Source: a virus
Taxonomy: Duplodnaviria > Caudoviricetes
DNA length: 64,000 nucleotides
IMG/VR virus record: IMGVR_UViG_3300033741_000108
Coordinates: 38,531-102,530 of that record
Strand: one strand, 5' to 3'
In this document: positions 1 through 64,000 of the stretch, one piece after another
Numbering within the stretch: position 1 is the first letter of the stretch
Layout: every line of letters starts with the position of its first letter
The notes under the pieces: model-generated
What the model was told of the DNA's origin: nothing
Databases searched by the model: none
The model's input: the letters and a program-made list of their open reading frames with translations, nothing else
Program-made: the position numbers and the translations under genes

Positions 1-49
1 TCACCATTTTATAAGGAATTTTTCGAGGGAGCTTTTTAAGGAGGGTAAA

Positions 50-433
50 ATGAAATTTACAAGTGAAGAATTATTAGATCAACTAGGTTTAGGGGTTGGC
101 GATAAAATAAATATTGAAGGTTTTTGTGATAATCCATGTACAATCATAAACACACATCATATTAGAAGTAAAGATGGGTCTATTCTTAATTTATATTTAT
201 TATTAGATGAAGATTTTAAGGTAGTAGAAGATAAAATTTGGTATATTGATGAAATTGAAAATGGAGATGTGTATTATTATTTAGACCAATACTTTAATAT
301 ATGCAGAGATGAATACGGGGAACCCTATTATCATAGAATGTTAATAATGAATGGTGTGTCATTTAAAAAACGAAGATATGCTGATGAATATTGGGACGAG
401 TTACTGGATTTTAATGAAAAGTATAAAGAATAA
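50..433 (+). CDS. hypothetical phage protein; N-terminus paralogous to 37626-37844 and 453-608
   Basis: RBS ggaggg; MKFTSEELL..GDKI..NPCTI motif shared with paralogs. Confidence 0.8.
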   Translation: MKFTSEELLDQLGLGVGDKINIEGFCDNPCTIINTHHIRSKDGSILNLYLLLDEDFKVVEDKIWYIDEIENGDVYYYLDQYFNICRDEYGEPYYHRMLIMNGVSFKKRRYADEYWDELLDFNEKYKE

Positions 434-452
434 TTTAAAATAAGGAGGGAAT

Positions 453-608
453 ATGAAATATACTAAGAAAGATATATCAAAATTGTTTCAAGAAAAAAGT
501 GGTTTAAAAGCAGGCGATAGAATAAGTGTTAGATATTGGGGTGGAAACCCATATACAGTATCAGATGATTTTAAAATATCAAATAGCGAGGGGTACGTTG
601 AGAGATAA
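453..608 (+). CDS. small hypothetical protein (51 aa, MKYTKKDISKLF...), not in ORF track
   Basis: RBS aaggaggg; GDRI..NPYTV motif as in 37626-37844. Confidence 0.65.
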   Translation: MKYTKKDISKLFQEKSGLKAGDRISVRYWGGNPYTVSDDFKISNSEGYVER

Positions 609-638
609 TAGTGTTGTTGAGTATGATAGGGAGGATAT

Positions 639-851
639 ATGAATAAAGAAGATATAGTTATATTTAAATTTAGTAGAGATGAAACACCTATAGGTGATGT
701 TGTAGAATATTATAAAAATATTAAAGATGCTTTTGATGATAAAATTGTTGTCGCTATAGAAGATACTATGGGATTGTATGACATACATGGTAATGATTTG
801 TCTGATCATAATAGGGAGTTGCTAGAGGAAGCTATTAGTAAGTTTGAGTAG
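639..851 (+). CDS. hypothetical protein
   Basis: RBS ggagga, operon position. Confidence 0.7.
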   Translation: MNKEDIVIFKFSRDETPIGDVVEYYKNIKDAFDDKIVVAIEDTMGLYDIHGNDLSDHNRELLEEAISKFE

Positions 852-862
852 GAGTTGATGAT

Positions 863-1171
863 ATGTTTAAAACAGGTAAAATTTTATTTGGTAAACGAGG
901 AGAAGGTAAAACTACTGAGCTATTAAAGCTATTAAAAGACAATGATTGCTTGATAGTTTTTAATAAAAATATGGCTAGACACTATGATTCACTAATGCCA
1001 TATTGGATAGACGTTAAAGTTTTAAGTATTGGTGATAATTTACGAGGTTATGAATTTAATAATGTGTATATTGATAATGCTGATATTATTATGAGAAATG
1101 ATCCAGCAAAACTTGACTGGTTGATGAATGATAGTGGGTATAATGTAGCCTTGATGACTATGAGTATATAA
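863..1171 (+). CDS. small P-loop NTPase-like protein
   Basis: Walker A GKRGEGKTT; Walker B-like VYIDN; only 102 aa. Confidence 0.6.
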   Translation: MFKTGKILFGKRGEGKTTELLKLLKDNDCLIVFNKNMARHYDSLMPYWIDVKVLSIGDNLRGYEFNNVYIDNADIIMRNDPAKLDWLMNDSGYNVALMTMSI

Positions 1172-1183
1172 GGAGATGATAAG

Positions 1184-4100
1184 GTGAAGATAATAAAGAG
1201 AGATGGTAGTACTGTTGATTTTGACAGTAGTAAGATAGTAGAAGCGATTAAAGGGGCATGTTCAGAAACAGAATATAAAAATGATATAAACAAGATTAAT
1301 AAGATAGTTGATGAAATAGTTAAGGAAAATAAGTTCCATCATAATTTACAAGGTAGGTGGCTAAGTGTGGAAAATGTTCAAGACTTAGTCGAGTCATGGT
1401 TAATGGTTTATGGGATGTATGCAGAAGCCAAGAGGTATATTTTGTACAGAAGTGAGCAGTCTCAAAAAAGACACAAAGAATGGGATATGACAGATTTACA
1501 AAGAGATGTGTTGCACAGAAAATATATACATGATGGTGAAAATTTTAATGGTTTTATTAAAAGAGTTGGTAATAATGAACCAAAATTAATGAAGGCTATT
1601 AGAGATAGAAAATTTTTATTTGCTGGTAGAGTTTTAGATGGCAGGGGAAGTAAAGAACCAAAAACATATTCAAATTGTTTTGTATTACCAAGTCCAAAAG
1701 ATAATTTAGAGGATATATTTGATGTGGGTAAGCGAATGGCTATAACATACTCCCTCGGAGGTGGATGTGGTGTAAATTTAGAAAATCTTAGACCAAATGG
1801 TTCAGACACACATAATTCAGCTGAGAAGTCAACTGGTAGCGTTAGTTTTGGAAGTCTATATAGTTTTATTACTGGTTTAATTAGCCAAAAGGGGCGAAGA
1901 GGTGCTTTAATGTTAAGTTTACCTATTAGTCATCCAGATATAAAAGAATTTATAACAATAAAATCTGATTTAGATAAATTAACTAAGGCGAATATATCAG
2001 TTATGATTACAGATGATTTTATGGAAGCTGTAAGAGAATCTAATGATTTTACAACTTCATTTAAAGTCGAACATGATAATGGAGAGACAGAATTAATAGA
2101 GAAAACATATAATGCAAAACAATTGTTCAATACACTTGCAAAACAAAACCATGATTTTGCAGAACCAGGTGTTTTATATTGGGATAGAATAAATAACTGG
2201 TATTTGTTGAGTGAAGATACAGAATATAATTATGATTCAACGAATCCTTGTTTTACTGGTGATATGAAATTATTAACATCAGATGGGTACAAGACGTTCA
2301 AGGAATTGTCTGGTAACAATGTTGAGTTAATTAATAATGATGGTGAAAAAAGTAATGGCAGTGTTTGGAGTAATGGAATAAAGAATACCGTAGAAGTTAA
2401 ATTTTATGGTGATAAAGACCCAATCAAATGTACTGATGACCATGTGTTTATGACAAATGATGGGAAATCTTGTGAAGCGATAGAGTTGCAGGGCAAAAGA
2501 ATAATGCCATTTGTAAAAGTAAATAATGAAATTAATGAATATGTTAAATATGGATTTTTACAGGGTGATGGATGCTTAGGAAGACTAGATTCTGACGCAC
2601 ACAAAGGGCTTGAAATTAATCTTTCAAGTGATGATGGTGATGTTAGAGATTTGTTTGGTATAAAAAAACATGGTAGAACTGTGTATATAAATGGATATAA
2701 TGATATATTAAGTGAGCTTGGATTTTCTTCAAACAAATTGCCGACTAGAGACTTACCGCATACAATAAGGTTATGGGATGACAAAGATAAAAGAATGTTT
2801 TTAAAGGGTCTCTATTCTGCCAATGGATCTGTTATAAAGGGGTATAGAGTTGCCTTGAAGACAACTAATAAATATTTAGCCAAAGATGTAGTTGAATTGC
2901 TCTCTGGGTTTAATATTGAGGCATATATTACTACAAATAAATCACGCAAACAAAAATTTAGTAATGGAGTATATACAATGAAAGAGTCTTATGATGTTAA
3001 TATCTCAAGATATAATTCAATATACAAGTTTAGCGAACTTATTGGGTTCATACATTCATATAAGAATGAATCATTGTCTGATTTAATCATAGGAAAATCA
3101 CCTGTGGTATCATCTATTAAAGAAATAGGTGAAGAAGAGGTATTTGATTTTAATGAGCCGATTAATAATTGGGGTATAGTGGAAGGTGTAATTGCACATA
3201 ACTGTGCGGAAAAGCCTCTCCCAGCCAATTCAAATTGTCTCTTAGCCTCAATAAATTTATCAGCTCTAGTTGGTAATAAATTTGAGGACAATGCTAAGTT
3301 TAATTTTGATGAGTTTAGTGAGTTAGTAAAACTTGGCGTTATTCAATTAAATAAAGTATTAGACGAAGGCATAGATAGATTACCTTTTGAAGAAAATAAA
3401 CAATTTGGTAGAGATTATAGACCAATTGGTTTAGGCTATTTTGGCTATGGTGACATGTTAATTAAATTAGGTATGAAGTATGGATCAAAGGAAGCTTTAG
3501 AATTTACACATAAAGTTGGAGATAAAATGATTAAAGTAGCATTAGAAACTTCTGCTTTATTAGCGAAAGAACATGGTGCATTCCCTAAATTTAAATTAAA
3601 AGAAGTTTTAGAATCGCCATTCTTTAAAGAACACACTAATGATAAAATAACAAAGCTAGTTAAAGAACATGGGTTATATAATGCTGAGTTATTATCAATA
3701 GCACCAACTGGTAGTTTATCGCTATTAGCTGGGACATCCAGTGGAATTGAACCTATATATAAGATATCATATACTAGAAAAACTGAAAGTATATCAGAAG
3801 ATGGTGATGCTTATTATAAAGTGTTTACACCAATAGCTAGAGAGTATATGGATAAAACTGGTATAACTAATGAAGATGACTTACCAGATTATTTTGTTAC
3901 TTCTGGTGACCTAACAGCATTACAAAGAATCAAAACGCAGTCAGTATGGCAACACTATATTGATGCTAGTATATCATCGACTGTTAATTTGCATGAATCA
4001 GCTACAGTTGAAGATGTAAAAGATATATACATGTTAGCTTGGGAATATGGGTTAAAGGGTGTTACAGTATTCAGAGATGGCTGTAAGAGAGCTGGTATTC

Positions 4101-4300
4101 TTGGTAATCATGATAAAGATAAAAAAGACAAATCAGTTAAAGATATGTCAGTAGATGATTTACAATTAGAATTATCTATGAAATTAGAGAAAGAGTACAT
4201 TGATAATCCAGATGAATGTCCTAAGTGTGGTGGAGAGTTAAAACACGAAAATGGATGTGAACAATGTGTTGTATGTGGATGGAGTCCATGTTCAATATAA
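1184..4300 (+). CDS. nrdJ: class II (adenosylcobalamin-dependent) ribonucleotide reductase with N-terminal ATP cone, intein and C-terminal Zn-ribbon
   Basis: IIKRDGS ATP cone; SNCF, GGGCG, GRRGALM, AEPG, NPC/CAE, RPIGLG, IAPTG, SSGIEP, SISSTVN, LKGVTVFRDG; C-terminal CPKCG...CVVCGWSPC; no adjacent nrdB. Confidence 0.93.
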   Translation: MKIIKRDGSTVDFDSSKIVEAIKGACSETEYKNDINKINKIVDEIVKENKFHHNLQGRWLSVENVQDLVESWLMVYGMYAEAKRYILYRSEQSQKRHKEWDMTDLQRDVLHRKYIHDGENFNGFIKRVGNNEPKLMKAIRDRKFLFAGRVLDGRGSKEPKTYSNCFVLPSPKDNLEDIFDVGKRMAITYSLGGGCGVNLENLRPNGSDTHNSAEKSTGSVSFGSLYSFITGLISQKGRRGALMLSLPISHPDIKEFITIKSDLDKLTKANISVMITDDFMEAVRESNDFTTSFKVEHDNGETELIEKTYNAKQLFNTLAKQNHDFAEPGVLYWDRINNWYLLSEDTEYNYDSTNPCFTGDMKLLTSDGYKTFKELSGNNVELINNDGEKSNGSVWSNGIKNTVEVKFYGDKDPIKCTDDHVFMTNDGKSCEAIELQGKRIMPFVKVNNEINEYVKYGFLQGDGCLGRLDSDAHKGLEINLSSDDGDVRDLFGIKKHGRTVYINGYNDILSELGFSSNKLPTRDLPHTIRLWDDKDKRMFLKGLYSANGSVIKGYRVALKTTNKYLAKDVVELLSGFNIEAYITTNKSRKQKFSNGVYTMKESYDVNISRYNSIYKFSELIGFIHSYKNESLSDLIIGKSPVVSSIKEIGEEEVFDFNEPINNWGIVEGVIAHNCAEKPLPANSNCLLASINLSALVGNKFEDNAKFNFDEFSELVKLGVIQLNKVLDEGIDRLPFEENKQFGRDYRPIGLGYFGYGDMLIKLGMKYGSKEALEFTHKVGDKMIKVALETSALLAKEHGAFPKFKLKEVLESPFFKEHTNDKITKLVKEHGLYNAELLSIAPTGSLSLLAGTSSGIEPIYKISYTRKTESISEDGDAYYKVFTPIAREYMDKTGITNEDDLPDYFVTSGDLTALQRIKTQSVWQHYIDASISSTVNLHESATVEDVKDIYMLAWEYGLKGVTVFRDGCKRAGILGNHDKDKKDKSVKDMSVDDLQLELSMKLEKEYIDNPDECPKCGGELKHENGCEQCVVCGWSPCSI
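2249..3202 (+). mobile_element. intein (318 aa) with LAGLIDADG endonuclease in nrdJ
   Basis: Starts CFTGD after NP, ends AHN before C; block B CTDDHVF; motifs YGFLQGDG and FLKGLYSANG. Confidence 0.93.
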
Positions 4301-4308
4301 TTAATACT

Positions 4309-4339
4309 AAGATAGGCATTAAATTGTCTATCTTTTTTT
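4309..4339 (+). terminator. intrinsic terminator after nrdJ
   Basis: aagataggca/tgtctatctt stem plus T-tract. Confidence 0.8.
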
Positions 4340-4424
4340 ATTTAAATAAACTTCTTGACTTTTTTAAAAAAATATGATAATATTGTATTGAGGAATATTA
4401 GTTAGGTTATAGGGGAGGAAGTAT

Positions 4425-5375
4425 ATGGCTAAAAATTTAAGGGAAGAAAGAATTGGTGAAATTAATACTAACAAACAGGGGTGTTCTATGAAGATAATTG
4501 AGTACAACAAAGCAATTGATATATTTGTTGAATTTCAAGACGATTACAGAAGCATAGTACATACAGCATATTCTGCATTTTCTAAAGGTAAAGTTAGAAA
4601 TCCAAATCGCAGATTGGGTGAAACAAGCATTAATAATCAAGGTTGTGAGATGGTAATAGTAGAATATAACAATTGTGATGACATATATGTTGAGTTCAAT
4701 GATAAATACAAATATAGAGCCCATGCACAATATCATGATTTCATAGAAGGTGGAGTTAAGAATTTATATCATCCAAATGTTTGTGGTATGGGGTTCCTAG
4801 GTGATGGTAAACATATATCATCTGAAAATAATAAAAATACTAAAAAATATGATACATGGAGCAACATGTTGCATAGGGTGTACAATAAAGATATACGCAA
4901 GAAATTACCTTCGTATGAGGATTGCCAAGTCTGCAAAGAATGGCATAATTTCCAAAATTTTGGCAACTGGTTTGATGAAAATTATTATATTATAGGTGCT
5001 AGCGATAATATGGCTTTAGACAAAGATATATTAGTAAAAAATAATAAAAAATATAGCCCAGATACCTGTGTTTTTGTACCAAAGAGTATAAACTCACTAT
5101 TTACTAGAAGGGAATCGTCAAGAGGTGATACGCCTATAGGTGTATATTATAGGGAAGATAATAATAAATATAGGGCTCTTTGTTGCAACCAATTAATTGG
5201 TGATAAGCCCAAACAGATAAAATTGGGGCAATTTGATAATCAAAGACAGGCTTTTTTAACATATAAACAATACAAGGAGAAGCACATAAAAGAAGTGGCA
5301 GATTATTATAAATCAAAAATACCTGAAAGTCTTTATGATGCTTTATATGATTACAAGGTAGATATTACAGATTAA
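4425..5375 (+). CDS. putative homing endonuclease (HNH-like core, duplicated N-terminal repeat, C-terminal AP2-like domain)
   Basis: Two NxQGCxMxIxEYN repeats; W..ML.R.Y, WHNFQNF, LDKDIL, YSPDTC; IGVYY..KYRA..LGQF. Confidence 0.75.
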   Translation: MAKNLREERIGEINTNKQGCSMKIIEYNKAIDIFVEFQDDYRSIVHTAYSAFSKGKVRNPNRRLGETSINNQGCEMVIVEYNNCDDIYVEFNDKYKYRAHAQYHDFIEGGVKNLYHPNVCGMGFLGDGKHISSENNKNTKKYDTWSNMLHRVYNKDIRKKLPSYEDCQVCKEWHNFQNFGNWFDENYYIIGASDNMALDKDILVKNNKKYSPDTCVFVPKSINSLFTRRESSRGDTPIGVYYREDNNKYRALCCNQLIGDKPKQIKLGQFDNQRQAFLTYKQYKEKHIKEVADYYKSKIPESLYDALYDYKVDITD

Positions 5376-5402
5376 AAAACTTCAAATAAACAAAATTAAC
5401 CC

Positions 5403-5431
5403 TTGACATGATATAACATTTAATGTACTAT
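5403..5431 (+). promoter_or_regulatory. SigA-type promoter
   Basis: TTGACA-17-TACTAT. Confidence 0.75.
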
Positions 5432-5481
5432 GTATTTAGAAGATAATAAATGCACAGCAAAGTAGAAAAGGAGAGATAGTT

Positions 5482-6264
5482 ATGAAAAAGAATTTTAAGT
5501 ATTATTTAAACAAAACTGTAAAAATAATTAAAAATATGTTACTAGGATTTGGAGTTATATTTATCATATTAATTGCATTAATGATTAAAGATGGTGAATT
5601 TAATGATAACAAGTCAGAAAATATACCACACAAAGATGAAAATACTACAATATCAAATGAAGAAATAGTCACAAAAGAAGATAAAGATAAATCAATACAT
5701 GTAATTGAAGAAGACGAGAGTATTCCTGTGGATGTAGTAGCAAGCCAGTCAGTATTAATTGCTAAGGCATTAAATGTAAATAATAATAAGAAGAGTGTAG
5801 ATGTAGCCGATATTGCAGATGATACAAGTGAGTTAGATTTAACTAATGAGACAAATGAAGAATCTGATGCATACAAAAATGTTGTTGGATTCATTGAAGA
5901 CGTCAAAGAAACAAAAAATATGATTACGAATAACAGGGATTATAATAAAGATGATTTGGATGAATTTCCAATCAGTTATCTCTATAATTTAAAAGAGGCG
6001 AATGGGCGTAATTTTAGTGAAAAATATAATCTAAAAATGATGATCGTAACTGGGAAAATTGACAGTATAGAATTAAGTGGTAATATTATACTAATTAGTA
6101 AAGATGAAGATTGGTCTTATGATGAGATGTACTGTGAAACAGTAAAAGGTATTGATGTTAGTAATATTTATAAAGGTGATACAATATCTGTAACAGGTGA
6201 ATTATCATTTGACTGGCTTGGTCGTTTAAAATTTATGGTTTACGAAATAGATGAAATGCAATGA
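5482..6264 (+). CDS. membrane-anchored protein with C-terminal OB-fold (tRNA_anti-like)
   Basis: N-terminal TM helix, acidic linker, KY..IVTGKIDSI..KGDTISVTG. Confidence 0.6.
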   Translation: MKKNFKYYLNKTVKIIKNMLLGFGVIFIILIALMIKDGEFNDNKSENIPHKDENTTISNEEIVTKEDKDKSIHVIEEDESIPVDVVASQSVLIAKALNVNNNKKSVDVADIADDTSELDLTNETNEESDAYKNVVGFIEDVKETKNMITNNRDYNKDDLDEFPISYLYNLKEANGRNFSEKYNLKMMIVTGKIDSIELSGNIILISKDEDWSYDEMYCETVKGIDVSNIYKGDTISVTGELSFDWLGRLKFMVYEIDEMQ

Positions 6265-6283
6265 ATTAATTTTATAAAAGGAG

Positions 6284-6517
6284 ATGAATAAAATGAAAAT
6301 GAAAACAGTTAGCGAAGTGTTAATAGTCTATGGTGTAACAAATGACTATGTCGAGCAACAATTATATACTACTGGGGTGTCTGGTGTAGAGAAAATATTA
6401 TGGGCTGACCCGTCTGAAAATAATGGATTAAGCTTTTGTAAAGTCTACGTATCTGACGAAATAATATTTATATCCAATCCAACTAAAGTTTTTTATAGTG
6501 TAGAGGAGGAAAACTAA
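6284..6517 (+). CDS. hypothetical protein
   Basis: ORF with RBS in co-directional cluster. Confidence 0.65.
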   Translation: MNKMKMKTVSEVLIVYGVTNDYVEQQLYTTGVSGVEKILWADPSENNGLSFCKVYVSDEIIFISNPTKVFYSVEEEN

Positions 6518-7146
6518 TGGATTATTATGGAACACCAGAGGAACATATAAAAAAACTAGAGCGTAGAGTTAAAAATTTAATTAAAAATAACAGAAAACTA
6601 CAAGAGGAAAACAAAGGTTTAACAAATAATCTATCTGATGCTGAGTTTAAAATTAAAACTGAGTTAGAGCCTAGAATTAAACAAGAAGAAAGATCATATG
6701 ATAATTGGGCTACTAGTCCCACCAAAGGTATGGATGATTGCATGCAGGATTGTTCACGATGTATGAATACTGAATGTGAAGGTCATTGGGAATATTGGGT
6801 AGAAGAACAACATGTAGATATTGATTTTTGTCAAGATGAGTTAGAAAATTTACATCACAAAACATTGACATATTTAAGATTGAAAGATGAAGGTATATTC
6901 TCACATTATGAAGATATAATAAATGACTTGATTGATGTATATGATATAAAATATGAAGATTTATTTAGAGAGATAAATTTATCTGATTTAAATGATTACT
7001 ATTATTATTTTGTTAAAATATATGATTCATATTTAGGTGATTCATATTATATAAAAGATTTTAATGATGACAGGGAAAATTTAAATGAGTATGATGGTAT
7101 TTATGTTATTAGTGATAAATATTTAGACTATATAAATAGACTATAA
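6517..7146 (+). CDS. hypothetical protein, N-terminal coiled coil
   Basis: RBS gaggag; overlapping stop/start. Confidence 0.75.
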   Translation: MDYYGTPEEHIKKLERRVKNLIKNNRKLQEENKGLTNNLSDAEFKIKTELEPRIKQEERSYDNWATSPTKGMDDCMQDCSRCMNTECEGHWEYWVEEQHVDIDFCQDELENLHHKTLTYLRLKDEGIFSHYEDIINDLIDVYDIKYEDLFREINLSDLNDYYYYFVKIYDSYLGDSYYIKDFNDDRENLNEYDGIYVISDKYLDYINRL

Positions 7147-7156
7147 GGAGGAAAAA

Positions 7157-7360
7157 ATGAATTTAATTTTTACAATAACATGTCCACATTGCTATAATCC
7201 TACAAGTATATCATCGATACTATTTATGGATAATAAGAATAAAATTATCGATGTCGAAACACTACAATATACATTACCAGATACATATGTGTGTAATAGT
7301 TGTGGTGAAGACTTTAATGTTGATATTGAAGTTAATGTAGAGGAGGATAATAATGAATGA
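7157..7360 (+). CDS. small Zn-ribbon protein
   Basis: CPHC...CNSC. Confidence 0.7.
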   Translation: MNLIFTITCPHCYNPTSISSILFMDNKNKIIDVETLQYTLPDTYVCNSCGEDFNVDIEVNVEEDNNE

Positions 7361-7568
7361 TAAATTTAAATTGATTAATTTTAAAAAGTTTTGGGTTTCA
7401 TTTGATTTACGATTTCATAATTCGAAATCAGATTACTTTGGTCTTGGATTGTTATTAGGCACATATGGAAAGAGTATAATTGATAATCATATACAATTTA
7501 GAATAAGCTTATGGTTGGTATTGGTGAGTTTTGAAGTAGTTATCAATAAAAACGGGATGGAGGAATAA
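7353..7568 (+). CDS. hypothetical protein
   Basis: RBS gaggag. Confidence 0.65.
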   Translation: MNDKFKLINFKKFWVSFDLRFHNSKSDYFGLGLLLGTYGKSIIDNHIQFRISLWLVLVSFEVVINKNGMEE

Positions 7569-7570
7569 TA

Positions 7571-7966
7571 ATGAGTCATATAATAAATAAACTTACGCAA
7601 TTAAGATTTTTAACTAATAAATCACACACAATAAAAGAATTAGATATAGATATTTTATCAGAGAGAATATCTATCACAGTACAAAGTAATAAAATAATGG
7701 CTTCATATGATAATGGGGTATGGGGTTTTGGTCATAGTACAACACATTATATAGATGATAGTATTGAATATTACACATTTGGATTTAAGGCAATCGACAA
7801 ATCAATTGAATTTGTCAAAGAGGTTATAATGAATGAATTAGATAATAGCTATACAAAATCAAATGATATAGCAGACTTAGATATAACTTCAAAAGAGGCT
7901 AGAATAAGAATTGGTAGTGCATTAAAAATTATTTCAAAACGTTTAAAAAGTGGGATGGAGGAGTAA
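7571..7966 (+). CDS. hypothetical protein
   Basis: RBS ggagg. Confidence 0.7.
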   Translation: MSHIINKLTQLRFLTNKSHTIKELDIDILSERISITVQSNKIMASYDNGVWGFGHSTTHYIDDSIEYYTFGFKAIDKSIEFVKEVIMNELDNSYTKSNDIADLDITSKEARIRIGSALKIISKRLKSGMEE

Positions 7967-7967
7967 A

Positions 7968-8147
7968 ATGAACTGCAAAACATGCAAAAACAAAGGCACT
8001 ATGGATTATGCAGACTTAGTATGTGCTCCTGCATTTGCTAGTTGTTGTTTAATACTAGATTGGTGTTTAAAATACAAGCAAGAGATAGGCTATATAAATC
8101 AGTTTAAAGATGACTTTAGCGATTGTTATATACCTAAGGAGGATTAA
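7968..8147 (+). CDS. small Cys-rich hypothetical protein (start moved to ATG 7968)
   Basis: RBS ggaggag; CKTC. Confidence 0.6.
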   Translation: MNCKTCKNKGTMDYADLVCAPAFASCCLILDWCLKYKQEIGYINQFKDDFSDCYIPKED

Positions 8148-8148
8148 A

Positions 8149-8373
8149 ATGAATAAAAAACAAAAACAACAAATATATAATTTCTGTAGTAAACATGCAG
8201 ACTTGATAAATGCAAGAATAATAGCAAGAGTATCATTTGCAGAATCAACTAGAACGAACGCAACATATTATGAGGAGTATTACCATCTATTCCTAAGCTA
8301 TTATTTCATATTCACATTAAAAAAAGATGGCGATTACAATGATAGTATTATAGAGGTATATATTGGGAGATGA
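8149..8373 (+). CDS. hypothetical protein (start moved to ATG 8149)
   Basis: RBS aggagg. Confidence 0.65.
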   Translation: MNKKQKQQIYNFCSKHADLINARIIARVSFAESTRTNATYYEEYYHLFLSYYFIFTLKKDGDYNDSIIEVYIGR

Positions 8374-8379
8374 TAGTTA

Positions 8380-8583
8380 ATGAAAAATAAATTTGAGTTA
8401 CTATGTCCAAAGTGTGGGGACAAAGTTGAAATAAGCAAATATAATTATACAGATTTAAGAAATAGTTATTGGGTGTCTAATGGATATGGGAATACAGAAA
8501 ATAGAGAAAAAATCATTAGATGTACTGAGTGTGATTTTGAACAAAAAATTGAATTTACTTCATACAAAGGAGGTATAGATTAA
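8380..8583 (+). CDS. small Zn-ribbon protein
   Basis: CPKC...CTEC. Confidence 0.7.
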   Translation: MKNKFELLCPKCGDKVEISKYNYTDLRNSYWVSNGYGNTENREKIIRCTECDFEQKIEFTSYKGGID

Positions 8584-8584
8584 T

Positions 8585-8830
8585 ATGACAGGAATATATT
8601 GCGAAGTATCTAAAAACAACTACGATGTCAAAATGAAATTCCTATATGTATTAGATGAATGTGTACTCAGCAAAGAGAAACTATATAATATACTATATGA
8701 AATTTATGGTATCAAACATGTAAAAATATTAGATGAGTTTGAGTATAAAAATAAAAGAGAATTAGATATTAAATATACAGGGTATATTAATTTAACAACT
8801 ATATGGAAAGATTATCAAAGTAACTCTTGA
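8585..8830 (+). CDS. hypothetical protein
   Basis: RBS ggaggt. Confidence 0.65.
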   Translation: MTGIYCEVSKNNYDVKMKFLYVLDECVLSKEKLYNILYEIYGIKHVKILDEFEYKNKRELDIKYTGYINLTTIWKDYQSNS

Positions 8831-8854
8831 CAAGCAAGATCAATGTGATATAAT
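8827..8854 (+). promoter_or_regulatory. SigA-type promoter overlapping upstream TGA stop
   Basis: TTGACA-16-TATAAT with extended TG. Confidence 0.7.
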
Positions 8855-9000
8855 AAAGTTAGCAGGTAATCAAATGGTATAGGAGGCACACACAGGTATA
8901 TACAGGTACATTCTAGAGGTTTTTAGCACTTACTGGTACAAGCACACCTTGAGGTATAAAAAGCTCTTAGATGGACTATATGAAATTGAAAGGAGGAATT

Positions 9001-9315
9001 ATGTATAGTATTTTAACATCTTTATTTGTGTTTGTTGGACTCTTATTTATAGCATTCTTTATCATTGACAAGGCAACAAATAATGATAAAGATACTAATA
9101 AAGAGGATGATAATATAATACACTTTATTTATAAAGACAATCTATTAGAAGGATATAAATTAAAAGATTTTATTATTGATGGTAGTATATATGCATCTGG
9201 ACATTATGTTGAAGTATCACAAGATATAGTTTATGAGTATGAATTAAAAGGAAATGTGATGAAGGTATATTATGATGATATAGTTTATAGATATAAAGAA
9301 AAAAGTAATTCTTGA
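9001..9315 (+). CDS. membrane-anchored hypothetical protein (start moved to 9001)
   Basis: RBS aggagg; N-terminal TM. Confidence 0.7.
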   Translation: MYSILTSLFVFVGLLFIAFFIIDKATNNDKDTNKEDDNIIHFIYKDNLLEGYKLKDFIIDGSIYASGHYVEVSQDIVYEYELKGNVMKVYYDDIVYRYKEKSNS

Positions 9316-9340
9316 CAAGATCAAATAAAAATGGTACTAT
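9312..9340 (+). promoter_or_regulatory. SigA-type promoter overlapping upstream TGA stop
   Basis: TTGACA-17-TACTAT. Confidence 0.7.
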
Positions 9341-9367
9341 ATAATTAGTAGATGAGAGGAGAATAGT

Positions 9368-9682
9368 ATGAATGAAAACAAAGTAGTAAATTATAAAGTT
9401 GAAAATGCGGGTTTATGGTTTAATGCAGATGCTAGACAAATTAATTTAAGATTACAATTTTCAAATGTAGTTGTTAGTATAAAATTAGATTCAAATCAAC
9501 ACGAAAACCTCAATAAATTATTTGAATTATCAGAGGTATTTGGTATTTATGATTGTAATGGAACATTTGTAAAAGAAATCACAGGCAAATTTTGTAGGTT
9601 AGAAATCGAAAATGATATGCCTATTAAAATTATGCACATTGTAGACAATTCAATTGAAATTGAAATTAACAAGGATAGGTGA
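9368..9682 (+). CDS. hypothetical protein
   Basis: RBS gaggag. Confidence 0.7.
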   Translation: MNENKVVNYKVENAGLWFNADARQINLRLQFSNVVVSIKLDSNQHENLNKLFELSEVFGIYDCNGTFVKEITGKFCRLEIENDMPIKIMHIVDNSIEIEINKDR

Positions 9683-9688
9683 TAAATA

Positions 9689-9928
9689 GTGGTTATGGGT
9701 AAAATGTTACTGGAATTGGTAGAATGTAAATTAAAAAAATTTGGGATAAATAAAAATGATATGTTTTATCTTGAAGGGCACAAATATGGTTTAATTTATT
9801 ATGACGGGAAAAAGTTTATGCAAAAATATTCAATGGATGATGAATACTATGAGTTATTTGAAGATGATATAATTTTATATATACTAGATTCTAAATTGGT
9901 AAAGGTAGATGAGAGGAGGACAAAATGA
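9689..9928 (+). CDS. hypothetical protein
   Basis: co-directional ORF. Confidence 0.6.
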   Translation: MVMGKMLLELVECKLKKFGINKNDMFYLEGHKYGLIYYDGKKFMQKYSMDDEYYELFEDDIILYILDSKLVKVDERRTK

Positions 9929-10272
9929 AATTTTGGAGTAAGTTAATTTCAATTATAATAGTATTTACATTTCTTTTAATATTTATGACTAATGGGTCAC
10001 CACGAACTAGTATGAGTGATGGACAAACATCACAAGACGCATACTATATGTGTCATCAATCAGTTGAAGCACAGCTAAAAAATCCAGACAGTGCTAGTTT
10101 TGAATCATATTCCACAGCACATGTTATAGAAACATCAGATAATAATTGGGAGATAACAGCAGAAGTTACTAGTGAGAATAGTTTTGGTGGTAGAGTAACA
10201 AACACTTTCTTTACAACTGTTGAATACAGAGATGATAATTGGTATGGCGGTAGAGTAGTATTTTTAGATTAG
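9925..10272 (+). CDS. secreted or membrane-anchored hypothetical protein
   Basis: signal/TM segment; LKNPDSASF...SENSFGG. Confidence 0.7.
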   Translation: MKFWSKLISIIIVFTFLLIFMTNGSPRTSMSDGQTSQDAYYMCHQSVEAQLKNPDSASFESYSTAHVIETSDNNWEITAEVTSENSFGGRVTNTFFTTVEYRDDNWYGGRVVFLD

Positions 10273-10281
10273 GAGGATAAG

Positions 10282-10743
10282 ATGAAATTTTATACACAAA
10301 AATATGAAGATGTAAAAGAATTAAATTTACAATTGAAAAAACTTTTCTATTTAGGAAAAGATTTACTTCAATATTTAGATGACACAGCACCATTGCACTA
10401 TTATATTAAAGAGATTGTAGCATTATTACAGAATGAAGAAACAAGAACACGTTCTTACTATAATGATGATTTTATTAAAATAACAAACAAACTGTTTGGT
10501 AAACATAAAAAGGCTGGGCTGATTGATTATTGTAAGTTGGATGGGGATTTTGCAACTGATATAGTTGAATCATATGTATTAGAAGTTAGTAAAATATTAG
10601 ATATGTATATTGATTATAGAGGAGGATTAAAATTTGAACATTGTGATAAGCACAATTGTGAAACTCCACATATGATCGCTGATGATGGTATGCATTGCTT
10701 AATATGTATTGGTGAAAAAGGAGGATTGGAATGGCTAAGTTAG
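10282..10743 (+). CDS. hypothetical protein with C-terminal Cys/His cluster
   Basis: CDKH...CLIC. Confidence 0.7.
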   Translation: MKFYTQKYEDVKELNLQLKKLFYLGKDLLQYLDDTAPLHYYIKEIVALLQNEETRTRSYYNDDFIKITNKLFGKHKKAGLIDYCKLDGDFATDIVESYVLEVSKILDMYIDYRGGLKFEHCDKHNCETPHMIADDGMHCLICIGEKGGLEWLS

Positions 10744-11834
10744 ATATAAAAATAGGTAATTTAATGACTCATGATGACTTAGCATGTTCGCAATCTCTAG
10801 CAAGTGCTATGTCTGATATAGTACACGATAATTTATTTAGAGAATGGAAGGAATATAATAATATGGATAACAATATAATTGAATGGAAATTAAAATGTAT
10901 TAATGTATCAAGAAATAATAAGAGGGATTTTACAATTGGTAAAGTTTATAGTTTAACAATGGACGGATTGAAATCAGATAATTATACTTGGAAGAATTTC
11001 TTATCAAAAAGCGGAGATAATCCATATGAAAAATGGTTAGAGTTTGTAGATGAAGCACAAAATGTATGGGGTGATATATTAAATTTTGAATTAGTTGGGG
11101 TAAATTATTTAACCACTAGTAAATATATTGATAATGGAATAGATATACAAAAATCAGTATCTAACGTGCACACTATAGGTGAGAACTTATTTGATAGTTG
11201 TAATATACCTTTAAGACCAGTACCTGTAATTGATGATAGAGAATATCCATTACATGAGAAACAATATAAAGGTACACCATTTGAAGATACAGGTATACTT
11301 AACGATGGAATGCTTACAAAAAATGTAACAAGAGGAGTGTGTGCATCACATATTTTTATTGATCATGTGTGGGATATAGAATTGTATAATAAGGAGGATA
11401 GTAAGATGAAAGATAGAGTAGGTAAAAGATATCAAGAATTATGGGATATGTGGTGTGAATTGCAAAATATAGTAGATGGAAGACTAGAAGAAGAGAAAGT
11501 ATTAGACAGTCTAGGTATTTATAATGATTTGGATATAAGTAAACTTAAATCAGAGAAGGGAAAAATAAATAATCTATTAAAAGGTTATTCATCATTAAGT
11601 AAAATGGGAATTACTAATATTGCGAACAACGATCCTCACACTATAGTAAATTTTAGTAACGGTGATGAGGTTATTAGCAAAACATCAGATTATGATAATT
11701 ATGATTTAGAAAAGGGTGTGCTGTTAGCACTGGTTAAACATAGTAGTAGTTGTACAGATTATCATAGCAACAGAACATATTCATTTGAAATTTTTGATGC
11801 AATTGATGATTTTGTTAATAGAAGATGGGTGTAA
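10731..11834 (+). CDS. hypothetical multi-domain phage protein
   Basis: 367-aa ORF; C-terminal PHTIVNFSNG..YDLEKGVLLAL. Confidence 0.75.
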   Translation: MAKLDIKIGNLMTHDDLACSQSLASAMSDIVHDNLFREWKEYNNMDNNIIEWKLKCINVSRNNKRDFTIGKVYSLTMDGLKSDNYTWKNFLSKSGDNPYEKWLEFVDEAQNVWGDILNFELVGVNYLTTSKYIDNGIDIQKSVSNVHTIGENLFDSCNIPLRPVPVIDDREYPLHEKQYKGTPFEDTGILNDGMLTKNVTRGVCASHIFIDHVWDIELYNKEDSKMKDRVGKRYQELWDMWCELQNIVDGRLEEEKVLDSLGIYNDLDISKLKSEKGKINNLLKGYSSLSKMGITNIANNDPHTIVNFSNGDEVISKTSDYDNYDLEKGVLLALVKHSSSCTDYHSNRTYSFEIFDAIDDFVNRRWV

Positions 11835-12034
11835 TTATGGACTTTATAAAATATCTTTTTAAATGGGTACTATTTATTTGTGCTTTTGCATTATCTGTAT
11901 TATTAGTTGTATTATGGGTAGTTGGTGTAGTATATACATTAAATAACACTGGTGATATACAAATTTGGTTTATACCATATTGGATATTTAGTGCTGCACT
12001 TGTTTTAGCAGTAGCAACTTATAAAGATTATTAG
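11825..12034 (+). CDS. small 2-TM membrane protein
   Basis: two hydrophobic helices. Confidence 0.65.
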   Translation: MGVIMDFIKYLFKWVLFICAFALSVLLVVLWVVGVVYTLNNTGDIQIWFIPYWIFSAALVLAVATYKDY

Positions 12035-12052
12035 ATTAGTGAGGAGAAATAT

Positions 12053-12553
12053 ATGAATAAAATGAAAGAGAAAATTAAAAAGACAAGAGAATACTTAGAT
12101 TATATAGAAGAGCATTATGATAATGTACAAAAAGCTTGGTCTGCATCTAGACCAAAATTAGAAGGCTTGATTGATCAAAAATCATTGCTATGTTTAGATA
12201 AACAAATAGCAGAGCATGACTTATCTAAAATGTCTATTGAAGAATTTATACAATATAGAGAACGTTTTTCACCTATAAATGAAAATGAACAACATGGTGC
12301 CTATTGGAACTTTCAAGATGCTTGGGATAATCATAAAAAATCTAATCAACACCACTGGCAAAACTGGATATATATGGAAAATAAGACTAATAGAAAAATG
12401 TGCATTATACACAATGTAATAGATTGGATTGCTATGGCATATAAATTTGGTGACAGTGCAGAATTTTACTATGGTAATAATAAAACTGCAATTCGAATAT
12501 CAGATGGTGATAGAGAGTATTTAGAGGAAATATTAGATATTATAGGAGGTTAG
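12053..12553 (+). CDS. HD-domain (DUF5662-like) protein
   Basis: H...HDLSK...H..NQHHW...VIDW. Confidence 0.65.
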   Translation: MNKMKEKIKKTREYLDYIEEHYDNVQKAWSASRPKLEGLIDQKSLLCLDKQIAEHDLSKMSIEEFIQYRERFSPINENEQHGAYWNFQDAWDNHKKSNQHHWQNWIYMENKTNRKMCIIHNVIDWIAMAYKFGDSAEFYYGNNKTAIRISDGDREYLEEILDIIGG

Positions 12554-12557
12554 CGGT

Positions 12558-13106
12558 ATGAATATAGGCTTTATTGGAGCAAAAGGGACAAGCAAAAGCA
12601 CTATGGAGAAATTAATTGTTAATAGAAATAATAATATAAAAAAAGTAATATCCCATACCACAAGAGAACCACGCATTGGCGAGGTTGATGGTGTAGATTA
12701 TCATTTTGTAAGTAGAGAAAAATTTATTTCTCTAAAAGATAATAATTTTTTTGCAGAATATGTGGAAAACAGAGGGGCATTATACGGCATATCTAAATCA
12801 GAGCTAAGTAATGAAGAGTATATAAAGTGTTTTGTTGTTGATTATGATGGGCTAAAACAGATAAGGGATAATTATGGTGATATATTTACAATATATTTAG
12901 AGTGTGACAAACATCAAAGGATTCAAAGAATATTAAATAGAGACCTTGAATTAAATTATAACATCTTTGAGAAAGATGATTTGTATTTTAAAAAACATAA
13001 GCACAAAATAAATCCAAATATAAAAATTGACACAACAAATAAAAACATTAATGATGTTTATGATATAATAATAAAAAATTTAAAGTCTAAGATTGATATT
13101 TTATGA
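12558..13106 (+). CDS. gmk: guanylate kinase
   Basis: ISHTTREPRIGEVDGVDYHFVS, YGIS; variant P-loop GAKGTSKST. Confidence 0.88.
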   Translation: MNIGFIGAKGTSKSTMEKLIVNRNNNIKKVISHTTREPRIGEVDGVDYHFVSREKFISLKDNNFFAEYVENRGALYGISKSELSNEEYIKCFVVDYDGLKQIRDNYGDIFTIYLECDKHQRIQRILNRDLELNYNIFEKDDLYFKKHKHKINPNIKIDTTNKNINDVYDIIIKNLKSKIDIL

Positions 13107-14077
13107 ATGACAAAAAATACTCAACGGGACATATTGGTGAGCAATATATTACAAATGAAGGTTGTATATGTAAAATAATTGAAGGTGGCAGTAGACTTGG
13201 GTATTGTACTATTAAAATTTATGGAGGCAAGAAGAATTATATAGGTGAATTTAGGTATGCACATGTAAAAAATGGTGCAATAACAAATCCAAATTTAATA
13301 AAAAAATATCTAAGAAACCACATTGGTGAGAAATATATATTAGATAATGGAGATACTGTAGATATTATAGACACTGGTAGTAAAGCTGCTTTTTGTACAG
13401 CAAAAATAACATGCAAAACTGATGGAATGTTTTGTATTAAGGAAGTTCAATATTTTAATTTGTCAAATCCGAATTATGAATTTGAGTTAAAAAATCCTTT
13501 AAGAAGAACATTTTGTAATGTAGGATATATGGGGTGTGGTGAGTACCCTAATCGTAATAAAAAAGTACATTTGAAAGCATATAGTTCGTGGGTGGGTATG
13601 TTAGCAAGGTGTTATAGTAAAAATTCATTAAAAACAAACCCAACCTACAAAAACACTTTTGTTTGTGACGAATGGCATAATTTCCAAAACTTTGCAGAGT
13701 GGTATATTAAAAATTATAGAGAATTTAAAGATTCAACAGCGGCATTAGATAAGGATTTATTAGGTGACAGTACTCTATATTCGCCAAAAACTTGTTGTAT
13801 TATACCTAAAGAATTAAACAGTTTTATAATTAGAATTAAAAACAGAGGAAGAGTGAAGCACATAGGTATAACCCTTAGAAAAGATGGTGGTAAATATGAT
13901 GTGACAATATATTCTTCAAAAGAAGGTAAAAATATACGCTTGGGTAGATATTCTGATTTAAAAAAGGCTAGAGAGATTTATAATGTCGCTAGAGAGGACA
14001 AATGTAAACAGATGAAGCAAAAATGTATTGACAAGTGGGGAATTACTGATAAAAATATACTAAATAATATAGAATAG
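13103..14077 (+). CDS. putative homing endonuclease, paralog of 4425-5375
   Basis: N-terminal HIGE.Y repeats; WVGMLARCY, WHNFQNF, LDKDLL, YSPKTC; AP2-like tail. Confidence 0.75.
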   Translation: MNDKKYSTGHIGEQYITNEGCICKIIEGGSRLGYCTIKIYGGKKNYIGEFRYAHVKNGAITNPNLIKKYLRNHIGEKYILDNGDTVDIIDTGSKAAFCTAKITCKTDGMFCIKEVQYFNLSNPNYEFELKNPLRRTFCNVGYMGCGEYPNRNKKVHLKAYSSWVGMLARCYSKNSLKTNPTYKNTFVCDEWHNFQNFAEWYIKNYREFKDSTAALDKDLLGDSTLYSPKTCCIIPKELNSFIIRIKNRGRVKHIGITLRKDGGKYDVTIYSSKEGKNIRLGRYSDLKKAREIYNVAREDKCKQMKQKCIDKWGITDKNILNNIE

Positions 14078-14092
14078 AAGAGAGGTGTAATT

Positions 14093-14371
14093 GTGCATAA
14101 GGATCAAAAAAACTATGATAACACTAAATTAAAAGTAGGTGGAGCATATAGAATTGATTGTGACATGGCAACAAATCCATTTCAAGAATTAGATTTTATA
14201 GTAGATAATGATAGACGTAGAATCAATTTCAATGTAATTATTTTAGAGGAGCATGATAATTTCTTCCTAGCAAAAGCATTAGAGGATGAGGATATAATTA
14301 ATTCTATCAATGTAACAATATCTAAATCTCATCTAATAACAAATACTATTAATCTTAAATTATTAAATTAG
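14093..14371 (+). CDS. hypothetical protein
   Basis: RBS gaggtg, GTG start. Confidence 0.6.
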   Translation: MHKDQKNYDNTKLKVGGAYRIDCDMATNPFQELDFIVDNDRRRINFNVIILEEHDNFFLAKALEDEDIINSINVTISKSHLITNTINLKLLN

Positions 14372-14374
14372 TTT

Positions 14375-14403
14375 TTGACAAATATGCACATGTGTGTTAT
14401 AAT
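14375..14403 (+). promoter_or_regulatory. consensus SigA promoter
   Basis: TTGACA-17-TATAAT with TG. Confidence 0.85.
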
Positions 14404-14445
14404 GATAAGCATTGAATGATAAAAATATAAAGGAGATGAATAATA

Positions 14446-14880
14446 ATGAAAGTATTTGCAGATACAATTAAAGAGGAAAATACTGAGGTTGAGGTACTTC
14501 AATTAGCTAAGTTGGTTCAAGACTGGTTACAATCACAATTTGATGATTATAGATATGGTGCAGAGGCAATTGTAATGTTATCAGAAAATATAGTTGTATT
14601 CATTGAAACACCAGAACAATTTGCAAGAATTGGTTTTGATAATATTAAATTTGGTAGTGATGATGGTGTATTTAAATTAGAATTCGATGGAGATGGTAAT
14701 GAATTTTACTTTGGATTCTTAACAGAGTCAAAGATTGGTAAATATTCTGGTGATTTAGAATTACCAATATCATTAACTAATGATGAAGATTTGATTAACG
14801 AATTAAAGAAAACACAGGGTGTAAAAGTTACACCGCTTAAATGTAAAGATGAAGATGAATTTTTAGAAACAATTAAATAA
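14446..14880 (+). CDS. hypothetical protein with own promoter and terminator
   Basis: RBS aaggag; promoter 14375, terminator 14890. Confidence 0.8.
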   Translation: MKVFADTIKEENTEVEVLQLAKLVQDWLQSQFDDYRYGAEAIVMLSENIVVFIETPEQFARIGFDNIKFGSDDGVFKLEFDGDGNEFYFGFLTESKIGKYSGDLELPISLTNDEDLINELKKTQGVKVTPLKCKDEDEFLETIK

Positions 14881-14889
14881 CAATAAAAC

Positions 14890-14918
14890 AAGAGTTGAGA
14901 TTAATTTCTCGACTCTTT
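14890..14918 (+). terminator. hairpin terminator
   Basis: aagagttgaga/tctcgactctt. Confidence 0.65.
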
Positions 14919-14961
14919 CGTAGTTTATACAGATACAATCGTTTTCCTAGGAGGTGAGAGT

Positions 14962-15051
14962 ATGTATTTACTAAATAGTTTTTCTTTAATTTTTATGACA
15001 ATGGAATCAAATGTTGATTATGACTGGAATAGGTTCTATGATCTTTACTAA
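14962..15051 (+). CDS. small peptide (29 aa)
   Basis: RBS aggaggtg; MYLLNSFSLIFMTMESNVDYDWNRFYDLY. Confidence 0.5.
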   Translation: MYLLNSFSLIFMTMESNVDYDWNRFYDLY

Positions 15052-15062
15052 GGAGGTTAATT

Positions 15063-15137
15063 ATGTTTGAACAAATAGTAAGTGTAGGATTATTAATGGG
15101 TATAGTTTATAAATTAAATAAAGAATTAAAGAGGTAG
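15063..15137 (+). CDS. small hydrophobic peptide (24 aa)
   Basis: RBS aaggaggt; MFEQIVSVGLLMGIVYKLNKELKR. Confidence 0.55.
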   Translation: MFEQIVSVGLLMGIVYKLNKELKR

Positions 15138-15171
15138 TAATCATGCCTCTATTTTTTTTTACATATTTTCC

Positions 15172-15199
15172 TTGACAGGCTTTTCCTATGTGGTATAAT
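15172..15199 (+). promoter_or_regulatory. SigA-type promoter
   Basis: TTGACA-16-TATAAT with TG. Confidence 0.75.
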
Positions 15200-15237
15200 G
15201 AAAATATAGAAAATCAGATAGAACAAAAGGAGAGAAT

Positions 15238-15633
15238 ATGAGAAAATTATTATTAGAAAAGTCAAAGAAAATTGCAACAATATTAGAAGATGTTGAGGAA
15301 TTATATGAGGAAGCAAAAGTAAAACATTCTACAATTGATAAACTTAGGAATGACATATTACACGAGATAACACTTGACTCACTAAGTGCTGTGGATATGA
15401 CAAAGAAATATATAGAATTGAGAACAACACTTAGATTGAGAATAATATACAAAGATAATATAGATTACCTCAAAACTTTTAGAAGATATAATAGTCTAAA
15501 AAATGCAAAGAAGTCAGCAAATGAAATAAATGAAATTAGTAAAAATAAAAAATATAGAAAATACACTAAAAGAGTTGAGAGTGAAGTAAGACAGGAGATA
15601 TTAGACGATATTAATAAGTATGAAGGAGTTTAA
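15238..15633 (+). CDS. hypothetical coiled-coil protein
   Basis: RBS; DILHEI...R.IYKD. Confidence 0.75.
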   Translation: MRKLLLEKSKKIATILEDVEELYEEAKVKHSTIDKLRNDILHEITLDSLSAVDMTKKYIELRTTLRLRIIYKDNIDYLKTFRRYNSLKNAKKSANEINEISKNKKYRKYTKRVESEVRQEILDDINKYEGV

Positions 15634-15635
15634 AA

Positions 15636-16382
15636 ATGAATTTAATAAAAATGTATAAGAAAGAAATTAATAAACTAACAGATGATATAGCTTTCAAAAA
15701 CAGTATGATAATAACAATGTTTATAGTGATTGTATTATTATCACTTTCTACACTCAAACTAACATATAAGGTAGCAGAATTGAATGAAGAAAATGCTAAA
15801 TTAAATACTCAAATTGAGGAATTAGAAATGAATAATACAACACTATCAACACAAAATTACGCTCTGAACCACAAAAATGGTTTACTGGAGGCAAAGTACC
15901 AAGACACAATTAAAAACGCTTCTAGACAGGTTATAATCGCTTTAAACGACATGTTTTACATTGATGATATCCCGTTGACGCTTGACCAACAACAATATAT
16001 CCATAAGGTTGCGAGTATGTATGGGATAGACTATGAAATGGTTATTGGTTTAATCGACCTTGAAAGTCAGTTTGATTTAGGAGCAATAGGTTATAATAAA
16101 AACAGTAAGGATTTTTCTTTAATGCAAGTGAATAGTAAAAATGAAGAATGGGTTGAGGGTAAATTAGGTAGAGAGTTAGACTTAATGTTATTCAAAGACA
16201 ATATAGATGCTGGTATGTGGTTACTAAATTATTATAGAGATAATAATATTTATAAAATGTATACTCAATTCAACAAAGGCAAGCAGGGAGCTAAAAATTA
16301 TTTTAATAAACACTTGACATACAAATCAGAATATGCTATGATGGTTTTAGAAAGAATTAGAAAATATAAAGGAGATGAGTAA
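15636..16382 (+). CDS. membrane-anchored lytic transglycosylase (SLT domain)
   Basis: TM plus coiled coil; YGIDYEMVIGLIDLESQF, LMQVN, NIDAG..LL. Confidence 0.8.
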   Translation: MNLIKMYKKEINKLTDDIAFKNSMIITMFIVIVLLSLSTLKLTYKVAELNEENAKLNTQIEELEMNNTTLSTQNYALNHKNGLLEAKYQDTIKNASRQVIIALNDMFYIDDIPLTLDQQQYIHKVASMYGIDYEMVIGLIDLESQFDLGAIGYNKNSKDFSLMQVNSKNEEWVEGKLGRELDLMLFKDNIDAGMWLLNYYRDNNIYKMYTQFNKGKQGAKNYFNKHLTYKSEYAMMVLERIRKYKGDE

Positions 16383-16662
16383 AGTGGAAAATATTTATAA
16401 GTATAATATTTATCCAAGTGACAAGCAAAGATTAATGATAAGATGTAAGTCTATTAATAACATTCTAAGTGTTGATGAACAAGATGGAAATATTGTAGCC
16501 TATGCATTAAGAGATGATGAAAATCAATTTAAATATTATGATTTTATAGTAGTAGGGACAGGTCACCCTGTTCACTTTAATAGAAATGAATATAAATTTT
16601 TAGGTACTGTGAAATTATATGACGGTAAATTTATGTTCCATGTGTTTTGCAAGGAACTGTAG
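16375..16662 (+). CDS. hypothetical phage protein
   Basis: IYKY..ILSV..VVGTGH..FLGTV..FHVF. Confidence 0.7.
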   Translation: MSKVENIYKYNIYPSDKQRLMIRCKSINNILSVDEQDGNIVAYALRDDENQFKYYDFIVVGTGHPVHFNRNEYKFLGTVKLYDGKFMFHVFCKEL

Positions 16663-16685
16663 AATTTAATATAAGGAGGGAAATT

Positions 16686-16853
16686 ATGTTTTTAAATTAC
16701 ATTGTAATAGGATTTGTTTTCATTTTTTATATGATTGGATTATTCTTAGGACAAGAAGCCGATAATACTATTGTTATGCTTTGGGTATTAATGAATTCAG
16801 CTTTGCTAATAACAATATTAGATAAGGTTAATAAATTAGGAGATGATAAATAA
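16686..16853 (+). CDS. small 2-TM protein (start moved to 16686)
   Basis: RBS aaggaggg. Confidence 0.6.
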   Translation: MFLNYIVIGFVFIFYMIGLFLGQEADNTIVMLWVLMNSALLITILDKVNKLGDDK

Positions 16854-17035
16854 TGGATAGTTTAATTAAATGTCCAGAGTGTGGACGTATTCAAGAATCA
16901 GTTGAGATAAGTTTGATCCCATCTAGTAATAAATACATAGATGGTAGAAGTTTAGCTAAGGTTAAATGTGAATGTGGAGAAGAGTTTTCCTTTAGTATAT
17001 ATTGGAATTACACAAATAGTTTAGGAGAGGGTTAG
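16853..17035 (+). CDS. small Zn-ribbon protein
   Basis: CPEC...CEC. Confidence 0.65.
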   Translation: MDSLIKCPECGRIQESVEISLIPSSNKYIDGRSLAKVKCECGEEFSFSIYWNYTNSLGEG

Positions 17036-17036
17036 T

Positions 17037-17312
17037 ATGAAAAAGAGAGTTAATATAACTGATTGGAGCTTTAGTGAGGATAATAATCCATACATTGCAC
17101 CAGATCAGCGAGTAATGAGATTATATGGCGATGTATATGGACATCTAAGAATTGAAAACACACATGAAGTATCGACATCAGCAGTATTAAAAATTGATTA
17201 TGAAAAATGTGAAGTAGAAACACTTAATACTATTTATGTATTAGGTAAGCCAAGTGAGAAATATGCTAAGATGTATGATTTGAGTAAGTTTAATTTTAAA
17301 AGGGATGAATAA
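17037..17312 (+). CDS. hypothetical phage protein
   Basis: L.GDVYGH..VSTS..VETLNTIY.L. Confidence 0.7.
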   Translation: MKKRVNITDWSFSEDNNPYIAPDQRVMRLYGDVYGHLRIENTHEVSTSAVLKIDYEKCEVETLNTIYVLGKPSEKYAKMYDLSKFNFKRDE

Positions 17313-17619
17313 AATGTTAAAAAAAATAATGTTTGCTGATGAGTTAAGAAATATAATTGACAATAATAATAATAGAGATATACCAGTATTTACTTATTTT
17401 GATTTATCTAAGTTTAGTGATGACGATATGATTATGATAACAGAACAAGAAATGAGTCAAGGTGCTTTACTTGTAAGTGGATTAAAAATATCATTGTCAG
17501 ATTTTTCATCAGAGGTTCAAGCTTACATAAATTATATACAAAATCAGAGGATTGAAAATGTTCTTAAACAAGTATTTGTGGGTAATAAAGAATTAGAGGA
17601 GGACAACAATGAAAATTAA
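17305..17619 (+). CDS. hypothetical protein
   Basis: overlapping co-directional ORF. Confidence 0.65.
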   Translation: MNKMLKKIMFADELRNIIDNNNNRDIPVFTYFDLSKFSDDDMIMITEQEMSQGALLVSGLKISLSDFSSEVQAYINYIQNQRIENVLKQVFVGNKELEEDNNEN

Positions 17620-17836
17620 AAAAATTAACAGTCAACACAGAAGAGATTTCCACGCAGATTATGAATGTGAAAATTGTGGTCATGTGGAAAAAGATAGCTA
17701 CGGTTATGATGATAGAAATTTCCATGATAATGTAATACCAAGTATGAAATGTACTGAATGTGGTAAGAGTAGAAATGATTTAGGTATTGAATCACAGGTA
17801 ACAACTACTAAGTATCCAGCAGGTGTGATAGTTTAA
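17609..17836 (+). CDS. small Zn-finger phage protein
   Basis: RRDF..CENCG..GYDD..CTECG. Confidence 0.75.
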   Translation: MKIKKINSQHRRDFHADYECENCGHVEKDSYGYDDRNFHDNVIPSMKCTECGKSRNDLGIESQVTTTKYPAGVIV

Positions 17837-18114
17837 TATTATGTGTATATAACGCACAAGCACAGCAATGTAGTCAGTCAATCACACAACTGGATGCTGT
17901 GCTTGCGTCCAGTTGTATCATTATAAAGCAAAAGAGACTAAATTACATAAATATTAAAAAGATAGCTTGACAGGATAAAAGTAAAATGGTAAGATGTATT
18001 TAGAGATAGAGAGGTAGCACCTTTTAAAGGGTTTTAATCACCAAGCAAGCATTAGCATTAAGATTCTTTAAAAGTGGCTACAATTGGCTTGTGTGTGGAT
18101 TAGGAGGGTATTAT

Positions 18115-18321
18115 ATGAATAGCAATAGTGCGTTAGAAAAAATAGTAATAATGAGTAGGTATATGGGATTAGATGAAAGATATTTAGATTCATATTTTAG
18201 CAAAAATAAATCTAAAAGATATTTATGTAAAGTCTGTGGTGAATTTCACACTAAGAAATCAGATAAGAAAAATGTTTGTATTGAATGTAGAAAAGAATAT
18301 TTAGAAAGGAATGGTAAATAA
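18115..18321 (+). CDS. small Zn-finger protein (start moved to 18115)
   Basis: RBS aggaggg; CKVC...CIEC. Confidence 0.65.
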   Translation: MNSNSALEKIVIMSRYMGLDERYLDSYFSKNKSKRYLCKVCGEFHTKKSDKKNVCIECRKEYLERNGK

Positions 18322-18509
18322 TGGAAGATTTTCACGCTTGGAATGAATTAAATTTTAGAGAAAAAATATTAGCAATCGATAATTTTAGAAAACACGAAAA
18401 GGAAAATTTTGATGATGACTATACAGCATTACAAGCAATCGATGTATTAAGAGAACGTGATTACTTTGTAAAAGATATTGACGATGGTAAAGTAGTTAAT
18501 GTTTATTAA
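18321..18509 (+). CDS. hypothetical protein
   Basis: coupled stop/start. Confidence 0.65.
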   Translation: MEDFHAWNELNFREKILAIDNFRKHEKENFDDDYTALQAIDVLRERDYFVKDIDDGKVVNVY

Positions 18510-18619
18510 AATTTAATTTGAATAAAGTATTGACAGATCAAATTTAAACTGTTACTATATAAGTATATTAAAAGTTGGTTAATTGGTAACCGATTTAGTA
18601 TTAAAAGGGAGTTGTTAAA

Positions 18620-19039
18620 ATGAAATTGAATGAAGTAAACAAAGAGAAAATTTTAAACTATAAGAATGTTGTAAATAGAATGTATGAAGTTGAAGACGAA
18701 AAAAGTAACAGTTGTAATTTATTTAAAACCTTAAAAAATACAAAAGATATGATTGAGAAAGACATTTCTAATAAATTATCTGTTGAATACAATAAGTATT
18801 ATTCGTGTTTATTTATTGAAGCAATAGCAAAAGCATTAACTAATTGTAATAGAAAATTAGAAAATATATACGATATTATGACATTTAACACATTCACAGA
18901 TATGTTTAGTTGGGATAAAGAAAAGGTAAAATTATTTAATTCAATGAGTACATTTACACAGAAAAAATCTTTTATTGAAGCACATTATAATAATGGTATA
19001 TATGTTGAAGTTGAGAACTTTAAGTTTGTAATATTTTAA
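18620..19039 (+). CDS. hypothetical protein
   Basis: promoter TTGACA/TACTAT near 18530; RBS gggag. Confidence 0.75.
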   Translation: MKLNEVNKEKILNYKNVVNRMYEVEDEKSNSCNLFKTLKNTKDMIEKDISNKLSVEYNKYYSCLFIEAIAKALTNCNRKLENIYDIMTFNTFTDMFSWDKEKVKLFNSMSTFTQKKSFIEAHYNNGIYVEVENFKFVIF

Positions 19040-19049
19040 GGGAGGAATT

Positions 19050-19439
19050 ATGAAAACTATATCTGATGGATTTATTGGATTTGGTGGTAGAGGTGGTTTA
19101 AATACTAGAATTGATATATCTAATAAAGAATATTCGATTGAATTTGATGACAAAAGTATTGAGTATTTACATGATTATTTAAACGTAATATGTAATGATT
19201 TAGATTATAATGATCTTGTATTAGGTGATATTAATAACAAACTATATGAGTATAATAAAAATGTAGATGAACATATTAAAAATAATGTTTTAATTATTGA
19301 TAAAATAAATCTAAAAACTTTTAGACTACATTTATCTATGTTATTAAATGCTATGGAAAGTGATGAGGAATATAAAGAATTTGTAGATGAGATCAATTAT
19401 TTAGATGAATTTTTGCAGAATGCTAAGGAGTTGTTATGA
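19050..19439 (+). CDS. hypothetical protein
   Basis: RBS gggagg. Confidence 0.75.
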   Translation: MKTISDGFIGFGGRGGLNTRIDISNKEYSIEFDDKSIEYLHDYLNVICNDLDYNDLVLGDINNKLYEYNKNVDEHIKNNVLIIDKINLKTFRLHLSMLLNAMESDEEYKEFVDEINYLDEFLQNAKELL

Positions 19440-19440
19440 T

Positions 19441-19674
19441 ATGGAATATAAACAAATGTTTGATTTAGAAAAATGTAGAGAAGTAAAAACAGAAGGTTTT
19501 GAAAGTTATTTAAGTGATGACGGGAAAAGTATAATTGTTGTAGAAAGAGTAAATACAGATGTATTTTTTCTAATATTTAATAACTTTGAAAAAATTGATG
19601 ATAATTGTTATAGTATAGTTGGTTATGAATCATGTACTATAAAAGTAAAAAATGGTTATACAATTAAAAATTAG
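19441..19674 (+). CDS. hypothetical protein (start moved to 19441)
   Basis: RBS aaggag. Confidence 0.65.
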   Translation: MEYKQMFDLEKCREVKTEGFESYLSDDGKSIIVVERVNTDVFFLIFNNFEKIDDNCYSIVGYESCTIKVKNGYTIKN

Positions 19675-19683
19675 GGAGGAATC

Positions 19684-20175
19684 ATGAATAATAAGAAAAA
19701 GTTAGAAGTATTAGAAAAAACATTAATAAACATTGATAATTTAGAAAGAATGGTAAAAGGTATGAGTGATATAAGTTGTATTTTATATTTTATGAATTCA
19801 ATTATAATAGAATATGACAATATAACAATTGAACTCAAAGTAGATAAACATGGTAATTTACTATTATCAGATACATTTGCAATGAATATAGTTGAAGATG
19901 GTATTAATAAGATCATTCCAACTACTAAAGATAGAATTCAAAATGAAATTTTAAAATTGCGTGGATATGATAATAAATATTTAAATTATGGAGTATTGTT
20001 ACATAATTTATTAGAAGAGTACACAGGTAAATATTTGGATAAGAAAATAGAATCTTTACTTGACGATATTGTTAGAGATTCATGTTTGGATAGTGGGGAT
20101 GTAACACCAACACAATATAATAAGATTGAAAACTTTAAGGTTTTGCTAGAAGAGTTTATAAATCAGAATTTATAA
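19684..20175 (+). CDS. hypothetical protein
   Basis: RBS gggagg. Confidence 0.75.
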   Translation: MNNKKKLEVLEKTLINIDNLERMVKGMSDISCILYFMNSIIIEYDNITIELKVDKHGNLLLSDTFAMNIVEDGINKIIPTTKDRIQNEILKLRGYDNKYLNYGVLLHNLLEEYTGKYLDKKIESLLDDIVRDSCLDSGDVTPTQYNKIENFKVLLEEFINQNL

Positions 20176-20267
20176 AATAAGTCTTGACAAGTTAAAAGCA
20201 AAATGTTAACATGTAGTTAGTAGATAAATACACAGTGTATTTATTATATAAAAAGGAGATGAACAAA

Positions 20268-20687
20268 ATGACAGAGTATAGTTTAAAATTCAAGGATTTA
20301 GAAGAGGGTAAAGTTTATGAAAATAAAAGTGGTAACAAGTATAGAGTAGTACAGGGTTTATTATGGAGTTTTAGCACTGGAGGTTTGACTGCATATTCAC
20401 ACAGTGTAACTAGTCAATGGAGATTTAAAGAAGTAATTAATATATCAGATGATGAGAAAAGTTTTTTATCATTAATTGATGATACTTTTGAGTGGATTGC
20501 TAGAGATAAAAATGGTATTGTTTATGTTTATACTGATGAACCTCTTAAAGATGGTTTTATTTGGGATTGTGTTCGTGGATTAGGAATAAGTAGAATGCTA
20601 TCATTAGAGTATTTTAGTTTTAATTTAGAGTTCATATCATGGGAAGATCAAGAACCAACTAGAATAGCAGATTTGTTGAGAGATTAA
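20268..20687 (+). CDS. hypothetical phage protein (start moved to 20268)
   Basis: WIARDKNG...FISWEDQEP. Confidence 0.7.
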   Translation: MTEYSLKFKDLEEGKVYENKSGNKYRVVQGLLWSFSTGGLTAYSHSVTSQWRFKEVINISDDEKSFLSLIDDTFEWIARDKNGIVYVYTDEPLKDGFIWDCVRGLGISRMLSLEYFSFNLEFISWEDQEPTRIADLLRD

Positions 20688-20700
20688 GGAGGAGGAAATT

Positions 20701-21084
20701 ATGCAAGGTTTAAATGAATTATTATTACAAATTAGTAAAGAGTTAGGTGTCGGTATTGAATTTTTAAAAGGAAATTTTATTGAAGAGTTACCAGAGATTG
20801 GGAGATACCTTTTTATACAAGAATTAGTAGGTGGATTATTACTTGGCGTATTCGTTTGTTTGCTATTTATGGTTATACCATTTATTATATCATTCTTTTA
20901 TTATGAAGAGAAAACCTATCATACTAGCATAGGAGAAGACAAGAGGTTATTTAAAAAATTATTAAAAATCAATATATCAATATATATTATATTAATAGTA
21001 TTAAATTTAATGACTATAATTATACCATATTTAGTAAGTCCTAAATTTTGGACAATACAAAAATTATTAGAAATGGTTAAATAA
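20701..21084 (+). CDS. 2-TM membrane protein
   Basis: RBS ggaggagg; two TM helices. Confidence 0.75.
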   Translation: MQGLNELLLQISKELGVGIEFLKGNFIEELPEIGRYLFIQELVGGLLLGVFVCLLFMVIPFIISFFYYEEKTYHTSIGEDKRLFKKLLKINISIYIILIVLNLMTIIIPYLVSPKFWTIQKLLEMVK

Positions 21085-21340
21085 TCGCATATAACCAATG
21101 CTAAAGCTATTTTAACAATTGCCAATACATTTACTCAAAGGAACTGTTAAAGTAGCTTAGGGATTGATTATCAAACGATAATTTATACGTAACAAGATAT
21201 ACTAATTATACCATCGATACAAGGTTTGTAACAACTCCTATTCCTTAATTGGTGGTATTTTTAATTTAATATTTGACATATATTAAATAGTATGATATAC
21301 TTATATATAGACAATAGTAGAAAATTAAAAGGAGCGTAAT

Positions 21341-22309
21341 ATGAATACCAAAGAGAGATATAAACAATTGGAGTTAATGAAGGCTTTACCTCTTGATGTG
21401 AAGATAGGGAAGAGTAAATTGCGAATAAGAGAAGCTTTAGCATTAGAAGATATGTATATTAGTTATAGTGGTGGTAAAGATTCAACAGTGCTAAAACATC
21501 TTGTTCAATCAGTTAAGGCTGATATACCATCAGTTTTTGTTAATACTGGATTAGAGTATAGAAGTTTGAGAGAACACGCTACAAAAAATGCTGATACTAC
21601 AGTTAGACCAAAGATGAATTTTAAAGAAGTTTTAATAAAATACGGATATCCTATAATATCTAAAATGCAAAGTAGATATATAGAAGATGTAAGAAATCCT
21701 AATGTGTGTGATAAAATTAAAGATATAAGAATAAATGGATCAGAAAAGGGATATTATAAAATATCTGAAAAGTGGAAGTATCTACTTAAAGCTGATTTTA
21801 AAATAAGTAACAAGTGTTGTTATCATATGAAAAAAAGTCCAATGTCTATATATGGTAAAAATGGTAGTTGCCCTTTTATAGGGACTATGACAGAGGAAAG
21901 CAATAAACGGAAAACTCAATGGATTGAACATGGGTGCAATATGGTAGATAGTAAAAAATTCAAGTCAATGCCTATGTCATTTTGGACAGTACAGGATGTA
22001 TTAGAATATTTGGAAAGATATGATCTGGAAATACCTTCTGTTTATGGCGATATAATAAAGGTGGATGGAGAGTATAAAACTACAGGTGTTAATAGAACTG
22101 GGTGCGTATTTTGCGGATACGGAGCCCATATGGAAAAAGAAGGTGAGAAAAGATTTGTTGATCTAAAAATAAGAGATAAGCAGTTATATGATTATGTTAT
22201 AGGTGGAGGTGAATATAAAGAATTAAAAGATGGTAAGAAATGGTGGGTTCCAAATAATAAAGGATTAGGGTTTGGACATGTGCTTGATGTCTATGATGTT
22301 GAATATTAA
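21341..22309 (+). CDS. PAPS reductase-family (CysH/DndC-like) protein
   Basis: PP-loop SYSGGKDS; NTGLE; CC..MKK.P; RTGCVFC. Confidence 0.85.
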   Translation: MNTKERYKQLELMKALPLDVKIGKSKLRIREALALEDMYISYSGGKDSTVLKHLVQSVKADIPSVFVNTGLEYRSLREHATKNADTTVRPKMNFKEVLIKYGYPIISKMQSRYIEDVRNPNVCDKIKDIRINGSEKGYYKISEKWKYLLKADFKISNKCCYHMKKSPMSIYGKNGSCPFIGTMTEESNKRKTQWIEHGCNMVDSKKFKSMPMSFWTVQDVLEYLERYDLEIPSVYGDIIKVDGEYKTTGVNRTGCVFCGYGAHMEKEGEKRFVDLKIRDKQLYDYVIGGGEYKELKDGKKWWVPNNKGLGFGHVLDVYDVEY

Positions 22310-22445
22310 AAATAGAATAGTAAGTATTAAAATGGGTATTCTTATGAATATCCATTTTTTATTGAAACAATCCTTGACAAGCATATAATAAAGGTATATG
22401 ATGTATTTAGAAGATAGAGGGAAAGCAAAAAGGGAGATGTTAAAA

Positions 22446-22901
22446 ATGACAAACAATTTTATAACTAGAAAAGAATCAGTAGAAAACTTAAAGATCTATT
22501 CAATGATGGAAAAGGGTTATATTAACAACAAGTTTAGAGGTATTAAAAAACATATGAATACTATTTACGAATTGATTGATAATGATGTAAAGGCAAAAGT
22601 TGTAATTGATGATATCAATGGTTTGGTTAATACTTATTTAGGATCAATTAAATATATGTTAAAACAATATAAAAACATTGATATTAATGGATTAGATGAA
22701 TCAGCTGAAAATGATAACTATTTCTATAATAATAGTGATTACATTTATGGATTATTTAAAAGTCTAATTTCAAGTTTAGAAATGTCTAGTAAAATGAGTG
22801 AATTAAGAGAAAAAGAAGGACATTTAAATGACGCTAAAACACACTTGAAGTATTTAGAAATGACATGTAATGAGTTTTTTAGAATGATTGATATGCTATA
22901 G
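22446..22901 (+). CDS. hypothetical protein (start moved to 22446)
   Basis: promoter near 22374; RBS gggag. Confidence 0.7.
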   Translation: MTNNFITRKESVENLKIYSMMEKGYINNKFRGIKKHMNTIYELIDNDVKAKVVIDDINGLVNTYLGSIKYMLKQYKNIDINGLDESAENDNYFYNNSDYIYGLFKSLISSLEMSSKMSELREKEGHLNDAKTHLKYLEMTCNEFFRMIDML

Positions 22902-22994
22902 AGTGAAAGCTTACTAAACCCTTTAAATAAGCAATTAGAGGGTTTAAATAAGCTTTTAACATTTAGGTTAAAGGTATTAAAAGGAGATGTTAAA

Positions 22995-23369
22995 ATGAGT
23001 GATATAATGAAAGCTGTAGATGGAATGGTTAAAGAAAATTATAAAGGATTTATTATAGTTGATAGTATGATCAAATATTTTATAAACAGTACCTCTTATT
23101 CAAGTCAAGACTTTTATTTTATTGATAGTGATATATCAAAAGTTGATGTCTATTGTCAAAACAGACTTGATAACACAATTGAATTTAAAGGCATTGTTGA
23201 TATTGATATGATATACGATTACGATAATGAGTATGATAAAGATTATTTATATGGACTTAGTGTAAAAGAGTCATATAGTAATTTTGAATTACTTGAAAAT
23301 TATAATGGTACTATTTATTTTATTGATGTGCAAGGCTGTAAGACAGTGAAGGATTATGTAATAGATTAA
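22995..23369 (+). CDS. hypothetical protein
   Basis: RBS aaggag; terminator 23400-23431. Confidence 0.7.
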   Translation: MSDIMKAVDGMVKENYKGFIIVDSMIKYFINSTSYSSQDFYFIDSDISKVDVYCQNRLDNTIEFKGIVDIDMIYDYDNEYDKDYLYGLSVKESYSNFELLENYNGTIYFIDVQGCKTVKDYVID

Positions 23370-23512
23370 ATGTGTTAATGGACAGAGCAGTAAATATTAA
23401 AAAAGATATTCTTAATTGGATGTCTTTTTTTATTTAAATAATCCTTGACAAGTGATGTGTTTTGTGGTATGATTAATGAAATAGTAATTTAATAGTAATT
23501 TAAGGAGGGTAT

Positions 23513-24460
23513 ATGGAAATAAAATGTAATAATACTGGAAAAGAATTTACAAGAGAATATGATATTGAAAGTGAAAATGATTTTAAAAAATACATAGGCA
23601 AGGTATTTGATAGTAAATCATGCGGTAAATGGGTTTGCTTAGGTGTTGGTGGTAGAAATAAACATAGTAATAAATTATATATTGTTTATAATTTAAAGAC
23701 TGGAACTGTTAGAATGTATCGTGGTGGTGCAATAAATACTGGTGTTTTAAAGGATTATTACTATCCATGTGTATGTGGTGTTGGTTATATGGGTAGCATT
23801 AAACATGCTAATAACATAAGTAATCATTATTTATATAAAAGATGGTATAATATGTTAAGAAGGTGTTATGATAAGAATAATGAAGATTATAAATATTATG
23901 GTGGTAAAGGTGTATTTGTTCATGATAAATGGTTTAACTTTAGTAATTTTGCTAATGATTGTAAAGGATTGAATGGTTATAATAAAACAAAAATTATTAA
24001 TAATGATTTAGTTTTGGATAAGGATTTTTATTATATTGCCAACAAAGAATTAAGGAATTCAAGTAAGGTATACTCAAGAGAAACTTGTAGATTTATTACA
24101 CAAAAACGAAATTTAAGTTTAAAGAGTATGAGTTGTGATAATAAATATATAAAAGATAATAAAAAACAAGCTCCTAATGTTGTTAGATATAAAAACATTA
24201 GTGGTAATATACGTGATAATCAATCTTTGTTTTGTGTGTATAATAAAAACATAAAACTATATCACTATAATCAAGCAGAATTATGTGAAATATTTGATTT
24301 TAGCACAACTTGTGTTAGTAGGTGCTTGAGAGATGATTGGAGAAAACATAAAGGGTTTAAGTTTAAATATATAAAAGAGTTTCCAGATGGATGGACAGTA
24401 GAAAATTGTAGTGATAAATGTATTGGTTCATATAGTGAATATTTAGATAATAAAAAATAG
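23513..24460 (+). CDS. putative homing endonuclease, third paralog, C-terminal NUMOD1-like HTH
   Basis: WYNMLRRCY, YGGKGV, WFNFSNF, LDKD, YSRETC; QAELC..CVSRCL..HKGFKFKY. Confidence 0.75.
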   Translation: MEIKCNNTGKEFTREYDIESENDFKKYIGKVFDSKSCGKWVCLGVGGRNKHSNKLYIVYNLKTGTVRMYRGGAINTGVLKDYYYPCVCGVGYMGSIKHANNISNHYLYKRWYNMLRRCYDKNNEDYKYYGGKGVFVHDKWFNFSNFANDCKGLNGYNKTKIINNDLVLDKDFYYIANKELRNSSKVYSRETCRFITQKRNLSLKSMSCDNKYIKDNKKQAPNVVRYKNISGNIRDNQSLFCVYNKNIKLYHYNQAELCEIFDFSTTCVSRCLRDDWRKHKGFKFKYIKEFPDGWTVENCSDKCIGSYSEYLDNKK

Positions 24461-24483
24461 ACAATTAACCTGTCTATTTTTTT
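24452..24483 (+). terminator. terminator ending the left + block
   Basis: aaaaatagaca/tgtctattttt. Confidence 0.75.
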
Positions 24484-24689
24484 GTTGTATTAAATTGGGC
24501 TCGGCACAGTGGACGTTCTAGTAGAGTGGCTATTCTCTTAGTCTTTATGAAAAACCAATTTCAATATGACTTACCCTATCCTTATTATTATTTTTATTAA
24601 AGTGTCAACAAACGTTGAAATTTAGCCATTTCTCTCGGCAGAATCTCGAAACAGTTAAGTAGAGAAAAAATCTCTCTGTATGTAAATAG

Positions 24690-24776
24690 TAACATACATT
24701 TATTTTTCCTTATTTATGACAGCATTAACATACATTAACTTTTCTTTACATATGATAAACCTAACATAAATAAATT
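24690..24776. repeat. degenerate 36-bp tandem repeat, about 2.4 copies
   Basis: units start taacata at 24690, 24726, 24762. Confidence 0.65.
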
Positions 24777-24796
24777 AAATTATAAAAAACTTTTTT

Positions 24797-25014
24797 TAAT
24801 CCACAGATCTGAAAATGTGGGGATAACTTTATCAAGATGTTATTAACATGTGCATAACTCCATTATAATATAAAAATGTGCATAAGTCAAGCTTTTTTGT
24901 GGATTATTTCTACCCTGTGGATTAAAGTTATCAACAAAATCCTTGAAAACACCAACAAAACCAGTTATTTACTCATTCCTTCTGTGGATAAAACTGTGGA
25001 AAAACTGTGGATTA
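24797..25014. promoter_or_regulatory. DnaA-box cluster 1 (about 11 boxes)
   Basis: TGTGGATAA 24983; TGTGCATAA 24849 and 24877; near-matches at 24797, 24818, 24840, 24898, 24916, 24928, 24995, 25006. Confidence 0.8.
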
Positions 25015-25404
25015 TAAAATCGTGCAGGTTTGGTTTATAATAATTCATCCATTACTACTCCTTAATGATAACATACCTTTTAATCAATTACAAGGAAAAA
25101 AGAAAACTATTTTTTATTTATTTTTTTATTGTAATTGATCTTTTTTTATGATATAGATATAAAACCAAAAACTTTACACAACTTTACAATCTACTAAAAA
25201 AATTGTAAAGCTTATGACGTGACGACTTTTTTCATTATATAGGGTAAAACATTAAAAAAGATCAACCAAAAAAATAATTAAAAAAAGACTTGCAATTATA
25301 AAAAAGTTGTATTATAATAAAAGCATGCTAAAACATATAAAAAAAAGTAATAAATCATTAATTAATTGTAATTGATGATATTTTAAAAAAGGAGTTGCTG
25401 ATCA

Positions 25405-25647
25405 ATGAATAAAAAAACACTAACTAAAATGAAAAAAGAAGGCTTTAAAAAAGTTACAATTATTTTACCATCTATAGGAAAATTATTTTTTAAAAAAGAA
25501 GATATAAATTATTTAATGATAGATGGCGTCTATTATGAAAATGATGATTTAGAATTATTTATTGAAGGATACAGCAATCATGGCCACGTATATTTTAAAA
25601 GTTCTGATTTCAATATTAATGATATAAAATTACTAGTAGAATTTTAA
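25405..25647 (+). CDS. hypothetical protein (putative early island)
   Basis: promoter TTGCAA-17-TATAAT near 25290; RBS aaaaaaggagtt. Confidence 0.75.
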   Translation: MNKKTLTKMKKEGFKKVTIILPSIGKLFFKKEDINYLMIDGVYYENDDLELFIEGYSNHGHVYFKSSDFNINDIKLLVEF

Positions 25648-25741
25648 AATCTTAACCGATGATATCATATTATTTTATGGTATCATTCATTAAGCTTTTA
25701 AAATTGGTTTAAAAGCATATTAAAAAAAAGGAGTTGTTACA

Positions 25742-26191
25742 ATGAAAACAACACAAGTATTTGAAATGAAAAACCAATCACAATTTACTAGAAACTGGTT
25801 TGCTGGAAATGATTTTTTCAATACTATTATTGAAGATCAATCAGAAAAAAACTTTTTTATAACTAGTGAATGTTATGACGATACTTTTCCAAAAAAATAT
25901 TCATTGAGATTTTACAATGAAAATACCAAAAAAATCTTAACAGTTGGAGATTTTCAACGACATGACGTTTTAATCAATGCTAAAACTAGAAAAGAAATTT
26001 TCATTAAAGGTTTTAAATATGTTAGGGAAAATGGAGGTTTTAGAGAAAAAAACATCCTTGAAAACGTTGATAAAATTGAATGTTATAATAATTTAAATTA
26101 TATGTATAAAATATCAATGTATGAAAACAATGAGGAAAAGTATTTTCTTTTAGATATGAATGATTTTAATAATATTAAAATAACATGCTAA
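25742..26191 (+). CDS. hypothetical protein (putative early island)
   Basis: RBS aaaaggagtt; FFITSE motif. Confidence 0.8.
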   Translation: MKTTQVFEMKNQSQFTRNWFAGNDFFNTIIEDQSEKNFFITSECYDDTFPKKYSLRFYNENTKKILTVGDFQRHDVLINAKTRKEIFIKGFKYVRENGGFREKNILENVDKIECYNNLNYMYKISMYENNEEKYFLLDMNDFNNIKITC

Positions 26192-26296
26192 AATCATTGT
26201 AGTTTTTTAGGTGGTATTATCTTAATGATAATATCACTTGAAAAAATTATAATAATAGTATTATAATTTATTAAAAATTGAAGGAGTTGTTTTAAA

Positions 26297-26956
26297 ATGA
26301 ATGAAAATTTAACAGTAAAGGGTATTGATATTGAAAAAAGAATTGTATCATTAATCAATAAAAAAAATGAAAAAAGCTTATTTAATGATTATTTAATAGA
26401 AATATTATTTGAATCATTAGAATATAATCAATTTGATGATGATGACTTAGAAAATGGTATTGATAAAGATCAATTAAAAAATGATATCATTGAAGGCGTG
26501 ACAGATGAAATCATTAATTGTCACTTTATTGATTATTATGATTATAATTACAATTTATTGCTTAATGATTGTAATTTGAACTATATTAATATTTCAAGTA
26601 AAATTAAGGGTATTCATAATAAAAAGTGTACAGTTGATTATCTTATTAATATAATGATATATGATGAAATTAATGATTTATTAAGTAATTTAATTGAAAT
26701 ATTGGATGAAATAATAGAATTATATTATTTTACAATACTAGTAGTTAAGGGTATGACTTTATGTCAAATATATGATGATTGCTATATAACAGAAAAAAAT
26801 ATTGAAGTAATAATAAATTGTATAACATATAATTATTATGCTGAGGAGTCAATTTATATTAATTATGATTTAACTTTAAATATTGATATGATTGATGATG
26901 TTCACGATGACGCCTTGAAAATTTTAAACATGTTTAATTTAATTCTAGTTGATTAA
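26297..26956 (+). CDS. acidic hypothetical protein (putative early island)
   Basis: RBS aaggagtt. Confidence 0.75.
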   Translation: MNENLTVKGIDIEKRIVSLINKKNEKSLFNDYLIEILFESLEYNQFDDDDLENGIDKDQLKNDIIEGVTDEIINCHFIDYYDYNYNLLLNDCNLNYINISSKIKGIHNKKCTVDYLINIMIYDEINDLLSNLIEILDEIIELYYFTILVVKGMTLCQIYDDCYITEKNIEVIINCITYNYYAEESIYINYDLTLNIDMIDDVHDDALKILNMFNLILVD

Positions 26957-26996
26957 TAATAGTATTATAATTTATTTAAAAAAAGGAGTGTTAAAA

Positions 26997-27347
26997 ATGA
27001 AAATTAAAAAAGATCTACTAGTAGAAATTAATAAGATAGAAAATAAAAAAGTTGAAAATATAGTTATTAAAAGATTAAAAAGTTGCTGTGAAGTTATTAT
27101 TTTAATAAAATTTAAGGGTATCAGAAATCCAATCACATATACAATTGATTTATTCAATAACTATAATGATAATCTATTATTTATTAATGATGATGATGAA
27201 AACAACTTGAAAAAAATATTTGATTGCAATGATAAAAAACTATTAATCAATAAAATATATGATTTTCTAGAAAACGATGATGTTATCCCTTTTATTGATT
27301 CATTGATAGAATATCAATCAGATCTTTATGATAAAATACATCATTAA
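26997..27347 (+). CDS. hypothetical protein (start moved to 26997)
   Basis: RBS aaaaggagtg. Confidence 0.75.
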   Translation: MKIKKDLLVEINKIENKKVENIVIKRLKSCCEVIILIKFKGIRNPITYTIDLFNNYNDNLLFINDDDENNLKKIFDCNDKKLLINKIYDFLENDDVIPFIDSLIEYQSDLYDKIHH

Positions 27348-27475
27348 TATAATGATTAATTATTTAATAGTGATGAAAATATTTACAACTACTATATTAA
27401 AAATGTTATTAATAGGCGGTGCTGTAATGGTACCGCTTCTAATAATCAATTATAAAATAGAAAAGGCGGTAAAAA

Positions 27476-27739
27476 ATGAATATTAATGATTTAAATCATG
27501 ACTTGAAAAAAATTGCTAAAATTGATGTTTTAATTGATTATGAGTTAGATGAAGTAATCAATGTATTGGAGTATTATTTAGATGATGTGATATTAGAAAT
27601 TGATTGTATAAATCATGAACTAGAATTTATTAAAAACACAACTGAAAATAAAAATGTTATTAATCAATTAGAAAATAAGAAAATAGAATTAAAGAAATAT
27701 GAAAAGAAAATTAATAAATATCTTAAACTATTAGAATAA
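27476..27739 (+). CDS. hypothetical coiled-coil protein
   Basis: RBS aaggcggt. Confidence 0.7.
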   Translation: MNINDLNHDLKKIAKIDVLIDYELDEVINVLEYYLDDVILEIDCINHELEFIKNTTENKNVINQLENKKIELKKYEKKINKYLKLLE

Positions 27740-27756
27740 AATAAGGAGTGTTAAAA

Positions 27757-28050
27757 ATGTTAAAAAATAAAATATTATTAATAACTATTATAATTATTAT
27801 TCTATTATCGAATTTTACTTTTAGCGATACACTACCAGTACAGACAAAAACCTTTGGTGTTGTAATATATGGTCAATTATATTGTTATTGTTATACTGAT
27901 AATGTTAACATGGACATGTATAACTTCGGCGATGCTTCATACTATAATATAGAAAATGATGGACTGTATGATATAGAATGGAATGGAAATATTAATAATG
28001 ATGACCAGACAATTAAAAATATAAATAGTATAATTAATGATACCCTGTGA
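27757..28050 (+). CDS. secreted or membrane hypothetical protein
   Basis: RBS aaggagtg; signal-like N-terminus. Confidence 0.7.
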   Translation: MLKNKILLITIIIIILLSNFTFSDTLPVQTKTFGVVIYGQLYCYCYTDNVNMDMYNFGDASYYNIENDGLYDIEWNGNINNDDQTIKNINSIINDTL

Positions 28051-28063
28051 AGGGTATTTTTTT
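28040..28063 (+). terminator. intrinsic terminator
   Basis: ataccct/agggtat plus T-tract. Confidence 0.8.
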
Positions 28064-28947
28064 TATTGCTTATTTTCATATTGATAATAACATATAATAT
28101 CATATCAATATGTTAGGTTATCATCAATGATATTATACCATTATAACGTGTATATGACGATGTATAGACGTTTTCAAGCGTAAAAGGTATTCATACTATA
28201 GGTATAAAATAAAACGTGTATATGATACGTTTACAGGTGTTATAATGGTATGTAATTATATGATCTTATTTATTGTTATTATATTAATATTAATGATATA
28301 TGATAGTGATATACTGGACTGCTTTTTTAATTATTGATATCATTACTATATAAAACAGTCCAGTATGACATAACATATAATATCATTGATAGTAGTATAA
28401 TGATAGTAGTAGTAGTAGTATGATATATGTATAATGATATAGTAATACAGAAAATAAATACCATCGATGCAGCAATGAATATATATAATAGTAATATTAT
28501 TAATCAATGAATATTATCTAATCCCTGCAGCAAATGAGTATATATTATTATTATATGATAGTGATATATGTAATTGATTGGATATGATATATGTATATGT
28601 AGTGATATATGATAGTAGTAATATTATAGTATAGAATAAATATCTTAGTCATGCATCAATGGTATGATGTTTTATTATATATTAATATTATATGATATGG
28701 TATGATATCACGTTATTATATATGATATATGTTATATGTATTAATAATAATATACCCTTATTCAAGCGTGTATCACGTTGTAACGTGTATTTGTGATGTT
28801 ATAGGTGTATTAATAGTGTAGTATGATAATATGACGCTTAAGGTGGTATTATAGGTGGTGTAGGTGTATTATTATATAGTATGACGTTATATAGGTATGA
28901 TATTTTATTATGCATGTTATAACGTTTATGATATGCATGATGTGGGA

Positions 28948-29078
28948 TATTGTATATTGTATATTGTATACAATATAATGTATAATGTATATAGTATATA
29001 GTATATAGTAACGTGTATCATGATTGTATTAAGATTGTATATTGTATACTGTATATTGTATACTGTATATTGTATACT
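28948..29078. repeat. heptamer tandem repeats (ATTGTAT and variants)
   Basis: two runs of ATTGTAT/ACTGTAT/ATAGTAT units. Confidence 0.8.
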
Positions 29079-29135
29079 TAAAATAAATTTCGGCTTATTT
29101 TACTCCATGTTACTCCATTCGCATATTTCAAAAAG

Positions 29136-29253
29136 TTATTAACATGTGTATAACTATTTTTGGGGATAACTTTTGAGAGTTTTCCACAAAGTTATCCCCA
29201 TTTTCTAATATTATAGTGATCTTATCCTATACATCCAATGTATATGTGGATAA
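29136..29253. promoter_or_regulatory. DnaA-box cluster 2 (about 6 boxes)
   Basis: TGTGGATAA 29245, TGTGTATAA 29145, TTTTCCACA 29180, TTATCCCCA 29192, TGGGGATAA 29161, TTATTAACA 29136. Confidence 0.75.
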
Positions 29254-29878
29254 CTCCAGAAATACAGTAATAACCTCATATTTTAGCCATATAACATAGG
29301 TTATAATGTATAAAAGTTTACATAATATTTACAATAGGGGGTGTAAAAAACCAAAAAGGTGTTTTCTGAGATAAGATTTCTGTGAGGTATCTCCACTCAC
29401 ACCTAATATGTTTTACTATACCCGCACCCTCTCATACTCATATATACATCCACATCCCTATAATAACCCCCTATCACCCCTATTTGGCATCCTCTACCCT
29501 ATTCCTATATACATACCCCCTTCATAAAAACCAATTCACCCTACCTCTTTATATACCCACCTATCCCAGTAATATACTCATCAATCCCCACTCTCAATAA
29601 TCAATTATTATCATATATCCCTATATATCCTCATATATCTTTGTATATCCCCATATCAATTTTAATATATAATCCCTATAAATATCAATCCCATATCTCA
29701 ATAATATCGTAAATATTATAATTATATAATTGTGCCGTATAAATGGGTAGCTGTCAACATTAGTAGGTCAAAACCCTTCCTGTCTTGGGAAGGACACCCA
29801 ACGACAGGAAATCGGTATTATTGTATTTGAGGGTAAATTAGGGGAAATGGGAAATATGGTGAATTATCAATAAATCAT

Positions 29879-29907
29879 TTGACATTTGATTAAAAGTATG
29901 ATATAAT
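29879..29907 (+). promoter_or_regulatory. consensus SigA promoter
   Basis: TTGACA-17-TATAAT with TG. Confidence 0.8.
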
Positions 29908-29957
29908 TAGGGAAAGGGAAGTTATGGCGTTATTTAGGCAATAATAGTGTTAAAAGT

Positions 29958-30018
29958 GTTTTGACTTTTCTTTTGGGTATATATAGGTGTTATATATAGG
30001 GAAAAGAAAAGTCAAAAC
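29958..30018. repeat. 17-bp perfect inverted repeat upstream of 30044
   Basis: gttttgacttttctttt ... aaaagaaaagtcaaaac. Confidence 0.85.
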
Positions 30019-30043
30019 GAGAATTGAATGAAGGGATGTTGAT

Positions 30044-31321
30044 ATGACTAAGATTACTGATGCAAAGCTAAAAAAGTTAAAAACTAACTATACTTATAGC
30101 AATATAAGGGAAGTTTGTGATGATATGCTAATTGATTATGATGAATTTAAACATGGAGGTAAGAGAAAAAAGTTACAAAGTAGATTAGAAGAGAATTTTG
30201 ATATAACTAAGATAAGTAGAAACAAATTAATGTTACAAATAAAGACTAGCCATAGAATTGATTTAGCTAAAAAGAAAAATAGTATTAAAGATGACTTCAA
30301 ATATAATAGCAACATATCTAAAATATTTCAAGCCTTACTTACTAATTATTTAATAAATCAAAAAGAGAAAACTGGTGAAAGAGTTCATTATTTAAGTATG
30401 GGTGAAATTGTAGATAAAATTGGTGTGGTTGGCAATAACCATAGTAAATATAATAAAGATAGAGATATTGATAAGATGAAAGATAAGGCAGCTAGCAAAT
30501 ATGATTTAGAGAATGTCATTTACACTCTGAATAAGTGGGATGAGAAACATTTCAAGGCTTATTATAAGCGACATTATAAAAATGGTTATAGCCTTTATAA
30601 GCGAGCTCTTGATAATTTAGAGAAGATTGGAGTCCTGCAATATTATAAAGGACATAGAATATCTTTTAATATTATTAAGGATGGTTTTATTAAAGATAGT
30701 AATCAGCATGTATTTGCACATAAGGAATTAAGAGATGCTGTATTCAATGGTCAGTGGCGTGCTTGGTTATATATGAAGGATAGATTTGATCTAAGGGCTA
30801 ATCCTAGCAAGAGTGATTTTAATGCAAATACTAGTGAGTTGTTTAGTAGATATAACAATAACTTTTTTAATTTAATTGAGTATTATGAAGATATAAAGAG
30901 TGAGCTGAAATTTAGTGATGATGATAAATTATTGAGATATGAGTATAGAACAATGAATGTGTTTAAGAGTAATGGTAATGATATGAGTTTTTATGATTTA
31001 TTTAAAAAATATAGTTGTTGGTTTATTGCTAGAGAGATGGAGAAGTATCGTTATAGTGGATATGATATTGAGGTTAAATATTATTATAATGCTTATGAGA
31101 TAGTTACTAAGGATTTAGCTATTGAGGAATATAGCAAAAATGTTATAAGTGAAATGGTAGAGAAATATGATGCTAAAAATGAACAGTATGGTTATATTAA
31201 GAAAGGATTTAAAGATAAGGATGATTTAGAGTTGTTAAAAGAATTGGCTTTCTTTATGATCCATGATGAAAGACCAGAGAATAGTGTTAAATTTAATGAA
31301 ATTGAGGGGTATAATGAATAA
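30044..31321 (+). CDS. hypothetical protein, putative DNA-binding; N-terminal domain shared with 31314 and 46563
   Basis: TYSNIREVC..I....GG.RK. Confidence 0.8.
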   Translation: MTKITDAKLKKLKTNYTYSNIREVCDDMLIDYDEFKHGGKRKKLQSRLEENFDITKISRNKLMLQIKTSHRIDLAKKKNSIKDDFKYNSNISKIFQALLTNYLINQKEKTGERVHYLSMGEIVDKIGVVGNNHSKYNKDRDIDKMKDKAASKYDLENVIYTLNKWDEKHFKAYYKRHYKNGYSLYKRALDNLEKIGVLQYYKGHRISFNIIKDGFIKDSNQHVFAHKELRDAVFNGQWRAWLYMKDRFDLRANPSKSDFNANTSELFSRYNNNFFNLIEYYEDIKSELKFSDDDKLLRYEYRTMNVFKSNGNDMSFYDLFKKYSCWFIAREMEKYRYSGYDIEVKYYYNAYEIVTKDLAIEEYSKNVISEMVEKYDAKNEQYGYIKKGFKDKDDLELLKELAFFMIHDERPENSVKFNEIEGYNE

Positions 31322-32429
31322 ATATATTATTGAACATGGTAATAAAACTTTAGATTTAAATAATATTGTTTTTAATAAAACATATAGAGATTTTAGAAGT
31401 ATTTGTAATATTTTTGGTTTACCATATAGTAAGTATAAAAAGGGTAGCTCCCGTTACATGTTGTTAAAAAAAATAAATCTACATTTAAACTATAATAAGG
31501 GTACTAATATATCATATGATTATACCTTTATTAGTTTTAAAAATAATAACCCACGTTTGGTGCAAGATGTTATATATAGTTTTAATAAATTGCTATATGG
31601 CAAAGAGGTTCTAGAATATGTATTAAAATATAGATATCCATTTAAAGAATTTGGATTTATAGATTTTATAGATTCTGAATATGTTTCACCAGATAGTTAT
31701 CTATCAATACAATATTATAAAGATAAAGCTGGTTGTAATAAGCTAAAAGATAGACTTTATTCTACAATAAATCGTGCAAATGAATATTTTGTTGAAAATG
31801 AAGTTGATAAAGAAATTATAAGATATGTAATTGAAAATATAAATATGAGTGTGAAGACACAATATGTGATAGTTGGATTAGAAGGTGTTGAGCATAAAAA
31901 GGTTGATACAAATAACTTACCTCAAAATATAATGATTGACTCTGATATTTATTCAATTAAAGATTATATTATGAGTAAGGATTATTCAATAAATAAATTC
32001 AAGAATAAAAACTCAAAATATGTTGATAAAAATATGTTAAAAGACAACTATGACAAGCACAAGAGTAAAAAAATGCATAATGATAGCAGTAATAATTCAA
32101 ATATCGTAAAAGACGCAATTAATTTACTATATAAGTACTGTAAGCACATACAATATAACTATCCACAAAATTATTATGTTTATAAATATACAAACAAGTT
32201 ATCTGGACTGGTGTATATAGGCATTACTAATAATTTATATATTAGACAAAAATCAAGAATAAATAATCCAGAAACACCATTCGATTATACACTTAGGGCT
32301 ATTGGATTGCATAACTTTGATTTTAGTGTGATTGATTATGCTAACACAAGTGAAAGAGTATTAGAATTAGAAAGGCATTATATAGACAAATATGACTCAT
32401 TAAAATGTGGGTATAATATGACTAGTTGA
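31314..32429 (+). CDS. protein with C-terminal GIY-YIG nuclease domain (start moved to 31314)
   Basis: YVYKYTNK..GLVYIGIT..R..ELERHYI..GYN. Confidence 0.8.
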   Translation: MNKYIIEHGNKTLDLNNIVFNKTYRDFRSICNIFGLPYSKYKKGSSRYMLLKKINLHLNYNKGTNISYDYTFISFKNNNPRLVQDVIYSFNKLLYGKEVLEYVLKYRYPFKEFGFIDFIDSEYVSPDSYLSIQYYKDKAGCNKLKDRLYSTINRANEYFVENEVDKEIIRYVIENINMSVKTQYVIVGLEGVEHKKVDTNNLPQNIMIDSDIYSIKDYIMSKDYSINKFKNKNSKYVDKNMLKDNYDKHKSKKMHNDSSNNSNIVKDAINLLYKYCKHIQYNYPQNYYVYKYTNKLSGLVYIGITNNLYIRQKSRINNPETPFDYTLRAIGLHNFDFSVIDYANTSERVLELERHYIDKYDSLKCGYNMTS

Positions 32430-32517
32430 GAAATGAATATTTAACCCTTGACACGCAGCAACCAATATGGTATAATGTACTATATAAGATAATAGTAGAA
32501 TAAAAGGAGAGTAGTAC

Positions 32518-32697
32518 ATGACAAAAATAAAAGCTAAACAAGATTTTTATATGGGTGGTGCTTTATTTATAGAAGGAGAAGAGTATGAAATAAATTTAAA
32601 ATCTATAAATAATGAAACGTGGATATATAAAAAAGAACAACCTTTTTGCTGGATATCAAAAAAATATGTAAATATATACTTTAATATAATTAATTAA
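32518..32697 (+). CDS. small hypothetical protein (59 aa), not in ORF track
   Basis: promoter TTGACA/TATAAT near 32448; RBS aaggag. Confidence 0.6.
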   Translation: MTKIKAKQDFYMGGALFIEGEEYEINLKSINNETWIYKKEQPFCWISKKYVNIYFNIIN

Positions 32698-32729
32698 TAA
32701 GATAATAGTAGATTAAAAGGAGAATAATA

Positions 32730-33203
32730 ATGGAAACAAATAATAATGATTTTATAGTAGTAACACAGGAAGATGTAAATGATAGCATATTAAACCAATT
32801 TGGTTTTAAGTTAGGTGATAAGGTATTAGTACTAGAACATTTTTCAAGAGCTGGTGAAATTACAAACATTAATGGTAAGATGTATATAATATTTAAATTA
32901 TACCAATATATAAAGCCAACTGGAACTATAAAAGAAAAAAGAGAACTAGACTGGTTAACTGATAAGAGATTCAAAGTACTACCTAGATATAAGCAAATTT
33001 GTCCAAAAGATATTCGTGATTATATAACATCTTGTACTGATGTTTTTATAAGAATAAATAATAAATATTACAAGATTAGAGAGAAATTAAACCAAGATCC
33101 ATCTGAGTCTTGGACAACAGTTGCTTTATATTTAGTAGAAGGATTCCTGTATAAAATTATCAACATGTCAAATATATTCGATTATGAATATTATATTAAA
33201 TAA
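32730..33203 (+). CDS. hypothetical protein
   Basis: RBS aaggag. Confidence 0.7.
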   Translation: METNNNDFIVVTQEDVNDSILNQFGFKLGDKVLVLEHFSRAGEITNINGKMYIIFKLYQYIKPTGTIKEKRELDWLTDKRFKVLPRYKQICPKDIRDYITSCTDVFIRINNKYYKIREKLNQDPSESWTTVALYLVEGFLYKIINMSNIFDYEYYIK

Positions 33204-33223
33204 ATAAAAAGGAGGGTGATTAA

Positions 33224-33478
33224 ATGTTTGATGCAATATTAGGTGGTTTATTCGCAGGGTGGATATTAAAACTATTCTCATTTGACAAGATATTAATAGG
33301 TGGAATTAATGAATTATTTGGAGCACAGTTAAGTATAAACTCATATTATTTATTATTTGTGGCAGCATCTGTAGCATATGAAATATATACTATTAAGGAT
33401 AAAATTAGATATGAATTTAGAGACGATGACGATTGTAAGGAACAGTTGAAAGATAATATTAAAAAGGAGGATGATTAA
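33224..33478 (+). CDS. small membrane protein
   Basis: RBS ggaggg; hydrophobic. Confidence 0.7.
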   Translation: MFDAILGGLFAGWILKLFSFDKILIGGINELFGAQLSINSYYLLFVAASVAYEIYTIKDKIRYEFRDDDDCKEQLKDNIKKEDD

Positions 33479-33480
33479 AT

Positions 33481-33816
33481 ATGAGTTTATTTACACAGAT
33501 GAAAATATTAATTTTCTTAGTAGCATTTTTACTACCAGTGATACCAGTATATTTATTTTTCCCAGATACCAATTTATGGGATAAGTGCGAAATAGAATTA
33601 GATATGACGTTAGCAATAGGAGGCGTAGTTTCAATAATTTTCTGGTGTTGTTTATTTATTATAATTATGATAGCTACAGTATTCCCATTATTAGCTTTAT
33701 TGATAATTGGTGGTATATTTGTAGTGATTAAGAAGAACTATAAAAAATGGATTAATGAGGGATTAGACAATTATGTTAGAGTTCATGGTAAAAAGGAGGA
33801 TTCAAATGAAAATTAA
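33481..33816 (+). CDS. membrane protein
   Basis: 2-3 TM helices. Confidence 0.7.
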   Translation: MSLFTQMKILIFLVAFLLPVIPVYLFFPDTNLWDKCEIELDMTLAIGGVVSIIFWCCLFIIIMIATVFPLLALLIIGGIFVVIKKNYKKWINEGLDNYVRVHGKKEDSNEN

Positions 33817-34282
33817 ACAAGAATTATTAGAAAGTGGATTTATAGTAAGAGTAAGAACAGAGGATGAAATGTTAGATGTGGTAAATTGTTTTAATATTAA
33901 CCCTAGTCCATATAATTTTGATAAATATGGTGATGAAACATGCTTAGACTGTTATGAACTGGATGTACTCTATGCTAGTGAAGAGTGGTATAGAGATAAC
34001 CACGCAGATGGTGATAAAATTTATAATTATGATGATATTTGGATTAAAGAATCAATTAAACCTAATGAACGAGCTATCAATGCCAAACAATCAATATTCT
34101 CATTAATACTTGACAAGCAATTATCATCTGGAAAAAGATTTGATAACTTTATTGATGATTTACCAGTTGATAATGAGATATTAGTTGATTTTATATTTGA
34201 AGATGGAATTTTATTATTACAAGAAGTATTTGATATATTAGGTTATTTAAATTGTGAGATCAATATTGAGGAGGTAAAGTAA
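33806..34282 (+). CDS. hypothetical protein (start moved to 33806)
   Basis: RBS aggagg. Confidence 0.7.
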   Translation: MKIKQELLESGFIVRVRTEDEMLDVVNCFNINPSPYNFDKYGDETCLDCYELDVLYASEEWYRDNHADGDKIYNYDDIWIKESIKPNERAINAKQSIFSLILDKQLSSGKRFDNFIDDLPVDNEILVDFIFEDGILLLQEVFDILGYLNCEINIEEVK

Positions 34283-34692
34283 TGAATGGTAAATTCAGAA
34301 TTTGGGATGGTTGTCATAAGGAATATATTGATGAGTATAATATAGAAGATTATTTTATTTCATCTGATGGACTTATAGGCAGAGTATTCGATTATGACTT
34401 TGTTATTTACACTGAGAACATGATGGATGAGTTAATAGAGAGTTATATTATTGAGCACTCTACAGGATTAAAAGATGGGTTTAATGATGAATGGTATGAG
34501 GGTGACTGGACTATATTTGATGATTTCTGTATAGGGATATTAGTTTATGATGATGAGATGAGTTGTTTTGGCTTTAACATACACGCAGGAGAAGATATTA
34601 ATAATTATGATGAGGATATACTTGAATTTGAACCATTATACTATTATTGTTTAGATGATATGGTTATTGAGGGGAATATACATGAGGATTAG
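34282..34692 (+). CDS. YopX-family protein
   Basis: KFRIWD...STGLKD...YEGD...VIEGNIHE. Confidence 0.85.
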   Translation: MNGKFRIWDGCHKEYIDEYNIEDYFISSDGLIGRVFDYDFVIYTENMMDELIESYIIEHSTGLKDGFNDEWYEGDWTIFDDFCIGILVYDDEMSCFGFNIHAGEDINNYDEDILEFEPLYYYCLDDMVIEGNIHED

Positions 34693-34760
34693 CAGGCTAA
34701 TATTATTTAGTCTGCTTTTTTATTGCATAAAAAAATAGATAGTTAATTTAAACTATCTAT
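34691..34760. terminator. back-to-back terminators where the + and - blocks converge
   Basis: agcaggctaa/ttagtctgct plus T-tract (+); atagatagtt/aactatctat preceded by A-tract (-). Confidence 0.75.
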
Positions 34761-34962
34761 CGCTGTTAACTTTGTATACTCCAACTACAGGAGTACAAAT
34801 AAATTCTATGCCATTATGTTTTAAATGCTCTGTTAAAGACTCAAAATCATCTCTATCAATTTCAAATATTCCAATATACAAATTACTATCAAGCCTAATT
34901 ATACTATAGTCACAAATCCAATGACTCATTAAATCATGTAAAATTTCTTCTAACTCACTCAT
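34753..34962 (-). CDS. hypothetical protein
   Basis: RBS on - strand. Confidence 0.65.
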   Translation of the reverse strand: MSELEEILHDLMSHWICDYSIIRLDSNLYIGIFEIDRDDFESLTEHLKHNGIEFICTPVVGVYKVNSDR

Positions 34963-34996
34963 ATTTTACACTCCTTCCTATTTGGTTTTACTAACT

Positions 34997-35116
34997 CTAA
35001 ATCTCCATTATCTTCTTACTAAAACAATAACTCTTACCAAACAAATCTAATTGCAGCCATGATTCAGCATATCTCTTACCATTTGATACATACTTTGTCA
35101 TATAGTGGTTTAACAT
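34997..35116 (-). CDS. small protein (39 aa, MLNHYMTKY...ESWLQL)
   Basis: RBS aggaggtg. Confidence 0.6.
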   Translation of the reverse strand: MLNHYMTKYVSNGKRYAESWLQLDLFGKSYCFSKKIMEI

Positions 35117-35139
35117 TTTATTTCACCTCCTTATTCAAC

Positions 35140-35433
35140 CTACATTGTCACATTATATAATCTGTTAATCATTTCTAACATATAAACATGACTCTTTTTA
35201 TATTCTATTTTCTTAGAAATTATTTCTCCATAGTGTATTATTGTTAGTATAAAAGTCAATTCATCTTCTTCTCTATCTAAATTTTCTGATAGGAATAAAA
35301 TAGGTTTGCATTTATCATTATAAAATTCTTGTTCAATTTCATAATTCATAATATCTATTAAAACATTCATTTTTTTATAGTAATCATCGTCAAAGAAATC
35401 TTCATCTAATTTTTCTTGTTTAATTTGAAACAT
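35140..35433 (-). CDS. hypothetical protein
   Basis: RBS aggaggt. Confidence 0.7.
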   Translation of the reverse strand: MFQIKQEKLDEDFFDDDYYKKMNVLIDIMNYEIEQEFYNDKCKPILFLSENLDREEDELTFILTIIHYGEIISKKIEYKKSHVYMLEMINRLYNVTM

Positions 35434-35453
35434 ATTGTACCTCCTATCTAATT

Positions 35454-35534
35454 CTAAAAAATATACCTTTGCAAAAGTATCCCTATAAGCATACCTATTA
35501 ATATTCCAAGTATCATTATCAATTCTACATTAAT
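35454..35534 (-). CDS. 26-aa single-TM peptide, probable ATT start
   Basis: RBS aggaggg 7 nt before ATT; fills the operon gap. Confidence 0.5.
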   Translation of the reverse strand: MNVELIMILGILIGMLIGILLQRYIF

Positions 35535-35549
35535 ATCGTTACCCTCCTT

Positions 35550-35873
35550 TTATTTATAATACTTCTCAATAAATCCACTTAACACTTCTTCATTCTTGTT
35601 TACATATAAATCATACTGTGGCAAAGATAAATAATATATTATTTCTGTTGAATATTTTAATTCTTCCAAGCCGTCTTCCAATAATTCTATTTCTTTCTCT
35701 AATTTTATATCTCCATCTCCGATAGTTTTCACACCTATCAATTCATTATCATACATGATGTACACAATATATTTATCAATATAATTGCTTAATAATCCAT
35801 AACCTTGTCTGTGAGTTATTTTGATGTATTCTTTTAAATTTTGTTTAACATCTAAAAATCTATCATTGTTCAT
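35550..35873 (-). CDS. hypothetical protein
   Basis: RBS ggaggt. Confidence 0.7.
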   Translation of the reverse strand: MNNDRFLDVKQNLKEYIKITHRQGYGLLSNYIDKYIVYIMYDNELIGVKTIGDGDIKLEKEIELLEDGLEELKYSTEIIYYLSLPQYDLYVNKNEEVLSGFIEKYYK

Positions 35874-35885
35874 ACTACCACCTCC

Positions 35886-36479
35886 CTAACATCCACCATT
35901 AATTGGTTTACTCTCAAAATACACATTCTGATAATAATTATAAGCATCTTCGTCTACTTCTAAAACTTGAATTTCAATATTATAATCACCACCAAATATA
36001 GTAAAACATAAATAACAATCCTCAAATGCACTATCCTCTTCTAGTGGTTCTGTATCATAATCAAAATAATGACTAGTATTAAGTATAAGATCATTATCTA
36101 TGTTATTATAAAAATCTGTTAGTGCTCTATCAATAAATCTATATTCAACAAGACTATCTTGAACACCATCACTCCACATTAAAATATTCTCTATTACATC
36201 TGAATATTTTGGTTTATTCTTTTTTATAGAATTAACTGTATCTATAAAATTATCTTTCCCAAATTTAAACATCTTATCATACACTTTGTAATTACCAAGC
36301 GACTCACCTGCACCTAATGTGCAACCTCTAATATTTATTACAAATACTTTATTATCTTCTTTTTCACTTTTAATAAAATTTCCATCATCATAAGCATATC
36401 CAGATTGATTTGCAGTGTGTATTAGAAATAATAGCTTATCATCTAATTCTTTTTTAGTTAATTTTTTATTCGTTTCCAT
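35886..36479 (-). CDS. hypothetical protein
   Basis: RBS aggag. Confidence 0.75.
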   Translation of the reverse strand: METNKKLTKKELDDKLLFLIHTANQSGYAYDDGNFIKSEKEDNKVFVINIRGCTLGAGESLGNYKVYDKMFKFGKDNFIDTVNSIKKNKPKYSDVIENILMWSDGVQDSLVEYRFIDRALTDFYNNIDNDLILNTSHYFDYDTEPLEEDSAFEDCYLCFTIFGGDYNIEIQVLEVDEDAYNYYQNVYFESKPINGGC

Positions 36480-36494
36480 TATTCATCACTCCTT

Positions 36495-37118
36495 TTATTT
36501 TTTCCATTGTATCAATAATTCTTCTTTACCATTATATTTTGTTCTAGTGGCATCTTTTTCATATACATCTCGTATTTCTAATTCAACCCCATCTAATAAT
36601 ATACAGACCCATGCATGCTCTTCTTTGTCAATATGATGAGATCGTGTTTTAAGCCCTATTTCATTCAATGCTTTGAGAATTGGAATAGCTTCTTTATTTG
36701 CCACAAAATCACCATCTCCAAAATTAACAATTTTATAATTTTCATTTAATTCATGGTGATGATTACAGTACTTATATTTACAAGTTGCAATATGTTTAGT
36801 ATCTTTTATATTAATCTCATTATATTCCTTTTCAATTCCTTCCCACTCTTTCTCAGTTATAACCTCACCAGTAATCTCATACTCTACATTATTAATATTT
36901 AACCCAGCTTTTAAACCATTTAAAAAATTCTCAACATTTATATGAGTGGTATCATCACTTTTTATTATACTACCATCACTCACATTCACTATTGCAAAAT
37001 TTTGATAATCTAAAAGATAAATATCATCAAACTCCATTTCTTCATTGTTGTTATTCATTTTTTTTAAATATTTTATATCATATTTGTCTGGAATGTAATA
37101 CTTTATAATTTTTAACAT
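36495..37118 (-). CDS. hypothetical protein; C-terminal domain resembles 40916-41218
   Basis: IPILKALNEIGLKTRSH. Confidence 0.75.
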   Translation of the reverse strand: MLKIIKYYIPDKYDIKYLKKMNNNNEEMEFDDIYLLDYQNFAIVNVSDGSIIKSDDTTHINVENFLNGLKAGLNINNVEYEITGEVITEKEWEGIEKEYNEINIKDTKHIATCKYKYCNHHHELNENYKIVNFGDGDFVANKEAIPILKALNEIGLKTRSHHIDKEEHAWVCILLDGVELEIRDVYEKDATRTKYNGKEELLIQWKK

Positions 37119-37128
37119 TTTTATCCTC

Positions 37129-37611
37129 CTAAGTTAATTTTAATGAGCATATCACATAACCTTCATTTTTTACTAATATTTCAACTAATTCTTCATCAGT
37201 TATATCCGATGGACAAACATAAATTTCATCTTTTAACCACTCTTTAGCTTGTGAACAAGTAATCAGCCTGTTATTCATTATTCCTCCCTCCTCCTTTGCT
37301 AGTTTTTCCATATTAATATCAGCAAATAGTTTATCTATTTTTTCGGCGTCAAATATATTTTCTGGTTCACCATAATGTGGAATCAAAGATAAAATTTGAA
37401 TTAATGCGTTATCTAACTTTTCTGACATCTCTCTCATTTCTTCACCTGTATAAGTTCTACCATCTTCGGATTTTTTAATAGATTCGTGTATTTGTTTATA
37501 TTCTTCTTTTTCTAATGCTTTAGCTAGTATATTTGTTCGCTTTTCTAATTTTTTTATTTTATTATTCATATCATCATATTCTTTTTTTGATAAAATTACC
37601 GAATTTTTCAT
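37129..37611 (-). CDS. hypothetical protein
   Basis: RBS aggagg. Confidence 0.7.
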   Translation of the reverse strand: MKNSVILSKKEYDDMNNKIKKLEKRTNILAKALEKEEYKQIHESIKKSEDGRTYTGEEMREMSEKLDNALIQILSLIPHYGEPENIFDAEKIDKLFADINMEKLAKEEGGIMNNRLITCSQAKEWLKDEIYVCPSDITDEELVEILVKNEGYVICSLKLT

Positions 37612-37625
37612 ATTATCCTCCTAAA

Positions 37626-37844
37626 TCAATCTTTTATATCTGATGTTTTATCACCGAGTATTTCTAATTGAGTGTCTACTAAAGAATTTATTTTATTGAA
37701 AATCCCAAAACAATCTTTTATACATAAAACACCTTCAATATTATATTCAACTGTGTATGGATTATTTTTAAAATTATCTATATATATTTTATCGCCAACT
37801 TCTAAATACAATTCTTTTAATAGTTGTTTACTTGTGAATTTCAT
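37626..37844 (-). CDS. hypothetical protein, paralog of 50-433
   Basis: MKFTSKQLL..VGDKIYI..NPYTV. Confidence 0.75.
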   Translation of the reverse strand: MKFTSKQLLKELYLEVGDKIYIDNFKNNPYTVEYNIEGVLCIKDCFGIFNKINSLVDTQLEILGDKTSDIKD

Positions 37845-37853
37845 TTTATCCTC

Positions 37854-38234
37854 CTAATTATTTTCAACATATTCAACTTCAATATGCTCTGGAATAGTAA
37901 TTTCTTTTCTAAATACTTGAACAACATTACAATAATCATAATTGTAATATGAGAAGTATGAACCACTCCTGCTAATATTTTGTGATAAAATTATTCCAGT
38001 TGGTGTATACTTATTTCTTTTTGCGTCATAAATTGATAATTCCGCTACATTTGTCTTATAAGAATATTTGCCATCATCAACCCATTCTGATTCAAAATCA
38101 TCAACTTCGTCAAATATATATACTTTATCATCAACCATTACACTAGCTTCTTCATCTGCAATGTTTTTATTATAATTATCATAGTCTAAATTATTAATTT
38201 TTTCTATAATCTTTTTAGTTAATTCTTTATTCAT
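37854..38234 (-). CDS. hypothetical phage protein
   Basis: WVDDGKY...RSGSYFSYY. Confidence 0.75.
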   Translation of the reverse strand: MNKELTKKIIEKINNLDYDNYNKNIADEEASVMVDDKVYIFDEVDDFESEWVDDGKYSYKTNVAELSIYDAKRNKYTPTGIILSQNISRSGSYFSYYNYDYCNVVQVFRKEITIPEHIEVEYVENN

Positions 38235-38249
38235 ACTATCCTCCTTTAA

Positions 38250-38528
38250 TTATATTTCATCTTCAAAGCTTTCAATAACTTTAATTACTCTATCAAGTAA
38301 TTTATTCGTGTATTCAGTTATAAAAGTATCCATATCTTCTTCTAATTCTTCGTCCAACCACGATAGTGTTATTTCATCTAAAAATGGGGCTTCTTGTAAT
38401 TCTTTCAAAATTAACATTTTTGTATCTTGAACAACATCTTCTATTAACAAATCTAAATCAATTCTTCCATAGTCTTCAAAATAATCTTTTATTTTTTTAG
38501 AATAATCCATAATATCTTTCTTACTCAT
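38250..38528 (-). CDS. acidic hypothetical protein
   Basis: RBS aggagg. Confidence 0.7.
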   Translation of the reverse strand: MSKKDIMDYSKKIKDYFEDYGRIDLDLLIEDVVQDTKMLILKELQEAPFLDEITLSWLDEELEEDMDTFITEYTNKLLDRVIKVIESFEDEI

Positions 38529-38538
38529 ACTCTCCTCC

Positions 38539-38796
38539 TTAAATATATTCCATCATCTCTCTAAACGCATTCCTGCTAACAGTTATCTCTCTAAAATCCA
38601 TAAAATCATCATCTGATTCTATTCTAATTCTGATCGTACCATCAGTTTTTAGTTCTGTAAAATACATTGATTGTTTTTCGTGTTCCCTACATGTGTGTAT
38701 TACACCATTTCTCATATTTTGCACCTTATTTTTTTCTCTTTTTTGTTTCCCATAATCAGTAGCAATTGCTCCTCTAAATGTATTATTTTCATACAT
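38539..38796 (-). CDS. hypothetical protein
   Basis: RBS gggagg. Confidence 0.7.
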   Translation of the reverse strand: MYENNTFRGAIATDYGKQKREKNKVQNMRNGVIHTCREHEKQSMYFTELKTDGTIRIRIESDDDFMDFREITVSRNAFREMMEYI

Positions 38797-38820
38797 TATT
38801 TACCCTCCCTTTTACTTATA

Positions 38821-39114
38821 TTAATCTAAAGCTCTAAATCCACCCACACTCGGAATTATTATCTTAGGCTTATATATTCCACTTCGCTTGTGCCAATTAC
38901 AACCAATATATTCTGTTTTTATATCATTACCCACTTTTTTATAACCATTTTCTTTTGCAAAATCATACTTTATTTTACTAAGCTCTATTTCCACAGCATC
39001 AGACCATTTATCTAATATCCTTCCACCTTCTAATGTGTTCGCATCTATGTGTTGCTCACATTCACACGAATTACATTCACAAACATCAACCCAACACCAT
39101 ACACAATCATTCAT
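38821..39114 (-). CDS. Cys-rich hypothetical protein
   Basis: CVWC..CEC..CEC. Confidence 0.65.
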   Translation of the reverse strand: MNDCVWCWVDVCECNSCECEQHIDANTLEGGRILDKWSDAVEIELSKIKYDFAKENGYKKVGNDIKTEYIGCNWHKRSGIYKPKIIIPSVGGFRALD

Positions 39115-39404
39115 TATTTACCTTCTTTCTCTACTTTTAATCTAACTATATCTACTGCATATCCACCACTTTTGACACAATGTACCATCGGGTGATTTTT
39201 ATTTAATATTTTAAATGGTTTAGTTTTGTCTAAAACAGCTAACCCAGATTTTGTTACTTTTTCTACATAAAATTCAAAATTGCCATCATTAACTTTTTTT
39301 CCTTTCAAATCAAATTTTAAGTTACCATATTTATCTGTTACAGATTCCATTATTATCTTCCTTCCAGTGCTGATAAAATTCAATACAAATGAATTTTTCT
39401 TCAT
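39114..39404 (-). CDS. hypothetical protein
   Basis: co-directional ORF; true start may be internal. Confidence 0.6.
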   Translation of the reverse strand: MKKNSFVLNFISTGRKIIMESVTDKYGNLKFDLKGKKVNDGNFEFYVEKVTKSGLAVLDKTKPFKILNKNHPMVHCVKSGGYAVDIVRLKVEKEGK

Positions 39405-39567
39405 GTTCTACGCTACCAATAGAAGAATAAACATTTGTAGCTTGTCCAACGTCTATTACTGCGTAATCTTCATTATCACTATCAAATACTATTTCATCTC
39501 CATATCCTTCTTTTTCTAACTTTATTAGTTTATTTTTTAGTTTACTTACAGTTAAATATTCAAACAT
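39331..39567 (-). CDS. hypothetical protein (start moved to MFEYL)
   Basis: RBS aagga; removes large overlap. Confidence 0.6.
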   Translation of the reverse strand: MFEYLTVSKLKNKLIKLEKEGYGDEIVFDSDNEDYAVIDVGQATNVYSSIGSVEHEEKFICIEFYQHWKEDNNGICNR

Positions 39568-39571
39568 AATA

Positions 39572-39841
39572 TCAAATCCTTTTCCATCTATCTCTATAAG
39601 GACAATATCCTTTTTCATTAGCTTCACCAATACTAACATTCAACTTGCAACCATCTGTTAATGAATGTCTACAATGTTTACAAACCTCTACTTCACCAAC
39701 CACAAAATATCTTAAGCCTTCTTCACTATACATATCACAAACCCAATTATTTGATTCGTCATAAATCTTACCTGTCATTAATTTTAAAACTTCACCCTTT
39801 TTTACTTTTTTATAGTCTTTTATACATTTGATATCAATCAT
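39572..39841 (-). CDS. hypothetical protein with C-terminal Cys cluster
   Basis: CKHC..C..C. Confidence 0.65.
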   Translation of the reverse strand: MIDIKCIKDYKKVKKGEVLKLMTGKIYDESNNWVCDMYSEEGLRYFVVGEVEVCKHCRHSLTDGCKLNVSIGEANEKGYCPYRDRWKRI

Positions 39842-39871
39842 ATTATCTCCTTTCTGTATATTATATCATAT

Positions 39872-40267
39872 TTAAATCTTCCTCATTTCAGAAGTATCTA
39901 CTTTAACTAAGTCATCCATCCAATCATCATTATCATCATTATCATTTAAATGGTATTGACAATATTTTATAAAATCTTCTGCAACTAATTTTTGTTTTAA
40001 CTCATCAATTGTATAATTTTTATTATCTTCTAAAACTCCAATTTTATAATCTTCAATTCTTATTTTCTTTGAACGAGTTTCATGTCTACTTGATATCCTG
40101 CCGATATTCCTCTCTGGTATTTTATAATATCCACGTTCTATTGCTAATTTACGACATTTTTCTTTGTCTTTTGCGAATATAACTTCACCAACTCTATAAA
40201 CTGATTTCTTATTCTTTAATATTAGTGTCTTGCCAATATATTCAGTAACTATATAAAATAATCTCAT
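39872..40267 (-). CDS. hypothetical protein
   Basis: RBS ggaggt. Confidence 0.7.
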   Translation of the reverse strand: MRLFYIVTEYIGKTLILKNKKSVYRVGEVIFAKDKEKCRKLAIERGYYKIPERNIGRISSRHETRSKKIRIEDYKIGVLEDNKNYTIDELKQKLVAEDFIKYCQYHLNDNDDNDDWMDDLVKVDTSEMRKI

Positions 40268-40297
40268 AATATATAACCTCCAATCTATTTTTAATTG

Positions 40298-40546
40298 TTA
40301 ATCCAACTTATAAAAACCAACTATCCTATATTTTATATCATTTTTATTTACATTAGTCATCTCTTTATATGCCTCAGTAACACTACTCTCACATATATTA
40401 TTTAAATTGTTATAGTCAAAATTTTTACATGTGAATGTTTTGCTACACCATCCTACTTTTTCATCACCTACTTTTTTATCATCTACATAAAAATCTAGTT
40501 CTATGTGATATCTCTTTTCTTTTTTAAACATATTAAATATACTCAT
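40298..40546 (-). CDS. hypothetical protein
   Basis: co-directional ORF. Confidence 0.65.
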   Translation of the reverse strand: MSIFNMFKKEKRYHIELDFYVDDKKVGDEKVGWCSKTFTCKNFDYNNLNNICESSVTEAYKEMTNVNKNDIKYRIVGFYKLD

Positions 40547-40547
40547 A

Positions 40548-40838
40548 TTATCCCATCCCCATACTAACTGTCTCCATTATCCAACCACTTGCAACTTCCC
40601 AATCATTTTCATCTATATATTGATATCTTTCTGCTCTATGAGTTTTACCTTCTTCTTTATCATAAATCCATAGTTTACCTTGATTCCACCAATCTAAAAA
40701 TATTATACGTTGAACATCATTTTCTAAACCAGATAATACTTCTAATTTTCTACCTTCATATATTGCATTAGCTGACTTATTTATCTTTTCCATTATTTCA
40801 TCATAATTTTCTTCATTAAGTTCATGTACTTCTATCAT
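40548..40838 (-). CDS. hypothetical protein
   Basis: RBS aggaggt; SigA-like promoter at about 40868-40897 (-). Confidence 0.75.
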   Translation of the reverse strand: MIEVHELNEENYDEIMEKINKSANAIYEGRKLEVLSGLENDVQRIIFLDWWNQGKLWIYDKEEGKTHRAERYQYIDENDWEVASGWIMETVSMGMG

Positions 40839-40915
40839 ATTAACCTCCTTTAATTAATTTATAATATCATTATATAGCAACTTTCATATATTGTCAAGTA
40901 TTAATCTTATAAGTC

Positions 40916-41218
40916 TTAAACACTCTTAGCGTAAAAACCATCTGGACAATCCTTTATAGGATTTTTCCATATCTTATATCCTAGATCTAACATTTTATCA
41001 AAATCTTCTCTTATAACTAATATTGTACCGCTTTGGATATTATGACCGCAACAACTAGCGACCGTTTGTATTCCTTTATCCCATAAATCTAATATTTCAT
41101 TTTTTAAACAAGCATCAATTGAAATATATTTTTTTACTGAATTTTTAGGATAAAATCTATGTTTTAAAATAATAATATTATTATAACTACCAAATTCTAC
41201 ATTTACACAATTATACAT
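40916..41218 (-). CDS. hypothetical phage protein with SCCGH motif
   Basis: IDACL..EI..L...GIQTVASCCGH. Confidence 0.75.
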   Translation of the reverse strand: MYNCVNVEFGSYNNIIILKHRFYPKNSVKKYISIDACLKNEILDLWDKGIQTVASCCGHNIQSGTILVIREDFDKMLDLGYKIWKNPIKDCPDGFYAKSV

Positions 41219-41417
41219 ATCTACACCTCCTTTTAATATATAATATCACAACACATTATCAATGTCAATATTTAGCTACAGAATAATTATCTGGGTGTAT
41301 AATATACTCATATAACGAACACAAGCGATTTTACACCCCATAGAAGAGCTTTTTAGGTGTTGCTGGTACAATTGGTATCTAAAGCATAAAAACGCCTTCT
41401 ATGTACCTTAATATCGC

Positions 41418-41633
41418 TTATACCACTTTGTGTATATTATCTGGATGTGCTATCATAACACCAATAAATGAATCATGATAGTGATAACTGTCATTGAAGG
41501 ATTGATTATATGATAATTCCAATTGATCATTATTTATTGGATTGGTATAAATAAATATCTCATCTTTACCAATTCCTTTATCAAATAATATTGTCCATAG
41601 TGCTTTTTCTAGATATTTATTCAATCCCATCAC
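41418..41633 (-). CDS. hypothetical protein
   Basis: co-directional ORF. Confidence 0.6.
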   Translation of the reverse strand: MMGLNKYLEKALWTILFDKGIGKDEIFIYTNPINNDQLELSYNQSFNDSYHYHDSFIGVMIAHPDNIHKVV

Positions 41634-42027
41634 CCATTAATATATAGTTCTCTAATTCATTCAATTCTTCTAAGGTATCTACCCTATTAATATAAATATG
41701 ATTTTGATAACACATTGTAAAAAATTCACTATTATCATTTAAAGCGTTTCTTATTTCAACTTCTATTTCTGATATCTGAAAACTATTTAAATTTTCATGT
41801 TTATAAACATAATAGTATAAATTATATAATCTCTCAAATGCTTCATAATTCTGGTCTTCAATAATAATACGATATTCTATATCATTATCTAATTCTAAAT
41901 TATCCATTCTTAATTTCATTTGACCAGTTGTTGCTTTATTATTATATTCCCATGCTAATTCTTCTATTGCAAAAGCCTCTTCAAATAATTTATTAGACTT
42001 TTCTATAATTCTATCATACTTATTCAT
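41617..42027 (-). CDS. hypothetical protein
   Basis: RBS ggaggt. Confidence 0.7.
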   Translation of the reverse strand: MNKYDRIIEKSNKLFEEAFAIEELAWEYNNKATTGQMKLRMDNLELDNDIEYRIIIEDQNYEAFERLYNLYYYVYKHENLNSFQISEIEVEIRNALNDNSEFFTMCYQNHIYINRVDTLEELNELENYILMGDGIE

Positions 42028-42245
42028 TACTCCACCTCCTCTATTACAGCACTAAGAATATATCCATCTGAATTTTCATTGTAAGTTATTTCATCATCCT
42101 TATATTTCCATAGTGACCAATAACCATCACTATCTTGATAATATACTCTATTACCATTTTCATCAAATACTGATAAGAAATCCTCTTTTATTTCTAATCT
42201 GTAATTACCCTTTTGTAAATCAATTAATCCATTAAATATTACCAT
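42027..42245 (-). CDS. hypothetical protein with beta-hairpin repeat (start moved to 42245)
   Basis: YYQDSDGY / YNENSDGY; RBS aaggag. Confidence 0.65.
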   Translation of the reverse strand: MVIFNGLIDLQKGNYRLEIKEDFLSVFDENGNRVYYQDSDGYWSLWKYKDDEITYNENSDGYILSAVIEEVE

Positions 42246-42283
42246 TTTTATCATTCTCCTTTTTATTTTTTTATAATGTATTT

Positions 42284-42544
42284 TTAAACACAATCTCCAC
42301 AACAAACTCTTATTTTTGAAAGTTCTTTTTCTACAGCTAATTGAATATCTTTATCAAATTTATCTGCATCTTCCCACAATAATTCACCACTTGTAACGTG
42401 TTCATCGCCATCGTCATCAAACCATACACAACCAGTTGACTCACAACGATACTTTTCATTATATATTTCTTTAAAATTTACTTCTATTACAAGTCTTCCA
42501 CCACACGATTTTCCATTGTATTCTACTTTAATATATCTTTCCAT
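42284..42544 (-). CDS. hypothetical protein
   Basis: RBS gaggag; terminal CCGDCV. Confidence 0.7.
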   Translation of the reverse strand: MERYIKVEYNGKSCGGRLVIEVNFKEIYNEKYRCESTGCVWFDDDGDEHVTSGELLWEDADKFDKDIQLAVEKELSKIRVCCGDCV

Positions 42545-42565
42545 TTTGCTCCTCCTCTTATAATA

Positions 42566-42853
42566 TTAAAAATCTTCACAATTTTTTCTTTTATTAATCA
42601 AATCGTCCCTATCAATTTCATTGATAATTTCATTACTTTTGTTAAATAAATTCTTTGACGTAGCATATATATCTCTATCCATTATGCTAGACAGTATTAA
42701 ACTTTCTTTTTTTAATAATAATATTACATCATCATAAATTTGCTTTTTTATTTTATATCCACCATCTATGCGTAAAAGCAAGCTTATAACAAATGTTTCA
42801 AGACAATCTATTGCCATCAATGCATTTTTATATTCTAATAGCAATTCACTCAT
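42566..42853 (-). CDS. hypothetical protein
   Basis: RBS aggagg; upstream TTGACA/TATAAT. Confidence 0.7.
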   Translation of the reverse strand: MSELLLEYKNALMAIDCLETFVISLLLRIDGGYKIKKQIYDDVILLLKKESLILSSIMDRDIYATSKNLFNKSNEIINEIDRDDLINKRKNCEDF

Positions 42854-42991
42854 AACTTTTCCTCCTTTTTATTCTTATTCTAACTTAATTATTATTATAC
42901 TATACTATATTACCTATGTCAAGAAAAAATATAAAATAATATTTGCAAACACTCAAATACTATGTTATAATACTTAGTAGGAGGTGTTAAT

Positions 42992-43394
42992 ATGAAACTT
43001 ATTGATTTTGTAAATAACGAAATGCAAGACTTCTCAAACTTTAGTGAAGATAGATTGTTTTGATCTTTTCGATTCAAGAATATTAAATGCTGTTCATGGT
43101 GACTTTAATAATTCAAAAGAATTATCTGAATATGTGATGAAAGATGGTGATAAAATATCACTTGCTCAATGTATAATAGAATATAAAGAAAGTAACACAT
43201 TACATATTGATTTTTTAAATTCAAATGTAAAAGATATATCTGGCTTATCAGAAAGAATAATTAATAATATACAGTCTGAGTTAGGTGATGTATTTAAGAT
43301 CGATGATTTAAAAAGTAATAGAAAGAATATTTCTGGGCTTGGTAAAAAGACAATGAATAATATAATTGAATATGCAGAAAGTAAAAAAGAGTAG
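42992..43394 (+). CDS. putative HhH DNA-binding protein interrupted by a +1 frameshift at TTT-TGA (43058-43063)
   Basis: Promoter and RBS aggaggtg at ATG 42992; 23 codons then TGA; +1 frame open to 43394; C-terminal ISGLGKKT...II. Confidence 0.6.
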
Positions 43395-43403
43395 GGAGGT
43401 ATT

Positions 43404-44045
43404 CTACTCTTTTTTTAATAGTTCTAATATATCTTTTAACAAGTGGTTTACTATTTTGTCAATATCTTTATTTATATTATTTTCATATTGTCTAAAATTA
43501 TTAACAAGTCCAATCATAATTCCAATATTCCATGCTAGTTTGTATCCATATAATTCACTTTTTATTTTTTTTATATCCAATGTATCTCTAAAATCAAATT
43601 CATTATCATCTTTTTTAGAATGCCTTTGAGATATTATATTTGGGTCACTATACAAATTTACACCTATATTAATTTTGATACCAAGTCTTTTATATATTCT
43701 TAATGAGTCATTAATTATTTTTTTTAAATTACACAAATCATCGTGCTCTATCCCTTGGTGAAAAATACTTGCAATAAATGATCTGTCTAGTAATACTATA
43801 TCACAATTAGAATTTATAACTTTTTCTGAAAGAAGTTTGACTCTGTCTTTATAAAAAATATTATAAGCATCTAAATAATTCAGTTCGCCAGATAACAAAA
43901 TATCTCTATTAACGTTATAAAATGGTTGTCTTAAAACGTCTACTGTAAGATTATTTTCTAATATTTTTTGTTTCATTTTTTTTATTATAGTTGACTTACC
44001 AACTCCATTAGCCCCATCTATAACTACTATAATTGGTTTTCTCAT
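43404..44045 (-). CDS. tmk: thymidylate (dNMP) kinase
   Basis: VIDGANGVGKST, RQP, VLLDRS..SI.HQG. Confidence 0.8.
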   Translation of the reverse strand: MRKPIIVVIDGANGVGKSTIIKKMKQKILENNLTVDVLRQPFYNVNRDILLSGELNYLDAYNIFYKDRVKLLSEKVINSNCDIVLLDRSFIASIFHQGIEHDDLCNLKKIINDSLRIYKRLGIKINIGVNLYSDPNIISQRHSKKDDNEFDFRDTLDIKKIKSELYGYKLAWNIGIMIGLVNNFRQYENNINKDIDKIVNHLLKDILELLKKE

Positions 44046-44362
44046 TCCACATTCACATCCAATCCTAATTTGCTCATAGTTTCTTTTATAAACTTTTTAG
44101 TTTCAACATAATGTTCACCATATTCTTCTAACATTTTACAATCATTATCACGCAAAGTCTTCTCATATAAACTATCAAATAAATACTCGGCTTTTGTTGG
44201 ATATGTCTTATCCTTAGAAGAAACTAAATATTTACCTTTCTTATCAGTTCTTACTTTTCCATTATCATCTAATAACATTTTAGCAACAGTATAACAATTG
44301 CTATCTGACGTTATTAGATATTTACTTTTTAAGTTTTTGGATTCTATAATAATTTCCATCAA
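44042..44362 (-). CDS. hypothetical phage protein
   Basis: YLITSDSNCY; RBS gaggag. Confidence 0.7.
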   Translation of the reverse strand: MMEIIIESKNLKSKYLITSDSNCYTVAKMLLDDNGKVRTDKKGKYLVSSKDKTYPTKAEYLFDSLYEKTLRDNDCKMLEEYGEHYVETKKFIKETMSKLGLDVNVE

Positions 44363-44365
44363 AGA

Positions 44366-44560
44366 TCACTCCTCTTCATTTTCTATTTCAAAAATAACTT
44401 TTTTCATTTTTACAAATTGATTTTCCTCTTTCATAAAACAGATTTTACATACGTTATAATTCCCAAATTTTGAAGCTACTAACTTTTTTGTCTTCTGGAA
44501 ACACCTATCACATCTTTTTCTTTCATAATTGTTAATAGTATTAAATGGTATAAATACCAT
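44366..44560 (-). CDS. small Zn-finger protein
   Basis: CDRC...CKIC. Confidence 0.65.
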   Translation of the reverse strand: MVFIPFNTINNYERKRCDRCFQKTKKLVASKFGNYNVCKICFMKEENQFVKMKKVIFEIENEEE

Positions 44561-44877
44561 TATAAATCACTCCTTTTATTCACAATAACTACTATATCAA
44601 CATCGTTTTCATTTGTTACCATGATGTACTGGTTACTTTTTAATTCACCCAATCCAATATCTTTAATCCTATTCGCCTCTGCTTCATCATAAACTCTTGG
44701 TGTAATAAAAAACTGTAATAATTCCTTTTGAAAAAAATCAAGATTAGTAGTACCTAAAAAGTTAATTTCTTTCAATAGTTCATCATATTTATCTTCACTC
44801 ATCTCAATATGAGATATTGAATAATTTGTTTTGGTTTTTACTATTACTATCTTTTCTAATATTTCGTTTAATACCAT
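44560..44877 (-). CDS. hypothetical protein
   Basis: RBS aaggag. Confidence 0.7.
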   Translation of the reverse strand: MVLNEILEKIVIVKTKTNYSISHIEMSEDKYDELLKEINFLGTTNLDFFQKELLQFFITPRVYDEAEANRIKDIGLGELKSNQYIMVTNENDVDIVVIVNKRSDL

Positions 44878-44907
44878 TTTGTTCAGCTCCTTTATTTTAA
44901 TTTTAGT

Positions 44908-45126
44908 TTAGTTTGTTAATAACATTAAGGGTATAATTATTGGTGCTGTAATTATAATAAATATTTTTATATTTTCCATTAAAAAGTTTTTAGAATTTGT
45001 AATTGCATTAATAAAAGTATTTTCAAAATCATAAAATTCTACCACAAATATTGTCCAAAATATAAATAATAATGATAACAACATACAAAAAATATACGTT
45101 ATTAATGCTAATATAAAGTCAATCAT
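44908..45126 (-). CDS. small 2-TM protein
   Basis: RBS gaggagg; hydrophobic. Confidence 0.7.
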   Translation of the reverse strand: MIDFILALITYIFCMLLSLLFIFWTIFVVEFYDFENTFINAITNSKNFLMENIKIFIIITAPIIIPLMLLTN

Positions 45127-45258
45127 TTTATCCTCCTCTATAGTTTTATCTGCTATGTCCTCTGTACTTATAATTATATCATACTATTATATAATTGTCA
45201 ATGATTATTTGTATTTATTTTTATGTGCTGCTATTTAATATTATATCACTCCAAAACT

Positions 45259-46563
45259 TTAATCTATTTTTATCAACTTATTAGTCAACTTATTGTAATC
45301 TTTTACGTAATTATCGTTAAACCTTACTTTATCTGTGAATTTACTCATCAAATCATCTAATTTACTATTATCATAATCCTTGAATTTATCTCTAATATCT
45401 ATGTGCCTTTCTTCAGCACGTTTTTTTATTTGGTATACAATTAGGTCGTTTATATCCTTCATATTAAAATTTAACACACTATCTTCATTTCTCAACATAT
45501 TAGCAATTAAATCTATATTGTATGTTATTTGTGTTTTATAATTTATATCAATAACATGAATATTATAAAATAAAATTTCGTTATCCTCAATCACATTAAA
45601 TAGCATATCTTTTAAAACTTTATTTATTTCTTTATAAAAACTACTCAACCTATAATCTTTTGATCCTTCTATTTTTGATTTAATTGCAAATCTATACCAA
45701 TTAATATTATCGTAACTATCAAATCCAATATTAAATATTTCGCTATATTTATCTAATACTCTTCGTTCAGCAGTTTGATAATAAGACTCTATACTTTTTA
45801 ATTTATTCTTTATATCAACACCTTTTAAAGAACCATTTACTAATATATCTTTATAACTTGTTGTTTCTATTCTATCAGTAATATCGTCTAATTGTTCTTT
45901 GCTTAATATTTTCAGTGTCTCTTTACTTGTATTTTTATGTCCTTGTTTTAAAACCCTCCTATCAATATTATAATCAATAAATGGTGTCTCAAATATATAT
46001 TCTATTGCACCTTGATTCTTTAAATCATTGAGAGAGTCTTTTAAGTTTTTAGTGAGTTTATTTCTAACCATTGACATAAATTCATATGTTGCGTTTACAT
46101 TGTTTAATTCTACATCGACATTATCTGCTAGAAACTTTGTAGGGGAATATTGATATTTCTTAAATAGATTATTGAATGTCTTTAAATCAAATAATAACTC
46201 ATTCTTTGGAATTAAAACTACATAATCACCATCGTTTATTTTTACCCTTTTATAATTCTCTGTTAAAAGTTTTAATATTCCCAAATTCATTATACCTTTT
46301 AATGTATTAATATCTAAAAAAACTTTATCATCTGGTATATTAATTCTTTTAAATAAATATTTTCTACCATCCATATTTACTTGTTCAGTATATTTTTCTA
46401 AATATTCATCAATTATCTTGCCAGAGTTACCTTTATTTTTGCTTTCTGGTAATCCCATATAACTAATAACTTCCTTTCTATTCTTATATACCTTATCTAA
46501 TTCTAAATTCTTAATACATTTTACAATTGTTTTCTCATTTAATCTTTCAAACTTATTTTTAAT
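45259..46563 (-). CDS. hypothetical protein, putative DNA-binding, paralog of 30044; probable ATT start
   Basis: KVYKNRKEVISYMGL..KGNS; RBS aaggag 9 nt before in-frame ATT. Confidence 0.75.
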   Translation of the reverse strand: MKNKFERLNEKTIVKCIKNLELDKVYKNRKEVISYMGLPESKNKGNSGKIIDEYLEKYTEQVNMDGRKYLFKRINIPDDKVFLDINTLKGIMNLGILKLLTENYKRVKINDGDYVVLIPKNELLFDLKTFNNLFKKYQYSPTKFLADNVDVELNNVNATYEFMSMVRNKLTKNLKDSLNDLKNQGAIEYIFETPFIDYNIDRRVLKQGHKNTSKETLKILSKEQLDDITDRIETTSYKDILVNGSLKGVDIKNKLKSIESYYQTAERRVLDKYSEIFNIGFDSYDNINWYRFAIKSKIEGSKDYRLSSFYKEINKVLKDMLFNVIEDNEILFYNIHVIDINYKTQITYNIDLIANMLRNEDSVLNFNMKDINDLIVYQIKKRAEERHIDIRDKFKDYDNSKLDDLMSKFTDKVRFNDNYVKDYNKLTNKLIKID

Positions 46564-46999
46564 AACATCACTCTCCTTGATAATATACTTTAGATAACTG
46601 CCACTTACATAAACTATTATATCATACAATGATTAATTTGTCAAAAATTATTTATATATATATCAAGTTAGCTAAAGTAATAGGTCTAACTGGAGTTCTT
46701 TTAAACCACCCAAATAAGTTCTCCTATTGACCTAGAAGTTTAGCTAACTCAAAAATCAGCTAAATAATCTTCACGTGTGATAGTATAACTGATATCTAAA
46801 GTATCACACTTAGACACTCCCTCTCAATAAATAATATTATCATGCAGACAAAGCTTTAGCTTTGGATGCGACAAACAGCTTTGCTGTGCGTCAGGGTCTT
46901 CTTTATAAAGAGCAAGTTCAAAGTCAAAACACTTATCCTAGTGCAAAGAGCAGCACTAGGATAAATATATTCCTTTATTACCACCCACAAATCTAATTT

Positions 47000-47028
47000 T
47001 TGACATTAGAGTTATTGTATGATATAAT
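47000..47028 (+). promoter_or_regulatory. consensus SigA promoter
   Basis: TTGACA-17-TATAAT with TG. Confidence 0.8.
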
Positions 47029-47185
47029 ATAATTAATAGATGATATTGTTAATATAATGTATTGGAGATGATATTTATTGGTGACGAACACTATACAGAA
47101 GGAAATAGTTATCACAGAGTAATTAATAGTTTTGTGTATTTCAATGAGAGTATTAAAAAGGTAGATACCTAAAAGGAGGTGTATT

Positions 47186-47410
47186 ATGAAAAACTTTAAA
47201 TTAGCAGAGAATGATATTGATGATATTTTAGATAAATTAGATGATGGTATTACAAATGAACTAGAAAGACTAGATCACGTTATGTTATTATTAGATGCAC
47301 ATGATGATTTAGTTGATGCCTATGTGTCTGGTGAAATGATTGGTTGGGAAACTGACGATGATATCGAGGATCTTTTTAACAAGCTAGATAAATATATTGG
47401 AGCTGAATAA
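47186..47410 (+). CDS. small highly acidic protein
   Basis: RBS aggaggtg; D/E-rich. Confidence 0.75.
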   Translation: MKNFKLAENDIDDILDKLDDGITNELERLDHVMLLLDAHDDLVDAYVSGEMIGWETDDDIEDLFNKLDKYIGAE

Positions 47411-47425
47411 GAGGAGATGGTTTAA

Positions 47426-48830
47426 ATTAATGTAAAAGTTAATTTTATAGGAGAGAGTCATGAGGTTGTTAGTGGTAGCATGACTTTAGTTGAATATGGT
47501 GATAAGAGAATGCTTATAGAAGCTGGGATGACTCAATCAAATGATATGAAGACAAACTATATAAAGAATAAGCGAATGGTTGAAGAATCTAAGCCAAGCA
47601 CATTGGACTTTGTTTTTTTGATGCATTCGCATGCCTGATCATATTGGTTTAGTACCAGCACTTATTGCAAATGGGTTTGATGGTAAAATATATATACCAA
47701 GACACTCCAAACAAATAATGAGAGATATGTTGTATGATGGAGCTTATCTAGCAGGTAGGACTGCTTACTGCTTATCTACAAATAAAAAAGAATATGATGC
47801 ATTATATACTAATCATGATGTGAATATGGCATTAAATATGGTTGTTGAGTTAGATGATGTTAGAACTAATATAGATGATAATATATCTATTGAGTTATTT
47901 GATAGTGGTCATATATTATTAGCTAAACAAGCGTTATTTTATTTTAAAGATAATATGAATGAAAAGAAATTGTTATATACATCTGACTTAGGTGATAAGT
48001 CTATAAAAAATAGCTTTGCAAATAAATTGCAGCATATTAACCATGCAGATATTGTAATTTCAGAGAGTACTTACGCAGATATAGATAGAAAAGATATTGA
48101 AAGAGATAGAAAAAAAGATTTATCCAAACTTAGGAATATAATTAAACATAATAAAAAGGTAATAATACCAGCATTTTCATTAAGTCGTTCACAAAATATA
48201 TTAATTGATTTATATGATATGTATAAGGATGACACTAATTTTAATAAAAGAGTTATAGTTGATAGTCCACTTACTCAGAAAGTGTTTAATAATTATCTAA
48301 AAATATTAGAGGATACAAAACAATTTGATAAATATAATAAGTTATCTAGTGCAATAGAGTGGTATAATGTTAAATTTACTAGGAATGTGAAGGAGTCTAA
48401 ATCATTAATAGCTAAAGATATGCCACAGGTTATTATAACAAGTAGTGGTATGTTACAAGGTGGTAGAAGTGTATTCTGGACAAAGAGTATTATTAACAGA
48501 AATGATTGTGCAATAGTACTCTCTGGATATCAAGGTGTAGACACATTAGGATATAAAATAAAAAATTGGGATAGAATGAAAATAGATATAGATGATGAGA
48601 TATATGATTTTAAAGTTGAAGTAGATAGCTTGGATAGTTATTCTTCACATATACAGTATAATAGTTTATTAAAATATCTATCAAATATAAATAGTAACGA
48701 AGTATATTTACATCATGGTGATCATAATAATAAAGTAGAATTTTCAAAAGTATTAAAGCAGGAATATGAGAATAAATTTAAGACTACAAAAGTAATACCA
48801 ACTAGAAAAGATATGATAGTAGAATTTTAG
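47426..48830 (+). CDS. MBL-fold beta-CASP nuclease split by a +1 frameshift inside HxHxDH
   Basis: Frame A from ATT 47426: NVKVNFIG..VSGS..LIEAG..DFVFLMHSHA-TGA; frame B: DHIG, SGHIL, YTSDLG, SESTY, IPAFSLSRSQ, SSGMLQGG, YSSH, HHGD. Confidence 0.85.
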
Positions 48831-48854
48831 TATTGTAAATAATTAAATTAATTT

Positions 48855-48883
48855 TTGACAACTGTATAATAGTGTGATATAAT
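48855..48883 (+). promoter_or_regulatory. consensus SigA promoter for the tRNA/ncRNA cluster
   Basis: TTGACA-17-TATAAT with TG. Confidence 0.8.
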
Positions 48884-49336
48884 GGGTTTATAGTAAGAAG
48901 TTGAAGAAACTTAATTTTGTTTCTTTTCTGCGTTAAGTAATTGGATTTTGGTTGGTCACAATTTCTTAGCTAATTTAATAGAAGATTTATGTTAATCTGT
49001 ATTAGGGTTTATACAGTAAAAATAATTAAACCCATTTAATTTTAACATAAACAGTATTATAAGTATAAAAACCCTTTGGCGGACACCAAAGGGAAACATA
49101 GTTTATTTTTTATACAAAGTGATTAAAGTGAATAATTTATATTAACAAAAACTTTAGCTGACACTAAAGTGGAATAATGATTTATTTTTTATACAAAGTA
49201 ATTAAATACTAGGTCACAGTAAACCTTTTCTGAAATTGCTGAAACGTATTGCAACGTTCATTGCTTAACACAAAATACAAATCAATGACATAATTTTGTG
49301 GCGAAATTACCAGTTCTTTTTTATGTCATTAAATAT

Positions 49337-49411
49337 CTAGATGTGGGAGAGTGGTTATCCGCAAGCTTTGGGAGCTTGTCTACGCAAATTCAAATTTTGC
49401 CATCTAGACCA
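49337..49411 (+). tRNA. tRNA-Pro(UGG)
   Basis: acceptor ctagatg/catctag; anticodon arm caagc-tttggga-gcttg; CCA. Confidence 0.88.
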
Positions 49412-49465
49412 ATAGAGCTTGGGATGCCTATCGAAGAAGCAGACTAGCCCAAGCCATTTATATAA

Positions 49466-49542
49466 TGCGGGGTGGCGTGTTGGGTCGCCAATGAGGTTCA
49501 TATCCTTATCTACGCTGATTCGATTTCAGCCCACCGCATCCA
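49466..49542 (+). tRNA. tRNA-Met(CAU), initiator-like acceptor stem
   Basis: tgcgggg acceptor; tgagg-ttcatat-cctta; TTCGATT; CCA. Confidence 0.85.
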
Positions 49543-49661
49543 ATAAACATGTGAATAAAGGTTTATATTAGCAATACCACAAACCAAAAACCTTGAGCCT
49601 TAAATTGGCGACAGACCATTAGGTAATTCTATAGGAGCGTTGTTAGGTGGTATAAAAATAA

Positions 49662-49739
49662 GCGAGAATAGCTCAATTAGGCTAGAGCCTCTGGTTTCCA
49701 ACCAGAATGTTGTGAGTTCGATTCTCACTTCTCGTTCCA
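49662..49739 (+). tRNA. tRNA-Gly(UCC)
   Basis: tctgg-tttccaa-ccaga; TTCGATT; U73; CCA. Confidence 0.92.
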
Positions 49740-49744
49740 AATAT

Positions 49745-49827
49745 GGAAGTCTAAACTTAAATCACTAGGGAAGTGAATTGGTCTCCAAAACCAATGTTAA
49801 TGCGTTCAACTCGTAAGATTTCTGCCA
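49745..49827 (+). tRNA. tRNA-Trp(CCA), atypical long D-arm
   Basis: ttggt-ctccaaa-accaa; acceptor ggaagtc/gatttct; GCCA. Confidence 0.75.
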
Positions 49828-49865
49828 ATATTATGAATAAGGTTAAAAAATAATAATTCTAATAA

Positions 49866-49941
49866 TGGAGCATAGTTCAGTTGGTAGAACAATCGGCTGT
49901 TAACCGATAGGTCAAGAGTTTAAATCTCTTTGCTCCAGCCA
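49866..49941 (+). tRNA. tRNA-Asn(GUU)
   Basis: atcgg-ctgttaa-ccgat; tggagca/tgctcca; GCCA; T-loop tttaaat. Confidence 0.88.
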
Positions 49942-50063
49942 AGGTTTAATAGATGTGCCTAAAACATCTACAAAATTTAAGTGACTAGGTTCATTACCGA
50001 AAAGATAGTAACCTACTATCCTGTCACTATAATATAATTAGGTGGATTATCAGAGGTGATAAA

Positions 50064-50558
50064 ATGAAAGAAATATGGAAAGATATTGAGGGTTTTGAAG
50101 GAGAATATCAAATTAGTAATTTAGCAAGAGTAAAAAGCTTTAAAGGGAAAAGAGCTATAATATTAAAGCAATCAACTCAATCTAGAGGATATAAACAAGT
50201 AAGTTTACCTAGTAAATGTACTTTAGTACATGTATTAGTAGCAAGAGCATTTATTAATAAGCCAGAATATAAAGTAGAAGTTAATCATATTAATGGTGAT
50301 AAGTCTTGCAATGAAGTATCAAATTTAGAATGGGTTACACATAAAGAGAATATGGAGCACGCATTAAATACAGGACTTCTACCTACATTAAAAGGCGAGA
50401 ATACTAGTAACCATAAATTAACAAGGAAAGAAGTTATAGATATAAAAGCTTTATTAAAAGAAGGTATCTTAAATCAAATAGAAATATCGGAGAGATATAA
50501 TGTTTCCAGACCAACAATTAGTAAAATAAATGTTGGTAGAGCATGGAGTCATATTTAA
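50064..50558 (+). CDS. NUMOD4-HNH homing endonuclease with C-terminal HTH
   Basis: EIWKDIEGFEGEYQISNLARVKS; VHVLVA.AF..EVNHINGDK..N...NLEW. Confidence 0.92.
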   Translation: MKEIWKDIEGFEGEYQISNLARVKSFKGKRAIILKQSTQSRGYKQVSLPSKCTLVHVLVARAFINKPEYKVEVNHINGDKSCNEVSNLEWVTHKENMEHALNTGLLPTLKGENTSNHKLTRKEVIDIKALLKEGILNQIEISERYNVSRPTISKINVGRAWSHI

Positions 50559-50671
50559 TCAATAAATATATTGGTTTTGCGAAGTTTGGGGTTTTAAAAA
50601 GCTTTTCTAGTTCGTTATTGATAATTTGGTTATATTATAGAGCACAAGATAAACAAACAATAAATAACAAC

Positions 50672-50696
50672 CTGCCAATTTTGGCAGTATTTTTTT
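50672..50696 (+). terminator. intrinsic terminator
   Basis: ctgccaa/ttggcag plus T-tract. Confidence 0.75.
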
Positions 50697-50761
50697 GATA
50701 TATATGTTTTATAAAATACACAAAGGAGTGTAATATAAAAGGTTAAAGGAGTGGTTTAAAG

Positions 50762-52057
50762 ATGAATGAAAAATTATATTCACCAAGAGAAGGAGAGAAT
50801 TACGAGGATTATGGTATGAGGTTATATCGTAATTCAAAGGAATATGGATTAACAAATGAAATAATAGGTTTTTTATTAAATGATTTTAAAGGTGTTGACT
50901 GGGATGAATCAGCCCATAGAAAAAAAATAAAAGAGAGAATAAAAGGTTTTGACAAAGGATATAACATTGGTTTTGAAGATGGTTTTAATAAATGTAAAGA
51001 GGATGTAGTTAATAATGATATAAATATTAATGGTATTGAATCTATAACACCTAAAACGCATTTAGATAAATTATCTGATATGATAGGTGAATATAATATA
51101 ATTAAAACAGCTGCTAGAAAAGAACAGCGTATACTTAGAAAATATATGCGTAAAGCTACTCCAGCTGTATTATTAGCAGAACAATATAGAGAAGCATTAC
51201 AAAATAATGAGATACAATTGAGAAATATAAATGATTTTGAATTAGAAGAATTTAATAATACTGTAATAAAAGTTTTATTATCAGATTTTCACACAGGACT
51301 TGTCATAGAAGAATCTTATAATGAGTATAATTTTGAAATAGCTAAGAAGAGACTTAATAAATTTAAGAAAGAAATATTATATTTAGCAAAAGTAAATAAT
51401 TCAAATAAAATATCAATAACTTTCTTGGGAGATATCATGGAAGGATATTCTATGAGGGCAGATCAACCATTTGATATTGAATTTACTCAATCACAACAGA
51501 TAGAGAAGTCACAGCAATTAATATATGATTTTTGTATGGATTTTGCCGATAAAGGATATTATATTGAATTATCTGGAATATCTGGTAACCATGATCTTTA
51601 TAGAATAACTAAAACTGGTAGAAATTCTCTTCCAGATGATAATGCTGTAAGAACAATTTTTAAGAATTTACAACTAGTATCAAAAGTAGCTAATAATGAT
51701 AAGTTTTATGTACATGAACAAGATAAATTTGATGAATTTACAGAAGAAATTAATGGTGTATTGATCAAGAGCGTACATGGAGATAATGAATCTAAAAACG
51801 ATAAAAATAAAATACAGAAACACTCTAGTATTATGGGTGAACAAGTAAACGTGTTATTATTGGCTCACTTACATCACTATAGAGCGATATCAAGAAATAG
51901 AAATGAGCTTGAAATATATTGTGGTGCACTCACAGGAGCTAATGACTACTCTAAAAAGAAGGTGAAACAAATAGCAAATGCGTCACAAACTGTCTTAGTA
52001 ATTAGAGAAGATGGAATGTATTATCCATTTAATATAGACTTACAAGAAACTAACTAA
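50762..52057 (+). CDS. calcineurin-like metallophosphoesterase
   Basis: SDFH, GDIMEG, GNHD, HGD, AHLHH. Confidence 0.85.
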   Translation: MNEKLYSPREGENYEDYGMRLYRNSKEYGLTNEIIGFLLNDFKGVDWDESAHRKKIKERIKGFDKGYNIGFEDGFNKCKEDVVNNDININGIESITPKTHLDKLSDMIGEYNIIKTAARKEQRILRKYMRKATPAVLLAEQYREALQNNEIQLRNINDFELEEFNNTVIKVLLSDFHTGLVIEESYNEYNFEIAKKRLNKFKKEILYLAKVNNSNKISITFLGDIMEGYSMRADQPFDIEFTQSQQIEKSQQLIYDFCMDFADKGYYIELSGISGNHDLYRITKTGRNSLPDDNAVRTIFKNLQLVSKVANNDKFYVHEQDKFDEFTEEINGVLIKSVHGDNESKNDKNKIQKHSSIMGEQVNVLLLAHLHHYRAISRNRNELEIYCGALTGANDYSKKKVKQIANASQTVLVIREDGMYYPFNIDLQETN

Positions 52058-52199
52058 GCAACCACAGAAATCGTGGGCTATGTGATTTTTCTAACTCCTT
52101 TTTCATGTAGTCCACATGTTTTGATAAGGTGATAAAGACTATTATTTTATTTATTTTTATTTATTTATAAAAGTCTTTATCGCCTATATAAATTAATTT

Positions 52200-52228
52200 T
52201 TGACAATAAAACTAAAGTATGGTATAAT
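52200..52228 (+). promoter_or_regulatory. consensus SigA promoter upstream of the morphogenesis operon (second near 52293)
   Basis: TTGACA-17-TATAAT with TG. Confidence 0.75.
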
Positions 52229-52354
52229 ATACATAGTAAGGTGATAGGTTAGGTTTATTATTAAAAATAATCTAATTTTTTTTGTAATTAGACTTGACAA
52301 TATTAATATTATATTATATACTATAAGATTAGCCTTATTTAAGGGAGTGATACA

Positions 52355-53341
52355 ATGGCAAAAAAGAAGAAAGATAAAGGATATTATTGTTCGGAATGTA
52401 ACAAGCTAAAAAAAGCAGGCGACTTTTACAGCATGCAACATAAATATATGCAAAGAGATAACAAGTTTACAATATGTGCAGACTGTATAAAGAATTTTTC
52501 ATACTATAACCCAAATGATAGAGAGAGGGTAGAGTTAAAGAAATTTCAAAAGATATTAATGAAATTAGACTTACCATTTATGAAGGATATATATCATAGT
52601 GCTTACTTATCTACATATGACACAGTGGGGAAATATATTAACATACTACAATTCCCACAATATAAAAATAAGTTAAGTTGGGAACACAGTGTATTCTCAG
52701 AAGACATTGAAGAAAATGATAAAATGAAAGAAACGCTAGTTGATGAAGTAGACCTTATGAAAATGATAGACGATCAAGATAAAGTTGAGGTTATTGGTGG
52801 ATACTGGGAGTTTACAACAGTATTAAGAGATAGATGGGGAAACAAATATGAATTAAAGGATTTAGTAGAGTTAGAAAAAATATATCTAAAATTAAAAAGT
52901 AGTATTTTAATAGAAACCGAAATGGACTCTATTAATTTAATAGATGCATGTAAGGCAAAATATATGTATGATGAAGCTATGGTTAGTGGTGATACTCCAG
53001 CCAACATAGATAAATTAAGGAAAAATAAGGATGGAGCATTCTCAAAGCTTAAAACAATAGATAGTGGCTCTAGAGCACCATCATTATCATTATTATTTAA
53101 ACAGATAGATGAAACAGAGGGTGGCTTAGAGATATTAGAAAAGTGGAGGAAATATCCAAGAGATGAGATAGACATGATAGCATATTTAATAGTGGTTAAA
53201 AATAAAGAACATCATGGAATTAGTACAGATGATTTTAGTGAAAAAGATATGTATAATATATACGAAAGAAGAGCGAAAGAATATAAGGATAAATTGAAAG
53301 ATGAAGGAAAGCAGAGTTTGTTAGATAGAATAACAGTGTAG
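52355..53341 (+). CDS. probable terminase small subunit with N-terminal Zn finger
   Basis: CSEC..FY..ICADC; directly upstream of terL. Confidence 0.6.
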   Translation: MAKKKKDKGYYCSECNKLKKAGDFYSMQHKYMQRDNKFTICADCIKNFSYYNPNDRERVELKKFQKILMKLDLPFMKDIYHSAYLSTYDTVGKYINILQFPQYKNKLSWEHSVFSEDIEENDKMKETLVDEVDLMKMIDDQDKVEVIGGYWEFTTVLRDRWGNKYELKDLVELEKIYLKLKSSILIETEMDSINLIDACKAKYMYDEAMVSGDTPANIDKLRKNKDGAFSKLKTIDSGSRAPSLSLLFKQIDETEGGLEILEKWRKYPRDEIDMIAYLIVVKNKEHHGISTDDFSEKDMYNIYERRAKEYKDKLKDEGKQSLLDRITV

Positions 53342-53349
53342 GTGATTAG

Positions 53350-55056
53350 ATGGGACTTAGAGATGTAGATAAAAAAACACTGTCTGTCGCTGAAAAATTA
53401 GTTTATGAGAAATATTTTGAAGCAGATACGTCAGACATTGTAAAAAAATATGATAATTTCTTTTATGAATTTAGACAATGGGCATATTGGTATCCAGATA
53501 AGTTTTTAGAAATGTTTGCCAGTGATAATTTTGAATTAGACCCAGATCAAAAATTAACATTAAGGTTATTTGTAAGAGGTCAATATACTAAATTTGTACA
53601 ATCAAGAGGTACTGGTAAAAGTTTTATTGCTTACCTTGGCATGGTTGTGAAAGCATTAATACTTCCAAATTATGAAGTAATATTTGTAGCACAAACAAGA
53701 GAAGCTAGTGCTAGAACATTAAGTAGTAAATATAATGAAACTATGAGAATGATGCCATTCTTAGAGAATGAAATATCTGGCAATGGGCCCAACAGAGATA
53801 GCAAAGAGATGTTTAATCTTGAATTTAAAAATGGTAGTATTATAAGAAATGGTATTGCTGGTGAAGGACAAAGAGGAGATAGAGCAGTAGACGTTGTTAT
53901 TGATGAGCAAATGTTTGTTAGCACAAAAATAATAAATAATGTTATAATACCAATTATATCAGAGCCAAGGAAGAGTTTAAAAGATGGAAAACAAGGTATA
54001 CATGAATTTAATTGTATAAAAGGAATAAGTTCAGCAGGATACTATGGTAGTCCAGCACATTCAGACTATATCAAATCATATGAAATAAGTGCGAATGATG
54101 GCGATAATTTTACAATATGTAGTGATTATAGCCTGCCTCTTATGTATAAAAGGGCATTTGACAAACCAGATGTAGATAAGATGAGAAAAACATCGTCTAA
54201 ACTTGAATTTGATATGAATATATTGTCTAATTTTGGTGGTTCTGGTGAGGGTGGTCTAGTATCAATAAATGATATTGAGCTATGTAGAACACTTGAAAAA
54301 CCAGAATTTAGAGCGGATGGCAAACATGAATATATATTTGCCTATGACGTTGCTAGAAACTGGAATACAGGTAAGACAGATGACAGTGCTTTAATAATAG
54401 GTAAATTGTTTAGGTCACCAAATGGTGATGTTGGAAAAATAGCTATAGTAAATATTGTAACGATAAGTGCAAATGAAAAATTTGAAAGACAATCATTAAT
54501 AATAAAAAAGATGGACGAATTATTCAATCCATCTGTTATAATACAGGATGCACAAGTAATAGGTGTAGGTCTTTGTGAGAAGCTTATGGAAGAGACAGAT
54601 GGTGGAGATAAAATATATCCAGCATATAACACAATAAATACACCAGAGACTCCAGATACTGATAATTATATTACAAAATTATATGCACTACAATCAAGTA
54701 GAGTAGAGACAAAACAATCAGATATAATAAAATGTGCAATAGATGCGTTTGATAAAAGGAAAGTTGAGTTATTAGTTCCACCTAGTAGAAGTGTAGTGTC
54801 TTCTAGGAATAAAGATGATTTTGTAAAAGAAGAATTGCCACTATATGAAACGATGGCAATGATAGAAGAAATACTTAATTTAGATACTAAATACAACGAG
54901 AAATCAGACAGTTTAAGTATTAGTCAGAGAACTAAAGGAATTAATAAAGATAAAATAATGGCAACTATGTATTTGATATTTTATGCACTAGAGAAGATGA
55001 ATGTTAAAAAGGATAAGCAATTAGATACAAGTAAATATTTGTCAATGTTTAATTGA
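53350..55056 (+). CDS. terL: terminase large subunit
   Basis: Walker A SRGTGKS, RG.R, Walker B VVIDE, ISSAG, nuclease AYDVAR..DDSA..KDK. Confidence 0.9.
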   Translation: MGLRDVDKKTLSVAEKLVYEKYFEADTSDIVKKYDNFFYEFRQWAYWYPDKFLEMFASDNFELDPDQKLTLRLFVRGQYTKFVQSRGTGKSFIAYLGMVVKALILPNYEVIFVAQTREASARTLSSKYNETMRMMPFLENEISGNGPNRDSKEMFNLEFKNGSIIRNGIAGEGQRGDRAVDVVIDEQMFVSTKIINNVIIPIISEPRKSLKDGKQGIHEFNCIKGISSAGYYGSPAHSDYIKSYEISANDGDNFTICSDYSLPLMYKRAFDKPDVDKMRKTSSKLEFDMNILSNFGGSGEGGLVSINDIELCRTLEKPEFRADGKHEYIFAYDVARNWNTGKTDDSALIIGKLFRSPNGDVGKIAIVNIVTISANEKFERQSLIIKKMDELFNPSVIIQDAQVIGVGLCEKLMEETDGGDKIYPAYNTINTPETPDTDNYITKLYALQSSRVETKQSDIIKCAIDAFDKRKVELLVPPSRSVVSSRNKDDFVKEELPLYETMAMIEEILNLDTKYNEKSDSLSISQRTKGINKDKIMATMYLIFYALEKMNVKKDKQLDTSKYLSMFN

Positions 55057-55075
55057 TTTTAGAAAGGAGGTATAA

Positions 55076-56644
55076 ATGGATACAAAAGAAGAAAAGAAAG
55101 ATATAATTGATCAACCATCGTATACTGATATTTATACTAAACTATCTAAATCATTTCCAGATAAAGACGATGAACAAATAACAAAAGAAGCATTAAAGGC
55201 TTATGAGTTTGAACAAGAGTTTTATAGCAATTTTGTAAGTGATAAAGATGGTAATAAATATTTTAATCTGAGCTCATTTATGAGTGGTTCTGGAAACTTT
55301 AATGAAGTTATTGGCGATGCAAATAGATTATTTACTCCAGAACAAGTTCAGACATTTGTTCAATATCCTAATAAGAGTAGAAAAGAATTAAGGGATGTTT
55401 CTAGGAAGTTATATAACTATATACAGGAGTACAAGCAGTTAGTAAAAAGATATGGTACAATGCTTAACTATTATCCAGTGATCAATCCAACAGATGATGT
55501 TGAACCAGCTAAATTTTTAGATACTTTGAGGTGGTTTGAGGGATATAATTATAAAACCAGATTACCACAAATAACACAGAGATTACTTATGCAGGATGTA
55601 TTCTTTGGTTATGAATTATCTCAAAATGGTACAACAAATAAAATATTAAAAGAGTTACCATTTGATTATTGTAAATTAAAAGGTAGAGATAGATTTGGTG
55701 TATATAAATATAAATTTAACCTAACTTATTTTACTGGCAGAGAACATCAAATAAATAATTTTCCAGATGAATTTGGAAGAGCTTATAAGAATTTCAGAGA
55801 TAATACTAGTAGAAAGAGTAATTGGTTTGAGCCAAATAATAGAAAGCAATTTGCTTTTAAATTTGATACAACATTAAATTATGCATTACCTTATTTTACT
55901 GGTCTATTTGTAGACCTTGTTCAATTACAAGAGGTAAAGTCTGCACAGGCAGAAGCGAGTAAGATTGAGAATTATAAATTAATTCACTTCAAAATGCCAA
56001 TAAACGAGAAGTCTGACAAAAGGGATGATTATCGTATTAGTCCAGATGACGCAAATGTATATCATAGAAATGCAGCTAAGAATACACCAACTGGGGTTGG
56101 GGTAGTTACAAATCCATTCCCAATAAATGTAGCATCATTAAAAGGTTCTAATGAGGCAAATAGTAATATAGTTGATAGACATTTTACAAACTTATTAAGT
56201 TCTGCTGGTATGTCTAGATTATTATCAAATAGCAATACAACTGGTAGTACAGGACTTGAAGCAAGTGTAGAAGTAGATAATGCTTTAATGTTTAATTTAC
56301 TCAGACAATACGAGGCGTTTTTCAATAGACAAATATTTTACAAAACAGATACAACAGCATATGAATTTAGCTTTTTAAACAGTTCAGTACACAACGAGAC
56401 ACAAGTCTTCGAGAAATATTTAAAGGCTGGTCAAAGTGGTTTGAATAGATTCTATATAACAGCTTCATTAGGGATAGGTCAATTAGAAGCTATGTATGGT
56501 AGAAAGATTGAGAAAAAATTAGGCTTAGACGAATTGTTTAATCCTTTAGAATCTTCACATACCCAAAGTGGTAGTGAATCAAGTACTGAAAGTATCGATC
56601 CCGATGTAAGTGATGAAGGTAGAAGAACAAGAGATAAGGAATAG
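55076..56644 (+). CDS. portal protein
   Basis: 522 aa directly after terL; SPbeta-like gene order. Confidence 0.75.
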   Translation: MDTKEEKKDIIDQPSYTDIYTKLSKSFPDKDDEQITKEALKAYEFEQEFYSNFVSDKDGNKYFNLSSFMSGSGNFNEVIGDANRLFTPEQVQTFVQYPNKSRKELRDVSRKLYNYIQEYKQLVKRYGTMLNYYPVINPTDDVEPAKFLDTLRWFEGYNYKTRLPQITQRLLMQDVFFGYELSQNGTTNKILKELPFDYCKLKGRDRFGVYKYKFNLTYFTGREHQINNFPDEFGRAYKNFRDNTSRKSNWFEPNNRKQFAFKFDTTLNYALPYFTGLFVDLVQLQEVKSAQAEASKIENYKLIHFKMPINEKSDKRDDYRISPDDANVYHRNAAKNTPTGVGVVTNPFPINVASLKGSNEANSNIVDRHFTNLLSSAGMSRLLSNSNTTGSTGLEASVEVDNALMFNLLRQYEAFFNRQIFYKTDTTAYEFSFLNSSVHNETQVFEKYLKAGQSGLNRFYITASLGIGQLEAMYGRKIEKKLGLDELFNPLESSHTQSGSESSTESIDPDVSDEGRRTRDKE

Positions 56645-56653
56645 GTGGTGAAA

Positions 56654-58135
56654 ATGGATAAAGATAAGTTAAAAGATGTATTACTCAATTGTAAATTTGA
56701 AAAATATGAGTCAGATAGTGAAGATCCTAGATTTTCAAAGGCAAAGATATGGGTAGCACATACTGGATGGAATTATAATTCTACATATTTCTCAAAAGAA
56801 ATGTTGCAAGATATGGCTGAAAATAGTCTTGGTGGAATACCTTTAGTGGCTTTCCTAGAAAAAGATGAGGATAGTAAAGATTTTGCAGCTCATGAAGAAA
56901 TTGTAGTTTTGGATGATGATGGTAGTATTAAATTTGTTTATGTAGGTGTACCATTCGGTTTCGTACCAAAGAAACCAGATTGGTCATTTGAAACAAAAGA
57001 TGTAGATGGAGAATCAGTAGAATATCTAGTAGTAAATGACGTACAAATATGGAACAAGTTTGATGGCTCTGAATTGTTTGATGATATAAAAGGACAATCA
57101 ATGGAGTTATTACCAGATAATTTAGATGGTACTTATACAACTGATTTACCATCAAATCATGAGGCTTTAGTAGATGGTAGAGAAGGATGGTTTGTTACAA
57201 GTGCAACATTCGATGCTTTGTGTGCTTTAGGAGATAATTACGAGCCAGCAATGAAGGGTTCAGTAATTGAGAAATTCTCAAATAAATTTACTAAAAATGG
57301 TTTCAAACAATCTGTACAAGATATGTTTGCTGAGTATGCAAAGGAATTAGATAAGGGAGGTGAAGATATGGAAAAGAAAACAGAAGAGAATTATGAACTT
57401 AATTTTGATGAAAAATTAAAATTGTTAGATGAAAAGTTAAAAAGTGAAGGTACATTTGTTAACGATTGGCATGAGGAGACACATAAATTTATTGCTTATA
57501 CCGCTGATAGTGAATATGTATTCTATTGGAATATACAAGAGGACTGGAAATTATATGGTGCTTCATATACAATGACAGATGGTGAAGTTATGATTGATAT
57601 GGAAAATTCTTTTGAGGTAGTTAACGTTATAACTCCTAAATCTGATGCATTTGAAAAAGATATAAGTGTTAAAAGTGATAATTTTGCAAAAGTTGTATCT
57701 GATTTCTTAAATGATAAATTTGAAGCTATTAAAGATGAAAAAATTAAAGAGTTAACTGAAAAACATAGTGGTGAGTTATCAAGTAAAGAAGAAGAATATT
57801 CAAAAGATTTAGAGACTAAAGATTCAGAAATTAAAAAGTTAGGTGATTTCAAAGCAAAAGTATTACGAAATCAAAGAACTGATTATGTTAATTCTGTTTC
57901 AAATCTTAATGAAGATGAAAGAAAAATCCTAATAGAGAGTATTGATGAATATACTATGGAAACTCTAGAAGATGAAGTAGCTAAAATAATTGGTAAAAAG
58001 TCAGTTAAGTTTACAAAAAATATACAGACGACAATCTCAGATGAGTTTGTTGAAGAAGAAGAAAGTGACGAAGAAGAATATGACGAATTAAATCGTTTTA
58101 TTAAAAAGTATTCAAGAAAAAATGAGGAGGAATAA
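56654..58135 (+). CDS. prohead protease/scaffold protein
   Basis: VAHTGWNYN, QSME, LCALG..EPAM; acidic coiled-coil C-terminus. Confidence 0.75.
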   Translation: MDKDKLKDVLLNCKFEKYESDSEDPRFSKAKIWVAHTGWNYNSTYFSKEMLQDMAENSLGGIPLVAFLEKDEDSKDFAAHEEIVVLDDDGSIKFVYVGVPFGFVPKKPDWSFETKDVDGESVEYLVVNDVQIWNKFDGSELFDDIKGQSMELLPDNLDGTYTTDLPSNHEALVDGREGWFVTSATFDALCALGDNYEPAMKGSVIEKFSNKFTKNGFKQSVQDMFAEYAKELDKGGEDMEKKTEENYELNFDEKLKLLDEKLKSEGTFVNDWHEETHKFIAYTADSEYVFYWNIQEDWKLYGASYTMTDGEVMIDMENSFEVVNVITPKSDAFEKDISVKSDNFAKVVSDFLNDKFEAIKDEKIKELTEKHSGELSSKEEEYSKDLETKDSEIKKLGDFKAKVLRNQRTDYVNSVSNLNEDERKILIESIDEYTMETLEDEVAKIIGKKSVKFTKNIQTTISDEFVEEEESDEEEYDELNRFIKKYSRKNEEE

Positions 58136-58138
58136 TTA

Positions 58139-58624
58139 ATGGTTTTATTTCAAGGGCAACAAAGATACGTTGGTGGAATTGAGAATGTAGTGCACGATGC
58201 AGAATTAGTAAATGGTAATATCGTAGGATTAGGAACAAAGGTATCTGGTGAAGACCAGTACAACGCAGTTTTACCTGCTACAGCAGGTTTAGATACAGAA
58301 GAATATTTACTTGTATTACAAGATCCAATTTCTTATGTAGCTGGTGCAGATCCAGAGGATTACACAATAGCAATTGGTACACCTTTTAAGGCGATTCATT
58401 TAGAAGTAGGCAATAAGATTACATTACCAGTAGCAACATTAGCAAGTGCTGCAACAGTTGGAGATTTTTTAGTTCCTGCTAATGGTACAGCTAAATTAAC
58501 ACCTGCCGCTGATTTATTAGGAGGAACAAGATTAGTATTAAAAGTTGAAGCAATTGATGCAGTATTAAAAGTTGGTTCATATCGTGAAACAGATGGTGTT
58601 TTAGCTAGAGTTATTACAGCGTAA
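58139..58624 (+). CDS. head decoration/structural protein
   Basis: between scaffold and capsid; G/A/V-rich. Confidence 0.65.
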   Translation: MVLFQGQQRYVGGIENVVHDAELVNGNIVGLGTKVSGEDQYNAVLPATAGLDTEEYLLVLQDPISYVAGADPEDYTIAIGTPFKAIHLEVGNKITLPVATLASAATVGDFLVPANGTAKLTPAADLLGGTRLVLKVEAIDAVLKVGSYRETDGVLARVITA

Positions 58625-58652
58625 TTAGAGTATAATAGGAGGTAATATAATA

Positions 58653-59651
58653 ATGAAAAGAGAAAAAAGAGAAAAGATTAAAATAGTAATGGAGGACGTT
58701 TTTAGCGAGTCACCATCAGGCAATTACGATGGTGATAAGCCAGAGAAGACTTTAAAGAATATCTTATTTGAAATTTTAGGTACAGAAAAACCAACAGCTA
58801 TGGATTTAATTTCATACAAAATGGACGATTTTTATGCTATCGTTGCTGAGGTAGTTGGTAAGGAAGTTTCTGAAGATTTAGAGCAATCATTTAATTTTGC
58901 AGAGTATGCAAATGTAGCTTGGGGAGACGAGAGAACATTTGAATTAGACTCACCAGAATTATTCCACGCAGGCGTAATTGCAAAAGGTAATGGCGACATT
59001 GCTATTCAAAATATCACTAATGGTTTTATTGATATTGCAACTGACGCAATCGCTATTAAATTCGCAGTTCCATTTATGAGATGGGTATCTGGCAGAATTG
59101 ATTTTGACAAGTTAAAGCGTAAAGTTGTAAGTTCATATGTTAAAAAAGTTAGAACACTTGTATATAAAGCATTCTTTGAGACTGCTTCTTATAATAGTGA
59201 TGCTAATTATAATGTAGCAGACACTGCTGGTTTAAATTCTGCAAGTCTTAATACATTAGCTTATAAAGTTGGGGCAGCAAACAACTCAGATGTATTAATT
59301 ATGGCTACTAAACCATTTATCAACGCTTATGCAGGTAGTAATACTTTATCAGAAGTTGCATTAGAGGAAATTAGATTGACTGGTGCAATAAAAATGAGCG
59401 ATGGTAACATGTTAATGGCAGTAGATAATGTATTAGATGAAGATGACGCATTTGTTCTTGATGACGCAACTGCAATCATTATGCCAGTTAACTCTGAAAA
59501 GATTGTTAAAATTGTTGAAGAGGGTGAAACATTAATCAAAGAGCAAGTTAATATGAATGGTGACATGTCTAAAGAGTATATGTTCTACAAGCACTTAGGT
59601 GTAGGTGTAGCAGCAGCTCTTAAGTATGGTAGATATACTTTCACAGGTTAA
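58653..59651 (+). CDS. major capsid protein
   Basis: size, position, strong RBS, downstream terminator. Confidence 0.75.
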   Translation: MKREKREKIKIVMEDVFSESPSGNYDGDKPEKTLKNILFEILGTEKPTAMDLISYKMDDFYAIVAEVVGKEVSEDLEQSFNFAEYANVAWGDERTFELDSPELFHAGVIAKGNGDIAIQNITNGFIDIATDAIAIKFAVPFMRWVSGRIDFDKLKRKVVSSYVKKVRTLVYKAFFETASYNSDANYNVADTAGLNSASLNTLAYKVGAANNSDVLIMATKPFINAYAGSNTLSEVALEEIRLTGAIKMSDGNMLMAVDNVLDEDDAFVLDDATAIIMPVNSEKIVKIVEEGETLIKEQVNMNGDMSKEYMFYKHLGVGVAAALKYGRYTFTG

Positions 59652-59669
59652 TTAATTGGAAAAGATATA

Positions 59670-59698
59670 TTAGGGGTGTTTATTCACCCCTAAATTTT
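59670..59698 (+). terminator. terminator after the capsid gene
   Basis: ttaggggtg/cacccctaa. Confidence 0.75.
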
Positions 59699-59716
59699 AA
59701 AAAGGAGGATAAATAA

Positions 59717-60271
59717 ATGAATATTTTAGATAAGGCTAAGGAAATGAAAATTGTTGAAGAGGTAGAAGTGGATAAAAAAGAAACTGTAATTGAAGATACT
59801 GAAAGCAAAGAAGTTGAGACAGTAAAAGAATTATCTGACGATGATTATGTTTCGACATTTAGTTGTTTTAGAGGTGAGTTAAATTTAACAAGTAGAGATG
59901 CTGCTGAATATGATAAATATATTTATGATGGCTTTTTAGAAATGAAACAGGTTAGATTTGGTTTCTTGAAATCACTAAGAAGAATGAACTCGAAATCTAT
60001 TACTAAGCCAATGTTTTATATAGCAGACGAACAAGCTATCAAACAATTGAGATTAGAAAAAGAATATGAGAGTATACTTGATCCAAGAGAATTAGTAGAT
60101 GTATTAAAGAAGAACACAAAAGAATTAATTGAGTTTATTGATAATTCAGACATGAATGTAAAGAAGATGGTTAGACAATTAGCAATGACACAGATTCAAA
60201 ATGATGAGCTAACACATCGTGGTAAGATAAAAGTATTGTCAGAGAAACTTAATTTTAAATTAAATGATTAA
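59717..60271 (+). CDS. hypothetical virion-assembly protein
   Basis: position after capsid. Confidence 0.65.
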   Translation: MNILDKAKEMKIVEEVEVDKKETVIEDTESKEVETVKELSDDDYVSTFSCFRGELNLTSRDAAEYDKYIYDGFLEMKQVRFGFLKSLRRMNSKSITKPMFYIADEQAIKQLRLEKEYESILDPRELVDVLKKNTKELIEFIDNSDMNVKKMVRQLAMTQIQNDELTHRGKIKVLSEKLNFKLND

Positions 60272-60290
60272 ATAAGAGTGGTGATATAAA

Positions 60291-60713
60291 ATGACACCTT
60301 ATACAGATATATTTAACAAGTTTAACATAGCATGTCAATTTTATGATTTAGATACTATGGTAACAGCTAAGGCAGAAGATTTCTTAATAAAACTTATGGA
60401 TGATGCTATAATAAATTTTAGAAGTACAAAAGTAAACTTAACTGATAGAGATGACACTTCTAAAACATTCACAAATGATTTATCACCAATAGTCAAGAAG
60501 ATTATAGCAGAATACATGATTTATGGATGGACTGAAAGATATGTAAATGACCAAGATATGTTAAAACAATTCTTGTCAACAAATGCTTTTAAGATGTTTA
60601 GTCCAGCAAATCAGTTAAAGGAATTAAGAGCAGTTAATAATAGAGCTTTTTCAAAGGCTCAAAACTTAGAGACACAATACAGTATTGCAAACAATATTGG
60701 TAATCTAGGATAG
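60291..60713 (+). CDS. probable head-tail adaptor
   Basis: MTPYTDIF..F, L..II..YM..W, FSPANQL; position. Confidence 0.6.
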   Translation: MTPYTDIFNKFNIACQFYDLDTMVTAKAEDFLIKLMDDAIINFRSTKVNLTDRDDTSKTFTNDLSPIVKKIIAEYMIYGWTERYVNDQDMLKQFLSTNAFKMFSPANQLKELRAVNNRAFSKAQNLETQYSIANNIGNLG

Positions 60714-60722
60714 GTGATAATG

Positions 60723-60953
60723 ATGGATAAGAAGAAGATTGTTAAAGAATTAAATACATGTTTAAAGATGATGGATAATAGAGTTATAGAAGGTAGCGTA
60801 AATACTCAGATAGAGTTAGTATCTAATATGATTAGAAAGGATTACTCTGTAGATGAGGATTTTGATAAGGATATAGATACTCTGAAAAAAGTATCTGACT
60901 ATAATGTAAGAAAAAAAGTGTTGAAAGACTTAATTAGAAAATATGTTAGGTAG
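60723..60953 (+). CDS. hypothetical protein in neck module
   Basis: RBS aggtg. Confidence 0.6.
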   Translation: MDKKKIVKELNTCLKMMDNRVIEGSVNTQIELVSNMIRKDYSVDEDFDKDIDTLKKVSDYNVRKKVLKDLIRKYVR

Positions 60954-60961
60954 GTGATTAA

Positions 60962-61930
60962 ATGCCTAATTACAATGGAATTTACACTGGCAATGGATTT
61001 TCTGATAGGATGAGAGATAGAGCTCGTGATATGCTAAGACGCACATTTAAAAATGCGATAACATATAAAGAGATAGATAAATATAATGTTGATGGTACAA
61101 TAACAAATTATTTTCCTATACAAATATCAAAGAGTAGTAATAAAATGAGAAAGTATAAGAACTTTATCTCTCACCCAGATTATCCAGTTGGTTACGGTAA
61201 CGTATTTAAGCTATCAGATTATTTCTTAATAGTCACAGAGCTTAATGATAGTAATCAAATAAGCGATGATGGTGTAATGTGGAAATGTAATGATGTATTA
61301 AAGTGGAAATTCAATGGAACAATATATGATCAAAGATGCTTTATTGATAAAAAAGGAACTACATTAAGTGGTTCAGGTGAAAATTTTACAGTATTAAATA
61401 ATAAGATTATAGTTTATGCACAAAGTACTGACAAGATAAAAAACATAGATGTAAACCAAGATTTTATATTTGGAAATTACTTTAAAACTGTTTACAAGCT
61501 AATAGGTATTGATGATAGTTCAAAAGATGGACTTTTAATAATGACTATGGAGAGAACACAGTCAAGTACTAGCGACAACCTTACCGACAATGTCGCCGAC
61601 AATCCAAACGCAGATAGTGACGTATTACAGCTCTTTTCATCATTAGACGACACTTACTATCTAGTGACTCCAAAAGACGCTAAAATCACCGTTGATACGA
61701 CTGTAAGCGTTAATATAGAACACTATGGAAGTGATGATGTTATAATAGCTACAAACTTTGATTATCAAGTAACTGGTGTTGTAAGTACTAGCTATGATTT
61801 AAATATTATAGATGATAATAATGTTGAAATAACATGTAATGAAAAAGTTGGAGATGCAGTATTAGAGATTACAAATGTAGATAATAGTGAAACATTAACT
61901 TATGATTTTAGCTTAACAGGGTTGTGGTAA
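60962..61930 (+). CDS. probable head-closure/neck protein with Ig-like C-terminus
   Basis: position; beta-rich C-terminal domain. Confidence 0.55.
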   Translation: MPNYNGIYTGNGFSDRMRDRARDMLRRTFKNAITYKEIDKYNVDGTITNYFPIQISKSSNKMRKYKNFISHPDYPVGYGNVFKLSDYFLIVTELNDSNQISDDGVMWKCNDVLKWKFNGTIYDQRCFIDKKGTTLSGSGENFTVLNNKIIVYAQSTDKIKNIDVNQDFIFGNYFKTVYKLIGIDDSSKDGLLIMTMERTQSSTSDNLTDNVADNPNADSDVLQLFSSLDDTYYLVTPKDAKITVDTTVSVNIEHYGSDDVIIATNFDYQVTGVVSTSYDLNIIDDNNVEITCNEKVGDAVLEITNVDNSETLTYDFSLTGLW

Positions 61931-61932
61931 AA

Positions 61933-62487
61933 ATGAATATATATGATTATAGAAAACTATTTGAATTTAATTTAGAAGGCTTAGATAATGTTATTGAGAA
62001 TATGATATTAAAATTAATGATTGATTCAGAAGATTTATGGAAGTTATTAAAGTATAATGATTTCAATGCATTAGCTAATGATAATTTAACTATGGAAGAG
62101 AAGAAAGAATTAGTTGAGATCAAACAGCCATTAAAGAATTCTAATAAACCATTTAAGTTAGTACCATATATGAATGGTCAAGTATTGGGTGAAGAAACTA
62201 CAGAGATTAGAATTTATCCATACAATACTAATTTTACAAATGAAACTTATGTCACACAATCTGTATCAATAGAAATAATAACACACTATAATAACTATTT
62301 GATCAAGGATGGATTTAGAGTTGAGAGGATTAAGAGTGAAATAATAAGGGCACTTAATAACTTTAATTATGATAATGCAGATGGGATATTAGGTAGGTTT
62401 ACATTCCAAGGTACTAATAGTAGAAATGCTTATTACACTGACTCATATATTGGTGCTAGGATGCTATTGATTGGTGATATAAAATGA
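61933..62487 (+). CDS. probable tail terminator/completion protein
   Basis: LWKLLKY; position before tail tube. Confidence 0.5.
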   Translation: MNIYDYRKLFEFNLEGLDNVIENMILKLMIDSEDLWKLLKYNDFNALANDNLTMEEKKELVEIKQPLKNSNKPFKLVPYMNGQVLGEETTEIRIYPYNTNFTNETYVTQSVSIEIITHYNNYLIKDGFRVERIKSEIIRALNNFNYDNADGILGRFTFQGTNSRNAYYTDSYIGARMLLIGDIK

Positions 62488-63233
62488 TTGATGAAATACT
62501 AAGTGATAACTTTAAAATATTAGATGGTAAAATTTCTACACAGTATGGTATTATGAGACAACCTAAAATGCCAGAGTATAATGAGTTTAATAGAAATATA
62601 TCAATTTTTAAGAAATATCCACTTGCAATTAAATCAGATATGATGAATCTAATGTATCGTAAAAGTGATAATAAGAATATAAGAAAAAGATTTAGAGATG
62701 ATTTAGAAGAGAATGAGATGGTTTATTTTATACTTCAAAATAAATTTGGTATTAAAGATGATTTGGGAGATATTATAGACTTTTTCTTTTTAGAACCAGC
62801 TGATAATATATATAATAAAATACTTGAATCTGATAAAGAGTGGAATAATTTTAGATTATTTATGTTAGATTTTTATGGCTTGAGTAAAGAGAGTGAATCT
62901 GGTGATAAAGAAGTAAGAAAGTTTGCCAAGTTAAAGAGATTCTTAGATGAGAAAAAGGGTAAAGCAATAACATTTGAAGTTATGTATACCTTTGTAATGC
63001 AATGGTATAAACCTTGGGAAATTGAGAAATTAACTATATATCAATTTAATAAATTTTTTGGCAGAATGGTTAAATTAGAAAATCATAGAACAACTAGGTT
63101 GTATAAAACAGTTGATTCTAAGGGTGATATAAAAGTTGTAAATTATTTAGCACCTAATGAGGAAGAAAGAGAAGCAAACTTCCTTAATTTGAGTGATATA
63201 GATTTAGAGAGTAAGACAGAAAAACATATTTAG
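62484..63233 (+). CDS. hypothetical tail-module protein
   Basis: LTIYQF motif; position. Confidence 0.55.
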   Translation: MIDEILSDNFKILDGKISTQYGIMRQPKMPEYNEFNRNISIFKKYPLAIKSDMMNLMYRKSDNKNIRKRFRDDLEENEMVYFILQNKFGIKDDLGDIIDFFFLEPADNIYNKILESDKEWNNFRLFMLDFYGLSKESESGDKEVRKFAKLKRFLDEKKGKAITFEVMYTFVMQWYKPWEIEKLTIYQFNKFFGRMVKLENHRTTRLYKTVDSKGDIKVVNYLAPNEEEREANFLNLSDIDLESKTEKHI

Positions 63234-63239
63234 AAAGGT

Positions 63240-63995
63240 ATGGTGAATATAATGAAAGATAATATTAAATTTCAAGATGTTGCGATTGTATCGTTTGATT
63301 CAGCAGTAGGAGGGAAAAAAGTTGTTTACGGATTGACTGATAGTACTTCTATCAATCATGTAGTAAATTCAAGTGAGCTACGCGGAGGTATCTCTAATAT
63401 TTACATTGACGAAGTATATGAGTCAAAGGATTTAGAAATAACAGTTACACCAACAATTGGTAACTTTTCATTAATGGCAGCACAAACAAAGAACTTAGAA
63501 GCTTTTACAAGTGGTAATACAGTTAGTGTTCCATATACTGTTACAGCAGAAGCTGTAGATAATGTTGGTGCAATAGAAATTGATTTAAGTAATTATACTC
63601 CACTTTTAGATGAAGTAGTAGTTCTTAATATCGATAATGAAATTAAAGCTTCCACATTTGCCACTGGCACAATTACAATTACAGATGGTGTTGCTGGTGA
63701 TATATATAATGTAACATTTTTGCAAGAAGAGACCACAGCCGATGTATTAGAAATTGATGGTAAGGATTATCCAGAAACAGTTGAAAACCTTACGTTAGAA
63801 ACTATTGGATATGACCCAGAAACTGGAGCTATTGCAGGCAGATTATTTATTGTGTGTGACTACGCCAAGCCTGATGGCAATTTCACATTAGATCTGGCGA
63901 CTGCTACAAATTCTACGTTCGAAGTAAAATTCAAAGCTAAGCCTAAATTTTTAGGTACTAGACTAGCTAAGATTATTTGGGTTCCAGCTGTTTAA
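63240..63995 (+). CDS. probable major tail tube protein
   Basis: ELRGG..N, KPDGNFTL; beta-rich; position. Confidence 0.65.
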   Translation: MVNIMKDNIKFQDVAIVSFDSAVGGKKVVYGLTDSTSINHVVNSSELRGGISNIYIDEVYESKDLEITVTPTIGNFSLMAAQTKNLEAFTSGNTVSVPYTVTAEAVDNVGAIEIDLSNYTPLLDEVVVLNIDNEIKASTFATGTITITDGVAGDIYNVTFLQEETTADVLEIDGKDYPETVENLTLETIGYDPETGAIAGRLFIVCDYAKPDGNFTLDLATATNSTFEVKFKAKPKFLGTRLAKIIWVPAV

Positions 63996-64000
63996 TACAT

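Follow-up and report, generated by a model that had tools for sequence, protein, structure and literature searches.

To our knowledge, few +1 frameshift sites are well supported in bacteria and phages, namely that of prfB and those of a handful of phage structural genes. In low-GC bacteria prfB can use TTT-TGA as its shift site (bioRxiv 10.1101/2024.09.24.614795), tail genes of Listeria phages show a +1 shift at CCC_UGA, and the shift sites of antizyme include an Ala or Ser codon followed by UGA (GCG_UGA_C and UCC_UGA_U), where, as at the GCG_AGU_U site of Ty3, the frame is changed without re-pairing of the peptidyl-tRNA (PMC5009743). ‘Corrective’ or ‘compensatory’ frameshifting is a recognised class, with ‘savior indel’ cases in the G-run of herpesvirus TK and in endosymbiont and mitochondrial genes, in which an indel persists because low-level frameshifting yields enough product (PMC5009743).

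The window (the whole stretch of 64,000 nucleotides that was analysed) comes from a phage with a 102-kb genome, recovered from brine metagenomes, and two of its genes are each interrupted by a genuine one-base frame break that creates a TGA stop. The break reads TTG-TTT-TGA-TC at site 1 (43055-43065) and CAT-GCC-TGA-TC at site 2 (47630-47640), and at both sites a one-base skip rebuilds the protein with no residue lost; this bears out an earlier note, made from the letters of the window, which had described TGA-TC breaks at 43061 and 47636 that resume in the +1 frame at GAT. That note had found only two such breaks, and had proposed a genome-wide scan for an RBS-led ORF ending in TGATC with an RBS-less +1 ORF behind it. 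When all 102,530 bp were scanned for an RBS-led ORF, a stop and then a long RBS-less ORF in a shifted frame, sites 1 and 2 were still the only clean cases, the remaining rows being small ORFs that lie within longer genes or gene overlaps of the usual ATGA type (candidates at genome coordinates 12366 and 28740 were inspected and neither held a frame break). Apart from the two breaks, TGATC was found in frame only where one gene ends normally (44364). Reassignment of TGA (codes 4 or 25) was ruled out, as TGA is the normal stop of 19 of the 151 ORFs of the phage, and as frame 0 beyond either TGA soon meets more stops.

The earlier note had cautioned that a GATC motif might have caused a long-read base-calling error, but this artefact can be dismissed because both breaks are present in short-read assemblies. 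Contigs 100% identical across both sites were found in an ENA MEGAHIT assembly and in Logan assemblies of other brine runs, and the contigs of run X3, which extend across the two sites, show 0 differences and 0 gaps.

Site 1 lies in a + strand gene for a 133-aa helix-hairpin-helix (HhH) protein. A promoter-like site (TTGCAA-17-TATAAT with TG, 42943..42971, by consensus match only) and a Shine-Dalgarno sequence read directly from the DNA (AGGAGGTG, 42979..42986) precede the frame-0 part (42992..43063), which runs from ATG 42992 for 23 codons to the TGA (43061-43063) and corresponds to the first 23 residues of P0126, the intact protein of a relative that is ~94% identical. The +1-frame part (43062..43394) starts from GAT 43062 and has 110 codons, with two HhH-like motifs and no RBS of its own. 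At this position the relative has an intact 133-aa ORF that reads TTT-GAG, and the junction obtained by the skip agrees with its DRLF|ELFES. The shift context TTT-TGA-T (43058..43064) includes a T4 run (43058-43061) that is T3 in the relative, and as the ORF of the latter is intact, the insertion is specific to the window strain. Of the 12 bases that follow the insertion on its 3' side, 4 are different in the window and the relative, and these differences create GATC. All copies of the site-1 break were 100% identical, so that selection on the broken HhH gene is not measurable, and the sole relative known, being intact there, gives the break no conservation. Site 1 is best read as a recent, perhaps leaky, strain-specific mutation.

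Site 2 lies in a nuclease gene, also on the + strand, and a perfect consensus promoter (TTGACA-17-TATAAT with TG, 47000..47028, again by consensus match only) is found upstream of this gene and of a gene for 74 aa. An RBS (AGAGGAGA) is followed 8 nt later by an in-frame ATT at 47426 (47410..47428 for both), a non-AUG codon at which translation of the nuclease probably starts, judging from homology and from the synonymous-only changes upstream of ATG 47480; an out-of-frame ATG-TAA (47430-47435) overlaps this start region. The frame-0 part (47426..47638) has 70 codons and ends H-S-H-A, as CAT-TCG-CAT-GCC-TGA with the TGA at 47636-47638 followed by TC, and the +1-frame part (47637..48830), from GAT 47637, has 397 codons that hold the D-H of HxHxDH together with the Beta-Casp and RMMBL domains. 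The break thus falls inside HxHxDH, a motif of this beta-CASP nuclease of the CPSF73/TTHA0252 type, and divides it. The read-through protein (P0127) gave a gap-free alignment through this motif (HSHA|DH) with 15 unbroken homologues of 440-564 aa, and it retains every invariant H or D (H67, D71, H72, H162, D187, H408 and H430) as well as the nearly invariant H69. Pfam Lactamase_B spans the break (residues 14-109) in the read-through form only, which scores 34.6 bits for this domain (cut-off 22.7), 75.5 for Beta-Casp (27.7) and 31.1 for RMMBL (21.6), and a profile of P0127 and its homologues matches PDB 2dkf_A over its whole length (E 1.9e-89). On these features a beta-CASP metallo-beta-lactamase ribonuclease (CPSF73/TTHA0252 type) is predicted only after the one-base skip; annotation pipelines yield ORFs of 52 and 399 aa here and miss the MBL domain. 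Transcriptional slippage on a T7 run (47613-47619) was considered and rejected, as the loss of one U or the addition of two gives TTT-TGA at once.

Two lineages only are known, those of the window and of the ~94%-identical relative, L001; no other close relatives were found in IMG/VR (by protein patterns), INPHARED (by megablast) or JGI metagenome contigs, and tblastn against phages gave nothing above 36% identity. In L001 the site-2 break is unchanged, with identical CATGCCTGATCAT and an identical shift context, GCC-TGA-T (47633..47639). Nei-Gojobori counts between the window and L001, made for each frame separately, gave 15 synonymous and 1 nonsynonymous change for the N part in frame 0 (pN/pS 0.015) and 54.5 and 13.5 respectively for the C part in frame +1 (pN/pS 0.057), and counting the parts in the wrong frames gave ratios of 2 to 3.5. 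The ratios on both sides of site 2 imply that the broken nuclease gene is functional, and the break is conserved under strong selection, as expected of a recoding site, in the one relative known. The conservation in related phages that the earlier note had looked to as a test was found at site 2, unchanged in L001, and failed at site 1. Frameshifts seen in metagenome-assembled phage genomes are frequently erroneous, and the identity of all site-1 copies deprives that site of a measure of selection, but it is highly improbable that errors of sequencing or assembly account for the breaks, or that both genes are dead pseudogenes, since the same bases recur in several short-read assemblies and studies, and since the low ratios at site 2 are unlike those of a pseudogene common to both lineages.

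Purifying selection on both pieces would be accounted for equally well by a split gene, in which translation stops at UGA 47636 and restarts at AUG 47631 to give a two-piece nuclease of 70 aa (...HSHA) and 399 aa (MPDHIG...). The ATG (47631..47633) is in the +1 frame, overlaps the stop by 8 nt (ATGCCTGA) and is kept in L001, and it is created by CAT together with the codon for the Ala at x of H-x-D-H, an Ala that is unique to P0127 among the 16 aligned proteins. Its presence counts against a +1 shift to the extent that it permits such a restart, the findings fitting both readings equally. We nevertheless consider a split gene rather unlikely, as this ATG lacks the SD-like sequence that about 136 of the 151 phage ORFs have, and as the cut would fall between the metal ligands H69 and D71, which from the known MBL fold would be expected to place free termini in the active site. 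A separate N-fragment ORF is also seen in no other lineage: a search for short N-fragment ORFs returned the window's own only. Nuclease homologues at 35-39% identity, like the solved enzymes, are all single unbroken ORFs.

Neither site has an SD-like purine-rich run within 20 nt 5' of it, 3' RNA structure was not significant at either (z-scores -0.2 to +1.1), and at both UGA is followed by U, not by the C that makes for weak termination in prfB. The P-site codon of site 1, UUU_U, would let its tRNA re-pair in the +1 frame; at site 2, GCC_U, CCU is not readable by tRNA-Ala and re-pairing from GCC to CCU is therefore impossible. A +1 reading of site 2 thus has against it the impossibility of re-pairing, the lack of a 5' SD-like element and of 3' structure, and the U after UGA. 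Rfam at gathering thresholds returned two tRNAs only and no frameshift element. The earlier note had seen no frameshift-suppressor tRNA, which holds for the whole genome, where ARAGORN finds four standard tRNAs and a weak Trp-CCA with no 8-nt anticodon loop or four-base anticodon among them; the phage release-factor or suppressor genes that it had suggested looking for did not materialise, with no match to PF00472 (RF-1) or PF03462 (PCRF) at E<=1 in the phage genome and no unusual tRNA.

These searches bear on the central proposal of the earlier note, that one UGA-dependent +1 system at NNN-UGA-UC, triggered by a phage factor or when RF2 becomes limiting, switches on the nuclease together with the HhH protein. 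Both breaks are clean UGA-UC, resuming at GAU, which would be a rare coincidence for random duplications, and the base differences that create GATC next to the site-1 insertion also speak for it. The proposal is nonetheless very unlikely to be correct, as the only known relative, which keeps site 2, has an intact site 1, no trans factor was found, the two sites have nothing in common beyond TGATC, stimulators are lacking at both, and U after UGA is no known weak termination context.

To gauge chance, single-base duplications were simulated in the phage ORFs: of all of these, 11.7% led to a stop that no aberrant residue preceded, 4.0% to a clean TGA and 0.054% to TGATC. At a rate of 4.0%, two clean TGA breaks are unlikely for unselected mutations. 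About 1.3% of the clean TGA-creating duplications yield TGATC, which is nominally improbable as a shared context, and the TGATC common to both sites remains unexplained if the duplications were fully independent. At site 2 the D-H motif requires a C after TGAT, as the first base of its His codon. The extra ‘TC’ match between the sites is a post hoc observation.

The explanation that we favour, with about even confidence, is that of two independent duplications, with a +1 shift, compensatory or programmed, at site 2 and a recent mutation at site 1. Single-base duplications of differing age, GC[C]T-GAT for the nuclease and TTT[T]-GAT for the HhH protein, would each by chance have set UGA exactly at the shift point, the one at site 2 having arisen before the two known lineages parted and been retained since. 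The strong purifying selection on both halves of the nuclease implies that the full-length enzyme must still be made. At site 2 the ribosome would pause with peptidyl-tRNA-Ala on GCC, the rarest Ala codon of the phage (48 of 1078), and UGA in the A site, and a fraction of the paused ribosomes would take Asp-tRNA at the +1 codon GAU (GAT being the commonest codon, 2034 of 29,997) to give H-S-H-A-D-H; the trans-frame junction expected is LMHSHADHIGLVPAL / LDFVFLMHSHADHIGLVPALIANGFDGK. We infer both this +1 shift and its efficiency: as no stimulator is visible, the yield is probably low, which would fit the weak AUU start and a nuclease that is deliberately throttled. Site 1 may be a plain knock-out or may undergo leaky rescue by tRNA-Phe slipping from UUU to UUU on U-UUU-GA, and the phage encodes no factor that would link them: sites 1 and 2 stand apart.

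A more elaborate version, which we regard as doubtful, is that GCC_UGA_U in HxHxDH is an evolved, stimulator-free recoding site that, together with a family-conserved AUU/AUA start, places a double translational gate on a potentially toxic ribonuclease, so that its synthesis depends on the state of host termination (RF2) and initiation (IF3), with UGA-UC recurring at site 1 as the host terminates poorly there. If this were true, synthesis of the nuclease would sense how far host translation is taken over. In the favoured explanation of independent duplications, site 2 is a candidate for a +1 shift in an enzyme gene, obligatory for a metal-binding motif and having no known stimulator, and its confirmation would mean that a bacterial host permits stop-driven +1 shifting without re-pairing, and that such indels can stay fixed in phages over long periods. 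The attractive notion of two sites in one system draws on a coincidence, which is largely undone by the relative's intact site-1 gene.

Compared with the known systems, both sites resemble prfB (RF2; CUU_UGA_C) in that UGA directly follows the shift codon and translation would resume at Asp with no residue lost, and at site 1 the geometry for re-pairing, UUU to UUU, is that of the TTT_TGA variant of prfB. They differ from it in lacking the AGGGGG-like internal SD and the C after UGA, in the non-slippery GCC of site 2 and in the want of an obvious feedback loop in either gene. The GCC_UGA_U of site 2 has the layout of antizyme (UCC_UGA_U, or GCG_UGA_C in yeast), with a non-re-pairing Ser or Ala codon, UGA and +1 GAU, a non-slippery geometry documented so far mainly in eukaryotic antizyme and Ty3; those systems are eukaryotic, with polyamine sensing and known modulators, and nothing comparable was found in this phage. 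The tail-shaft gene of the Listeria phages PSA, A118 and A500 is, as proposed here, a phage gene in which UGA follows the codon where the +1 shift takes place (PMC5009743), but its shift extends a structural protein at the C terminus and gives two products, whereas at site 2 it would be obligatory to complete the catalytic motif. The read-through protein has the same Beta-Casp, RMMBL and Lactamase_B domains as Thermus thermophilus TTHA0252 and the CPSF73-type enzymes, although the solved enzymes of this type are encoded by single unbroken ORFs, unlike the phage gene. The evolutionary course that we propose for the two sites is matched most closely by compensatory frameshifting, the described cases of which mostly involve homopolymer runs or hungry sense codons, whereas here a stop codon lies at the indel.

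At both reading-frame breaks, whose positions and sequences were exactly as claimed in the earlier note, TGA is followed by TC. At site 1, in the gene for a 133-aa putative helix-hairpin-helix (HhH) protein, a strong ribosome binding site (RBS), AGGAGGTG, precedes ATG 42992, which opens a 23-codon ORF ending TTG-TTT-TGA (TGA 43061-43063), and the +1 frame runs without an RBS from GAT 43062 to 43394 (110 codons). At site 2, in the beta-CASP nuclease gene, frame 0 ends CAT-TCG-CAT-GCC-TGA (TGA 47636-47638) and the +1 frame runs from GAT 47637 to 48830 (397 codons). A whole-genome scan for RBS-led ORFs beyond whose stop a long ORF continues in a shifted frame and lacks an RBS upheld these two as the sole clean cases, the other rows being ATGA-type overlaps or small ORFs nested inside longer genes.

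The virus contig is a single sequence of 102,530 bp (GC 28.2%) whose first ~140 nt are repeated at its end, so that the assembly is circular; the window is its final 64 kb. An ENA MEGAHIT contig of 102,528 bp and Logan contigs from two other runs matched the site-1 form at 100% identity, and contigs of run X3 spanned both sites with zero differences and zero gaps; the same breaks in contigs of other runs rule against long-read GATC miscalling, the artefact that had been feared. Runs containing 42900-48900 came from several studies, all of them on brine or saline-spring metagenomes, and most had a 100% identical strain. TGA is an ordinary stop in this phage (TAA 94, TAG 38, TGA 19; n = 151 ORFs), and in-frame TGATC occurs at both breaks and one normal gene end, and nowhere else. 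Short palindromes are strongly avoided genome-wide (observed versus expected, GATC 100 vs 247 and TCGA 68 vs 247; GGCC, CCGG and GCGC 2, 2 and 1 vs ~36), suggesting that restriction systems of the host have exerted pressure. At genome coordinates 28600-28870, before the window and just upstream of a 287-aa ORF without a good RBS, GC is locally higher and every frame contains stops; this stretch could be a structured RNA or intron.

The ORF downstream of site 2 carries Beta-Casp and RMMBL domains. When GCCT was read as a single step, the resulting read-through protein aligned without gaps to 15 unbroken homologs (440-564 aa), continuously through H-S-H-A-D-H and with all invariant His and Asp kept, and Pfam Lactamase_B matched residues 14-109, spanning the break, above cut-off, while neither half matched it on its own. 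The family profile best matched the Thermus TTHA0252 ribonuclease (E 1.9e-89), then CPSF73 and Integrator-11. A JGI metagenome contig of a relative (L001) was 94.4% identical, with no gaps and an identical CATGCCTGATCAT; in this region a saline-spring Logan contig, probably of the same sample, had 20 substitutions and no gap. By Nei-Gojobori comparison with L001, the 70 codons before the break in frame 0 had 15 synonymous and 1 nonsynonymous differences (pN/pS 0.015) and the 397 codons after it in frame +1 had 54.5 and 13.5 (pN/pS 0.057), against pN/pS of 2 to 3.5 for either segment in the wrong frames. As the break is common to both lineages, which have since diverged (pS ~0.25-0.38), selection has acted on the broken form, and a pseudogene or error was rejected.

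These selection data are equally well explained by the main rival to a frameshift at site 2, in which a terminating ribosome restarts at ATG 47631, in the +1 frame with an 8-nt overlap with the stop, which could give a two-piece enzyme. An Ala at x of H-x-D-H, unique to this nuclease among the aligned proteins, helps create that ATG. Against this reading, the ATG has no Shine-Dalgarno (SD) sequence and the split point would fall between metal ligands. Sequence alone is compatible with both, and site 2 by itself makes this phage beta-CASP ribonuclease a good candidate for +1 decoding that is obligatory, or else for a split enzyme.

No ATG is in frame at the true N-terminus of the nuclease ORF; three changes upstream of ATG 47480, all synonymous, and homology place the candidate start at ATT 47426, 8 nt after AGAGGAGA. 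In four distant homologs of ~35% identity (L009:70-90, L010:1365-1385, L013:330-350, L014:355-375), ATT, or ATA in L014, likewise comes after an SD and there is no ATG; a fifth (L015) has ATG. Gene callers therefore truncate these proteins. ATT/ATA may represent weak initiation that has been conserved; together with the frame break it would fit a nuclease held at very low dosage. A minimal ATG-TAA ORF (47430-47435), 13 nt after AGAGGAGA, overlaps the ATT-started frame, and skipping its TA would give M-K-V-N-F, matching the homolog consensus N-terminus. Three promoter sequences match the sigma-70 consensus at 12/12 positions and have an extended -10 TG (46616-46644, minus strand; 47000-47028 and 48855-48883, plus strand), one upstream of a 74-aa gene and the nuclease operon and one upstream of the tRNA cluster. 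That cluster lies 3' of the nuclease gene here, versus a ClpP-like protease in the distant homologs' phages (L009, L010-L012, L013, L014), and L009-L012 have an additional Metallophos/YonJ_N gene downstream.

The site-1 gene stands alone on the plus strand behind a promoter-like site of its own and encodes a protein with two putative HhH-like motifs (indicated by weak matches to Pfam HHH_3 and leads from feature searches). A second contig from the same JGI sample (L002, ~93% identity) has an intact 133-aa ORF with TTG-TTT-GAG-TTA versus TTG-TTT-T-GAT-CTT, thus T3 against T4 in the window's strain; over the whole gene, 11 differences were synonymous and 16 nonsynonymous (pN/pS 0.32), all broken copies being identical. 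Conservation in related phages, proposed as the test of the breaks, therefore holds for site 2 and fails for site 1, which is judged to be a frameshift mutation of recent origin, specific to this strain and lying in a shift-prone context.

The shared UGA-dependent +1 switch proposed earlier is not supported. The phage genome has no RF-1 or PCRF domains, and the ARAGORN tRNAs (Pro(TGG), Met(CAT), Gly(TCC), Asn(GTT) and a weak Trp(CCA)) all have normal loops, bearing out that no frameshift-suppressor tRNA is visible. Within 49337-49941 the Rfam tRNA model at gathering score found two of four (Gly, Asn), with Pro and Met below it; Trp (about 49752-49823) appeared only with a lowered ARAGORN threshold. 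Neither site has an SD-like run in the upstream sequence inspected or a 3' fold better than shuffles, and TGATC is all they share.

Each break can be explained by a one-base duplication (GCT-GAT to GCC-TGA-T at site 2, TTT-GAT to TTT-TGA-T at site 1). When all single-base duplications in the phage's ORFs were simulated, 11.7% gave a stop without a preceding wrong residue and 4.0% gave TGA; 2/2 breaks are clean TGA sites of this kind, which suggests that survivorship acts as a filter, with indels persisting where the lesion itself stalls the ribosome and a +1 step is possible. In the likeliest mechanism at site 2, peptidyl-tRNA-Ala would sit on GCC, the rarest Ala codon (48/1078), with UGA in the A site and GAU, the genome's commonest codon, in +1; antizyme UCC_UGA_U and yeast GCG_UGA_C are laid out in the same way and shift without re-pairing (PMC5009743). 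At site 1, U-UUU-GA would permit re-pairing of tRNA-Phe, and TTT-TGA, the same shift codon and stop, serves naturally as the shift site of prfB in some bacteria of low GC, although in prfB it is accompanied by the SD-like element and C after the stop (bioRxiv 10.1101/2024.09.24.614795). Since stimulators are absent, shift efficiency is expected to be low, which fits the described class of compensatory frameshifting (PMC5009743).

Follow-up and report, generated by a model that had tools for sequence, protein, structure and literature searches.

A phage beta-CASP nuclease gene broken inside its catalytic motif is kept under purifying selection and may be decoded by +1 ribosomal frameshifting

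We describe a phage gene for a predicted beta-CASP metallo-nuclease in which a single extra base divides the metal-binding HxHxDH motif between two reading frames. The gene lies in the window, the 64,000-nucleotide stretch of DNA that was analyzed, which lies at the 3' end of an IMG/VR phage contig of 102.5 kb (G+C, 28%). The extra base is real, the break that it causes is old, and both halves of the gene are held by strong purifying selection in their own frames. Judging from the anatomy of the site, we lean toward a low-efficiency +1 ribosomal frameshift at GCC_UGA_U, which would yield one 467-aa enzyme.

RESULTS

An extra base splits the metal-binding motif

A consensus promoter (47000 to 47028) serves a two-gene unit, in which a 74-aa ORF (orf74) is followed by the beta-CASP gene (Table 1). 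The small ORF is almost identical in the window and in L007, a 2.7-kb JGI contig that carries a related copy of the locus (dS 0.077). Translation of the nuclease gene appears to begin at an ATT behind a Shine-Dalgarno (SD) sequence; no ATG, GTG, or TTG start is possible for the conserved N terminus, since ATG-GTT-TAA precedes ATT 47426 in frame. From 47426 to 47479, the window and L007 show three synonymous and no non-synonymous differences. This frame, frame A, ends in CAT-TCG-CAT-GCC-TGA (47624 to 47638), whereas in the +1 frame, GAT-CAT-ATT-GGT begins at 47637 and no stop occurs before TAG at 48828 to 48830. Skipping T47636, with TGAT read as one step, gives a joined 467-aa protein (P0121). 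Residues H67-S-H69-A70 are encoded in frame A and D71-H72 in the +1 frame, so that the motif would be contiguous only in a trans-frame product; the +1 part supplies MBL motifs 3 and 4 as well as the Beta-Casp and RMMBL domains.

A first-pass annotation of this DNA had reported the SD sequence GAGGAG, the ATT at 47426, and the CAT-TCG-CAT-GCC-TGA terminus, and every detail matches the sequence. It had further held that HxHxDH is complete only after a +1 shift, which we find to be so, with GCC-TGA-T as the shift point, and that the halves would be useless alone, in keeping with the lack of a full metal site in either ORF by itself. Its remark that the other motifs are kept downstream also stands, as E213, H408, H430, and others fall on conserved family columns.

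TABLE 1 Features of the beta-CASP locus, its surroundings, and the second frame break
Feature	Position	Strand	Evidence or remark
Second break: 23-codon ORF ends TTG-TTT-TGA-T, +1 frame continues, 133 aa in total	42992..43394	+	Site at 43058-43064
Sigma-70-type consensus promoter, TTGACA-17-TATAAT with TG	47000..47028	+	12/12 match
74-aa ORF, first gene of unit	47186..47410	+	No Pfam match
Shine-Dalgarno GAGGAG, 9 nt 5' of ATT 47426	47411..47416	+	Unchanged in L007
ATG-GTT-TAA in frame, abutting the SD and closing the frame before the conserved N terminus	47417..47425	+	Translation
Putative non-canonical ATT initiation codon	47426..47428	+	Sole start-like codon 5' of beta-1/VxGS
Frame-A part, 70 codons, MBL N terminus ending H67-S-H69-A70	47426..47635	+	dN/dS 0.011 vs L007
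T7 run	47613..47619	+	Sequence
+1-frame ATG overlapping the stop as ATGCCTGA, candidate restart codon, 399-aa chain	47631..47633	+	No SD 5'
Putative shift site GCC_TGA_T: P-site rare Ala codon, A-site stop, +1 GAT (Asp71)	47633..47639	+	Identical in L007
+1-frame part, 397 codons, D71-H72...F467, then TAG	47637..48830	+	dN/dS 0.047
tRNA promoter (consensus), 48855-48883, and cluster Pro-TGG, Met-CAT, Gly-TCC, Asn-GTT, 49337-49941	48855..49941	+

The joined product is predicted to be a complete beta-CASP metallo-nuclease

Searched alone against Pfam, the N piece reaches only 15.4 bits with Lactamase_B, which is below threshold, and Beta-Casp and RMMBL are matched by the C piece. The joined protein matches PF00753 Lactamase_B across the junction (34.6 bits), together with PF10996 (75.5 bits) and PF07521 (31.1 bits), the Beta-Casp and RMMBL scores lying above the Pfam gathering threshold. 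In a family alignment of 70 sequences (A4), D71 and H72 from the +1 frame occupy invariant columns, and H67 and H69 from frame A occupy columns at least 90% conserved; no join other than +1 places the four residues there. Columns that are invariant or at least 90% conserved also hold E32 (on an E/D column), H162, D187, E213, H408, and H430. By the published definitions of the MBL and beta-CASP motifs (PMC3553952), in which beta-CASP motif A is D/E and motifs B and C are H, MBL motifs 1, 3, and 4 are represented by E32, H162, and D187, and beta-CASP motifs A, B, and C by E213, H408, and H430.

An AF2 model built with the family alignment has a pLDDT of 94.5 and a pTM of 0.92, junction included; it replaced a single-sequence model (pLDDT 36), which was discarded. 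Foldseek aligned the model with TM scores of ~0.8 to 0.9 to CPSF73, archaeal aCPSF, TTHA0252, IntS11, and type VII Cas14 (E value of 1e-35 to CPSF73 and aCPSF), and the best phmmer match in the PDB (7e-31) was to the same beta-CASP enzymes. Among phage families, the protein matches phrog_36352 (6.8e-93), a family without known function. On the strength of these matches and the model, the joined product is predicted to be a complete CPSF73/TTHA0252-type beta-CASP metallo-nuclease. An RNase appears more likely than a DNase, as the matched structures are all RNA-cleaving beta-CASP enzymes.

The extra base is present in independent assemblies

Four public metagenome runs contain window DNA, three from brine, with every sampled word present, and one from a saline spring, with 23% of the words; no RNA run was listed. 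Over 47300 to 48900, a Logan contig of one of the brine runs does not differ from the window, and the saline-spring run yields a Logan contig of 356 nt that covers 47378 to 47733 with 20 substitutions and no gap. The closest protein found by protein search, P0001, is 97% identical and also 399 aa long; it is encoded on L007, where the same pair of 52-aa and 399-aa ORFs overlaps by 8 nt. The DNA of L007 matches the window at the ~36 to 37 bases around the site and differs by ~5% over the whole gene. The saline-spring run and L007 may come from one sample, but their assemblies are independent. At the protein level, the joined product aligns to homologs across the junction without a gap or an insertion.

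Two circumstances would suit a sequencing or assembly artefact, in which the extra T is absent from the phage DNA: the genome is a metagenome assembly, and a search of JGI metagenome contigs for the site with or without the inserted base returned 0 matches, and hence no further copy, although this is a weak test that near relatives may not have entered. Against an artefact, there is no homopolymer at the site; the IMG/VR contig, the brine and saline-spring Logan contigs, and the JGI contig all contain the extra base; and no indel variant is reported at this position. The extra base is real in phage DNA, and we give an artefact virtually no credence. The assembly error that had been listed among the original alternatives is thus set aside, since independent assemblies of a diverged strain carry the same base.

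The break is old, and both halves are under purifying selection

All of the more distant homologs inspected are continuous through the motif, with GHVHQDHIG in L001, LHAHQDH in L002, THAHIDH in L003, and GHLHCDHIG in L008; the next-best protein after P0001 is just 41% identical. Megablast of the locus against GenBank phages gave no match, and a back-translated peptide scan of IMG/VR revealed no close relative. The pattern HxHx-T-GAYCAY..GG.T..T.CC had four matches in IMG/VR, all attributable to chance and outside MBL genes. When 5.8 billion proteins were searched for further short fragments of the N terminus, the cluster of the window's own 52-aa ORF was all that was retrieved. The question of whether homologs break at the same codon, raised by the first-pass annotation, is therefore answered in two ways: L007 does, and every more distant homolog is continuous. 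The break is lineage-specific, given the continuity of the more distant homologs, but old, since both strains carry it and it must predate their split. The break is known in two lineages only, and their sites are identical.

Comparison of the window with L007 gives 15 synonymous changes and 1 non-synonymous change for the N half (dS 0.53; dN/dS 0.011) and 54.5 synonymous and 13.5 non-synonymous changes for the C half (dS 0.30; dN/dS 0.047), whereas the same differences scored in the wrong frames give dN/dS values above 2. No additional indel or stop has arisen across 1.4 kb since the split. Each half is held by strong purifying selection in its own frame. A recent insertion, another of the alternatives offered at first, does not agree with these data, as the insertion is older than a split at dS 0.3 to 0.5 and both halves are under purifying selection.

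The same comparison bears on whether a frameshift mutation killed the gene, which would now be drifting as a decaying pseudogene. The continuity of all the more distant homologs marks the break as a derived mutation, and the second broken gene of this phage, described below, is less constrained. However, two lineages at dS 0.3 to 0.5 share the break, only 14.5 non-synonymous changes have accumulated since their split against 69.5 synonymous ones, and every invariant catalytic residue has been kept, which makes decay highly improbable. Some residual probability attaches to the transfer between strains of a short imported patch carrying the break, as the identical tract of ~36 nt has a P value of ~0.06 at the local divergence, but even then the broken form would need to be favored in both strains.

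The site has the anatomy of a +1 shifty stop

We propose that an ancestor of this phage lineage gained one T before the Asp codon of HxHxDH, giving GCC_UGA_U. Translation would begin at the weak ATT behind a strong SD, and most ribosomes would stop at the in-frame UGA and release a useless 70-aa fragment. A minority, with peptidyl-tRNA-Ala on the rare GCC, would shift +1, read GAU (Asp), and complete the enzyme, the outcome being a low, fixed dose of full-length nuclease whose junction peptide would read ...MHSHADHIGLVPALIANGFDGK. We infer frameshifting as the decoding route, its low efficiency, and low dose as the selected trait.

The junction is confined between CAT 47630 and GAT 47637. Within it, GCC_TGA_T fits the anatomy of a shifty stop, as it places a stop in the A site and an NCC codon followed by U in the P site, and GCC is rare in this phage (49/1091 Ala codons; 4.5%). 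After a shift, tRNA-Ala cannot pair fully on CCU; a GGC anticodon would presumably keep two of three pairs, as in antizyme. There is precedent for such sites. The Listeria phage shift takes place at CCC_UGA, where CCC is a 5% codon, and the yeast OAZ1 site GCG_UGA_C is intrinsically 37% shifty (PMC5009743). CCC_TGA supports more than 1% shifting in E. coli, and shifty-stop layouts are known (PMC5009743, PMC10861913).

No SD-like run was found within 20 nt 5' of the shift site, and no significant RNA structure was found 3' of either break site (z-scores of -0.2 to +1.1 against shuffles). Stimulators are not obligatory, as the stop-type sites of Listeria phage tsh genes do without them (PMC5009743). 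Ordinary TGA stops of this phage are most often followed by T (13/22), so GCC_UGA_U is not obviously a weak terminator. The earlier suggestion of programmed recoding, in the regulatory sense, is consequently not borne out, for the site has neither an SD nor a structural stimulator and its stop context is the usual one. Nor do the data connect the break with RF2 status, the example offered there, and the toxicity of the nuclease was an assumption. What we would expect is a low-efficiency compensatory frameshift and not a sensor, given that there is no SD and no 3' structure, that UGA-U is usual, and that the tRNAs of the phage are ordinary.

Two other routes were considered and rejected. Transcriptional slippage at the T7 run fails because every change of length gives a stop or loses or misframes HSH. 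Reading TGA as sense fails because frame-A readthrough leaves the motif unrestored; in addition, TGA ends 22 of 160 ORFs, and TGG encodes Trp in the gene. As to the host, the brine and saline-spring origin, the 28% G+C, the strong SDs, and the sigma-70-type promoters together suggest a halophilic low-GC bacterium.

Restart at the stop codon and four-base decoding as possible alternatives

A different outcome would follow if ribosomes stopped at TGA 47636 and restarted at ATG 47631 (ATGCCTGA), 5 nt upstream of the TGA, so that a 70-aa N fragment and a 399-aa chain starting M-P-D-H would assemble non-covalently into a two-chain enzyme. Start and stop codons do overlap here, as they do without an SD in at least five other same-strand gene pairs of the genome, purifying selection on both halves fits such an enzyme equally well, and restart would probably outproduce an unstimulated frameshift. 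The overlap is nearly automatic, however, since CAT followed by any Ala codon (GCN) creates the ATG and CAT makes up 71% of His codons, and the second chain would have to start without an SD. The break between the chains would lie within the metal-binding loop, so that the active site would contain a free carboxylate and two additional residues, Met-Pro; in 5.8 billion proteins, the family has no other member that is divided at this position or begins at DH. Restart also has no need of the rare GCC codon and leaves it unexplained. We regard a two-chain enzyme as the main rival to frameshifting, possible but less likely. Restart at ATG 47631 was absent from the alternatives of the first-pass annotation.

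The neighboring tRNA genes invite the idea that UGAU is decoded as Asp by a host or phage tRNA whose anticodon loop is expanded, or that a phage factor promotes the shift at NNN_UGA_UC. Both frame breaks of the genome share TGA-TC and resume at GAT, and the tRNA cluster lies 500 nt downstream. Yet the phage tRNAs are four in number and ordinary, with 7-nt anticodon loops, and with two sites only, the shared TC may be due to chance; we consider such decoding very improbable. No credible additional tRNA that might act as a suppressor or four-base decoder emerged from relaxed ARAGORN and Rfam scans around the gene and in the rest of the genome. A "tRNA-Trp(CCA)" candidate at 49752 to 49823 was weak and mismatched, and a second extra candidate was a reverse-strand artefact. 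The tRNA cluster is a neighbor with its own promoter, and nothing in the data ties it to the break.

Weak initiation codons recur in the family

The ATT start of the window and L007, 9 nt from the SD, has counterparts elsewhere in the family. Four homologs (L001, L019, L020, and L008) have a conserved GAAAGGYGGT followed after 7 to 8 nt by an invariant ATC, and two others (L012 and L014) have an SD followed by ATA-AAA, while other homologs start at a normal ATG. About one-third of the top 60 homologs have been called 25 to 60 residues short, which we attribute to ATT, ATC, and ATA starts. In L008, a small upstream ORF that might feed the gene by -1 slippage at A_AAA_AAG was also considered; this heptamer is not conserved in L001, L019, and L020, so slippage was dropped in favor of the conserved ATC start. 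Such recurrent AUU, AUC, and AUA initiation, as read from gene starts, suggests selection for low expression of the beta-CASP family. It fits, without proving, the notion put forward in the first-pass annotation that the nuclease is rationed.

A second frame break in the same genome

Upstream in the window, a gene preceded by a promoter and a strong SD (AGGAGGTG before 42992) is likewise interrupted by a TGA. In L011, a contig from the same JGI sample as L007, the corresponding 133-aa gene (P0123; 89% identical) is continuous and lacks the extra T, TTG-TTT-GAG in L011 aligning with TTG-TTT-T-GAT in the window; the second break is therefore specific to the brine lineage. Its UUU_UGA site permits full re-pairing after a +1 shift. 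Constraint on this gene is weaker (dN/dS 0.30), and the break may be tolerated by frameshifting or the gene may simply be decaying.

In both breaks, the added base is a T that precedes a GAx codon. If 1-nt insertions fell at random in the genes of this genome, only 5.8% would produce a stop in the codon hit, so that two of two breaks with an immediate stop would be unexpected for unselected indels, although squaring the 5.8% is subject to ascertainment bias, as breaks followed by long out-of-frame tails may have escaped notice. One speculative reading is that +1 shifting at UGA is efficient enough for a single T before GAY or GAR to act as a tolerated, recurrent, and reversible gene throttle, the beta-CASP break being old and fixed and that in the 133-aa HhH-like gene recent. 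Such "savior" indels may lower the dose of a harmful nuclease or destroy the target of a homing endonuclease in conserved motif DNA; the phage carries HNH, GIY-YIG, and intein LAGLIDADG endonucleases. We think a general throttle improbable. If it were true, output would track host RF2 activity.

DISCUSSION

The beta-CASP break is most likely a member of the known class of +1 shifty stops and compensatory shifts, in which its site and gene family would be new and its position unusual. If the shift is true, GCC_UGA_U would be a naturally occurring +1 site of the bacterial type that lies inside a catalytic motif, places an Ala codon in the P site, and works without a stimulator; it would join the few obligatory +1 shifts that are known from phages. 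If instead the protein is made as two chains, it would be a natural MBL enzyme split in the metal-binding loop, which would be useful for protein-fragment complementation. Annotation pipelines misdescribe the gene as a 52-aa ORF and a 399-aa "MBL family protein," and a T before GAY creating a shifty UGA may be a general signature to scan for. The recurrent AUU, AUC, and AUA starts suggest that strong selection keeps the expression of these predicted phage RNases very low.

As a protein, the joined product resembles CPSF73, aCPSF1, TTHA0252, IntS11, and Cas14 in having MBL motifs 1 to 4, beta-CASP motifs A to C, and RMMBL, but identity to these enzymes is only ~20 to 24%. Motif 1 of the phage protein has Glu in place of Asp, as it does in most of its phage relatives.

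As a recoding event, the proposed shift has its nearest parallel in the tail-shaft genes (tsh) of Listeria phages PSA, A118, and A500 (PMC5009743), which likewise belong to phages of low-GC hosts, combine a rare xCC codon (~5%) with UGA in the A site, and need no SD stimulator at a stop-type site. The tsh shift provides an optional C-terminal extension of a structural protein, with both products used, whereas the shift proposed here would be obligatory for activity and would take place 70 codons in, inside the catalytic motif. The P-site tRNA-Ala would also re-pair less well than the Listeria tRNA-Pro, and the tsh shift is backed by protein evidence.

Mammalian antizyme shifts at UCC_UGA_U, which is one base away from GCC_UGA_U (G for U), and the residues at the junction would be Ala or Ser, respectively, in the phage and antizyme products, followed by Asp (GAU); in yeast antizyme, an Ala codon before UGA is highly shifty. 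The antizyme shift is obligatory for a functional product, as it would be here. Antizyme is, however, eukaryotic and polyamine sensing and relies on 5' and 3' stimulators, including a pseudoknot, none of which was found at the phage site. The prfB gene for RF2 (CUU_UGA_C) resembles the proposed beta-CASP case in that the +1 shift is obligatory and takes place at a UGA early in the frame, and by this likeness, efficiency would be expected to drop as RF2 activity rises; the second phage site, UUU_UGA_U, has the full re-pairing geometry of prfB. In contrast, prfB needs an internal SD 3 nt upstream and a weak UGA-C, whereas the beta-CASP site has no SD and a UGA-U, and the feedback logic of prfB does not carry over, as the product is a nuclease and not RF2.

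Corrective or compensatory shifting, as in the G-run of the herpesvirus TK gene, describes cases in which a DNA indel is offset by low-level shifting and the unshifted product is useless (PMC5009743). The known cases are mostly mitochondrial or under drug selection. The indel in the beta-CASP gene differs from these in that it persists in the gene of a phage enzyme that has diverged substantially while under purifying selection.

A second frame-broken gene and other possible recoding signs

The beta-CASP nuclease gene is not the only gene of this phage with a broken reading frame (see table). In the second, a 23-codon ORF with a strong Shine-Dalgarno (SD) sequence ends in TTT-TGA-T, and the +1 frame beyond this site encodes a 133-aa protein whose tail is weakly HhH-like. 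An intact version of the gene, with one T fewer, is present in a relative (contig L011), and dN/dS for the broken gene is 0.30.

Elsewhere in the genome, the second ORF of an overlapping pair in the structural region is without an SD sequence, and 40 codons are open in the -1 frame ahead of the first stop, making either a -1 frameshift or a mis-called start possible. Of the 21 ordinary TGA-terminated ORFs, 4 have another stop codon in frame directly behind the TGA (TGA-TAA or TGA-TAG), and such tandem stops may serve as a back-up for leaky UGA termination.

Features of the phage genome and of related beta-CASP loci (C1, whole-genome coordinates)
Feature	Location	Strand	Remark
Second frame-broken gene	window 42992-43394	+	short ORF and its +1-frame continuation
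Two long same-strand ORFs	C1:11360-13242		55-nt overlap; structural region, upstream of window
ORF with tandem stop	window 7157-7360	+
ORF with tandem stop	window 8110-8373	+
ORF with tandem stop	window 9368-9682	+
ORF with tandem stop	C1:12382-13242		upstream of window
Non-canonical start region, beta-CASP	window 47417-47428
Non-canonical start region, beta-CASP	L001 1254-1275
Non-canonical start region, beta-CASP	L008 2784-2799
Non-canonical start region, beta-CASP	L012 1299-1314
Non-canonical start region, beta-CASP	L014 1371-1386
Non-canonical start region, beta-CASP	L019/L020		basis: alignment A3
Ribonucleotide reductase large subunit (ATP-cone and barrel) split by intein	window 1184-4300	+
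Free-standing homing-endonuclease-like gene	window 50064-50558	+	NUMOD4 and HNH_3; directly after tRNA cluster
Free-standing homing-endonuclease-like gene	window 31263-32429	+	GIY-YIG domain at C-terminal end of protein
tRNA-Met(CAT)	window 49469-49538	+	ARAGORN: 70 nt, short D arm

Homing-endonuclease-like genes, an intein and a possibly atypical tRNA

The intein in the ribonucleotide reductase bears a LAGLIDADG endonuclease domain, and two homing-endonuclease-like genes are free-standing. The tRNA-Met(CAT) called by ARAGORN had no match to the Rfam tRNA model at E values up to 1. This phage tRNA may have degenerated or may be of an atypical form.

Start codons and surroundings of the beta-CASP genes

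In this family of phage beta-CASP genes, ATG, GTG and TTG starts are repeatedly absent, and a strong SD sequence stands instead before ATT, ATC or ATA; proteins with such starts are shortened to 412-441 aa by gene callers. In two related phages, a ClpP-like gene lies upstream of the beta-CASP frame and in the same frame, with one TAA between (L014 1369-1386; L012 1294-1314). The L014 gene matches its database protein only if TGA is read as Trp, and the L014 phage therefore appears to use code 4.

Divergence from the diverged strain on contig L007 is mosaic across window 47100-47460: left of ~47160 the sequences are unrelated, the upstream 74-aa ORF (orf74) is near-identical (dS 0.077), and the N half of the beta-CASP gene, beginning only 16 nt past orf74, has a dS of 0.53. 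Such a pattern of sequence divergence implies recombination boundaries on both sides of orf74.
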